From Botryllus schlosseri (taxonomy: Eukaryota), in NCBI GenBank assembly GCA_051294905.1, contig CM119372.1, positions 30,754,001-30,818,000 of the forward strand: 64,000 nucleotides of DNA. Direction: 5' to 3'. How positions within the stretch are numbered: the first letter of the stretch is position 1; each line of letters opens with the position of its first letter. Under the pieces are notes generated by a model. The model searched no databases. It saw only the letters and a list, made by a program, of their open reading frames with translations, and was not told the origin of the DNA. Shown here piece by piece: positions 1 to 64,000 of the stretch. The translations under genes and the position numbers were made by a program.

Positions 1-3000
1 TAGATTCGTGGTTTTAATTGGATTGTGATTGCGCTGTTTTAATGTATGGTTCAACATAGAGACTTGACGCTGAACAACGACTCGATACACTAAACAATTT
101 GTCACTGGTGTGCAAAGGGTTAGGAAAATTTTAATGCAGCTCCATCTATTGGTTGATTTGTTGTGAGGACAATCATGTGATGACTCAGTACTTTTCGGTA
201 GCAAAGTAGATTGATCCATGTGAAAGATGTAAGGACCGTGACTAGAAAACATATGTACTCTGTTGTTGGAGTATCTGGTTTATTGTTATGACATTGACAG
301 AACCCTCGGGAAGTGGATATGCTTTTCTTTCACGAAAGTTTACGCGACTCCGTTGTAATGAATTTGTGTTAACTAAACTTGGATGGATACCGCAATTGTG
401 CTCGACTTACACATGGTATTCGCATACTGCACGCATACAAACTTTTGTGTAAACAACTCTGATGTTTCTGTTCGTACTAGTTCTGTGTTGAACTATTTGA
501 TTATTAAGATACATGAACAACCATTCAGGCAATAAAGTTCTTGTGACATCGAAACAGTTTGAAAGCGCCACCAATCATTGTACAGATTCGTAGCATGAGC
601 GAGTATTTTCGTGTGTCATGAATATCTTTCGTATACACTTAGTATGGAATGAGATAAAAATTAGTGTCCTTCAAAAGTAAAACATGTTGTGTTTGATTGC
701 ATACTTTTTATCGTTGATCGTTGTGGTTTTGAAAGATGGATGAGTTAACATTTACATATAGTAAGCGGAACAACTCAAGTAATAAATTTTACTCGTTTGA
801 AAATACCGATCAATGGAGTAACGGTATCAATATGAATGGTATATTATTTTTTGCGATATGTACCAACCTTCTAAGTAAAACTTGTCAAAAATTTATCATG
901 TCATTGAAAAGTCGGTTGTTACGAATTCGACACAAATGTACTTCGATTATTACGATGATGAAAATTACGATCAACGGGTATTTCGAGGTGGATGTGTATC
1001 GTTTGGTATGTTCACTAATCACTAAATGTCGGTTAGTTAAACGATACATTTACAAGTTTACCGAAATCTTGATTTACAAATGACAGCTTGATGATGTAAA
1101 GCTCAACCACTCAAATGTGTTCATTGCAAAGTATTTGACCCAAAAAAAATATCCAATGGAGACCAACACATTGGTTTGATTTCCGAGTGGGTGAAAATTT
1201 TTCTGCTGGACCTATATGATTTACATTTAGAAAAACGATCTACACCGATTAGGCGACACTGTTTAATATCTAATGAGTGAGTGAAATTTGTTAGGGGTTT
1301 GATTTATCGAGTTAACTACCAGCGATTCAATCAGATCCAAGTAACGTATTTTAGTGGCCGAGTATTGTGACGAATGACAAGGGGAAAATTTCCAATTTCT
1401 CTGATCGTGTGTGTTACACAATTAGTTCTATTACGCATTCAGTGAACATCATACAAATTGACAACAACTTTCCTTAGTTTGGTTACATGATGACAATTAT
1501 TCTGGAGGTTCAAATCGATATCGCTACTATGAACAGCAATACAAACACATTTTTGTAGATTTCAGTGTAGCACATACTTCGATATTATTGTTATGGGTTT
1601 TGTATTAACCAAGACCAGTTGAATAGAATCTATCCAATAAAGATACCTCTATTTACTTTTTTTGATGATCAAAGTCTTTGAGTGTGACCTCGTAATGTTT
1701 TTACATTTCACGCATTTTCGACAGAGAGTGTGAACAGAGTTTAACACAGATTAAATGACACCGCCCCGGAGCCCAAAGTGATATTTTCGTACTGCGTAAT
1801 GTGCGTATGTTTCAATTCGATGTCGCAGATTCCGACAATAAAGTATTGCACCGGTTGCTAATCAGCAAACGAAATTGTTGTTTCATCTTTAGTTTTGGTT
1901 ACTGGAAACAATTACATTTGTAAAATATTTTCTGATATCCGCGATACGCAGAGTCATATGTACCAAGGTAGAATAATTTTCCAATCATGAACATTTCGGA
2001 CACGCATAGTTTTACAACTCGATATGTTAATAACAACGGTACTGAAAAGATTGTTGTTGTCATAACCTTTACCACAACGCCGGGTCTAATTAACACGAAT
2101 AATTTAATAATCAAGTCATGATCAACTATTACATATGACGCATCTATGTATCAATCCTTAGGTTTACAGAATGGTAACTTTCGGTATAACACCAGCGTTC
2201 GATTGTAAGAAATGAAGTCGCAACTATACGTTGATCAGACTTTCAAATCTCGTATACTCAAACATATTATGTTAATCTCAAGTCACCTGCACCGGGTAGT
2301 AATTACTTTTGTCTTACAAAATATATCGAGTAATAATTACTTTGTCTTGCAAAATATACCGCGTAGTAATTCCTCTATCTTACAGAATAGTAACGACTTT
2401 TAAAGTTGAATAAAAATGATGCATCGTAGGGATATGAGTACAACCGAACTTGTTATGGATTTTAGGTTGTAGTGATTGTATGGACTCGTGTATGCTTGGC
2501 TGACTGCTTGAGTTGGTCGGGTAAGTTACAAACGGATTTACTTGACAATGTTTTCGTGGTTGACTCTTTGAATATGGTAAGATGGTGAGATGTCGAGACG
2601 TAACACTATTTCCGTACACTCAATTACAACAAAACATAACCCGCATTCAAATAAGTCGTAAGCTACAAGTGGATTTAAACCTTGATGCTGTTTTGTGGTT
2701 AACTCAGGTCAGTGGTCACTGGTCATGTTTGTGTTGATTTCAGGAATGATCATGACGAGTTGGTCGGGTAAATTAGGTAATGTGGTAGTAACTATGACCT
2801 TACAGAGTTGCTGACATTCCAATATCTTTTACGCTGTAATATACGGATTCACTTGCGATCATTTAATTCTCAGTTATTGTTCAGACATTCAAATCTCGTA
2901 TACTCAAAATATAATATGTCCAAGTCAAATCGTATATGCACCGATTAGTAAATACTTTGTCTTCAGAATAGTAACAACCTTTAAAATTGAATAAAAAAAG

Positions 3001-3936
3001 ACCGATCATACGAATACAACCAGGATGAATTAATTCAAGTTTGCGAGTTGTAGTGATATAATCAAGTAAGTGAAAACTATATTTTTAACACCGGTTAATA
3101 TTATGAATAGTTCTTTTGAGTATGGTAAGATGTTAAAATGTCTCTTTGACAAACGGAAAGCCAGACCGTGAATAAAGTTGTAATGTTTCATTACTTGTTT
3201 CAAATCAATGTCTGTATAATATCGAAATGGTACTTGGAAAGATGGTAGTCCTGTTTGTCAATTTATTTCAATTCAGACTATGTCAAAGTCCAAATATTCG
3301 GTTTCGGATTATCTCAATTTACCTATAGAACATCTCGCGAATGGATTCCGACACCGTACTATAACTAGATCGCTATGTCTGATGCATTATCGCGTCACCG
3401 ACGTAGGATTTTACAATTATTTCACACCTTCTTGAATAAGCGTCAACTTCATAGAGGATTAGGGTTGGGCCAGAAATAAGTGAAAATTTGTCGGTATTCG
3501 AATCACCGTCTACGCCGGCTCTATGGTAAACTAATTACCAAAATATTACATTGTTAACGATCGGCATGTATGTAACAGCGAGTCGCGAGCGATGGTTATG
3601 TCTTAGGTATTATCTTGCGAGCGATCGCGGGTAGATTATCTGAATTTACCTTTAGTACATCCTGCGAATGGATTCCGACACCGCACCATACCATTTTTGA
3701 TAATAAGGACTCAAGGATTTTCAGCCAAGGAATACTTGAATTATTTTGGGTGATGGTAAAAAAGTGAATGATACGATTGTGCGTGCTTTTGTGAAGAGTT
3801 TGATTTGACAGTAATGAATGAATGTATAAATGTGTATACTTGTGATTCTTGTTGCGACTGTGAACAGCAGACTATTCTGTAGGTGCGAAACAGCGGTACG
3901 GAAGGTGCGAATAATCCGATCTGAAAGTATTATTCA

Positions 3937-4564
3937 GGTTACGTAGGAATCAATAGCCAGCGAGGAAAGACTTAGAACACGATCGGTCATTTGTCGCGAC
4001 TCAACTATGACGTCTTTAAGTAGAATCCTGTGAGCGATCCCTATACCTGTAACGTTATCATGTTGCGTCTATATCAGCTACGTCACCGTGTCACCGCATC
4101 CTTAAGAATAACGATATATCATTGTCGCATTCACCGTAAACGTTGGGATTACTTCAAATTGGTCATATATAATATTTTTGAATATAATACTAAGTAATGG
4201 CGTCACTGTTTACTATACTTGATATTCAACACATCTTCACCAGAGATCCCTATACCCGAAACGTTATCAGGTAGGTCATCGGCACAACGTACACCTGGAA
4301 GAGTGGTATCACCGACGAGACGGCAGGTCATCAGCGATAGGGGTCTGAAAGGGTACCATCACCAATACGAGTTTTCACGGCACATCACCGACGCAGCCTA
4401 TACCCGAAAGGGTACCATCACCAGAGATCCCATAAGAACATATGGCACCTCACCAGCGGAAGGGGGGGTCAAAAGGGTGCCATCACCAACACGAGTTTCG
4501 CGGCACCTCACCAGCGGGCCCATAAGAACCCCATAGCCGTTCGCGACCGATCTTTACTACTACT
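3937..4564. repeat. ~620-bp unit, copy 1; candidate Polinton/Maverick terminal repeat
   Basis: Near-identical to 9809-10424. Internal subrepeats (gaaagggtaccatcacca, ggcacctcaccagcgg, cccataagaac). Ends in ACTACTACT (AGTAGTAGT on the minus strand). The repeat is certain; the family call is tentative. Confidence 0.6.
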
Positions 4565-6646
4565 TACGTTATCCAAGAACTTGCTTTGATTAAAATATAA
4601 CAATTCGACAATTTGCACCTTACGCTAACAGATCTACGGAAAGTTTAACAATTAAATAACATGCCTCCTCTTTACGTCGCCTAGAGGACAAGGTGGGTGT
4701 CTAATTTAAAGACTAATCCAAATCGTTTCGGCACCTTCCTATCTTTGCATTGTATCGCAACCTCGTGGTGTATTGATTAGATAAAAATTTAATAATAAAG
4801 TGAACTGAACACCACTTGACCAATGATTTTCAACCATAAGAAGATCCACTTATGTGACTTCTATTTTGTGATTCAGCGCTCTTGTTTGGGGGTTGTCACA
4901 ACGGTAGGATGTCCCGCTTTATAATGTAGTTTGACTGTAGTTTTTTACAATTTACCCTTTCTGTCGCAACCACGTATCCTAGTTGAATAGGTGGTCGTTT
5001 TTACAAAAGTTTCACGTTATAAAGCTGAATGAGGAAAATGATTATTTAATCACCAATCTGTGGCATTTACTTCAAGGTGTAATGTTTGCTTGAACATTGT
5101 CGAGTTTATACTTAACACATTATTTACTTCACACATTACTTCAACACCCTGTGAAAGAATATCGTTTCCATTGATCCATTTCATTTCTTTTCATTCCTGT
5201 AGCGTAGTGATTCTTAAACGCTGCTGGGTCGCAGCCAAAACACTGGTTGCGAAGATTTTGGAAATGGGTGGCGACATCTAAAATCTGACACATTGTCTAT
5301 TCCAGGTGTGGGCAACCTGTCGACGAAGAAGGAAATTTGTGCGACCGTGACACGTAATTCAATTAGTATGTGTTGGCGGCCGTCGACAGGCTAATTGAAT
5401 TTGCGATTTGACTCCTGAATTTTTGAGAGATTTTAATTAAACTTGAAATTTTCTTCGCGCTATGCGCGATTCAATGCCATACTTCATTTTTCGTTCTTAT
5501 GTGGTAGCGCCCTTTGCGATCTGCGCCCCACAGCACAGATGCGAACAGCAGGGGGAAATGCTTCTAATCCACATATAGAAATACCAACTTGTAATCGTGT
5601 GCTTCTCACGTAAGAAATTTGTTTCTGGTACGTCTAGGACAGTGGTTCTCAACCATTTTGCCTTCGCGGACCCCTTTTGAACCATCACGGACCCCCAACG
5701 TTTTAGTTCAAATTTAGCTCAATTAACGTGCAACCGTCATCTGTCTTCTGCAACTAGTAACTGTAGGCTAGTGATAAACGGCAGCAAAATGTATTTTCTT
5801 GAAAATAACATCATACTATTTATGCATAATTTTGATAGACTTTTATTTGAAAGCGATTTCTGTAGCAGCATTTCTTGAAAAACGTGATCGTATCTCGAAA
5901 ATACGCGCCTGCGATTTGATATGAACGAGTGCCGAGAATCCATTTCCGCAAATATAGATGACGGTGACTCTAATAACACGTAATGCTTCCGACGAGACAT
6001 TTGGGTGTAATCGCAACATACATGGCACAAAAATTGAGAAACATATTTTTAATGAACATATAACGTCCAGCCTAGTTATTTCTATCAAGCAGCTAATTTT
6101 TAAGGTATTCCGGAATACTGGTGATGTATATATCACAGGGGAAAAGAGGTATTTGCAAACGTTTCGAAATCACCCTGATTGACAGGCACTGCTCCGAAGT
6201 TTTTATTCTTCTACACACCCCTACAAAACGCCTAATCTGTCGATGTGAGTCTCAAAGTTTTAGCAGCGATGAAGCGAAACTGCCTCTTTATTTCCATAAT
6301 TTAAAGCAGTGTTTCTCAACCCCGAGGCCGCGGACTCAAATGAGTCCGCGGAAGGACATGGATGAGTCCGCGAGCACAGGGATTTTCGGTAAATTAATCG
6401 ACGCACACGTTGACAAATTATCAACCCTCATGTTTTTCAATGGAAAAGCGGAAGTCTCATTTTGAATGTGTTATATTAGATGATTTTATATTGATAAAAC
6501 CTTACCAAACGATCATAGATCTTAATTTGGAGGTCAACGGACATAGTTTTAGCTTGAGCATGTCGAAAATCCTTTAAAAATATCGAAATTTACAGTTTTT
6601 TCGTCAATTTCCGATATGATTTCGGAATATGTAATTGACGGACCTA

Positions 6647-6728
6647 CGGGGCTCGTTCACTTTCGGACCAAAGTCATCACAGCCTTACGGAGAAAATAGC
6701 ATTTTGGTCCGAAAGTGCATGAGCCCCG
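6647..6728. mobile_element. Tiny TA-flanked hairpin MITE (Tc1/mariner-like)
   Basis: ta|cggggctcgttcactttcggaccaaa ... tttggtccgaaagtgcatgagccccg|ta: ~26-bp imperfect arms around a ~30-bp spacer. Confidence 0.6.
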
Positions 6729-7913
6729 TACTGGTCCGGGTTCGTCAAATTCAGATTTGAGACTTGGGCTTCAACCTTGATGGGTGATTCGCAAAATACA
6801 ACTCTTGAACTGTTAGTCACCTCAATAGCTGTCATATAAAATACAAAGATACCCAAATATGTGACTAGCGGTACTGAGCTTGAATAGTGCTTCCAGGACT
6901 ATATTCATTGAAGTAGAATTTATTACCTCGAAGACTTTTCGCGTTCCCCTTATCAAGAGATATACAATAAGAAGGAGAAAGAGTTTGTCTACAATCGTTA
7001 TATAAGTATGCCATAAATATATACCGCTAATTGTCTGTGTAACGTCTTCTGTGTATTGTATAATTTTATTTTCTCTTGTCCCTTTATTAGACTACCACTA
7101 CCGGTACAGGTGACTTTGGCGAGCTAGCGTTCCTTTTTATTATTACATTGTTACGTCATATTTTGCCAATTTGGTTTTCGTTAGAACCTATTTCTGTATG
7201 TAGGCTATATGCTTCTTGTACCGTTAACTCTTGATGAGGGTCATACGAAATGCCTTCAAGTTAATAAATTATACTACAATGAATGTAGTTTGGAAAGCAA
7301 TATCAGAGATACCTCAATAAGCGATGTTCGCCACGTATATTTCAAACGCAAGAACAACGAAACAGAAAGCTCTACAACAAATTGTTCAACATTCCAAGCA
7401 ATATTCGTTCTCCTGAAATGTTCTGTGTCTTGGGCAATCCAGTTGGTTGCAAGTATCACAGGCAAGACGGGTATGCTTTGCACATCTGTAGCATCTTCCT
7501 GGCTTGATACCAAATATTTCAGGTATGCCTATAAACCCTTATTATCGCCAACTGGAATTTTTCAAAATGCCCTACATTTATGCCCGAGGTAGCCCATTGG
7601 TAAAATTGTCATAACCAATTCTATCCTGGTTATAAATGTACAATTTTGGTCTGATTGACTTGAATTTGGTACGCTTGGATGCGGAATTTGACGCTGAGTA
7701 TTCACATACCGAAAATGCCAGGTATAAACCCCTATGACAGCTCTTTATACACACTTATGCACGCGTTTTCGGCGCGATATACGCTGAGTGTTATTGTATT
7801 TATTGCGACTTATGATCCACTTGTAGACGTTATTTGGATATTGATAAATCGTAGGGACATGTTCTCATCACAGAAACAATCTATAGTTGTCTATTATCAG
7901 TAGAACTCGAAAT

Positions 7914-8251
7914 ATGGACTACATTACTGAACATGAACAGTTGTTTGCATTGCAAAGCCGACAGATATGGAAAGACAACTTTAAAAAGACTTCTTTGACT
8001 CAATTTTGGGCAAATGTGCAGTTGATGGAGCATAGTCTTTCAGATCTTTGCTAGCAAGCTGCAACAGCTCTTTTGCCATTTCCAACCACATACCTGTGTA
8101 AATCTGACTTTTCAATCCTGACGATGATCAGAAGAAGTACCGCAATAGACTTCAACCGGAAGATGACATCAGATGTAGGCCTACGTTGACAACCATAATT
8201 CCGGAATTCGACAAACTTGTCAAGCAAGTTCAAGGACAAGGCTCTAATTGA
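7914..8251 (+). pseudogene. Buster/Charlie transposase C-terminal remnant
   Basis: Translates EHEQLFALQS...FKKTSLTQFWANV...*QAATALLPFPTTYLCKSDFSILTMI, then after frameshifts KYRNRLQPEDDIRC...IPEFDKLVKQVQGQGSN*. Matches the LLPFxTTYLCExGFS...KYRNRL motif of ZBED5/Buster-type transposases. Confidence 0.85.
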
Positions 8252-9808
8252 GTGTGTGTTGAGTGAAAAACAGTGCTTGATTTTTTCGTTGATACCGTAT
8301 TAAACTCTCTTGGATATAAATCAAAAAACCTAATTTTTGTTAATATATAGCTTGAGTCCGCGGATATATAGGCGGGCTTGAGAATAGTCCGCGGGCCAAA
8401 AAGGTTGAGAACCACTGATTTAAAGAAATACAAATTAGGTTATCAACCATTTTGCAAATTTGGAGGTTACGCAGACCCCCTGAAAAGGCTTCGCGGACTC
8501 CCGGTCAAGAACCACTGGAGGCGATTCCAATATATTTCCACTTAAGCCTACGTTGCCTACCGACAATCCTGATGGATGCGTAACTTGCCCTAAATTTCCG
8601 AAGACACTACCTCCATCAACTCCACCAGTGAATATGATCACATGGGCTGATAAAGGATAAATATTTGATGGTAATATGTGAATCTACAAATACTAATGAC
8701 GAAATTCATTTGTGAATCTGACAACTTTTTCGCCGCTGGCGCGACCGTGACGTACACCAGCAATTATTCCAAACATGGCCACTCGCTATTTCGGTGCGTA
8801 TATAGTAAGCCGAGACGAGAAAGTGGATCAGTCCTTAATTCATTGGGAATAGAAATGGACATTGGACAGTCTAACATGGGTATTTCTCGCCCAGTTAGTT
8901 CATTACAGCTTATGCACTGGAATGCGGCCGCAGGCTCATAAGTATTCGAAATGTGGCTGTAAATAGCAAGAAGGTTGCCCCCATAGTTAGTTGCATCTTG
9001 GTTTCCTTCATGCATGTTATTACCGCCACTTCAAGCTACCGAGTAAAGTAAAACAAGTAAACGACGAGCTACAAGATTCACTAATTAACCGGTGACATGA
9101 TTAAGTCTGCCGTGACAAATTTCTAGATGTATATCTCACTGAATTGTGGATCCAGGTGTCCCCATCATATCTACATATGTAAAAATATACTGCTTTTAAA
9201 CAAAACGTGGTAGTGTGAGTTAGCATATGAAGTTACAATTTTGCCAGAGAGAGCGATCAAATAGCCTGATAGGCCTGTGCAGAATGCAGATTGGATATGA
9301 AAAAACGAGTAGCCTATTGAATGAATCACCGATTTGGGTTTCTATATTTGCAACCCACGCCAGTGAGAATTATGCAGCATGCAGTATCATCAACTGGAAC
9401 GACGGAAACGGGAAAGCGATCTTTCATCATATTGTACTGAATTAGGCAATGTCACTTGAAACGCTTGCTGATGGATATTCCTACTGCACAGTATGCGCAT
9501 TGCGCAATCTGCGCATTCAATAAGAACAAAATAACCGGCAATATTACGTACCGTTAGGAAAAAGAGCCACGTACACCCGTTCGGTTATTGATCCTATCTA
9601 ACTGCCACAAAAACGTTGCTACTATCTCCCAACCTTAAATGAATCGAGAGACGTCAAAAGTCCACCCCTATATTATAATGAATGCTTGCAGGACTATATA
9701 CAGCAGCAACCAAGTGTAGTAAAACGGGAACAATACTGTCAAATTTTCTCTACAACACTGTCATTCTGCTTCCGGATCAAGGCGGTAATAAAAGGTTATA
9801 AATTGGTT

Positions 9809-10424
9809 GGTTACGTAGGAATCAATAGCCAGCGAGGAAAGACTTAGAACACGATCGGTCATTTGTCGCGACTCAACTATGACGTCTTTAAGTAGAATCC
9901 TGTGAGCGATCCCTATACCTGTAACGTTATCATGTTGCGTCTATATCAGCTACGTCACCGTGTCACCGCATCCTTAAGAATAACGATATATCATTGTCGC
10001 ATTCACCGTAAACGTTGGGATTACTTCAAATTGGTCATATATAATATTTATGAATATATTACTAAGTAATGGCGTCACTGTTTACTATACTTGATATTCA
10101 ACACCACCCTATACCCGTAACGTTATCAGGTAGGTCATCGGCACAACGTATACCTGGAAGAGTGGTATCACCGACGAGACGGCAGGTCATCACCGATAGG
10201 GGGTCTGAAAGGGTACCATCACCAATACGAGTTTTCACGGCACATCACCGACGCAGCCTATACCCGAAAGGGTACCATCACCAGAGATCCCATAAGAACA
10301 CATGGCACCTCACCAGCGGAAGGGGGGGTCAAAAGGGTGCCATCACCAACACGAGTTTCGCGGCACCTCACCAGCGGGCCCATAAGAACCCCATAGCCGT
10401 TCGCGACCGATCTATACTACTACT
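9809..10424. repeat. ~620-bp unit, copy 2 (direct repeat of 3937-4564)
   Basis: Same start (ggttacgtaggaatcaatagccagcg) and end (gttcgcgaccgatctatactactact). Differs by a few substitutions and a short indel near 10103. Confidence 0.85.
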
Positions 10425-10879
10425 AACGTATTCCGGGGACCAAATAGATAGATAAGAATGTCATAGTTTTCTGGAATAAATGGGAAAAGTGGATGAGTTA
10501 AAACAGGTCCAATTTGTCCATGTATATTTCGTATCATCAAATACCAAGCAGATAGCCAGCAGAGGGCAAGAATGAGCTGCAACTCCTAGATTTATGTTTT
10601 GAAGCCATGTGACAGCCCAAGATTGAGCGTCATGATTAGGGTCATTTAAAGTCATTACAGTCGTATTATTTCTATGCATAAGTCGTGAAATCAATTTTAA
10701 CGCAAAACCGCATCCCTATGAGGTATATTAAGAAAGTTATAAAGTCATATAAAGTCATGTTATCCTGGTTAGGCCTTTTAAGTTGTATAGTCATATTTTT
10801 GAGTTATAAAGTCATATCGTTGTATACTTTGACTGAAAAATACCAATTTAACCGGTGAAGCAGTTAAGCACTAAGAAAG

Positions 10880-11261
10880 TAAGGCAGTTACTCATTGGCG
10901 TAGCTGGTTGAATTCTGCTCAATATGACGCCGAGAGACCTCCACAAGTTAAAGAAATACTCAATGCATAGGAATGTGAAGGAGTTATTGTAAAGATCATT
11001 AAAAAAAACGACCTAAAGTTGACTAATCAGTTGACAAAAATATGTTTCCACAATATTTCAAACTTAATACTCAAAATAGAAAGTTGTACATACATCATCA
11101 AAGAGGCCCATGCTTTACTAAATGCCCTTGATTTCGGAAAAGATCCGCTTGAGCTCAAAAATTACATTAAGAAGCGATTGGACAGAAAAGATGTGGAACA
11201 AATTATGGAGCAACAAAAACAAGACAATTTACCAGCGCTTTATGCAAAACTGCAGAATTGA
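10880..11261 (+). pseudogene. Possible death-effector-domain (DED)-like gene relic
   Basis: RQLLIGVAG*ILLNMTPRDLHKLKKY... then, in another frame, ...IKEAHALLNALD...LKNYIKKRLDRKDVEQIM. Resembles DED N-terminal helices and the terminal RxD(L/V) motif. Contains a stop and a frameshift. Judged by eye only. Confidence 0.3.
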
Positions 11262-11585
11262 ATAGTATATTCATACTGAAATGAAACCCGAATATTTTCG
11301 GCTGACACTCGTCAGGGGTAATCGTCAGCAACTAGTAGAGAATAAGAAAGAACATTGTATATCAACACTCGTATCACAAAATATGACGTCACCAGCATGA
11401 AACTTCGAATGAGAGAGCGTTCAGTGCACTATTCCCAGGTGGTACATGAACTCCTTCTATTGACAGAGTTTCGGTTGGTTTATTTTGATAAAAGTCGACT
11501 CCAAGGCACACAAGTGGAAGTATGAACGGCCCCTCCCAATAACACGACATTTTTCATCTCTATTAATATTCGCACAATTATTCAC
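11256..11585 (-). mobile_element. Penelope-like element 3' fragment (GIY-YIG ORF end, pLTR and hammerhead motif)
   Basis: Minus strand 11585-11421 translates VNNCANINRDEKCRVIGRGRSYFHLCALESTFIKINQPKLCQ*KEFMYHLGIVH*, like the C-terminus of Penelope-like RT/GIY-YIG proteins (FHLxxLExxxIxxxxPxLCxQKE). Followed by a hammerhead motif at 11319-11286. Confidence 0.8.
11286..11319 (-). ncRNA. Minimal type I hammerhead ribozyme motif
   Basis: ACCC-CUGACGA-GUGUCAGCC-GAAA-AUAU-UC-GGGU on the minus strand. Confidence 0.75.
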
Positions 11586-11964
11586 ACTTGTACAGTACAC
11601 ATTGTACACGATACCTAGCGACGACTCGGCCTACATAAAGTCACAATGATGAAGTAGCCTACATATTGACGTCTAAAACGTAGCCAAATGTATCAACTGG
11701 GGCAATCACATGGCATATTAATCACATAAAAACAATATCATCCGTCGCTTTGCCAACAATTTCGACGACGAATTGCAAGGGAATGTAAGCTTACGCCTTA
11801 ACGGTCTGGGCCAGACCGAACAATGTATTCGGTGTCTGAGTATTGCTATGTTGATATTGAGCAGAGTGTAAAACGGGTTTCTATAGGCTACTTGCTATCG
11901 ATATTACCCCATTAACAAGTTATACAGCAATAGCCAACACCCCAATCGCACTGACGCAATAAAC

Positions 11965-12966
11965 CAGGGGCGGGCAACATACGGCCTGCGGGCTGGATCC
12001 GGCCCGTGGTGCGTTTATTCCCGAAAAGTGAAATTTTATTCTGAAAGTATTGACAAATTTTATGCGTCACGGAATGAATCCGAGTTTGCTAACCTGCGAA
12101 ATATGGACATTAAACTTCTTGCTCTATTCGGGTGAATCGAGTCTGCATACATCTTCAACCATGAACATTAACGAGACAAGGCTGCGTTTTAATATAACTG
12201 ATGTTCACGTTCAGTCTATACTAAGGGTTTCTACATGCGACATCCAGCCAGAGTTAATGTGTGATAGTCTTCAACCTATCAAACAATCAATCAATCGGCA
12301 GATTATACTTTCATCTGCATCTGCTCTAAACACACACATAGGGGTGCGGTCTGCGGCCGCATCACCAATAGGTTGCGGGTTCGAATCCGTCCGAGGTCGA
12401 CTTCAAAATTCTTACCCAAGTGTTGCAAGTTTATCTGGGCTCCTCCTCGCCACCTCATCTGCGTAAGCGGTGTCTTACAAAGAGCCTGGAAGTGCACCGT
12501 ACTAAAAGTCGGCAGTTTCGGAATAAAAATGAAGTATATTGGCCTGGTGTAATGGCCTGGAGTACCACAAAACAAAGAAACAAATAAAGATGCACACATA
12601 ATGTTCAATGCGATATACAAGACACACTATGCGATATAATGAACAGTTAGCTGGTTCACGGTATAGAACTTGAAGAACTTGAACTACAATGAATGAAGAA
12701 ATGAACAGAAAGGGGCATGCCGAACGACCAACCGGTTGGGGTCTCTTGAACTGACACTGGCATCCACCATAAGCTACTGTTAATAATTTCATTAAATAGG
12801 CCTACTGTTTTTGGTCTCTATGGTTTAAACTTGAAGTTTACATTAAATACGATTTCCTTGCATAGGTGTATATTCGCGATTAATGTATATATTCTGTAAT
12901 CCGGCCCTCGAAGTCTTCATTTTCCCATACATCCGGCCCGCCGATCGGAGAAGTTGCCCGCCCCTG
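11965..12966. mobile_element. hAT (Charlie-type) non-autonomous element, 1002 bp, containing a SINE
   Basis: Perfect 14-bp TIRs caggggcgggcaac / gttgcccgcccctg, ccggccc subterminal motifs, exact TSD CAATAAAC. Confidence 0.92.
12341..12588 (+). mobile_element. tRNA-derived SINE, copy 1
   Basis: Pol III B-box GGTTCGAATCC at 12378-12388; body shared with 55091-55380, 59696-59905 and 62034-62182; ACAA-rich tail. Confidence 0.75.
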
Positions 12967-15369
12967 CAATAAACACATGAAATCAAGACTGACCCCGTAT
13001 GCCTGCTAGATCTTTTACATCAGACAACGATATCAATTTCATTGATTGATTGAATATCGAATAAGCATTATTTGCTGACTGCCTACAATATAAGTAGTGC
13101 ATGTCGCTCTAGGTGTTGTGTTATTGCGAGACAAGTTCACAGCAGATAGTCACTAAATATCCGAGCAAACTTTTGTAACAAAGCAAGTAAAATAGTTCAG
13201 ATTGTCAAGGTGAATGCTCGTTTAGTGATGATTTTTTTATGCTGCCAGCGCCATTGATATAGTGGCCCACAGTTGAAATGCAATAAATTTCAATCAAAGA
13301 TGTTCAGTAAGGGAAACTTATGAAAATCTCTGAACTATATTTTTACCAATAAATTTCTTCATAAATATGTTTGTTGAGGTGTGTAGTAACATGTGTTACA
13401 ATGTTGAAGTTCAACTCTTGTGGGAAACCCCCAAAAAGCTGTTAAATTTGACGATTTAAAAAAAAAAAATTTTTATCGCCAATAAGTAACTTAAGACGGG
13501 TTTAATAATGGTGTTTCATGATTCTCACTTGATTGTTGACGCTTATATTTCACTACACTCTCTGCTTTGTGAGAACACCACACCCACTTTTATATTTGTT
13601 CGCGAAACAGTCTTTATTTCACGTGCTTATGTTTACTGAAGAGTTATTTCCCATGCACAATATCAGACTCAACATAACCGTGACTGCAATTTTTGCATGT
13701 AAGGCCTTTACATACTCCACAGGCCGAAATGCATGTGACCTCATTCTTCTTGCAGCTGCATATCCGGTTGTCGCAATCTTTATGACAATTAGGCTACAGC
13801 CTGTGAACTGCAATAGCTCGTCAGGAGCAATGGGTTCCAGTGTTCGAACTGGTCCATATCCATGCACGCCTATTGTTCATCCGTATTCGCTGGGGTTCAG
13901 AGACATGTTCTGTAAAAGAATCCAATCCCGGGTCTGCAGGTTCGCGCGGAGTGAACGTTTTACAGCTGCACCCTCTGTTAGAGGTAGTGTCTCTGGTTCC
14001 ATCACTCCTGCCGCTGTCTTCCTTGAGAACATGTTTTATCATTTGGTGAACTGCTGCAACCATCAAGGAACACAATGACATGCTGAAAGCAACGCCCCAG
14101 ATACTGCACGTAGTTCAGGAAATTGTTAGCAATTCCCAGTCATGTTAGACGTTGTTCCCACGTTGCCATGTACAGAAGTCATCCACCATCAGTTACGAGG
14201 GTACAGCATTGTTAGTTATGGTTAGTCAAGTCCAGTGGGTTACAATTGAAAATTCTCCAATGTTAGCCTTGTTCATCTTCTGTTTTTTTTCTGAAGGGAG
14301 GCTCGAAGCCACCTGAGAGAAATGCTTTTTCTTGAACTCGGAATGAGTTCAATTTGTGCTGAAACTTCCAAGTTTCAACAATGGCAATAACCCTAATTAG
14401 GCCTATACTTCGATTTGAAATCCGCCGTACCATTCGCACACTGATATGCTAGATTTTTAGTGATACCGAACCTTGCACTAATAAGAAGACATCCTTGAAT
14501 GAAGTGTAGCTGGTAAATGCGTGTAGCTGTCATTGGTTTTTGATTTAGGTTATGGTCTGGTCTGTTTGAGCTAACCTCAAATGTGGTAATAGAAGAGGTT
14601 AGGCACCAAAATCGCTAACATGTATATGTGCTACATGCCATCATTGCACAAGGCTATGTTTAATAAAGTATTCAACTGGAATTCCATATTTGAGAAGTGT
14701 CTCAATAGCCATAATACCTCCCGTGCCACCAAACAATACATTCGGATTGCAAACAATCTGCTTTAAAAAAAATATTTTTCGATATAACGATAAGGGGGGA
14801 GCGAAATATTTCACTGTCATCAAGGGGTGTGTCGAAACAAGTTTGAGAACCACTGGGGAATGATGATGGCGTGCATGTGTGAAGCATCTTGATACCAATG
14901 CAGGACAGATTCCCATGGTCGTCTACGAGTCACCCGGTTCCGATAAGAACCTTGAGCATGTCTACCATGTGGTGGTACTCCACCCAAAGTGAAGGTGCTC
15001 GCCCTCTTTTTGCGAATCGATTGAACGTGTTTTCAACCCTTCGCTCGCAGTCCTGGTTTGGCTCCCATTTCCCCATCAGCCATATTTTCCATGACCGACT
15101 TCATGTCACCACGCTCATCCTCAGTTGAAGCAATTTTCATGGTATGTTGATAAATAGCTGCATCGATCAGGAGGTGATCGCGGATTGTCTTGTCAGAACA
15201 TCCTCCCTCCATGATGAGACTGGCTGTTGTGCTTCCGGCATTTATCAACTGGATCACATCACATCTAGTTGCCCAGAATCTTCCATGTTGTTACCAATTG
15301 ATCCAAGATAAGATTTCAATGTAGGTGAAAACCACCCAACCTTGGAATGACTGGTAAATTGGTCTGCTT

Positions 15370-16097
15370 CAGAGTTGTAATGGCTCGAGTTATGACTCGA
15401 CTCGAGTCACGATTTGGTGACTCGACTTGACTCGAGTCATTTTTTCCAATGCGTAAGATAACTCGACTCGAGTCAATTTTTGTATGACTCGACTTGTACT
15501 GGAGTCATTGTGCATGACTCAAAACTAGGACGGCCAAGTCAGACATTTCATTATAACATAGAAGAATAGTAAAGTTACCACATTATTGGTATTTCTTCTA
15601 TCAGCCCTGATACTTGAAAATAGGGCCAGAAACTGTTAGAACTGAGGAAAATTACTATGATTACTATGTTTTAATAAAGAGCTTCTTGGAGATACAGAAC
15701 TTTAATATACAATTGAATATTATGTTCATGTTGAAATAAACCCGAATATTTTCGACTGACACTCGTCAGGGGTAATTCTCTACTAGTTGATGACGATGAA
15801 TATACTATTTAATTGTATATCTAATGAATGCGAGCCATTCTATGTCTTTCGAGCAGAGTTGAAAAAGGTGTATTGAACGAATTGAATTGGAAACTGAACA
15901 CTGAACAGTGAACATAATGACTTGGACTCGGACTATAGTCAAAATACGATGATGACTTGGTCTCGACCCTATACTAGCTTACTTGGACTCGGACTTGACT
16001 CGGTGGTGAATTGAAAATGACTCGAGTTGACTCGAGTCAAAATTATAAAAGTGAGATTTAGTTGTGACTCGGACCTTGTGACTTAGTTACAAGCCTG
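15370..16097. mobile_element. hAT-like MITE with GACTCGAGTC arrays (same family as 50880-51421, opposite orientation)
   Basis: Termini cagagttgtaa / ttacaagcctg; dense gactcg/cgagtc repeats at both ends; homologous to 50880-51421; TSD degraded. Confidence 0.8.
15677..15820 (-). mobile_element. Penelope-like pLTR fragment with hammerhead motif (15773-15740)
   Basis: aacccgaatattttcgactgacactcgtcaggggtaat, plus a short inverted tail (gaatatactatttaattgtatat). Inserted inside the 15370 MITE. Confidence 0.75.
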
Positions 16098-19000
16098 GTC
16101 TATGCTTTTTATTTTATATAGATAGCCGGAAGATCGACGGTCACTATAGCGACTCCAGCGCGCTATGTGCAGTGTGCAGCTGTGCACTCTTTAAGATAGG
16201 TGAAGATGGTTTTGAGGTCATTAGGGTGTCCTTCAATCACTGGAAGGAACTCGATATGTGTGTGCATTTCGCATCATTAGCATTTATTCTCTTCATCCAG
16301 CCATTCCAGTTTGAATGTTGAAGCTCATGATCGTTGGCTTTATAATAATTAACCCACACCGCTGCTCATAGTGTGTTACCTGGATAGATGAGAGGCTGAT
16401 CAAAGCCGATCCATGAGCCAAGGATCAGAAATTATGGTGAAACAGCAATGAACCATGCAGTAACCATCGACTATCAACTCACACAAGGCCGTACTGCGTT
16501 CATAGTCGCTTTTTTACTTCGGTACAATTGCGTGCATCTTACAGAATGGAATGATACACAAAAAACCGTTTTAGCCCATGCTGCATGGCTTAGAACTGTA
16601 CTCGAGGAATTACTGTACTGATTTTGATCCTATGTACGTGTGTTTTATCCAGTAATACAGTATGCAGAATTTGTTGAATCGTTTGGTATCGAATTACCGA
16701 ACGGTGTACTTCTGACGGTATAACTATGCCATTAGGGCCATATATTTTCCACAAAACAGTCTGTAGTAAAATGTAAATTTTAAAAATCAATGGAGAATCA
16801 TGAAAAACCATTATTAAACCCATCTTTAGTTACTTATAGGCGATAAAGAATTTTTTTTAATTTTATTTATTTTTTTATTTTTTCAAATTTGTCAAATTTA
16901 ACAGCCTTTTTTCTGGGTTTCCCCACAAGAGTTGAACTACAACATTTTAACACATGTTATAAAAGACCTTGACAGACAGATTGGTGAAGAAATTGTTTGG
17001 TAACAATATAGTTCACAGATTTGTGAATTATTCCATAAAATGCCCTTACTAGTTATAATGAAGTGAAAATTTGAAAAAGGTTCACAGTGCAGAACCTACC
17101 AAGGTTCGTTTATGAACACGAACCTCTAAATTTCCGAGGTTCACACAGAGAACGCGAACGTGAACCTCACGTTCACAGCATCCCTACTAATTTCCCATAT
17201 AAACGACATTTGTGCGTGAAGTAGTGGTCGATCGCTTCATTGTCACAATGCGACAAATCATAAGCAAATATAAAATAGGCTTAGTCAACCGATCACGAAG
17301 TGGGTAAAATTTACCGGTTTTTGAGAATTCTTTTCCAGTTTTGCATGTCTGAAATTTCTGAAAACGTGTCCTCTTTTTACATTTCCAAAATATGGTAAGC
17401 CTAATATAAAATAACGATTGTGAATCAAGTGTTCGTGGCATTGTCGTATATAGTAGCTGCATATGTTCTTCACGTAGCCTTCAATTAACCACAGCACATT
17501 TTTGGTTTATCCTAGTTTCTGAGACAGTATATTTTTGATAAGCGCAGGGAATACATTACTGATAAACTAATGACTTCGTCGGCTGTTAATGTTTGCTTGT
17601 CAAATGACACAGTGACAATGAAACGTAACACCACTTGAGTTCCGTTTGAATTACGTCGATATGATAAGATTGCACCGTACAGGCGACTCTAGAATAGCCT
17701 GCGCCTCTGTGACATACTGTCTCATTCTATATCTGGAAGCAAACATATCTCATTAAAATCTTACTGTAACGAACGGTGAATAATAACCTCTCAGAGATAA
17801 CCACCGCCATTTTTTCGTTCTTGTTTACCTGGGTAGGTTCGCAACGAAGAGAATTCTGTTGAGTCAATGGTTTGTGTACCGTAGGCAAACGAAAAATAGG
17901 CTTGTTGTCAAGCGTTGTTTCTACTACAGCTACATTCAATCTATATGGACCGGAATCCGCTGAGGTAGATTGAGAACAGTACACGCAGTTTTGGCGAAAT
18001 GAGTTGAGTTGTTGCACCTTGGATATAGCCTTGTCGCGTTATTGTATTTTATTGGATGCTAATCGAATAAGCATCATCAGGCAGTTGGCTTTGGATGCGT
18101 AGACGCTCAGTCGATGTAACCTCCAGTATATTGCTTTAGGTATTTAACCGTCACACAAGATGTGTGACAGACACGTAAGAAAATAGGCCTCATTATTCAA
18201 TCCTACAGGCTATTATTCGAGAATGAGCAATGGGTATTGTGTATATGGGTTATTCTTCGCAGACAGAATGTTTTGGTCGAGGGTGTGACGCGAAAGGATT
18301 GCAATTCACAACAGCATGACATGACATTGGCACAGCCAACGGCACTGTGTACTTGTACTCGTCAGATGTCTTCGTAATTTCGTTAAATAATAAGCTGCCA
18401 CACAGGCTTGTGACAAAGCTAGAGATTTGTCACCCTAGACTGACAAATATCGCTAGATTGACAGAATCAGCACTAGTTTTGAAATTTACAACTCACCTAG
18501 ATGCAGTGAATCTTTCCTCAGGAAATTATACTGATTGTTCATTCCAGTTAAGTTTATTTTTAAGAATTTTCATCAATTCAAAACACCACAACACTGCGAT
18601 TCAATGACAATATAGGAAGGTGTCGAAACTACTTGTTATTCCAGATCTGTCGTAGGATGTTGGGTATGCTCGCTTTACGTAAAATTCAGCAAGTTTTCTC
18701 CATTTTACGACATTGGACAATAATGCTCTGTATTTACGCATTATTAATGAAGCGTCACCTTCCTCACTAAAATGAAACTAGATGCGGATTTGGGGTTAGG
18801 AGTAGAGGCAATATTTAAGGTTGGCCGGGTTTGTCTCAGTTAACTTCACGGGAAGTGGAGAATCTACGTCAGCGTAGGCACTCTACACAACCAGAAACTG
18901 TAGATTGTGTCAGTGAACAAGGTGAACATTATATCAAAATTCAAATGTGCATGACATGACATAACATGTGTACGGTTTGCATAGAAATAAAACAAATGTA

Positions 19001-19740
19001 ATTTCTGGACTAAGAGGTATATACCATTTGACCGGCATGGAATACACAGCAATTATGCGCTGTTCGTGATGGTTAAATCTTTTACTAGTGACTATGTCGT
19101 GTATGTGCTGTGTGGGCCAATGTTTTCCTGTCCACGCTGTCCCGCAGTGCCTAATGCCTACTTGTCTAGTCATATAACGCGTTTTATATTTTGGCTGCGT
19201 TACAATGCATCTACTAGTACGACGGCGTCACGCCTTTGTAGATTTTTTTGTTCACTTAAAGTCGCACGCAAGATTATGTTTCTTGTTGAGTATCTCTTGC
19301 ATTATCTACATACATAGTGCCAAGTTTAATCCTTATTGGGGTGGATCAGTTAGGCACTTAGCATTTGAGTAATACTAACTCTTTTATCTAAACTGTCAGC
19401 GCGGAAAATATCTCGTCGAACCGCGACACGATAAAACATGCATGGTTACTTGGTTATTGCGTGTATATCACCGCATTTATGTAACCAAAGGCTGATAAGA
19501 CGGCCGTCGGTCGAATGTAATAACTACATCCCGAGATTGTAATATGAACGGAGAACGGCCATCCTGAATGCATACAGAAATAATATTATCCTCACAGAAT
19601 TTTCTGGCATTTAGTTCAACTGCCAAAGACTTTCACCGCATTTACAGCAGCCGATGGGATCTGATCTTTGGCGCGTCACAATTTACTTGGTTTTGCTTGT
19701 TATTCGATAAAAATTAAATAGTATATTCATATTGAAATGA

Positions 19741-19774
19741 ACCAGAATATTTTCGGCTGACACTCGTCAGGGGT
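19741..19774 (-). ncRNA. Minimal hammerhead motif (one stem I mismatch)
   Basis: Reverse complement reads ACCC-CUGACGA-GUGUCAGCC-GAAA-AUAU-UC-UGGU. Confidence 0.65.
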
Positions 19775-20017
19775 AATCGTCAGCAACTAGTAGAGAATTG
19801 GAAAGAACATTGTATATCAACAATCGAATCACTTGGAATCAACTTTTGTCAAAATACACCAACCAAAACTCTGTCAACAAAAGGAGTGCGTGTACCACCT
19901 AAAAATAGTACATTGAACGCTCTCTCATTCGAAATTTCATGCTGGTGACATCATATTTTGTGATACGATTGCTGATAAACAATGTTCTTTCCAATTCTCT
20001 ACTAGTTGCTGACGATT

Positions 20018-20051
20018 ACCCCTGACGAGTGTCAGCCGAAAATATTCGGGT
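20018..20051 (+). ncRNA. Minimal type I hammerhead ribozyme motif
   Basis: ACCC-CUGACGA-GUGUCAGCC-GAAA-AUAU-UC-GGGU: catalytic core CUGANGA and GAAA, UH cleavage site, 4-bp stem I, palindromic AAUAUU in place of stem III. Confidence 0.8.
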
Positions 20052-23000
20052 TCATTTCAATATGAATATACTATTTAATTGTATATTGAAGTTCTGTACC
20101 TCCAAGAAGCTCTTCAATTATTCGATAACCCAAAATTCGTTATAATTACACATTACAGGTTACAGTGGACATGTTCACCTATTTCTCACATCATTACTAG
20201 CATTTACCGCTGCACTGAACCAATTGCCCACGCGAAGGATAGTGGGAGACATGTGCAATTGTGCATTTGTGCAATTTCTACCGACACTGACATTGCCTAC
20301 ACTAGTGCACAATTGATGGATAGAATAGAAGTCAGAAGTCAGAGTCAGAAGATATCAATAAGACCTCTATGATATGCAAAATTATACTAATGTATATTAT
20401 GAATAGTCTTGAAAATGAAGCGTCTCGCTGGAAAACAATAGGGCATAATTTGAAGGCAGCATTTTGGTATTATACGACACCAATGATCCGGACTGCAAGC
20501 GATCAAAAGATTTGAATCCCGCCCGTGACCAAAATTGAGTTTGACATCCCTATAGTAGGCCTATGATTAAGGTCGGCAACCTTTTTTGTTGAGTTAAAAT
20601 GAGTCAAAATGGGCATAAATGACGCTAAATAGGAAGTCCGTGGTTCGAACGATTGTGGCGACCATTTTTTATTTTTTATTTTATTTATTTTAGTCAACTC
20701 CAGTATGTTTATGTAAAAAGTGTGTAAATCAGGCGTCGAACGAAAGTGATTACCTTTTTTCTTAAGTCAACCAACCATAAAGTCGGGAAAATATACCATT
20801 TTCAAAAAGTGTCCTCATGCCGATTTCAAAATATGGTAACCCTACTGTAACACGTCTTGTCATTGCCACATTGATGGCCCGTATGATATATGCACGTTAT
20901 GGGTAAGCAACACCTTCAGTGACTTGGAGCCTCGCCACAACATCAAACATTTAGAACATTTAGAGCGTTGCGAATTGTGCGTGGTCTTATTTTTTCACAT
21001 CCGATCCGTTTTTATTACTTGCTGAGTGCGTTCGCGGGAACGATAATAAAGTAATCTGGTTTTCATATTTGGTGAGAAATAAATTCGCAGCATTGCTTGG
21101 TGGAAAGGCTCAGCGTGCATCTAACTGTTATTGTGCCATTACGTCAAGGAATAATAAGGCTAGTTGTTGGATTTGGTATAGGAAGGGGTACACTATCCTG
21201 ACTACTCCACACACATGTTTCAAATAAAGATATCAACTTGGTTAGTTTTATATTTTCATCAGTGAACTTGACTTCTATAATTCTGAACTTTCACTTAACT
21301 CCGAATAGTATATACATTTTTGCGAACCAGTAGCAAATACCTCACGGACGAGCGGTGGTCCGCGGAGCAGTGGTTGCCGACCACTGGCCTACGGTATATC
21401 GTGTCGCAGTGTAATGTATTGTCAAGTAGAATCATTTTTGTGTATATGCAATATGCAAGGTATATACGGAATGTAAAGGCGCAGTTTACTGTCTTTCAAT
21501 GCTCTTTAATGACCACTTATGCTACAAAGCGTATACTTGTCTATGTACCTGGGCGCTATTTGGCAGAACTATAAGATTAAAATATGCTAATCAGTATACG
21601 ATGGCGTAGGGCAGTAATTTCTATAGGAAAATATAAAAGATCTGGTCGGATTGCTGGTAGCCCCTGGAATTTTAAGATCTCCAAATATAACAGAGCAGAT
21701 GTGTGAGAAGTGAATTGATAAATAGCTGAATGGGCCGCGCGTTTTATAGACTGGGACTGCGTTATCTACGCAGGTGCGCCAACCAAATCTTCTCTTGCAT
21801 GTAATCCGTGATTTCCCACAGAATATAGCATACGTTTAATTTTTCTACGCGAGTGATAACTCTGTATGGTTTGCTAATTGAAGGTTTCGTTTGTTATTGG
21901 CTTTTAGTCATTTGTTAGCTTTGGATCCGCGCGCGGAGTCATGATGACGGGACATATAATGCTTTGCGATGGCGATAGCTGGTATTTGAAATATACAGGG
22001 AAGAGGACGGATATTTTATGATCGTTTCTCTCTCAAAATAGTAATGTGTGCGATGCCGACAGTAAGAATGAATAGGGCTTTTTATATGGTACAATAGGTG
22101 GCGGAAAATATATCGAAGTTAACGCTAGGATGTTGTTTCTAGTATTTCACCAATATGTGTCCACTGTCCATATCCAGCGTACGATTTGGATTGTACGTAG
22201 TTACCGCTGAATTCTTAACTGGTAGGTCTCAGGTGTAGGTAGTTTGACTTAGCGACCCAAATTCCTAATCCAATTTAATGGCTTCGACATATAGACACAA
22301 AGCCTGTTATTGGTATTCACCGCGCAAGAAAGACGGTGTGATTTATCACCATGTTAGATATCAAGTCGTTATTGCGTGATTATACCTCGTTATAACATGA
22401 TTTTACAGTATGACGTTGTTCCTAGTTAGTTAGTAGTTAGTCCTATATTGTAGTGTTCTGTTAAAAATCATGGGATATGAGGATTCTTGGAAATGCCGCT
22501 ATTGAAAGTTTACGATTCGGCGATTTATTCTACAAAGGACATTTAATGCTTATGAAATGTGCGCTGTCCACGATATAGATACCAATCATCAGAATTATGT
22601 AAGCGAATGCACACTTCCCGTAATGATGAATAGGTTTACATCTTACCAGACGGCTCCCCAACAACACATGATTTATGTCTGAGCAAACTACGATGTTGGT
22701 GCATTTGTCTTGTGATACCATAATTTGAGGTTGAGCGGAGTGCAAGCGGAGTTTCTGAAATCTCTCAACCCTCAATGCTGTTCGGGCAGAGGCGTGAATG
22801 AGGTATTGAAAAATAGAATATGGAGATGTTACCTCGGTTCGGAAGTGTGGTGTTCGCAACCATATTAGGATTCTTCGATTCGAGCGATTTTGGAAAGTCC
22901 AGACTTCGATTTGGTTCGGGCATAATACCTACTAGATTCTACATCTCAGCTAGAATACTACGCTTCACTCCGAAACGGTATTAGAGTATTGGGATTTTAA

Positions 23001-24358
23001 AGTAGTAAATTGATTTTTCCCAAGGCCCTCAACAGACTCGTTCATTGAGCGCAGTAGGATTTGCGTTTTGTAATGAGATAGTCAGCCGGTCTCTCCCGTG
23101 TTTGGAAGTTACAAGTTAGGTTACCACTATGGATCACAGCTCAGTGCTCATTGATACGCATTGCTTAGGTGGTAATCACTGAGCCAATAAATCGTGGTGC
23201 ATTAGTTATATCACAAACCTATAAAATATTATTCGATATTTCAATTCTATATTCAGCTGATATCAATGCAATGATTAGCTTATAATTGGGGTGATATTGT
23301 CAACATGATGAACAATATGCCATGACACTGATATTTAACTGTCTCAACGAAATCCACATAATTATTTATCATTGCATCACTTTATACTCTATAGCAGTAA
23401 GCTATTTTTACTAGGGCTGGGCGCAATGGTTCGAGTACTCGTATCCAAATCGAGCATTAATTGTGTTGGTCCGCGTCCGGATAGTGAGAGACGAATTTTC
23501 CGAGTTCTGAAATTATACGTTCATTTCTACTATGAATTACAGTTTTGATACTCGTTTCCCAACGTGGAACGTGAATCTTGAAATCTCATTGGCCCGATCA
23601 CATTACCCAGAAAATGCAGATCAAAATTATACGCACATCAGTGGAAATGACATTTCTGTAAAATCGGGATCAACGCACACCATCGCCACCAAGTGCAACG
23701 AAATAGATAGAACTTGCATTATTATCTTTGTGGCCGCATAAAGGGTGCACATTTGAATTTTCCACATCATCCATACTATGATGATCATGAGTGATCCTCG
23801 ATTCCAAGCTTAATACTCGATTCGCAATTAAATCACGCAGGAAGTCCATTTTAACCTAGCACTAATTCCTACAGTTTGAAACATTTTCCTGAAGCCTTAA
23901 CCCTACATTACCAAAATACCAATTCATTGTAGAGTAGATACAACGAGATGCATATCACCCGATATGACGCGCATCAGTCGTAAATCTCCAAACGTCTGCT
24001 GGTTCTGGACTGCGGACATCTGTCATCTCGCGATAAACAAATTTATTTGCAAAGCAATCCACATTCACACTAGGGTGACGAGAGAGTAACCCAGCTTTAA
24101 AGTCGCCAAAGTCGCTGAACCGCAACGTATCATAGTAACCATATAATCGAACAACAGTTGTTTGATAGCAGCAGATAAAGTACTAGACTTATCTTACCAT
24201 AGCTTACCTTACCTGATCACGATCAGTCGAGTCATCGCGTGTGGCCAGTAGTTTCAAAAACAGTGGTTCAATATCGATTTCCCAAATTTTACCTACACTA
24301 CAGAGGCCAAGATGTATCTGTCATGTTTTTCATAGGATAGCATATTCCTACTCTAGAC

Positions 24359-26199
24359 CAGTGGTTCTCAACCGCCGGTCCGCGACGACTTTACCACCGG
24401 TCCGCAAGGTATTTAAAATTTTATACTTTAATTTCAAGATGTAAAATGTAGAAGGCTTGTCAATTGATGAAATAAATAAAGCATCAACTTGAAGCATATT
24501 TAGAAATTCGTGAGGTAACATTAGGCCTGGAAGCATGTTCGATTTAACTCAGACCTTTGCAAAGTGCGGCCCGTGACGCGACTCTGACTGACCCACGAAA
24601 ATTAGCCTGGAATTTATAACATAAAACCCACTTTTGATTACTTATGTGTGAACTAAAACCAACGGCTGCATAAACTGTACCGGAAATGCGTTTACTTTTA
24701 AGCCTGCTTGTTCATATGTGTGCACTGTGCAGTGTGCACTGTAGTGGTACAGTAATTACGCAGCCTACGTATAAGTCGAATAATCTGGATTCAAAATACT
24801 GCAAATATAGCAAAATATACCGAAACAATTAAAGTCAACAGTAACGGTTTTCAGATAGCTCAAAACCTTTTGTTGCCATTGTTACATTACGAATTACCCC
24901 GTCTGTGATTTAAATTGACATGTCATGCGTTTCCAATCCATAATTCGTAAACAAGTCAATCAGTGCACGTGAGCACTGAGCACTGAGCAGCGGTCACCCC
25001 AAAACGATGAACAGGCATGGTCAAAAATAGAGGTGGAGACTGAAGGTAGACATTTAAAGAAGATATGGAGCACGAAATATTTGTTTACTTGAGTGAGAGG
25101 GAAACCCGTCATTTTCTTTGTGGTGAGCAGCTAGCAGTGTTTCAAGATATATGTTGAATCGGCATAATGATATAAACGCAGTGAAATTCAAACACTCGTC
25201 GGCTGGCTGGGGCCGAGAGAGCGCGGATTTCAGGGCATTTGCCGGCAAAAATCTCAAAACAATGAAGCTGAATGCCACCCTACACACAGCTTGGGACCAA
25301 GACCAGCATTGTAATATCCCAAATACATTTTGACGTCTCCATAGACAAAAGGGTATGGGGAAATGTGATCTAAGTGAATGTTTCGTGTTTTGAATATTGT
25401 CACTGAATGAATCAATACAATTTTTTGTAAATTAACCCTCACTTTCTCATAGCCTAAATTTAACACATCCACTCAGCTAGCAGCTTGTGCTAACAAACAA
25501 TTCATTGTTTTCTATTTAGAAATACGGAATATAGCTTGAACTTTTGGCCCAGCCCGCAAACCTATTTCTGCTTCTCATTTCGCACGCCTAGAAAAATAAT
25601 TGCCTACCCCTGATAAACTTGAAGTTCAAGCCGTCTCCTGTGACGACATGCGAGCGACAAGTACGAGCTGACTCGCCAAACCGCACAGTTTGCACGGTCA
25701 TTTGTTTTCGATTCATTCATTTTGTGGATGACCCCGTATCGCTGTGGCCAGGTGTTTTCGTGCAGCGTATTGCATTCATAGTTGTGGAAAATAAGGGAGG
25801 TAGCACGACAGGGTGCTTGGTCCGACTCCGAAACGCTTCTTCTGTAGATATTGTCCAAGAGAAGACAATTATTCGAGTTGGCGTAGTGCCGGAGTCGGTT
25901 AATCCACGGCCTTCGGTGAGAAAGACTGTATTCGACTCTCCGCACTAGCACGTTTATCTGGGCAAAAGAATTTTGCCTCGACTCAGCAGACTAACTACCG
26001 TAAAATCACATGAATACCATCATGGACATATTTAATTACGAACGAAACTCTTAAAACGTCACTGTCGAATACCATACGTGCAGAAAACGGTTTTATCTAG
26101 ACATTTTGGGTTGATTCAAATTTTTGATAGTCCACCGGTTCACCAAATATTTTAAAAAAATTTACCGGTCCGCGAGGTGAAAAAGGTTGAGAACCACTG
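24359..26199. mobile_element. hAT (Charlie-type) non-autonomous element, 1841 bp
   Basis: TIRs cagtggttctcaacc / ggttgagaaccactg; ccggtccgc subterminal motifs; exact TSD CTCTAGAC. Confidence 0.92.
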
Positions 26200-29100
26200 C
26201 TCTAGACAGTCTTTCAGTTAGTACGCGACATACTCAAGGTATATAAGTCGTTGGACTACATTTCAGCAGGCAACACTATATGAAAAAATAACAGTTGATC
26301 TTGCTACACTTAACTATTCGACAGTGACGTGTGAGACTTTATAACCTCTACCCTACACCGCTCTTTGCTTGTCGCATGCTATTCTGCCGCATGCTCAATG
26401 CTCATGATTATGTCTACAGACCTTATAAGTATCGAGAACTTTCGTTGAGTGGTTAGACGCGGGCGTGAGAGTTGATATTGCTTTTAATCCAGTAATAAAA
26501 TTGGCGCTGTGTTATTCTAATCAAGTGAAAATAGATTCAGCTATCCTATGAATAATTTGAAAATGAATGGTTCTCATCCATCTCTATAGTTTGGTACGGG
26601 ACTTGTAGTATTATTCTCCAGAGCCCACCAACGAACTCTTCCGATAACGTGGAGACCACAAACCGACACATGCATTCACATTGACAACAAGCAGTTTGTC
26701 ATATCAATTAAATATTTGACCATCGTAAACTGCTTTTCATTACATTTCAAGCGCGTCATACCAAACATATTCGAGCATTTCGGCGTCGTAAGCATGAATG
26801 CCATGTTATACTTCCGCCTGATACCACCCAGGAGACCTGATTTACCGCATTAAATTACGACCTTGTCATTTGGCCAGTCGCCACTGGTTTTGTAGAAATT
26901 CAAAGGTGGCGCTAAGGTAAATGTATCGTAACATTCTTGCGACTCGATGCATAAATATACTAAATACTTAAAATATACCCAAACATAGAGCGAATGTCGT
27001 AATTTATGATCCAAACCATGTTTCGGTTTTGAGCTTTATTTCCAAATCCAAATCAAGAAAGTCCCGAACCATGATGTACTAGAAACCTATACTGATCACA
27101 TTCCACATCGAGTGATGTCACTATTCGAACGACACATGGAAATTCGAAAGCAATCGGAGATCTTCGTATCAGTTCGAATCTTAATTCGGTTTTCGAAAAT
27201 CCACAGACGATCTTGGTGATCCAAATTTTTTACAGTTCAAATGTGACTCCATGATTAATTCTATTTCTATTGCAATCAACAATAATCTAACAATTCCCTT
27301 TAGTTTGAAAATTGATGCCCGATAGACAAATGCCACATATTTTGTAATGCAGACTGCATAGAACAGTGGTGGCCACTGGCGATCCTTTTTGATCAAAGGG
27401 CCACATGCGGTTTTCCAAACGATAGCACGGGTCACTTGAGTGTTGATCACCTTTTTAGTCGTCCGATATAAGCGAGCCAGCACATGACGATGAGTGCAAA
27501 TACTTATCTTCCTACTCAGCAAAACAGCTGGCATTTATGCCATGAAAAATCAAGATGCATTCATGTTCTAGCCGCGCGGGGCGGGAAAATATTTCAAAGT
27601 TTACGAATGACCTCGGCCAATTATATTGGGTATTTGCATATAATGTGGGTAAGACGCCATCATTTGGGCCACGATTTCATAGCCGTCGATCCTCCTGGGA
27701 CAATGCATGTTGGCAGGAGTTGGTTGATTTCATATATATATTGGTGCATCCTGTCTAGGAGATGACTGCTGCCGAAATGCAGGTCCCCGGACTGCACACA
27801 ACTACACTCAAACATAAGATTGCAATATCGGTGCCGGTATCTGAATTAGCGATTAGTAGACTACTTACTGCAATGCGGTCCCAAATGATAAGGCAAACAA
27901 TGGCGGCATTTGTAATCTGCATATTTTACTAGATGATCCAAGGAAGGTATGGTGCGAGAGGCGTAAATCACTTCTGCTACACCACTGATTGGCAGGTTCG
28001 AGGTCAACCGAGGTCGGAGGGTAGGAAGTATATTTGTATATGGGCCCTTCATCGTCACCTCAGCAGTGCTGTGAGTGTTAGAACGGGAATCACAAACAAG
28101 ATTTGTGGGTCCAATGTAACGTGATCACAGTTGGCTAAACAATAACAGCAATCCAACGGAACCTCTTTGCATATCAAATTCCGTATGCTGCAGGACCAAG
28201 GTTGCGGCAAGGCATGGTGGGTTCAACCGTTCCTTTTGGGTCCACGACGTGTTTGGATCGGCCCGTGGGCAACACGACGCTAACATCTGAAACGCAAGTG
28301 CGGTGTTGAGTCACGATCTGCTTTTAGGTATGGAATCAGTCAGAGTGGCCTGACCTGGCATCCTTAATTGTGTGGTAGTTGGAATTAATCGCACGTAATC
28401 TAATCGCGGCGACCACGTCTTCCATCGTACCAACTGCAACACATGTGTGCATTGTGCAATTTAGTTGTAAACTTGCGTGCGTTGCTTCATAAATCGAAGT
28501 AAACTGTTGTTAATGCCCCAAAATATATATCGTTATAGATGCAAGGAATGCAGTTTACTGTTACCTTTAAACCCACAATATACCGAAAACACCTTCCAGC
28601 AACAATGTATTTATATCATAATTATTTCTAGGTATTGAAATTTGATTTCTGCCCTTGAAAGTTTACAATTTTATACTGGAGTACAATTCAATTCTTGATG
28701 TATAATAACTGGAGAATGCTTCCTTAGTTGTGATCATGTAGAGTTGGCTTGCGGCTAAAAATCATTTCAAGACAGGTGGAATTCGTATAAAATATTCCGA
28801 ATAATTTTGATTTGAGCTCGATTTGCAACTAATTCGAGTCAATAGCGGATGAGGACAATTGGACATGACTTTGCACATGATAATAAATAAATTCGGATTC
28901 CGTTCGTATTCGAAACTCAAACGCGGTAGATTCATGTTCAATTGAAGAAAACTCTCTGATACGAGAGTAAATGTATAGCATGAATCCCGCATCGTATATA
29001 CGAATTTTCGCATCATCCGAGATAATATGAACTCATTAATCCAACATATCCAACGATAATTCACTACGGTAAATTATAATTATTGAAACGATGTTGGTAT

Positions 29101-32084
29101 TACCTTGATGAAAAGCGATCGCAGGTCTAACCGCCGATTCATCCTATACGATATATCCATATTCATAAAGAACACCGCCTTTCAAGTCCTAATTTGGAAC
29201 GATTGGGTAATAACAATCATGTATTCCTTTCCGACTCGTTAGCTCTTGTTATATTTTCGACTTATTCTGGTGCCGTACCGAGATACCTGGCTGTTCAAGC
29301 GCGTTTACGCTCGGCCGGCCGTCCTGCACCATTACCCCTCGTTAAGAAGCTTTGAGGAATAAGTAAAAATATTGTGTTCGAGCGATACGAGGGTGCTGTC
29401 TCTCTCCGCCTTTTCTACATTGCGTGATTGTGTTATCGCGGTTGTGTTTGCCTGTCTTTATGTCGTAATGAATCGCTGTTTTGATAACAAAGATCAGATT
29501 AGTACAAGCAACCAGCGAGTTGTCCTGCTTCGCTCGTTACAGATTAGTCAACGCTTGACATTGGCCGATTTTTCGTGAAAAGTTGCAGGGGTAATAATAT
29601 AGTAGTGGGCGAGATTGAATGGAATAGCGGAGGCACGTAACGCTTGATCGATGGTACCATGTAGCATAGGCGACATAACGCAAAGGTATAAAGTTTTAGT
29701 AAGAGGTTGTCGGTTGTGGGGCCAAGTATGGAAGCTGGGTGGCTAAAACATTGACGATTAGTACTCTGTTTATCATATAAACTTCTTGGTTGGTGGTTGA
29801 TGATGGCTGTGGGTTTACTATTAAAAAAGTTAACGTGTAGAACTGTAGGTTTGATTGGTTGTTCAGATATTTTCGATTTCGCGAGCAAGCAATTCTTCGA
29901 TATCTGATTGGGTATCAAATCCTTGATATGATTTTCGGGAACGTCAGCGTAATGAGTGAAAACATCACATCACCTAATATGGATTCAAAAGTTTATTCAA
30001 CTGAGCGTCTCAGCTATATTTACTATTTGAGAGTCAGTTTTCTTCCCATTTCACATGCGGTATGGTAAAATACCATGGTACAGAGCACAAAATCCGCCAC
30101 GTAGGCTACTACACAACTGCTTAGTGCGAAATTCCGCCATGTATTGCGGTGTCCGACAGAAAGGAGTATTATGCAGCAGTCTTAAATTGCATGTGTTTAT
30201 TCACATTCAATACGTGTGATGTTTTAGGTGTATTTGGTGTAAATGCGAAATTATGCAACAAAGTGCCAATACTTGTGGCATATGCATTCGCTCCTTTCGC
30301 GTGTCGGTTACTTTGAGTATGTTACATAGTTAAGGCTTTCTTTCCGTTTTATCGTGTCATTACCCGAAGCTTCGTTTACCTTTCGCTGGATTCGAAGTCT
30401 ATTATGTGTATGGGCCGTAACGCTCGGTGTTAAGCGTATTATTTCTGGTCTTTCTCACGTCACGTCGGGAGTCCGGTGAGTCACTTACCGCGCAGTTGAG
30501 CGTTTAGGTCAGCGAGGTTTCGGCCTATCTGTCTCCGGCAGCACTTGTGTTGTGATTCACGATTGTACACTACAGTGCACACTTGTGACTGTCAAGATAG
30601 GATCGGAACCGGAGTATTTTTCACAAAACACGCGAGGGGAAATCGATTCTGGTCCCACGAATCTTTGTTTTTACAGCGACGCCTTTAATTGACGTGACAC
30701 GGATTGAGTCGTTCCCGTTTCGTTTTGGAATTCGTTAACTAATGTTATTGCAGGACGGCACTTTCTCAATTTAGAGTTTACAAGAGCGCTTTCCAAGTTT
30801 CCGCACGAAGTGTAGGCTGATCGGGTGTTCAGACCAATTCCGTCTTAGGTGGCGTGACAATGTGTTTCCTAGCATTTCACTATGAGCGAATCGATGTCTT
30901 TTTAGCGGTTATTACGGCTTCGTAATGTACACGCTTTCGCAGTTAGCGCACTGTAATCGGGATAGGAGATGTAACTTTGCGAATTTGTCTTTCCTTGTTA
31001 TTATGAAGTGTTCTTTGTACCGGCACGTTAGATGCACACTGCACATATATACACTATTATCCTTTATATACCCGAAAGTAACTTTTTGCCCCCTCTCAAA
31101 TTGTTGGTACAGAATAATCAATTTAGACTTCAATATATCAACAATGACTGTTATATAGTCGCCTTGACGTATTTATTGGCTCGAAAACAAATGGAATATC
31201 TAGGTGGCTTGCTCAGCATGCAATATTCTATGAGTGGAAAATCACATCGAAACACTGCAGCTTTGGGATTATAGTCAGTTATTTGCAACTCGGAGTATGC
31301 ACTTGCGATTATTTCGTTGAGATTTGGCACTGCATTAAGTAATACATCATGGTATTTCATGGTATTTATAATGTGCCAACTATGATTTACGTCGGAGAAT
31401 ATTGTAGAAAGGTAGTGTTCACCTGTTCACGTTTTTGTTGCAAACTATTTCTGACGTGTATATAGGCCCTACTAAATATTGAGGCAATGCTCTGAATTCT
31501 TTCAGTAAAATGTATTAGGTTTCAGCATTTAATTGTTTTAAGCAAGTGTAGGAAGGGTTATATCTGATGGATAGTGTCCATTGTCCATGGCGTGGTCGCT
31601 TGAACGAACTCGTCATCCGTTTCAACCGTGCTGCTACGTCCTTTCCGCTCTGAATGTGAGGATACGCCGAAACTGTCCAATTAGTGACATTGCCTCATAC
31701 CAAAAGATTTTGCATTCAACCATGGTCACTGACGACACCAGCGTAGAAAAACTGTGTTTTAAGATTACATTCCAACCGCAAGTCTTTCTAGATTATTCAA
31801 AGGGCCTATCATACACAAAGAGTAGTCCAGCAAACCGCGCAGTATCCTTTATTTTGCTAAATTCCACTATAACTCCGAAAACTGAAAATGCACTTATACT
31901 TTTGGTTGTCCAGACAGTGGAACTCACTGATAAAATACGCGATTAGGAAATATTTCCACAATTGTGAGCTATATGACTCACTACCGTAACCCACATGTTT
32001 AAGTGTATATCACCCATTTTCGAGTCGTACATCATTGGGTTCCATAATGAAATCATCCGTATGGGCGTACAACGTACATGTAAC

Positions 32085-32727
32085 GTAGGGGAGATGTGGT
32101 ACCGATGGATCAAAAATTGGAAAATGATCGCTGGCCCCAAAATGTTCAGCCGAAAACAGCAGATCTTTTGCTGGCTCAGCACTTTGATACAAGCTCTACC
32201 TATCGCGCACATATACATGAATTTCCGTCTTTTCAAAAAAAAATTTATGGACGTTCAAAATTTGTTGCTCGAACGTGTCATCGGTCCCCACCCGGTGGGT
32301 CCAATGGCACACGACCCGGGGACCTATGACACATATACCCTAAAAAACTCAGATGTGACAAATTTTCTTGCTCAGTATTATAATCTAAGCTACAGCAAGC
32401 CAAAGAAGAATGTTTGATCCCTACCGTCAAAAAATAATATAAATATCAACTCAAATGTTGTCATAAAATCACGTTTCGATTTAGGCTCGGACTTATAAAT
32501 TTGAGGGTACATACATATTGCCCGAAAATCGACAGTGTGACTTCCAAATACCTCGTTATAGCGATAAAACATCATCTGCAATTATTACATAAAGATTTTC
32601 TGTACGTAGGCATGTTTTATTTGATTCATGATTAGTATGCTTGATTATTTTGCTTGATTTGGCTATTGTATCATCGGTCCCCACCCCATCCACCCCCAGT
32701 GATCCATCGGTACCACATCTCCCCTAC
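32085..32727. mobile_element. pogo/Tc1-like MITE
   Basis: Perfect 28-bp inverted repeat gtaggggagatgtggtaccgatggatca / tgatccatcggtaccacatctcccctac, consistent with TA|GGGGAG...CTCCCC|TA. Confidence 0.85.
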
Positions 32728-35700
32728 CACAGCAGCAGACATACTGATATAAATAATAAAGGACCGTTTAATCATCGAATGTTTACATTCGATAATTTAT
32801 TGAAGTCCCCTCTGCAGTCGCTGCGCACATTGTGACGTCAAAATTGTGAATTCGTCACGCTCGATAAATCATTATTTGTAGTGTACCTTTCAGCGCTCCT
32901 GCGTTTTGTCATTAAAGATGATGGACTCTATGTACGCTATTGCAGATAATTTTAGCATACTTCCATTTGTAGTTGAAAGGAAAGTCAAAGTGATTTGACC
33001 ACAGCTTTCGTGTCTCATCAGTTGCATGAATTTACGGCATTGCATTTTTATTAGTTTTCGAGAAATGTGTGTTTTACAAACATGCCATTTTCAATCGTAA
33101 CTTAAGCCTGAACTCTGGTTCAGTTATCTTTTTATATTGCATGCGTCAAATGTTGCAACGCCGCTACATTAGTTGCGCATTGTGTACAACATTTGTGGCT
33201 TCTTTAAACAGTTCAGCTGACCGCCTTAAATTGGATAGTGAGTTGTTACTTTGATGCGGCATGAATAAACCGGTTCGCCGAATATCGTCCTCTATTTTGC
33301 GAGGCGGCTTTGAGTTCTCCAGTAGCAAATGAAATACGGCAACATGAATTCCCGTTCTCCGACGCGTATAAAGCGAGTTACGCGTTCATGCTCCTTTCTT
33401 TGTTCAAGGATTTAGTTAATAACGAAGGTCGTACCACTCGTACGGATAATCCTTCTGTTATTCACGCTTCTGTTACACATGCCAGGTTCACAACGATACG
33501 GCTAAAACAGTTATCAATAGGCCTTCTGCGTGTACTCCGACCAACCGTTGCTCGCAGTGACGGAATTAATTTAGAATTGTTGCCAATATCAGTTTCTCAA
33601 TGAGCTTGAGCCGGTGTTCGCTTTCATGTGCGATACTTCAAGTGCAGCCGACTTTCAGAAATCCTTTGATCTCTTTAGACTAACCCTAATCACGTTTCGT
33701 TGAAGTAGGGTGAAGCGAAATTACATTGGGATACTTATGCGTGGCTACGGACCATTACAAGTACAATTGCGGTTGTTCCCTTGAGACAAGGCAAGTGAGC
33801 ACATAACCTTCGCGGAAGGTGTCTGTCATGTAGCGGCAAAATTCCAGCTAAATTCTGTGGCTCCGTTTGTCGGTATTCACCCAGTCTTTATCCAGCATCG
33901 ATTCGCTTACACCACCGGATTTAATTTCGACCAAGGCGCGTTAAATTCGCACTTATACCTCCTCCCCCCACCCCGTGGCACCCAGAAATATGGAAGGTAC
34001 GGCAGATCACTAAAAGTATCGCATTGTAAGTTACTTTGTTATCGCTAAAATATTCACCTCTGCACAATTAGCAACTCGTGTTATGGAATTTATCATGTCA
34101 CATGTCAGCTTACCCGAGTAGAGTTCGAACTTCGCCGTCCCCGACTAGAATCGAGTCGGACTTTTCATATTAATTGTTTCTCATCAGTATCCTCCTGTAT
34201 TCCGATACTGTGGTAATCCCTTCAAACTGTCTTATCTGTAATTTGAAAAACAACTTGAAACAGCGAAATGTATGGATGTGGTCTATTTAGGTGGTGTGTC
34301 GGAACCAAAATGCTCTAATCAGATGATCAGACCTGATTCTATCCCTTTCAGAATTTCAACTTCAAAACCCAGTAGGAACGCAAACCATGTATTCACTTCG
34401 TATCATGCTCCAATGCAAGTACCTATTTCATCAAATGCATTAAGAAGTTGCATAAAACTTCAAAATTATTCGAAATTCCGCTTTCAAACCCTCAAACAAA
34501 TTCACTAGTCCAAGTCCAAATTGAATTTGTGGGGAATATTCATAAATTTTTTATCAAGTCAGAAACCAAAGGCGAGTTCACATCTTTCACCCAGACAGGG
34601 AATGTTGAATTTGCAACGCAGGGTACATTTCTTGTCCAATTTGACCTCTGCGTTTACGATTTACGGAGCACAGGAGGCGGAGAGCGAATAAAATTTTTCG
34701 CGCAGCGGGAATCGCCGAAAATAGAGTGTCAGATGGCACGCCGCAATTCAATTCGACATTTTACCACTGAGCTATTCGATTATGCAAATGTTGCACCGTT
34801 GTTAGTACGATCGCCCACGATTCGACGCCAGATATGTGTAAATGAAATTCAGTCGCTGTGTCCGGGAAAATTCTATTGACAATAAATATGATGGTAGGTC
34901 GGTGATAAATTCGAAGTGCCAGTGCATTGCATTCGTGCGTGGTAGATCTTCGTGACCTGTACTGGTCGCAATTATTCTGGATTCATAAGTCCGGTTAGAA
35001 AATATTGGAATCCCATTCTGACTTAATCTCTGCCTGAATTCTCCATTCTGTCCGAAAAATTCGTGTTCGCTGTAGATGTCAATGTATCATGTCTAAGATG
35101 TAGATGACCGCAGTATATTTTAAAGCAATGAAATACACATTTGTGCTTTGTAAGCAGTCAGAAATATAGCTTCTGTCATTAGATTTCCAACATCTTGAAC
35201 TGTTTCGTATCCTGCACTTTGGGGAAAATAATGAGAGTGGATCAAATGCTGCGTACGGCAATTTTGCTGGGCTCATCTCCGGTTTAAAAATAGCACTTTG
35301 TGCAGGGGCGAATTTTATGTGATTTACGCGGACACTCACTCCGGGATGTTATCTCCGCTGCCCACACAATGATCAGCCCCGCTTCCTCGATTAGTTCCGG
35401 TTTGATCGGCGCCTGAATTCTTGATTAATCCATCGTAGATCGCTCATCTGTAAGTCTTCCCGAATAATCTTTTTTCTATTGATAAATCGCTCGCTTGTCT
35501 TTAATAATAATAATCACATTGGCTTTTGTGTTTATCGTGATTTTTATATTTGCTACTATTGTTCTCCATTTTGTAAACTGAAATCGCGCGTAACACCCGC
35601 AGTGATCTTGTATAATTCTCATGAGCCGTGATGGAATAGGCTAACATGCGATAAGCAACCTCTCCTTTTTACTATATTAATGTAACGAATGACTGTTTTG

Positions 35701-36670
35701 GCGTCAGGGATATATTTACTTATCTACAGTAGGCTGTTGCGGCGGTATCGCCGTGCTGTGTGTTGTCATCCGGGCTGTAATAACACTTTGTCAGGCCCCT
35801 CCAAAACACTTTTCTTGGATACTCCATGTTGTGATTAACACACCTTCTCAGAGACTTCGCCATTTATGTCGTTTATGGATAATACATATATGTGTGCAAT
35901 GTGCATCGATATATTGTTCCGCCCCCGAGACTTCACTTCACTTCACATCATTGAGGTCAAGTCAGTCAAGTTCATATGGCACCACAAACTATAGGGCAAA
36001 TTGTTATTGATTGTCGATTGTAAGTCGTATTAATCTGCCCCAAAGTACCCTATTTTATATTCATCCACAAAATATTGAAATAATTTTTAGCCCTCTTCGA
36101 GCTTGCCCCCTAATTGGCGGGTTTATGATTTCTGGTTGTTATTTCTGACAAGGCGAGAGTTGGATTACATATTTCCAGTACAAAAAATAGTCACGTTCCG
36201 GCTTTATATATAAGCACCAACACAATGACCGCGACGCATATCTAAACGCGACTGGTGCCATGGCTGCAAATTCCCATTCTACTACCTTATTATGTCCCGT
36301 GGCGTATCATGATGTGCTGTATGACCCGTGCGGGATACGCTAGATATGTCGTCGATGGAGTGTTGACTGACGGCATTCGTCAATAACGTCCCTAACAGGT
36401 AGACGCTCTATTCCAATTTTCAACGGCCGTACGATTAACAATAAATATATAAATTATAAGCCACATGCAAACATGTCTTGAACGACGCAATGAACCTTGA
36501 CGTCTCGCTAGATCAGTTGTTCCTAAACTTTTTCACACGCGCCAATCTTATCGTTAAATCAAAGAACGATTGAAACGAACATTGGAGTTATTCCCAGTAT
36601 AACCTAATGGTTATCAAAGTCGAAACAGTTCTTAGTAGCCGATAACGCTCATATCAGATAGTATGTGGAT

Positions 36671-37317
36671 TAGGGGTCTTCAAAAATGACTTTATTTCTC
36701 AAATTGTACTGGCTACTTGATAAAATTGTTAGGTTACCTAATTCAAGCCTACACACCAAATTTGGTTCAATTCCAACCAGGAGAAGAAAGTTTCTATTTA
36801 TTATATAAAAGTAAATAACAAAAAATTTGAAAATTTTCTGATCACTCCATGAAAGTGTTAGGTTGTCTATATGAACGATGTTCAACAAATTTGGTTCAAT
36901 TCCAACTAGTGGAAGCGGAGTTATTGCCGTCGAAAAATTTGGATTTGAATAAAATAGTATTTACGGTGGGCACCACTATAATAAATAATTAAAGAATTGA
37001 TCACCGTAAATACTATTTTATTCATAATCCGAATTGTTCGACGGCAGTAACTCCGCTTCCACTGGTTGGAATTGAACCAAATTTGGTGAACATCGTTCCT
37101 ATAGACAACCTAACACTTTCATGGGGTGAACAGAAAATTTTCAATTTTTTGGTATTTATTTTTATATAATAAATAGAAACTTTCTTCTCCTGTAGCAATG
37201 CGGCTACTGGTTGGAATTGAACCAAATTTGGTGTGTAGGCTTAAATTAGGTAACCTAACATTTTTATCAAGTAGCCATTACGATTTGAGAAAAAAAAGTC
37301 ATTATTGAAGACCCCTA
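36671..37317. mobile_element. Foldback MITE (~300-bp arms) with 8-bp TSD
   Basis: taggggtcttcaaaaatgac... / ...gtcattattgaagaccccta; arms pair almost to the centre (~33-bp spacer near 36970-37001); exact TSD ATGTGGAT. Confidence 0.92.
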
Positions 37318-37533
37318 ATGTGGATATACGTTCAGTTAATACAGGCTTGATGCTAAGTTTAAGCATTTATTAGCGAACGCAGAAAGCCTTTTTCACATGG
37401 CGTCCAGTAAGACGATTTTTATTCCACCACGCATGTGCTGAAAAGTATTGAGTCTTCGTCTGCATTATCATTTTAGCTAGTTTCTTGAAATAAGGGAAAG
37501 TTTCCTCGGATTACTAGCTAGCAGTATTGACTT

Positions 37534-37746
37534 CATTGAATAGTATATTCATATCGAAATGAACCCGAATGTTTTCGGCTGACACTCGTCAGCAAGTGTT
37601 GGATAATTAACAATGTTCTTTCCAATTCACTACTAGTTGCTGACAATTAGGCTACCCCTGACGAGTGTCAACCGAAAATATTCGGGCTCATTTCAATATC
37701 AATATTAACGGTATATTGTAGCTCTGTACCTTCAAGCAGCTCCTCA
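37534..37746 (+). mobile_element. Very short Penelope-like inverted insertion with 11-bp TSD
   Basis: Inverted pLTR pieces; truncated hammerhead on minus (37592-37563) and full core on plus (37654-37687); flanked by AGTATTGACTT at 37523-37533 and 37747-37757. Confidence 0.8.
37654..37687 (+). ncRNA. Minimal hammerhead motif
   Basis: ACCC-CUGACGA-GUGUCAACC-GAAA-AUAU-UC-GGGC. Confidence 0.7.
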
Positions 37747-37759
37747 AGTATTGACTTAA

Positions 37760-38249
37760 AGGGGCACTGCGCTCTAAAAATGATGTGGTCTCAAATTGAA
37801 GGTAAAAACGAACAAAAATGTTTGGCCTCAGCCATTTCCTTCAGAACGCCACCGTAATGGAGCTGCAATTTATTGAAATTTCTACAAGACCAGCTGCCGC
37901 GGCTGCTTAACCCGTTACATGGCGCGATGTCTTCATCGTCGCACTTGCTCGACGCGATAAGGCAGTCACGCAGAGAACGAAACTTAGACACATTTCCTTC
38001 ATAACATCGGCTGACAACTATCTAAAATTCGTTCTCTGCGTGACTGCCTAATCGCGTCGAGCAAGTGCGACGGTGAAGATATCGTGTCATGTAACGGGTT
38101 AAGCAGCCGCGGCAGCTGGTCTTGTAGAAATTTCAATAAATTGCAGCTCCATTACGGTGGCGTTCTGAAGGAAATAGCTGCGGCCAAACATTTTTGTTCG
38201 TTTTTACCTTCAATTTGAGACCACATCATTTTTAGAGCGCAGTGCCCCT
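37760..38249. mobile_element. TTAA-flanked foldback MITE (Kolobok-like), 490 bp
   Basis: ttaa|aggggcactgcgctctaaaaatgatgtgg ... ccacatcatttttagagcgcagtgcccct|ttaa; ~220-bp near-perfect arms. AG...CT termini with a TTAA TSD fit Kolobok better than piggyBac (CCY termini). Confidence 0.85.
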
Positions 38250-40048
38250 TTAAGTACGATAGGCTACTTTTGACTTGCCTCCAAATGCGCTGCTTCTTTA
38301 GGAGTGACATACGACATAACATGTCCTATTAGCTGAGCATACCAGGAGTGGATACTTTGACGCTGTAAAGTACTCGGATTTAATGCGTTGTTGATTAGAT
38401 TGACAAGGGTTGTTATGTATTAGATATGAAGTGGTTGAAATACTTGATTACACCGTCACTTTGAGTCTTCCTACCCTGGTGAACCACGCGATAATTTCAA
38501 CTCAGAGGTATTTTATTGTTGGTCCGTACTCCAGTATACCAGGCGATACGCACAAGAAACGCCTTCTTTCATCAACAATAAGTACATACCAACGATGGCA
38601 TGCATTTTGAAAGGCACGGCATGCCGACAAGATGCCGTTGATAGATTGGACACGACTTGTTACTCGACGCCGCAATCGCAGACGAGCAAATGGAAACATT
38701 TTCCAACACAATCCCGACAGTTCAAAGATTAAAATCTTCATTAAACGTGAACCATGTCGAACCCTATTGAAAGGCCCCACAGGTAGCTCACTTTGCAACG
38801 TCAAGTCTGACGCGTGTGACGTGTTTGGCCTGTCGCTCGCGCACGCAGTCATCGGCAGTTCTGCGAAGTGCGAACTTGGCGTGATACGGTGTCTGTTCTC
38901 GCGGTTCTTATATCAATCTGACTCGCATACTTTTCAAACTGCGAATTATAAATATTAAATAGTTTTGTCTGCCAAACTTCTCGAATAGAAGTAAAAGGGG
39001 TCTTAAGTCATAGGCCATAGTCACTTCACTAAGAATAGTTTAAGAACTGAACAGATTGCTGTTGTGGTGATGTTTGCATCTTCTGTATTTTACCTTCACT
39101 AATTCAATAGCGCAGCAGTAAGAATTTGCTAATGAAAGGGCTTGAAATTGATATGTGTCGCATTTAAAAATTTTCCGTAGTAGTCTGGCTTGAGTGGACC
39201 TGGACAGCTGAAGTCACAGTATTTGGGATTTGCGGTAACCAATAAAATGCGTCACGATTGACGCTGCACCAGGATTCATTTTACAGCTTCTAGACGCATT
39301 ACCAGGTATGTAACAAGCCCGTGAATCGGTGTGCACGGCGTGAGCTGAGCTCAGATCACATGCGCCCAGGTTTTTGTCATCCACGTTTCCAGACCCACAG
39401 GAGTAGAAACTTTAGATTCTGTTCATTGTGCATGTTTTCACGACTAGTAAGAACTTGACAGGTCGTATACACTATACAGTCATAAAACCTCTTTCGCGAA
39501 GTGATAATATCGTCCATCAGTACCAAGTATAGATAAGGACGCGATATGCTAGACAGCTCGAGCGGGAGGCTGATATCCACAAATTTTAAGACACGTGGAC
39601 AAGATTTTCCTAATGCCCGGGTATTTTATTTCAAGTAACTGAAACGGTGATATCGCCAATGTTTCTGACGTGTTAGTGTGGAATTGGAATTGGTAGATTT
39701 CGAATATGGTTAGTTGGTAACCGATATATGTGTGATTGTGATACCACCTTAACAGCGCTGTTTGATCGAGATCATTACATTTTTTTCGGGCCTGATTTGA
39801 CGAATTTTGAGCAAATCGCCTCATCGTTGTTGGTTTGCGCAGAATTATGCCGCTGTAGTCACCTAAATTTTGAGAATCTGATTGGAAATGCTGATACCCT
39901 GCGTAGCGACGGTATGCAATGTAAAACTCTCAGTCGGTCTTTACTGGTTTCCCTGCCTTGTGGCTTGTCCTTTCGATAAAATACGCATTATAGCCTTCTC
40001 GCGTTGCTGAGCCGGAATGCATAAAACAAATATCTACCAAATGGTATT

Positions 40049-40632
40049 ATTTGGTCACCATGTTATCGCTGAATGCAAATAAGTTGGAATAAGTATTCCA
40101 TTATTTTATTCACTGAGCTTGATATCAGCCGTGTCGGCGTGAAGTTACTTGTGAAATATACATCAGCAGTCAGCAGTGCTGCATCAGGAGTGCACGGTGT
40201 ACAGGTGGCTGTTTTAAACATACCGCAAAACAGACTATAGGCCTATATGCAAATTACATACGTTAGATATGTGATTCTCCGAGTGCGTAAAACAAATATC
40301 GACCTTAACTTACTGATTTATGTACGTGTTGCGGCGATTACTGGCTTATCGGACGCGCTGCAAAATGGCAATATTTGGTCACCCTGTTATCGCGGATAAG
40401 CCCGCTGTATGCAAATAACTTGGAATAAGTATTCCGTTATTTTATTCGTTGAACTCGATATCAGTCGTGTCGCCGTGAAGTTGCTTGTGAAATACACGAA
40501 ATACATCAGAATTTCTGCATTGGGAGTGTACGGTGTACAGATCCGGATATCTTGAATACACTGCAAGAAGACAGACTATAGGCCTATATGCAAATTATTG
40601 GTTGGTTGATACGTTATAAATGTGATTCTCCG
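40049..40632. repeat. Diverged tandem duplication (~325-bp period)
   Basis: atttggtcacc.tgttatcgc...gcaaataa.ttggaataagtattcc...cagactataggcctatatgcaaatta...atgtgattctccg occurs at ~40049-40281 and again at ~40373-40632. Confidence 0.85.
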
Positions 40633-40699
40633 TTTCCGAATGCTTCATTCCAGACCAATCCATCAGAATTGACTATGTAAGTACAGTTGTGTTGCTGTG

Positions 40700-41179
40700 T
40701 AGGGCTGGGCAAAATCGAGTACCAGAGTGATTCGATTCTGAATGAGGTATTACGCTTCGAGTCGAGCATTCGAGTATCGCCCATTGTGACGTCACAACAA
40801 AATGTACTCCGTCTAAGTTCAAATATGTACCTTTTATGCCACCACAAAGAAGATATAATGCCTGTTATCCGTCACATTAAAGATACTTTGGTAGTTTTTC
40901 GACCATACCGATTTGATTGCACTTTTGACAATGTTTTGGGATGATCATAACGTTCGTAGCTTTGTGCTATGTCTCGTATACTGCGACACGGCCAATCACG
41001 GTTTCAGGGCTTCCTCAGTGGAAAATAGTATCAAAACTATAATTCTCGTTAGTAAATTAACTTTCAGTAGCGAGTAGCGTATAATTACAGTACTCGAAAA
41101 AAATCGTCTTTTACTACTCGACTCGAATAATTAAAATTATTACTCGATTCAGATTCGACTACTCATTGTGCTCAGCCCT
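40700..41179. mobile_element. hAT-like MITE with TAGGGCTG ends and ACTCGA/TTCGA repeats
   Basis: tagggctgggca / tgctcagccct termini; related ends at 23412 and 50692; no TSD found. Confidence 0.55.
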
Positions 41180-41229
41180 TGTGACTTTCAGTTAGGCATA
41201 GTCGTAGTCATATTATGGTCAGTCATAAT

Positions 41230-42897
41230 CATAGGCGCCGAACGCTAATTTTCCTTAGGTATGCGGGTTCGATGACGTCACAAAAGAATGACGTCATAAT
41301 CTGACGGAATTGATAATTAGGGTTAATATAGCATCGATTCATGAGGGTTAAGTGCATGCGTAAATGCCGATTATATATTCTCCTAGTGTTAACGAACTTG
41401 TGCGTATGTTAAGCTTTTTAGCGAGTCCGGAAGTGCTGTCAATTAGCGAGTCGCTCGCGAACAATTAAATACGCTGGTTATCAACGCGTATTACGTAACC
41501 TCGGCGACGATTTGCGCAAGGCCAAATATCCGAGTTGTTATGGAATCTGTTCTATAATGGCACCGATTTCAGGTTGTTCAAACCTTTCTAGTCTTTTACA
41601 ACTCAAGCCTTGACACACATCTTCTGATGGATATGTTTAGGTATTAGCGGAATCCAATTACGCACGCACGGTGGACGCCAGTGATGAGCGGATAGTGCTT
41701 TTCGAGACTCCGAATCCCTCCGACAACTTTAGTGTCTAAGGAAAACTCCCTCCGACTCCGAACAGCTCAATCCCAGACTCCGAGATACTCCGACGAATCT
41801 CGTCAAGTATCCGAAACAGTGGCAAGCATGGTACACTTGGTAATGTGCTTTACTAAATTAATGTGATAATATGGTTGGCCTCATAGTATTGTCTACTCTC
41901 CAGTCCCCAACTGCAGTGCAGATGTCTGATTTTTATGCACTTGGCAATCATTTTTACATGTTGCCTGTCATATTACAATTTTACAAGGTGTCAACTGTCT
42001 GTGTTTTGGTTTGTAAACATAATTAAGATTGTATTCTGGTCAGAGCTATCCAAAGATACCGGAGACAAAAGTTACAATACTCCAAAATTCTCCGAAAAAA
42101 TATCTGTAGTAAGCTCCGACTCCGCTCTGACTGTCACAAAATCGACAAAACTCCGCTCCGAATCCACTCCGACTCCTCTCCGGTGCTCATCACTAGTGGA
42201 CGCACAATCGCACATGTCTGCGGACATTCGATGTCATTCAGTTTAGCGATGTCACTCTTTAATTACAGTCGCCAATCAGCATACACCTATAACTGCATTG
42301 TCTTCAAGCCATCGACAGATTGGAGCCAACGCATGCTAGGCTCGAGACGCGATGGTTGGCCACTGACCAGTGGCCACAGGCCAGCGATGATATCTTTCAT
42401 ACCAGGCCTGTTGCAGATGCGATTGTGCAGGCAAGCGATGATTTCGTGCCCGTCAATGCAGATGTGATAGTGCAGGCTAGCGATGGTACAGTACGCATCG
42501 GGCCTACTGCTGATGTGATTGTTCAAGCCAGTGAAACTAGGCTTGTTGGAGACGCGATAAATCAGGCAAGCGTCCCAAGCGACGATTGCCGAGCGCACGG
42601 CAATCAATGACATAAATTCGCGATCGTCTCAGCGGGATATCGCGTCGAGTTACATTGTGCACAGACGAATCTCGCTAATTGGCAACACGCTTCTCCCTAA
42701 TTGCCCGCTCGCAACGGGTTACCTCGCTCACATAAGCGGCAGCAGGTAATATCGTTAACGGAAATACATTTTGTTCTAAATAACACAATCGGGGTTTATG
42801 CCGATGCAAGCCAAACGGAATACTAGGTATGCTGCATACCTAAAAAAATGTCTAGGTATGCGTGGCATACCTGACATACACAGGTTCGGCGCCTATG
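41230..42897. mobile_element. hAT-like element, 1668 bp, with a nested MITE
   Basis: Perfect 14-bp TIRs cataggcgccgaac / gttcggcgcctatg; aggtatgc subterminal motifs; exact TSD GTCATAAT. Confidence 0.92.
41679..42195. mobile_element. Nested hAT-like MITE with ACTCCG arrays
   Basis: cagtgatgagc / gctcatcacta termini; exact TSD GTGGACGC. Confidence 0.9.
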
Positions 42898-45028
42898 GTC
42901 ATAATCGCGCTGGAATATATGTTTGGACTTGGAGGATATCTTGATATGCTAACGTGATCTCAAATTGAAAAACTGCTTTACAAAGCAGATAATGAGCATT
43001 GACTATCGGATTCGGAGTTGAAATAAAAATTCAGCTTATAGGTATGTCTTGTATAGAAATTTTTGTGTATTTAAAACCTAATATATAATCTTTTCGGACC
43101 GTATTCGGGATTATTCGCTAATTAGACCGAGCCAAGACCTTGACGTTTTCAATGATATATAATGGGGTATAAGGACGACACGTTACAGAGCCCACAGGTG
43201 AGATGTAGCAACCAAATGAAGTCGAAGAAAACAAATCTCTACTTTACTTTGATGATGTAGTAATCCTGCCTATTCTCCTGATGCGAGTTTGACACCGTAA
43301 TCAAAATGCAAGCCCGAAATCAGTCTTGTTACCGATTAAGTTATGGCCGTTCCAAAATCCTGATCCTTTACAGCAGAGCTGTGAAGTTGTGCACTGTGTA
43401 TTGTGCATACCGCGAAAAAGTGTATTTGTAATATAGCTTATTGTCTTGCACAATTGAGCAAAAATATATCGGGGTGAGAGAAGAGACAAAATACATTTAC
43501 TAAACCATGCAGAAGCTGACTTTGCACATTAAATGTTTGTGTCAAAATTTTATGAATGACCTGAATTTTTTTCGCATTTCGCGATGTTTACCAGCCATTA
43601 ATTACTGTTATGTGAGGCCCAATTTCGAGTTTTTTAGATAAATCCAGCCAACACTGTTACTTTTTCGTAATAAGATTACAAGGTTACGGGATCCGACCGT
43701 AGCGTATCCATTGGATTGTGGGGGTCGGAACTCCACTTTGTCCAGTTGCGCCTATGTTTGCCAAGGATGTTTCAATCGCCTACCGTTTATAGTAGAATAT
43801 AGAACGGTACCGGCTATCGGTTTCTATACATCTGTGATGCAATTTCGAAAAGGCCCGCAGATTATTATCACCGGAGAAACGTTTTACCGTAGGCCTACAT
43901 CTCCGGTTTGCGCCAAACACTGAAAGCTATCATATCTGCATTGAAGGGTAAATTTCCGTTACTGGTGCTAGAGTTTTGTCCGTCGAGAACCAACATCTCA
44001 TCGCTGACACCCTTCTACCAAATCAACGAAATAACTACCTTCGAATGTTATGTGGTAATGTTGTAACGTAAATCACTCTTATTAAAAACAATTATGAGCG
44101 CGAGGACAATTTTTATGATATGAGATGACGACAATAAAGTACACGCCGACCACAGAAAAGTAGAAGTTGAGCTATCAAAACTATTGCGCGCCAAAGAAAA
44201 ATTTTACCTAGAAATAATTTTTCGTGTCACTTTCTGTAACAAAAAAATGAATTGAGCTACCGTCTGTCGAGCAGTTGAACTGCGCAGTTTCGTTGAATCC
44301 ATACGATAAGTAAGCACTAAGCACTAAGCAGCCATGCTTGGTAAGATCCGGGTACTTATTGAAGTGAAAATACAATTCTTGGAATATCCGGGCTGCAAAC
44401 TGAGTATTTTCCGTTCTCATGGATGCTAATCCTTAAGCAACTGGTTAATCGCAGCGTGAACCCTCATTGCAGCTTACACGGGGACCACGACGTATTATCA
44501 ATTGCCTTTGAATATAGCCGTGTTTTCCTGTGTATTCTTATCGAATTTAGTACGGGATTAGGAAGGCTTTAACGGCTTACGTACTATAGTCGTGGAGAGA
44601 ACAGTGGCGCTCGATCTATTTTCTGACATTGTGGAGTACAGGACTCTCTCAAATTGACACAGTAGCATGGGTTGTAAGCTTATATTTATTAGTGAATAAC
44701 GTATTTACCCGATATATATTGTGGAAAATTCTATGCGAACAGAACACAACGTCAGCATGGCCCTATAGAAGTAGCAGTCGGCAGTGAAGTATACTGATAG
44801 GTAGGATATCCGCAGCCCAGTATAAGCACCAAGCAGCTAAGGAACAAAGTCGCTTTGATCACCAAGAGGCATAATTTTTGCCCGCGACAAACTGTGATCT
44901 GCCCAACCGCAGTACTTATTGAAGTGAAGATCTTCTGCTTGTATACATGCGTCGTTGTTGTATGTTCCGACGACCATGAAACACCGTTCTGAGTCTTCAT
45001 TTCTTATAAATCAATACGTTTCCGCGTT

Positions 45029-45052
45029 GAGAGAGAGAGAGAGAGAGAGAGA
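45029..45052. repeat. (GA)12 microsatellite
   Basis: Read directly; ~1.45 kb upstream of the Frizzled ATG. Confidence 0.95.
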
Positions 45053-45300
45053 TTGAGCGAGGGAGATAGTTTATAAGGTTTTAACGTCAAAAGTAGTTTA
45101 CTATTCACAAGTAATTATAGCCTGGACATCGGGCAACATTCGAAAAATCGGTGGAACGGTGCCTTTCCTAACTAGATTGACACATTTGAGATCGAAAATG
45201 AACGTATGTAACTTCATTGCTATGGCGTGGATGAATTCCCGAAATTTCTCAGGTATCGTACGTTTCTGTGGCTAATAGTGTGAGACGCATCATCCTAAAC

Positions 45301-45890
45301 CAGTGATTCTCAACCGCCGGTCCGCGTCATCTTTCCGACCTGTCCAGCAAATGTATTCAAAAAAAATTATTATCTATTAATTATAGAAATAAAGCACGAA
45401 AACGTAAACTTGTTTACAAATGCGGAGCGTATTTAGAACGTATTGAGGTGATATACAGCTCATGGCCTACTAAACCGTTGAAAAGTAGCCTAGATGTCGT
45501 TTAAAACTAGTAATATTTGAGCTAAAATGACTTCAAAAAATGTGTCGAACTTCGACAGTACAATTTAGCGGCAAGATAATCGAATCTAGAAAACAGCGAA
45601 GTCATTTTTCTTTCAAAAAAACAACCAAACAGTTAAAATCTGGTTGGTGGCTTTAGCAGGATTTAGCATCGCAGAAACTTCAATAGAACTACCAGCTATG
45701 CGCATAACAGGTGTGTTATCATAAAAAGCAGCAAATTTCTCATTTAAACTAAAGTCCCAATTATCGGTTTTGAGTTGCATACTTTTCACGCAACTACACT
45801 CTTAGCATACATGTTGCTGAAAGTTTAGCGGTCCATATTATGTAGCTTGCAATTTTCCCGGTTTGCTATAGCTGAAAAGATTAAGAGCGT
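45301..45890. mobile_element. Degenerate Charlie-type MITE related to 24359-26199
   Basis: Left end cagtgattctcaaccgccggtccgcg matches 24359; right end is eroded and approximate. Confidence 0.5.
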
Positions 45891-46505
45891 CCTTAAATAC
45901 TTGTTTGATCGACATAATCGAATATTTATATGTTTACTTTATACTTTACCTGTTTTAGCATAATCTTCGACTAAAAAGGCGCCAGCGACTATTTCCATTA
46001 CAGTTTGTCGGCAGTAACGGACGGAACGTTATGGAGACTGCGGGCGTAATTTGCAAACTGTTTAAAATCACGCAGGGCGATGTCGCTCAGTCATCATTTC
46101 CAACGTATACAGAATTTTAAAACAATACGCGTCGCTACGCTTTGTCGCCAAGGTCCACAATTATCGTAACGCTGCGAAAATATTTGTCGATAAAATCTCA
46201 ACAGTGCTCCTCCCATTGTGACAGAAATAACTTACAGATTCGATAACCGATTCGATAACCTACTTTAATCCGGCGGGGATAGTGTACTCCAATATTTCGA
46301 GTGCGCTTGCGGTCCCACTCAAGATCGGCAAGCAAGAATCGGACGCCGCTATTAGTGGATTATTCATAAACGATAAGAGGCTATTGCTGTCTGCGACGGC
46401 ATATTGTCGTGAAGCACTTCTTTACCGTGAAGCGTAGGATATAAGACCCCGAATGTAGTGGTTCCAACGTCTGATATGATGACGAAAAGTCTACGGAGGA
46501 CCACA

Positions 46506-46872
46506 ATGAAGCATGTAGTCATATTCACACTTTTGATAAACGTTTACGGAGCTAAAGCATCCAAGAGACAACGCCGCCAACATCACGTCGAGTCTGCAGG
46601 TTTGCCGAAGATGAAACCTCCGGACATCCCTGGCTACGCGGATTTCGCCAGCCCGGATGAGTGTCAGCGTATACACGTGGGTCTCTGCAAGAACATCGGA
46701 TATAACATGACGAAGATGCCGAACCAGCTCGGTCACAACTCGCAGAGGGAGGCGGAAATGACGTTGGGATCGTTCCAACCGCTCATACAGTACGGGTGCC
46801 ACCGGAATCTCACTTTTTTCCTTTGCACCGTGTATTTTCCGATGTGTGACCCGTCAGTTGCATACCCTATCG
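46506..46872 (+). CDS. FZD4: Frizzled-4-like receptor, coding exon 1 (signal peptide and first half of CRD)
   Basis: MKHVVIFTLLINVYGAKA signal peptide, then CQRIHVGLCKNIGYNMTKMPNQLGHNSQREAEMTLGSFQPLIQYGC...FFLCTVYFPMC, a Frizzled CRD closest to the FZD4 pattern (GYNxTKMPN, PLIQYGC). Donor G|gtgagt at 46873 (phase 1). Alternative in-frame ATGs at 46476/46479. Confidence 0.92.
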
Positions 46873-48440
46873 GTGAGTATTTTGTCAACATTTTAGAGCC
46901 GAATCCGGGCCAGGATGCAAGATTTGAATTCAATCAATTACCATCATGTATTGTCCGGATCAAAATAGATATCCTGTACTAGGGATATAGAATCGCAGCT
47001 GATTCGAATCAGACACTGGTACTTGCTAACAAATCGAATGTCCGCTTCTGAAATTTGCAGAAAGCTATCTCGCATTAGATATTACTGAATGGTCAAATTC
47101 CCATTTCCATTATCATTATCAAGCCATGGGATCTGTGACTATTATATGGGTTTTGTTATTGTTATTGTTGCTAAGTGTAGGCCTACATTTCTTACGGTAT
47201 GCATAACGCGCATATCCAAGAGTAATTATAGAAGCAGAATTCAGTACGATTCCATTCACTATGTTCTCAGTAAACTAAATTTGCTATCGTTGATTAGCTG
47301 AAAACTGCCTTTCAGGTAAGGCTGGTAAACGCATTACCAGCAATCAGGAGTTTCCAAATTCGGAACTGAATTCTTTCAACAATCATCACGATTACGTATA
47401 GTAACGGTTCGACTGCCACGAGACATGAAGATGGCAGTAAATACCAATACCGTATTATCATATACCAAACTCACATTTGCAAAAATTTTCTGTAATGCAA
47501 ATATTTCTCCCTTTAAGGTAGATATTATGGGTCGCAACACAAACATGGTTCGCGAAGAGTATAATTTTGACCCGCGACAGCACCTGAGTTAACTTTTGCG
47601 GATGGTGCTCAAAAAGGTTGAAAAGCACTGATACAATGATAAGACGATTAATCAACTTTCGGGAGTTGGCTTCGAGGGGCCCTTATTAATGTTACTAATA
47701 CGTTTTTTGAAGAATGTTCTTAATTTGTGAAATTCAGGACAGATTGTCGCTGATATTGGTATATCGAACACACTCATACACCAGACCAAACTCCAAATTC
47801 GCATTTCTTCACGGGGCGCATTATTTTACGATGCGGGTGGCATTTGCACCGCGAGGCTCCGAGTGCATGGGGCACTATTGGGCACTGGCCATTTCGTCGT
47901 CTGGACATTTCAATATCGAAGGTTTTAACCGAAATGCGGACGTCATTTGGGTCAAGGTTTTATAGCCGCCTATCTTATTCTGTAGCACGCATCGTGGAGT
48001 CGCACGCCGGCCGAAACTTTATGTCTTGACGTGTCTGTCCTTCGGTGAAGATGGCCGACGCTGAAATGCCGGTTCTTGAGAATGTCCCGCACCAGCAGAT
48101 TGCACGGTGCACGCCCCTAGATTAATGCTTCCCATGGGTGTCAAACGGCCTCAAAGCTATACTGATAGGAACTCACCGTTCTTTCGTAATTTTGAATACA
48201 ATTAAAAGCTCATTTCTGTAAAGTATCCTTATTTTTTTAAAACTTTTGGGAAGGCGAGCGTACTCATATTATTAACAAGAAATATAGTGACATTCAATCG
48301 CGCGAATTGCGAAGTAAATTTGCTAGTGGAATATATCTGTCCTAAAATATATCTACTATATGTTGATTTACGAAATAAGTACGAGCCCCTTTCGACTCCC
48401 AGCTAATTGGGAGGTTTGGGGAGCGGCGGTTACGGTCATG

Positions 48441-50391
48441 CAGTGGTTCCCAACCTTTTTCGGTGGCAGGGCCAAATTTAGAATTTCAGAGTACGGCCGG
48501 GGCAGAACGAATACCAAGGCAATTTAAGGAACCCAAAATAGTCACCGAAATATGAAAATTGGCATTGTTCCGATCATTCGCTTGACGCCATTGGCCATTG
48601 TGTTGCCGCGCTCCCGTTGTTCAAAACAATCATCCTTTGCTGGCTATTTCGGAGTAGTTTTATTGCCGATTCGTAATTTTGGAATCAGTGCGACACTTGC
48701 TTTCGATGAACACCGACATATCAAATTAATCGGTTGGGTCGCGAGCTATAGGAGTACCAATTATGCTGCTTTTTGCCGGCTAAGCAGTACCCATCTCGGC
48801 GTATTCAATCGTGAGTCACTTGTTGCACATCTATATCTATCCGTAAATTAGTTATCAATACCCAGGGCCGTAACAGCACTTCGTCAGCCCCCCCCCCCCA
48901 ACAAAAAAACGTTTTTCTTGGCCCCCCATAGGGTGAGAAACAGAACTTCGAAGCCCCCAGACCCCCTCAGGCTAGATGACTGTTTACCGCTATTTATCAT
49001 ATAAATTGGGTGTCCGTTTTAGGCAGCTTCTCTCGACTAATCGCGCGAAGCGCGAAAAAATTCTATAATTCATGATTGAATCGGTCAATATAATCGGGAA
49101 TTGCATTTATATTGGTATCAATTTTTATCCTCTCTCTGCTCAAGTAATCAGATTGACCGGTTGAGCCGAGTGCGTTGTGTTTGATAAGGTAGGACCACTC
49201 AATAATAATTAAACATCTTCGGGCGTATACCGGTTGGCAGGAACGAAACAGCACTTCGTCAGGCCCCCCAAAACACTTAGGTCTTGAGCTCCCATAGGGT
49301 GATAAACCGACCCCCCGTGCCGTTGTTAGCTTCTGCCACGAAATCAGGATCCCCGTTTAGTGAGCCGGCGTGGAGCGCGAAAATTTTCGATAATTCAAAA
49401 TATAATAGGCCAATAAGATCGGGAATTGCATATATATTGCTATCAATTTCTTGTCCTCTCTGCTCACGTAATCAGATTTACCGGTAGAGCAGAGTGAAGT
49501 GTCTTGGAAACTGTGGGACCCGTTGGTACGACTTCGTTACATGATGTTATTTCTTATTTTGCGACCTCCAGTCTGCTATATCAAGAAATATAGAATCGCC
49601 CAAACATACTAAACTAAAAGATGCACACGATTTGAAATTGGTAGTTCTTCAATGGCATATAATTCTTCCCTGCGGGATGGTAGCCGATTTGCCTCGTGAC
49701 GTTCAGATTGCCAAGACAGGGGCATTCGGGGCCAGTCATTTAGGCGCCTATGGTCAATTATGCCCATATGTATTTTGAATATACATAAGGAAGTTTTCGG
49801 TCCGCGTAAGGGCAGTCCTTTTCGGCCAAGGTTTTCTCGCAGCCGATTGTTCTGGCACACTTCTTGCAGACATATGCTACATGGCCTAAAACTTTATATG
49901 TCTTTGCGCGTCGTGGCGCGGTAATGGCCAACGCCGATATTCCCACTTCTATAAATCTTGCGTATTTTATCTTGGTCGAAGAGTACCCAATAATTAAGGT
50001 ACTTGAAATATCGCGCGCAGCGCGAAAAATCTTTGAAAAAATTGCATAAAATTTCATAAAATACTCTATAATTTTTGCTAATTCACTAAATAATTTTGGG
50101 GCCCCTTCGAGTTCGCTCCCCCAAATTGGGGGGCTTGGGGTGCGGCAGTTACGGTCCTGTCAATACCTATATCTATGCCTATATCTATAGGTACTGCCCG
50201 TTCAACTGGAAAGTTAGGGCACATTACATTGAAACAGCAGTGACGTAATCGTAGCAGTCTACTCACAACTTTCCTGCAATCCTAATGGAAAACTCAAGAC
50301 TCCAAGCCAAGCAAGAGTATTTTATAAATATTTTTTTTTTCATAAATCGATTTCTCAATATTTTTGTGGGGGCCGCGGTTGGGAATCACTG
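48441..50391. mobile_element. hAT (Charlie-type) element in Frizzled intron 1, hosting a nested element
   Basis: TIRs cagtggttcccaacc / ggttgggaatcactg; only a partial flank duplication (gtcatg). Confidence 0.7.
48863..50159. mobile_element. Nested hAT-like element, 1297 bp
   Basis: cagggccgtaac / gttacggtcctg termini; gccccc subterminal motifs; exact TSD TCAATACC; internal diverged direct duplication (~49050-49175 vs ~49375-49500). Confidence 0.88.
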
Positions 50392-50465
50392 GTCATGACT
50401 AATCAACAACAATAGCAATAGCGTGTTCAGAATAGAAATGACAAGTTCAATAAAATGCTTATCAG

Positions 50466-50652
50466 GTCCGTGTGAGTCAATGTGCCATTCCGTAATGGAC
50501 AAATGCCGGCATATCATCGTTTCGTTCGGGTTGCCGATACCCGATCACCTCAACTGCTCGGAATTCCCGCCTGAGAACAAGCCAGACAGATTGTGTATGG
50601 AGGGCGACCAGGAAACTGAAGAAGCGACCCAGCAGCCGATTCCAAGATGCAG
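50466..50652 (+). CDS. FZD4: Frizzled-4-like, coding exon 2 (second half of CRD)
   Basis: Acceptor atcag|, GPCESMCHSVMDKCRHIIVSFGLPIPDHLNCSEFPPENKPDRLCMEGD..., donor ag|gtgagt. Phases 1/2 join exons 1 and 3 in frame. Confidence 0.92.
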
Positions 50653-50879
50653 GTGAGTGAAGTAATGACTTGCGCCATGGGATGATTATACTAGGTCTGG
50701 GCGCAAGTACTGGAATCTAAATCGAATCACTCAAGTACTCGATCTTGCCAAGACCTATTAAGCTTCGCCGCGGAAAGCAAGGGATATATATTGCACTTGA
50801 TAGAGAGAGTGATGAAATATGATGCATGCCTGCAGTTAAGTAATAGAGTACTTCTGATTTTTGAGAGTGGTCAACAGAC

Positions 50880-51421
50880 CAGGATTGTAACCAAGTCGAC
50901 AGGCTCCGATTATCAAGTCAATCTCACTTTCATAGTTTTGACTCGAGTCAAGTCGAGTCATTTGCAATTGACCACCGAGTCAAGTCCGAGTCCAAGTCAT
51001 GGTATTATGACTCGAGTCCGAGTCCAAGTCATTGTGTTGACTGCTCAGTTTCCAGTCAAAGTTAAACCTATTTTTTATAACTTTGTTTGTTGATATCGAA
51101 TGGTTCGCATTTATAATATACTAATTTCCCTCACTTTTAGCAGTTTCTGGTCGCATTCTCAAGTACCAGTACCAATATACGAAATCCCAATAGTAGGGTT
51201 ACTTTACTAGGCTATTCTTCGAAATGACAATGAAATGTCGGTCTTGGCCGTCTGAGTCTAGAGTCATATGACTCAGCTCGAGTCATGCACAATGACTCGA
51301 GTCCAAGTCGAGTCAATACACAGATTGACTCGAGTCGAGTCATTTCCGTATTTTGAGAAAATGACTCGAGTCAAGTCGAGTCATCAGAAAATCGTGTCCG
51401 ACTCGAGTCATTACAACCCTG
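50880..51421. mobile_element. hAT-like MITE with GACTCGAGTC arrays, 542 bp
   Basis: caggattgtaa / ttacaaccctg termini; exact TSD CAACAGAC. Confidence 0.92.
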
Positions 51422-52142
51422 CAACAGACTTGTACTAACTATTGGATTTTCAAAAACTAGCAACTAGTACTAAAACTAGAACTATTGACTTTCAAATTCC
51501 GCAAATAGACCTGGAACTAAAACTACGCACTTTTTAAAACTCGCAACTAGAACTATCGACATTTAAAAAGTAATACGCCGGAGAATATAGTGCAAACTTT
51601 TGACTTGGCCCGCCAACGTGTTTCCTGCTTCTCATTCTCAGAAAAATAATTGCTCATAGCTCTGAAAATACACGTGAAGCCTATTCCGAATATACAAGTA
51701 CTTGAGTACTTGTTAACTATTCACTGTTAACTTTTTACTTCTACTTGAAGTAGGTTTTTCATGTCTGGTAAATTGCTGCTTCAACTTGTAGTCGAGTAGA
51801 AATCAACTTCTCCTTCGTCTTGAGTTCCAACTCTGACTACTGCGTCTATCTCTGGGAACATGTAATGTTAGACACATCATTCGAGCCTGAATATAGCGTG
51901 TTAATGAAGCAATTCTATAGTCAAACGATGACGGCCGAATTATTTCCAAGAGTCAAAATAAAACTGTTGCGACTATGAGCGACTTTATCGGTCAGGTGTT
52001 AAATGGCGAGCGATAAGCGGCATTTGTCCCAGGGCCCTAAATAGCTGTCAAAATTCCCAACAATTCCTTTAGTATAGCATCAGCAATAAAATGACCACTT
52101 TGCCCGCGTTTCGCATAGGTTATACTGAAGTATGTCTTGCAG

Positions 52143-52322
52143 CAAGCCGGAGATCGTAATCGACAACACCAAATGCGCTTTACCATGCGGCTACGAAAAC
52201 GGGATGTTCACAGCGCAAGAGAAAAGGTTCGCTGATACGTGGATGCTGGTGTGGGCAGGGCTTTGTTTCTTCAGCTCCGTATTCACAGTGTTTACGTTTG
52301 CCATCGACTCTAGGAGGTTCAG
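52143..52322 (+). CDS. FZD4: Frizzled-4-like, coding exon 3 (linker and TM1)
   Basis: Acceptor tcttgcag|, SKPEIVIDNTKCALPCGYENGMFTAQEKRFADTWMLVWAGLCFFSSVFTVFTFAIDSRRFR, donor ag|gtgagc. The acceptor at 52142 is preferred; an in-frame aag at 52130 is an alternative. Confidence 0.88.
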
Positions 52323-52881
52323 GTGAGCATATCTTCTTTTCCCGTTATCAGGGGCGGTCGGTAACAAACACTAGACTGTATACTTGCTCTTCTCGAGTAC
52401 CTTAGTTGGCCGTCTCTACGTGAACTACATACGAAAGTGCTTTTGCACTACCATTTTGAAATTATTGAAATATAAATTCAGTTGTTGTTTGACGTGTGTC
52501 ACTGCATGAGCGAACTTATCACTGTCATACCCCAACCACCAGTCAACTGACAACTATCTAGATAAAATTCCTTCTCTGCGTTACTGCTTAATCGCGTCAA
52601 GAACGGGCAACGGTGAATTACAGTAACGAGTGTCAGAAGTTTCTCAAAGGATAAGAAGCAATGACGCTTCACCTCGATACCACGGAGATAGAGACAGCGC
52701 AATGATACAGTTCGTGTAAATCATTTAGAATCGGTTCGAAAACGGCGGCATTCTGAGTTGAAGCGGTGGTGCCAAAATGTTTCCCACCTTGTCAAATTAC
52801 ATTCGCAGAAATTGGCCAATAAAATTTAGCGACATTCGCAAGTATTATCTAGCATACGGCGACGTCACACGTCTTTCGAAG

Positions 52882-54167
52882 CAGGGCTTCGGAGCAGCCG
52901 TAAATTTAAACTGCTCCAGCTCCGGCTCCGGAGCTTTCTTCTATCATACATTGGCTCCGGCTCCAGCTCCGGAGCCGCATTATTGCCACTGCTTCGGCTC
53001 CAGCTCCGGCTCCGGTTCTGAAATTATCGAATGGGTCTGTCTATATCAGGGGTAGCCAACCCGCGGGGCAAATGTGGCCCACGAGAGGGTTTTGCGTGGC
53101 CCGCGAGGTAATTTCCTATTATATTATCGAAAATGAATTGCTCAGATTGTGAACTTGCAATGCCAACCAAAAATTACAATTCTGGCTGCGACACTTTGGA
53201 TGTTGATGACTAAAATATCAGTTCCAACGCATTGGCAGATCCAGGGTTCAGTCACATTTTCAGTAAATCGTCGTACATTACAATAAACTAAAATAGTAGC
53301 GAAATTTTTCTTCACGCTTCGCGTGTTTAATTGTCACACGATTTCTTGCTTGGTAGCCTACCCCCTACTGAAATTGAAAAAAAAAAGCCTAATTTACCCG
53401 ATTGAGTCTAACTGTATTCGCTATTACGGGAGAAAGTCTTTTCGCGTTTGCGCTCACGTAAAGATCGTCGACGGTGAAATGTAGGCACAAAATGATTGTC
53501 GCATATTATCGGAGACCTTCGATATCGATGTGGCCAGACGCCGAATAGTCGTGACCTTGCAAACTGAGCCTAGCCGGTGGCATACAATAGACCCGCAATA
53601 TACTCAAGTAATAATATTATTGACCTAGTTTATTTATAAACTTTGAAAATTTTACCCGCTTGGCGCGGCTACTGGACAGCGCACTCGTTCGTCAATTGCA
53701 TTGTGCCCCTTTAGCTGAAAGGGTTGGCCATTCCTGGTCTATATAAATTACTAATCTACCCATAGGTTAGTTATCTATAGTAATATAGAGTCTGTCAGCC
53801 GTCAGTAACATCCGATGTAGCAACGAAGACATATAGGTGCCGCCCTGCCGGCTTGTGACGTCATAATGAATACTTGTCAATTGTATATCAATATCAATAT
53901 CATAGTTGCATTAGAACGCACTTTACTCTATGCCATTGTTGTGCACAGCATTGAAATTCAGGCCTGCTGTTCAATTATGATGGACCAGCAGATGTGGCTG
54001 TTGCATATATAATAGCATCTTATGAAATAGGTCGGAGCCGGAGCTACTCCTCAAATAACGGACTCCAGCTCCGGCTCCGGCTGAATTTTATGTAGAGCTC
54101 CGGCTCCGGCTCCAGCTCCGGTGAAAATGCACGGCTCCGGGGCTCCGGCTCCGGCTCCAATGCCCTG
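52882..54167. mobile_element. hAT-like MITE with GGCTCC arrays, hosting a nested Charlie-type MITE
   Basis: cagggcttcggagc / gctccaatgccctg termini; (ggctcc)n at both ends; exact TSD TTTCGAAG. Confidence 0.92.
53047..53736. mobile_element. Nested Charlie-type MITE, 690 bp
   Basis: caggggtagccaaccc / gggttggccattcctg termini; exact TSD GTCTATAT. Confidence 0.92.
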
Positions 54168-54497
54168 TTTCGAAGGAAACCCAATGCAGTTAAAGTTTGT
54201 TGGCTGTTGGTTTTATATATTTGCCTTGTAGAGACTTCAATGGAACTACCCGAAACATATGTTATAACAAAAACAACAACAGCAAATTCCTCATCACATA
54301 TAAGTTCAAATTCATTGTTTTGAGTAGCAGACATTTCTCATAATTGCATCCTGGATTCCTTTGGACTTTTGAAAGTTTACCGGATTTCCCCAAATTTGTT
54401 TCATAAATTTCACCGGTCCTTAAGACGAAAAGGTTGAGAACCGCTGGTGTAGTGGTAGGTAGCTATCTATTTACGGCGGAACGTGTCTGTTTTGTAG

Positions 54498-54633
54498 GTA
54501 TCCGGAGCGGCCAATTATCTACCTCAGTATATGCTACAGCTTGTACAGCGCTGCCTACATTATTCGACTGCTGGCGGGAAGAGAAATGATATCGTGCGCC
54601 ACGAGCGATGGCGGGCAGAAATATCTCATTCAG
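54498..54633 (+). CDS. FZD4: Frizzled-4-like, coding exon 4 (TM2, ECL1)
   Basis: Acceptor ttttgtag|, (R)[45 protein letters not shown] containing the invariant Frizzled RYPERP motif, donor cag|gtaaat. Confidence 0.93.
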
Positions 54634-55090
54634 GTAAATCGGGGATTCTTGAACTTTTTTGATCCCGAGCCCCTTCAAGTTGTGTGGATCGATGCGCGTG
54701 CCCCAAAAATTTCAAAAGCCTGTGACTAAAATAGAAGAAAACCTGGTTATCACATCAAGCTCAACTCTATTTAAGGTATTTACACTAATTAATAACTAGA
54801 CAAGGTAATCACAGTAGGCTATCGAATAATAATAATAATATAGTTTTGTAGTTCCCCGATGATGTTGTCGCGGACCCCTATGCTATGAACGCTTTTGAAT
54901 CAAAACCTTTTTCCCATTTCCGTGGCGTTTTTGGTCGCATTGAGTGATCGGAAACTGTATTACGATTACCGATATTAATCGTGTAAAATCGCGAGAAAGT
55001 TGTAGTTACGTAATGCGAAACTAATGATGGATTCATATTTGGAGTTGGAGTCTCTCTCTCCCACAGTCCAGTCCTTCTGACTTCTGTAGG

Positions 55091-55380
55091 GTTGGTTTGT
55101 TAGTTCGTTTGTTTGATATTCATGATGTTTCGACTACATTGGTCAATTTACACCGCGCCGATACTCTTTATTTTTGATTCCATATTTACCGACTTTTAGC
55201 GGGGTCCGCTTCTAGACTCTTCATAAGACACCGCTTGTACGGATCACGTGGCGAGGAGGAGCCTAGATAAACCTCCAACACTTAGGTAGGAATTCTGTAG
55301 TCGACCTCGGTCGGACTCGAACCCGCAACCCATTGGTGTTGCAGCTGTGGATCATGCCATTAATACCCTATCTCGCCACG
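55091..55380 (-). mobile_element. tRNA-derived SINE, best-preserved copy
   Basis: Minus strand: A-box-like TGGCGAGATAGG, B-box GGTTCGAGTCC, shared body (tttatctaggctcctcctcgccac...gcggtgtctta), AAAC-like tail. Confidence 0.78.
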
Positions 55381-55778
55381 GTCCGCAGAGGCGGTCATAG
55401 TAGACAAAGTGATGCAGACTTATCTTAAAAATTCTTTCTACTTTAAGAAATGTAAATTGTAAAAAATAAGTAGTTTTGCCTCAAAACTGTTCAAGTTACA
55501 GTGGAACTATAGTCCACAACATAGCCACTCGAGTAAGTAGTGTATGTAAAGCAAACGATTCGATTACGCAAAACGCACAAGCCAAAACCTTATCATCGCG
55601 GGTATTTTTACTCTGGGAAAACAGCGCTATAAATACCAAGTCGCGTATACCTTTGACATTCCCAGTCACGCCGACTGCTCACGGATCAAATCCACGAACT
55701 TGACACGCCGGCCACCCACGCCGGCGTATCGCTGCTATACGTTTCTGGAATGATCGCCGTTATGTTATTTCGTAACAG

Positions 55779-55890
55779 CAAGGACTATCCAATACGGGCT
55801 GCGTGATCGTGTTCTTGTTCCTCTACTTCTTCGGGATGGCGAGCAGCTTGTGGTGGGTGATCCTGACCTTCACGTGGTTTATGGCGGCGG
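55779..55890 (+). CDS. FZD4: Frizzled-4-like, coding exon 5 (TM3)
   Basis: Acceptor taacag|, [38 protein letters not shown], donor g|gtgaga. Confidence 0.93.
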
Positions 55891-57595
55891 GTGAGATTGG
55901 TTTATGTTACTTTGACGCAATGCGGGCGGCCGTTGTTGAGTTTGATATTGAGGTACCGAGAAAATCGTGTGGGGTTAAGTGCTTTACTTCCGTCGGGTTA
56001 ACACGCCGTTGATGTAAATCATTGGTTCTCAATCACCGGCCCGTCGAATCTATTGCAAATATTTATATATGAATTGCGAAAGGCAAGAAGTTGTACTCTT
56101 TTCCGTTGGTTGTAGACAAGTAAGGTCCAGTTTTAAATTGGTTTAGAAATTTAGAACTCATTTTCGACATCGTCAAGGAAATATAAAGCTCACTGTGTAC
56201 TTTGGACTAAGCTTACGCCACTGTGCTACAAGTGTTGTAAAAAACGTTTAAAGGTAGCCTAGGACCCGTTATATGTGAATGCTAGGAAGACCTTTATGTT
56301 AAATGCAGACCTTAGACTTGGCTAGGACCCAGTGAAGTAGCATTCATGTCAAATTAAACCGAAAATTCAAAATCAAGATTGTAGTGTTTAGCAGGACTTC
56401 GCCCTGCAGAAATTTCGATAGAACCGCGCATAGCATTTGTAATATCAAAAAGACTGGGTTTTGATTCTAGACAAATATATTTTAACCGTACTTCGAAAGG
56501 ATACGGTATTGTGGTTGGATTTTGACTGGCCCATGGAATTTTGATATTTTCCAATTAGCATTCGAACTCTGAGTAATGCCAAATATTTTCTTTTTTGTGC
56601 CAGGCGGGCCCGATCTCGAAAAGATGCCTCCTTGAATCCCCCGATACGATGCGATGACTTTTATGTCATAAGTCCTCCTCGATAGAAGCGAGACTGACGC
56701 GATTTAATAGGGCTTGGAAAATTCCATAGGGTCACAGAAGAATGCAACGCGATGACAATAAAACCAGTAATTCTCAAACTAGTAATGCCGATAAGGCGAT
56801 AACGGCCTGTATTACGGATACGAGATAACGTTTGGATGTTTTTATAAACAGGCAACTGTCGGACATTCGCAGCATTGCAGACAGCTGACGTATGCCAAGG
56901 TTCACGCCAATGCACAATATTTAATTATGACTTATCTTAGTTTGTTGTCGATGTTTTGACTTACGGTGCATATGTTATGGCAGTAAGCTGTAAACTGCAA
57001 ATGTATTTTGTCTCAGCAAGCGTATGCCGCATGTGAAAACAGTCCGTTGTGTGGTGAGAAGGATGGTTTTAGGCCAAATATTGTGGACAACGTTCTTAGA
57101 TTTTGTATTTATATATATATTGAACCGATTCTGCTGCGCATCATTTAGGATTAAAAAAGGTAATTGCATATTTCGTATTTTTAAATTCGATTCTGTCGTA
57201 TTTCGACTTTAATCCGAACAAATCCTGGATTTATTACCTTACGTGTCGGGCTGAGCATATGACGTCATCATGACAGTGGTAATTTTGTATTTCTGGACCA
57301 CTACTTTATTGAGTAGCGCTTTGTGACCAATTGACCATTGTGACGGTCGATCACGAATTGGAGAAATTGTTCTTCCATGAATATTAGTAACCTTGTGCCG
57401 CATGTGTCTGATTCCAGATTCATTTTCGCGAGATATTAGATCCAGTTCCTGTAAGATTCTTCAAATCTGATACTTCCAAGTTCTCCGTCGGTAGGCATAG
57501 TACGATTCCAGAATATGCGCCAACGCATTGGATCCATTGTCAGCGCGGTATTCGTATTTTGTATTTTGAATATCAGCATGTATTTTGTCTTCCAG

Positions 57596-57702
57596 GTAAA
57601 AAGTGGTCGCACGAAGCCATCGGGATATACAGTTCCTATTACCATCTGTTCGCGTGGGCTCTCCCGGCCGGTGCTACAATTGCCATTTTATTTCTTCGAC
57701 AG
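57596..57702 (+). CDS. FZD4: Frizzled-4-like, coding exon 6 (ICL2, TM4)
   Basis: Acceptor cttccag|, GKKWSHEAIGIYSSYYHLFAWALPAGATIAILFLRQ, donor cag|gtacgg. Confidence 0.93.
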
Positions 57703-58503
57703 GTACGGTTTGCGTCTCGCTCATTAACCAGTGTAAATCAATTAGTTTCAATTCGAAGTTGGGTTTTCATGTAAACTTGAGCCCTAAGTCAGCAAGCACA
57801 AGACCATGGTGCTTTACAATGTCTCTTGGCGCGAACATATGGTGGAAACTGGAAGTATTGTGATATTTTCCGATTGGTAGCAAATATAGCCACTAATGAG
57901 CCAAATGGTGAATATTAATGTCGAATTAAAATTTGGGTATCCGCCAGGCTCTTATGACGATATGATACATGCCTAGAAAATTCCTGAAATTGGAAATGTC
58001 TCTTGAACGTTGAAAATTGGATTTAGCACACCTAGGGGTCAAAAGTACTTGGATTAGATGTAGAAATGATGACGTGAAAATACTTCAGCAGCTTTATAAA
58101 GTAAACTCTACCGAGGAGTCGCACAGTTTTGGCAGTGATGTATCTTCGCGACTAATACAAATCGGTAATATCGGGGCGTGCGGTTAGATTTTCGAAAATA
58201 TACTCAATTAACGGCTTGGCGAGATACTGTGGTTTCACTCATAAAGATGGAGCTAGCTCGACCCAAAATTACTTTCTATTTTTTTGCAATCCAAACTGTA
58301 TAATTGTTAGTAGTTTTGCCTAAAATGCTTTTCGGTAGAAGTAGAAGTAGTCTAGAGACTTACCTACTCCAGGAAAAGTAAAAGTACTTCACGTCGTTAA
58401 CGACCGCCTCCGGTTAAATGTCGTCTTGCCGATACAGGATTTTCAAGTGCTTGCTTTGCGGAAATTCCACTATTCCTAGTCACGTGACTTATATTTGACG
58501 TAG

Positions 58504-58652
58504 GTCGACGGCGACGAGCTGACTGGACTTTGCTACGTTGGAAGCCAGAACACTCTGGCGTTATCTGGATTCGTTCTGGCGCCTTTGTTTACCTGCCTCG
58601 TTATCGGGACATCGTTTTTGCTGGCAGGATTCGTCAGCCTGTTTCGAATCAA
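58504..58652 (+). CDS. FZD4: Frizzled-4-like, coding exon 7 (ECL2, TM5)
   Basis: Acceptor gacgtag|, [50 protein letters not shown] (my translation; this frame is absent from the ORF track), donor aa|gtaagg. [10 protein letters not shown] is FZD4/9/10-type. Confidence 0.93.
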
Positions 58653-59695
58653 GTAAGGCGCCATTTTCTCTTCTTGCGCAACCCGTTGGAATGTATTGGT
58701 CAGGGTCTTCTCGGATTCGAACCCAATTGAATTAAAATTAAGGCTGAAAAATAAATCGAATACTGAGTGATTCGATTCTGATTCGAGTGTTTGGCGTCGA
58801 TACGAGTATTGCGTCAAATCAATACGTATGATTTGGAAAGTTGAAATAAGTACATTTTATGGAACCACAAATAAATCAATGTTATTGATACGCAGTACTT
58901 ATATAATTTTCTATGTTTTCGGCCATGCCAATTTCACTTGACTTCGTGACAATGCGTGTTGATCACCACTTCATAGAAATGTCGTTTCCTCTAACGTGTG
59001 TACTGTGTACCATCCTATACTTACTACCTATACTATACCTCATATAACCTTCTCATACGGCCAGAACTTCTCCCACCTCTCGTTGAGTTCGTCCTGACCA
59101 TCAACGCGATGATTTAGGACATTCATGGGTAAATGACGTTTGACTTGTGATACGAAATTTTTGCCGTGGCGCACCAGACCGATGAGGTGATAAGCGCCAC
59201 ATTGTCTCTTTCTCACAATTAATAATAATAATAATTCTCGTTGCTAAAATTCTTTCTTAGTGGAAAGGGGCGTATGATTGCAGTGTTTAAAAATGGTTTT
59301 TAACTACAGGACTCAAAATCATAGCAAGTAATAACAATCGATTCGGATTCGAATGATTGTGGGCAGCCCTAATTGAAACCGAGATCATATCCTGATTTAA
59401 ATCTAAATTTTAAATTGAATGTCCTATTTTGGTAAATCCGACATACATTTAGGCACGTCTTGCCTATGTCTTCGATGCTATCTTCATTCAACAACCACAC
59501 TGACCAGTGACCACGAGTCCACGAGTATGAAATCATATCTCGTACAATTAACCCAATTAACCTCTGCATCCTCTTTAATAGCAAGATTGGCGAAGCGGCC
59601 TGATCATAATACGTCGCAGTACGTAGTTTATTCGTCTGTAAGATACACATATGGGTGACTATTGTTTACTCTTCATTGGTACTATCTACTCGCTT

Positions 59696-59905
59696 CGTGG
59701 CGAGATATCGTGGTGGCACGTTCCACAGCTGCAACACAGATTGGTTGTGAGTTTGCGTCCAGAATTCCTACCAAAGTGTTGTAAGTTTATCTAGGTTCCT
59801 ATCGCCATGTGATCCGCGTAAGGGGTGTCTCACAAAAACCTAAAACGAAAGTGGACCATGCTACAAGTTGTCAGATGAGAAAGCTTGATAAGAAATATCG
59901 GCCCG
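59696..59905 (+). mobile_element. tRNA-derived SINE, diverged copy
   Basis: cgtggcgagata...ccacagctgcaacac...agaattcctaccaaagtgttgtaagtttatctaggttcctatcgcca aligns to the 55091-55380 copy. Confidence 0.7.
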
Positions 59906-62033
59906 GACTTGCTTCTACTTCCACCTGACTGCCAGGGATTGCTGCATTTTTACCGCCTCTTGTTTTAGTTAATGTCCCGGTCCACTCTCATTTCATGAGA
60001 AGACCTTATTATCACATCTATTTCGCGAACAAGCATCATCCCAAGTATAGCGCTCGCATCCTGTTTTGAAAGGATAGATATTAGACCGGACCTTACCTAT
60101 CAGTTCCAGACAGTCCGACGGCGTCGCCACGCTTTGAAGAGTCATTATTACACTGATAAACACAGCATCGTGATCTTACCGCATACATACGCCTTTGTCT
60201 ACCGACATGCAGATTACCCGCGTCGTTATCAACAGCATATTTAGATAGCTGCATGCCTTGCATACATTCTCCGCTTTCATACCGTGCCTGTTAAACCAAT
60301 TACGCGTTAGCGGTGCGGCTTACTCGCGCGCCGTGTCGGATAAGCCAGTTTAAATTTCGCGTGTCGCGCAAGTCGACCGTGCCGGATATCAAGTTGAAAA
60401 GCGAAACCGTGACGCTTGCTTTGATTACGGCGATGTGTGTCAAGATGTTACGAGGTTGTTCAACTTCAAGTGTAAACACGATGTAGCGTATTTTACACTC
60501 AGGGGTGTAGCCATGGGGCGAAAGCGCATTTCCGTTAATTTTCGACTACTGTATAACATTGTAAAATTATCTGTTGTAACCAGAGCTGATCAAAGTAGTC
60601 AGCGTTGATACCGAAGTAGAAGTAACGCCGTAAATTTATACTCCGTTATAAGTAGAAGTAGCTCGATCAGGCCTGGGGCATCTGGTGACGTTAGCAGTCA
60701 AGTACATACATCTATAAGTAGCTATTGGGAGTTTCAGGCAGATTATATTTTCTTCACGAAGATTGTCCCGTGTCAGTTCCTGACCTCACATCGAAACGAA
60801 AAACTGCATGTCACGTGACGTAGCTCCGGGCCTAGGGATGAGCATTGCGAATCACGGATTCAAATTATATATGAATGAGGTATCTTAATTGAATCGAGTC
60901 GCTTGAAAGAATTAAAAAATATAATAAAGCATTCTGTGTTCGGTGTGTAAAGATCGTAGCGGTTTAAGAATTGTCGCATCTCCAAATCGAGACGAAATTC
61001 ACATTCTGAGTTGCTTTTGTCCAGGTGGAATGCGATGTTATGCACGGACATCACGCTAACTCAATTACACAGTCGCATTTAGCAGTGTACAAATCCCATA
61101 ATACTGCCTAAAAATATATCAATCACGGTGTCTATTGTCGGCGGAAATAGCCTATCCCTATGTCATTGATCCACCGACTGAAATAATGGCTTCAAAACTG
61201 CGCCGAGAATACTTTGTCTATATTATAGTAAGTTACACGCGTTTTATATTTGTCGGAATGGGTGTTGAATGCAAGCTTATGCTTATTTGCGTGAAAGGAT
61301 AAGCTGCAAGAATTCTTACAGTTACTGGAACTGATCCTGTGTTGAATATACAAATTCGCGGAATTCAATTGTTGAATCTGTATGCGAAATGAGCAGCTTT
61401 GAATCCAATTCACATTCGATCGAGATGCCTTTCTGTTACGTTCAGTGCAGTTGAAATGTCCGACCATCGTAAGTCGTAGGCCCCGGCCCGACAAACATTT
61501 TTGTCTTAACTGGGATTCCCGTGTTTGTCGTTTGCGATAGATTGGACAGCAGATTAGGTTACTTCCTTCAATGGATAAACTTTCGTACCGTATTAGGGAA
61601 ATCTGAACTTCAAATTTTCTACGTAGCTTGTTTGCTAAAATTGCATGTCTCTTAAAATACAACGCTCTCCATAGAAAAACAAATATATATATATATAATT
61701 TCACACGATGTCATCCATGTTTTGTTTGTTTTGGGGTATTCATGGTGTTTTTCGACTACTATGGTCATTTACACCAGACCGATATTCTTCTTATTTTCCG
61801 TAACTGCCGACTTATAGCACGGCCCACCTCTAGGCTTTTGTACGACACCGCGGATGAGGTGGCGAGTAGGAATGTCATCCATGTACGTTACTCACTGATA
61901 TTCATTCAGTAGTATGACAATTCAAAATCATTACGAATTTCTAGCCCTGATTCCAATCCAGTTTCCCAAAAATTCGTAGATACAAATCAGTCCAAATTCA
62001 AAATATCTTTTGATAAATTGGAATAAAATGGCT

Positions 62034-62182
62034 ATTCCTAAGTGCTGGGGATTTATCTAGGCTCCACATCGCCATCGGGATCCGCATATGCGGTGACTCA
62101 CAAAAGCCTAAAATGAATGAAGGCCTTGCATGCCGGCAGCTCTGTATAACAATGAGGAATATGGGCCTGGTGTTAAACTGAC
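62034..62182 (+). mobile_element. SINE body fragment (5'-truncated)
   Basis: cctaagtgctggggatttatctaggctccacatcgcca...ggcctggtgttaaactgac aligns to the SINE body. Confidence 0.6.
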
Positions 62183-62702
62183 GATAGATGACACCATTCA
62201 TACTTAACAACAAGCTGAGCGCGTGTTGGGCCGATACAATTACGTGTTACCTGCGATACAATGCCAAGTTCGATCTATCGTGATGTAGTCGCAAATCTCA
62301 TATCACATCGCCATTGTGAGCAGTCAATCAAACCGTTTTGGCCAATGGGAAAATACAAACCGCCTTTAATATGTGTAATTGTGTATGACTACTAATTGAC
62401 GTGAATCACTTGATTCGATTCGAGCAAGATTTCGAGTCAGTGATTCGTATATCCCATCCCTTCCTTGGATCCATGATTGTAACGCCAAAATTTGAAACTA
62501 CAATTACACAAAGCGGGGCCTACGATATCTACACACAGAAGCCTTACCGTGATGATTCAATGGCAGGTGTTATGAAAGTAACTTGATGCCTCTGACGGCT
62601 AATATTAAGGACTACCGGATTTATATATTGTCAAACTAATATCTGATTCCGGCTTCAAATTCCAGCCTCAATCCGTACTCCCATGTCTCTTCGTATCATG
62701 TC

Positions 62703-62953
62703 CAAGTGTATCAAAATACGCCAACCTAGGTTGTGTCAACAGAAGGAGCTCAACTAAAAATAGTACGTTGAGCTTTAAGCGATCTCTTCGCCACGATTAT
62801 TCGATATTTCATGCTGTTGACGTCCTATTTGGTTATACGATTGTTGATGCACAATGTTCCTTCCAATTCTCTACTAGTTGCTGACGGCTTACCCCTGCCG
62901 ATTGTCAGCTGAAATTAGTTGGGTTTATTTCAATGTTTTACAATTCAATTGTA
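62703..62953 (+). mobile_element. Old Penelope-like 3' fragment with decayed hammerhead (62891-62924)
   Basis: KCIKIRQPRLCQQKE remnant, then ttccaattctctactagttgctgacg..acccctgccgattgtcagctgaaattagttgggt (core mutated). Confidence 0.7.
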
Positions 62954-63051
62954 ATAATAAATCCAAGTGTATAACCCTTGAGCGACTGCAATTCGTCCGA
63001 CGTCACGTGGAAATTGTCAAATATTTGAAATTCTCCTTCATCTCTCTTCAG

Positions 63052-63189
63052 GTCCTACATGAAAAAGGAAGGGAGTCAAACGGACAAATTGGAGCTGCTT
63101 ATGACGAAAATCGGTGTCTTCTCAGTGTTGTACACAGTGCCCGCGTCTGTGGTCATCGGCTGCTATTTTTACGATCTAGCGCAAAAGAG
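63052..63189 (+). CDS. FZD4: Frizzled-4-like, coding exon 8 (ICL3, TM6); gene continues beyond the window
   Basis: Acceptor ctcttcag|, [46 protein letters not shown], donor ag|gtgagt. TM7 and KTxxxW are not seen in the window. Confidence 0.92.
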
Positions 63190-63525
63190 GTGAGTCAACG
63201 GGTCGCATTTTTCTGCATGTGGCTACGTACGATATCTTTTCAAAATCTGTGGTTGAAAAGAAAGAGCTTGGGAAACGGAAATGTTCAGATATGAGCGGAT
63301 TTCATATTTTCCAATCAAAATCCTATTGCACATTTGAGATTCGAATCCAAGTCCATATCCAAATACGGAAACATCGAAAATTCTGGATTTCCAAATATCG
63401 ATAGGAGCCTGTTTCGATCTTAGATGTCATCGAAACTGGATGTACACTCGTAAGCATTATTTGAAGCAATTTTGTATTTACATTCTCCTTTTCTACGAAC
63501 TTGAGTCACTGGCAAATGTGAACAT

Positions 63526-64000
63526 TAGGGCTGTTCAAAAATAACTTTTTTTCCTGAATCTTGTGGGTTACTTGATTAAATCATTAGGTTGCCTTAAAAA
63601 ATGACGCACACCAAATTCGAATTCATTACAACCAATATTCGCGGATTTCGTAGAGTTTGAAAATTTTGAATTTGCCTAAAAATGCAAAAAAATTTTTTTT
63701 TTCAATTTTCCTTCCAACCTTATGAAATTGTTGCGCTGTCTTCAAAAACGATGCACAACAAATTTGACTCAATTCCAAGCTGCAGAAGCCGAGTTATACA
63801 AGTTTTTTGATGATAATTCTGGGATGATCCATCAATCAAGGATAATCCCAGAATTATGATAGAAAAACTGGAATAACTCCACTTCTACGGCTTCGAATTG
63901 AGTCAAATTTGTTTTGCATCGTTTTTGAAGACAGCGCAACAATTTCATGGGGTTGGCAGAAAAATTTGAAAAATTTTTTTTTTGCATTTTTAGGCAAATT
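63526..64000. mobile_element. Foldback MITE (TAGGG end), right arm truncated by the window edge
   Basis: Symmetry centre ~63833 (ataattctgggatgatcc atcaatcaa ggataatcccagaattat); 63666-63828 mirrors 63840-64000. Motifs resemble the 36671 element. Confidence 0.85.

Follow-up and report, generated by a model that had tools for sequence, protein, structure and literature searches.

Short-stem-III variants of the hammerhead ribozyme in Penelope-like elements are said to have been described by Lunse et al. Hammerheads in these elements have been on record since 2014, as have their palindromic stem III and their thousands of truncated copies, and dimers of them showed low but detectable cleavage (Cervera and De la Pena, PMC4209133). 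In the Penelope-like element of the anole, mutations of the ribozyme left insertion in vitro unaffected (PMC11167929). Hammerheads whose stem II is reduced to one pair have been described together with a pseudoknot. Activity has been shown for the pseudoknot (PK) hammerhead of PDB 8YDC, in which stem II is one pair and the pseudoknot 6 bp (Zhan et al. 2024, PMC11300833), and in a type II hammerhead from a metagenome a one-pair stem II is rescued by a 6-bp pseudoknot, with compensatory rescue (Perreault et al. 2011, PMC3088659). The panels of the latter paper that relate stem length to the pseudoknot excluded repetitive type I hammerheads. Statements on these and the other cited papers refer to the parts of them drawn on here. 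In those parts (PMC6765202, PMC7229834, PMC10085705, PMC5737381 and a 2026 retrozyme preprint included), the combination of a Penelope-like element with a pseudoknot is not described; Lunse et al. or a 2015 paper from the Breaker laboratory may contain it.

The motif analysed here shares with the minimal hammerheads of PMC4209133 its type I permutation, its place in the pseudo-LTR, a short stem I, the G10.1–C11.1 pair and the core CUGANGA/GAAA/UH, as well as a palindrome where stem III would be, single copies of truncated elements in the thousands and a U3–A8 exchange in sister families. It differs in stem II: in all 56 motifs of Fig. S3 of that paper stem II comprises several pairs, and most of them have an additional base following A9, whereas here there is one pair and no extra base. 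In addition, no pseudoknot is described for those motifs in the parts drawn on, whereas loop II is predicted here to form one of 6 bp. Both the element and the ribozyme are thus of a known kind, and the variant build may be undescribed.

Hammerhead motifs in the window

The window is the whole 64,000-nucleotide stretch of DNA that was analysed. A preliminary description had reported seven copies of a 34-nt motif in it, which are all present with the letters and at the places given there. Searching the 64-kb window with the 34-mer returned five matches at up to two mismatches, compared with a chance expectation of 0.00 from 100 shuffles of the window:

11286 (−), no mismatch
15740 (−), one mismatch
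19741 (−), one mismatch
20018 (+), no mismatch
37654 (+), two mismatches

The truncated copy lies on the minus strand with its core starting at 37592, lacks the 5′ strand of stem I and has AACATT as its palindrome. The decayed copy at 62891 (+) has the core CTGCCGA. We also recovered the core, the 4-bp stem I, the single G10.1–C11.1 pair and AATATT at 20041–20046, and because C17 is 20047, the sequence agrees with the earlier prediction of a cut after that nucleotide. The site with the copy at 20018 is made up as follows:

19700–19710 (+), left target-site duplication, 11 bp (TTATTCGATAA)
19711–19832 (−), second copy of the same insertion, inverted and 5′-truncated
19833–19916 (+), end of the endonuclease domain, last 27 codons and stop (residues 822–848, 93% identity)
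20008–20013 (+), pseudoknot 5′ strand GCTGAC, predicted to pair with loop II at 20031–20036
20018–20021 (+), stem I 5′ strand, sequence ACCC
20022–20028 (+), hammerhead core C3–A9, CTGACGA
20029–20037 (+), one-pair stem II (G10.1 at 20029, C11.1 at 20037) with a 7-nt loop
20031–20036 (+), pseudoknot 3′ strand GTCAGC inside loop II
20038–20047 (+), G12–A15.1, AATATT (20041–20046) replacing stem III, and U16.1–C17, with a predicted cut 3′ of 20047
20048–20051 (+), stem I 3′ strand, sequence GGGT
20062–20117 (+), start of the element open reading frame (MNILFNCILKFC...) up to the 3′ end of the insertion (tblastn, residues 1–20, 95% identity)
20118–20128 (+), right target-site duplication, 11 bp

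The 3′ untranslated region of the element comes after the stop codon and reaches 20007 (+), and the ATG of the open reading frame lies 14 nt past the predicted cut. The inverted motif at 19741–19774 (−) has a mismatch at the stem I pair adjoining the cut site. Further insertions in the window are:

11256–11577 (−), 5′-truncated insertion with endonuclease residues 798–848, an intact motif at 11286–11319 and its pseudoknot partner
15677–15820 (−), short composite insertion; motif 15740–15773 lacks the pseudoknot 5′ strand and has a changed loop II
37534–37746 (both strands), head-to-head insertion with 11-bp duplications at 37523 and 37747
62712–62961 (+), old decayed insertion (76% identity) with 11-bp duplications at 62701 and 62962; motif from 62891 with a mutated core
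6868–7302 (both strands), fragment of a sister Penelope-like family, arranged as an inverted pair

The head-to-head insertion at 37534–37746 carries the truncated motif at 37563–37592 (−) and one at 37654–37687 (+), the latter with a 5-nt insertion, one broken pseudoknot pair and a change in stem I. The sister-family fragment adds two further, decayed motifs at 7211–7265 (+) and 6922–6972 (−), and the degenerate sister version to which the former belongs is repeated many times in the genome. Clear 11-bp target-site duplications were found at three of the six window insertions examined, a 7-bp match at one and none at two. All three clear duplications (19700/20118, 37523/37747 and 62701/62962) are exactly 11 bp long and AT-rich.

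The seven copies amount to only five insertions, as two of these are head-to-head pairs, each within one 11-bp target-site duplication. The five copies that had been called complete are all there, but only those at 11286 (−) and 20018 (+) are intact once the pseudoknot is counted. The four substitutions among these five copies are non-compensatory, and three of them break predicted pairs of the pseudoknot or of stem I. These two are the only fully preserved motifs of the seven in the window, and within their own insertions both lack a partner on the same strand. Genome-wide, a pattern of the core plus GAAAATATTC gave 6,451 matches and its reversed control gave one; the loose pattern CTGANGA..GAAA is expected to occur by chance about four times per window. 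An Rfam scan returned no hammerhead family in the window (E ≤ 5) or in six loci (E ≤ 10).

The window also holds exons of a Frizzled gene on the plus strand, at 46431–46982 and 57412–57774 (Pfam Fz and Frizzled) and, by eye, at about 63060–63190; this third exon is closely preceded by the decayed copy at 62891, in sense orientation. The Frizzled exons mark the host as an animal. Fold-back palindromic repeats that resemble MITEs, 85–93% self-complementary, occupy 36669–37319, 37754–38255 and 63524–64000, and a 630-bp direct repeat with 96.5% identity and internal short repeats is found at 3937–4569 and 9809–10429.

The carrier resembles an autonomous Penelope-like retrotransposon

At locus L031, head-to-tail units of 2,692 bp are 100% identical over 4,054 bp. 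Each unit contains an open frame of 860 codons from stop to stop, or 848 amino acids from the first methionine, with the motif directly before the start. The element protein contains Pfam RVT_1 (E 7.8e-9), and scoring of 8,000 candidates yielded 3,263 homologues. When the protein was aligned with six relatives, the KPDKG (DKG) and YVDD motifs were invariant in all seven proteins, as was a C-terminal endonuclease pattern, C-x-C/YVG/H/H/E, at Y727, C731, C733, Y737–G739, H752, H791 and E823. A direct Pfam scan of the element protein did not list the endonuclease domain at E ≤ 0.1; two of the aligned homologues carry PF01541, which we take to be GIY-YIG. The alignment contains no CX2-5CxxC zinc-finger linker between the reverse transcriptase and the endonuclease, a linker that marks Neptune and Nematis (PMC8557442). 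By the domain criteria of that paper, the sequence points to an EN+ Penelope-like element of the Penelope/Poseidon type.

The arrangement of the copies is that of such elements, with tandem units and a pseudo-LTR, an inverted 5′-truncated partner and a tail of 30–40 bp. Thirty close copies share a common 3′ end and have staggered 5′ ends. Among 24 adjacent motif pairs in the fetched loci, 19 were head-to-head and 5 direct, and only two (135 and 212 bp) were direct repeats close together. When projected onto the window, the 3′ ends of 103 distinct copies fall into two clusters, at 20078–20090 and 20111–20123, about 35 nt apart, matching the 30–40-bp tail that has been described for Penelope-like elements together with two starts of reverse transcription (PMC8557442; PMC11167929). 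A non-LTR retrozyme, in which non-coding units of a few hundred bases, each with its own hammerhead, are repeated in tandem, was rejected, as the unit is 2,692 bp long with an open reading frame and close direct pairs are so few.

Another element of similar build is the Anolis Poseidon element PAc (Frangieh et al. 2024, PMC11167929), which has tandem units, a reverse transcriptase with a C-terminal GIY-YIG domain and a hammerhead at the junction of pseudo-LTR and open reading frame, and for which two 3′ end points downstream of the cut and no RNA-seq ends at the cut are likewise reported. The cut in PAc lies 26 nt inside the open reading frame, whereas here it is predicted 3–52 nt before the first ATG in eight of eight aligned motifs.

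The preliminary description had assigned the motifs to a host-specific family on tiny Penelope-like elements. The carriers are Penelope-like, but the short copies are the truncated 3′ ends of an autonomous 2,692-bp element that encodes an 848-residue protein with reverse transcriptase and endonuclease; since they are collinear with the end of this unit, the seven motifs represent truncated insertions rather than tiny elements. The host-specific label fits the letters only, as related elements on three metagenome contigs share the build. Searches for relatives in prokaryote genomes returned one 515-bp reverse transcriptase fragment with no motif region, and those in viral contigs returned none. 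At least four Penelope-like families with open reading frames are present (contigs C1, C6, C11 and C13), several of them in tandem arrays of two or three units, which suggests that several families were recently active at once. Taken together, the window motif is probably the hammerhead that a Penelope-like retrotransposon, autonomous and recently active, carries in its pseudo-LTR; the window itself holds only truncated 3′ ends of insertions.

The hammerhead core and a palindromic stem III are kept across families

Eight motifs were aligned that had been located through protein homology and not through RNA. Three come from metagenome contigs matched with the endonuclease domain; the others come from stretches upstream of open reading frames in four families of the same genome, reached through a distant homologue, plus the window copy. 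Twelve of 13 such stretches from the same genome hold a motif, and the remaining one (L081) is 5′-truncated and has no motif region. From these 13 we aligned L072, L073, L075 and L080, with the family of the window element (family A) represented by the window copy, and left out near-duplicates of the same family, L081 and L074, a copy with a stop in which U16.1 is changed. L078 has an intact open reading frame and one broken pseudoknot pair.

G5, A6, A9, G10.1, C11.1 and G12–A15.2 were invariant in the eight motifs. In two sister families the C3–G8 pair is exchanged for U3–A8, an exchange already reported for Schistosoma (PMC4209133), and position 7 is C, A or U among sister families. The core had been called an uncommon variant, a description that does not hold: position 7 varies between sister families, and C7 is present in 6 of the 56 motifs in Fig. 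S3 of PMC4209133. The A15.2–U16.2 pair, which gives UUH, is uncommon among the motifs of that figure. One sister family with an intact open reading frame (L075, G000:C2:18277530-18277930) has the core UCGAUAA, which combines U3–A8 with a C at position 4, a rarer deviation.

Stem I, 4 bp in the window motif, measures 2–8 bp in the other seven. The stem III region is fully self-complementary in five of the eight motifs, while in the remaining three this holds for 6 of 8 or 6 of 7 positions; the letters of the palindrome differ between motifs (AATATT, AAGCTT, AACGTT and three near-palindromes) while self-complementarity is kept. These findings support the earlier reading of the motif as a minimal type I hammerhead of a Penelope-like element whose palindromic stem III suggests dimers. 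At L069, positions 296–340, between the predicted cut and the ATG, resemble a histone 3′ stem-loop (33.1 bits; gathering score 34). This likeness may be due to chance; the sequence accounts for the longer, 52-nt leader of that locus.

Loop II is predicted to form a pseudoknot

The main structural point, which was absent from the preliminary description, is that loop II appears to form six base pairs with a hexamer upstream of stem I. GTCAGC in loop II (20031–20036) is the exact complement of GCTGAC at 20008–20013. In all eight motifs, stem II is a single G–C pair with a 7-nt loop and no extra base after A9, the complementary hexamer stops 8 nt short of position 3 (9 nt in one motif), and six of six pseudoknot pairs are Watson–Crick. 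All 56 cells were paired, with 13 cells changed on both sides, and four of the six pairs show two-sided changes. Pairing the strands of different families with one another retained only 2–5 of the 6 pairs, and slid registers were 20–43% paired. None of 500 shuffles reached the score of the pseudoknot, a count that is not to be read as a probability because the eight motifs are related and represent only about six families.

Further compensated pairs were seen by eye among the first 100 listed of 2,157 sister-family matches (ACTGAC/GTCAGT, ACTGGC/GCCAGT and TCTGGC/GCCAGA), and another, GCTGGC/GCCAGC, in L006. A very common sister family among the same first 100 keeps five of six pairs. In viral contigs, 0 of 54 core-like matches reached five of six pairs in the pseudoknot register. 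These comparisons of sequence provide strong support, through covariation, for the predicted pseudoknot. Two additional features were rejected as conserved: a helix IV, whose five flanking pairs occur in one of eight motifs (one or two pairs in the other seven, with no A-rich linker), and a switch hairpin between the core and loop II, which is in the lowest-energy fold of the window family but not in the U3–A8 families.

The predicted build resembles the PK hammerhead 8YDC in its stem II of G10.1–C11.1, its 6-bp pseudoknot from the loop to the 5′ part and its core (PMC11300833). In 8YDC a 5-bp helix IV, connected to helix I through an A-rich triplex linker, contributes its loop as the 5′ strand of the pseudoknot, whereas here there is no conserved helix IV, the 5′ strand stops 8–9 nt short of C3, and a dimer palindrome takes the place of stem III. 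A one-pair stem II and a 6-bp pseudoknot are also common to the hammerhead of Perreault et al. (PMC3088659), which, unlike the present one, is a microbial type II permutation that does not need to dimerise.

Transcripts, folding and decay of the dispersed copies

RNA ends at the predicted cut were sought in four raw RNA runs from two studies (3–6% of each read, from libraries ill-suited to such ends), and none of the four showed a pile-up of read starts or ends, at that site or at any other place. RNA reads are concentrated on the pseudo-LTR, on both strands; 64–97% of them continue into unlike sequence, and the body of the open reading frame is barely covered. They look like fragments of the pseudo-LTR within host transcripts. 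An RNA joint, 6990->4300, was rejected as a sign of a circle because it is merely the continuation of the tandem unit. Inserted copies extend 30–75 nt beyond the predicted cut, suggesting that the template for reverse transcription was uncut or had been religated.

The window family monomer has its lowest predicted energy, −12.2 kcal/mol, as three hairpins that are inactive; at −1.6 kcal/mol, the duplex of the palindrome is weaker than an inactive register (−2.8 kcal/mol). One possible consequence is that a protein chaperone is needed, as for the anole element (PMC11167929).

Decay was measured on 4,474 copies that had been picked by their flanks only; the per-position conservation table of the loci was not used as a test because those loci had been chosen by identity or by an intact core. 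The six core positions were kept in 3,652 of the 4,474 copies (at least one was lost in 822), compared with 3,372 for six control positions. The proposal that the core is more conserved than the rest of the copies therefore passes weakly, but the difference is small, and one of the control positions often differs in RNA reads, which points to near-neutral decay. A degenerate version with two changes on the core side and a broken pseudoknot pair made up 14 of the first 100 matches listed. The informative conservation is that between families and not among copies, and the single dispersed copies of the window are mostly decaying passengers, ordinary transposon debris.

Discussion

We have established the element unit, the location of the motif immediately before its start codon, a stem II reduced to one pair and a 6-bp pseudoknot whose pairs covary. 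By analogy with PMC11300833 and PMC3088659, the pseudoknot may take over the job of stem II, holding stem II beside stem I. A loop of 2 nt is too short for stem III to close within one motif, so the palindromes of two motifs would have to pair with each other, and stem III would form only between two motifs, as in the transcript of a tandem array (compare PMC4209133). In the transcript of a head-to-tail array, successive motifs would be cut 3′ of UUC, probably aided by the element's own protein. Cutting would release unit-length RNA with a 5′-OH 14 nt before the AUG, and because the predicted cut precedes the first ATG, the cut RNA would keep the whole open reading frame, uncapped. Hammerheads of viral 5′ UTRs have been tied to translation (PMC13725137). 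Single dispersed copies such as those in the window would lack a partner on the same strand.

It is also possible, although we think it unlikely, that the fold is real and selected while cutting is slow or dispensable, the structure acting mainly in protein binding or as a signal for translation where the open reading frame begins, or simply riding along with the element. The missing pile-up of read ends, the templates that run beyond the cut and the amplification of degenerate families would all be expected in this case; moreover, the anole element inserts in vitro without need of cleavage (PMC11167929) and Naiad elements thrive without canonical hammerheads (PMC8557442). However, families with only about 50–60% protein identity have kept the catalytic nucleotides and the pair between positions 3 and 8, for which a hairpin that served only for binding would have no need. 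The idea of host-specific, tiny non-autonomous elements, similar to retrozymes or SINEs, in which each dispersed copy is a working ribozyme, has been largely refuted and we consider it very improbable. Most copies are indeed short (58–322 bp of element in the window) and they number in the thousands, but every copy is collinear with the end of the autonomous unit; truncation at the 5′ end varies, and there is no short unit of fixed length. The scarcity of close direct pairs (2 of 24) also argues against it, as do the five of seven window copies that are broken and the near-neutral decay. That the likeness to a hammerhead is an accident of sequence in a transposon UTR is hardly credible: the negative Rfam scan and the frequent chance occurrence of the loose pattern would fit it, but not the same position and core, the covariation in the core, the covarying pseudoknot and the palindromes of differing letters in eight of eight motifs.

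The reading that we favour, a hammerhead in the pseudo-LTR of an autonomous retrotransposon, bears on the role of hammerheads in Penelope-like elements, of which those that have been tested are slow and one was not needed for insertion in vitro. In 2 M NaCl the crystallised PK hammerhead reached a cleavage rate of 16 per minute (PMC11300833), so greater robustness is predicted for a version whose pseudoknot covaries. With intact open reading frames and identical tandem arrays in the family, the function of the hammerhead is directly testable. In addition, the pseudoknot build escapes Rfam and probably also descriptors that demand a stem II of several pairs; such motifs are therefore likely to be undercounted.

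More speculatively, and with a low probability in our estimate, there may be a clade of animal Penelope-like elements with a hybrid ribozyme, in which a fast fold of the pseudoknot type is gated by dimerisation. Tandem transcripts would be cut to unit RNAs with the whole open reading frame behind an uncapped leader of 3–52 nt, these RNAs would close into circles, and rolling-circle reverse transcription of them with internal priming would give both the 100% identical multi-unit arrays and the 3′ ends 30–75 nt past the cut. If true, this would be the first clear function for hammerheads in Penelope-like elements.
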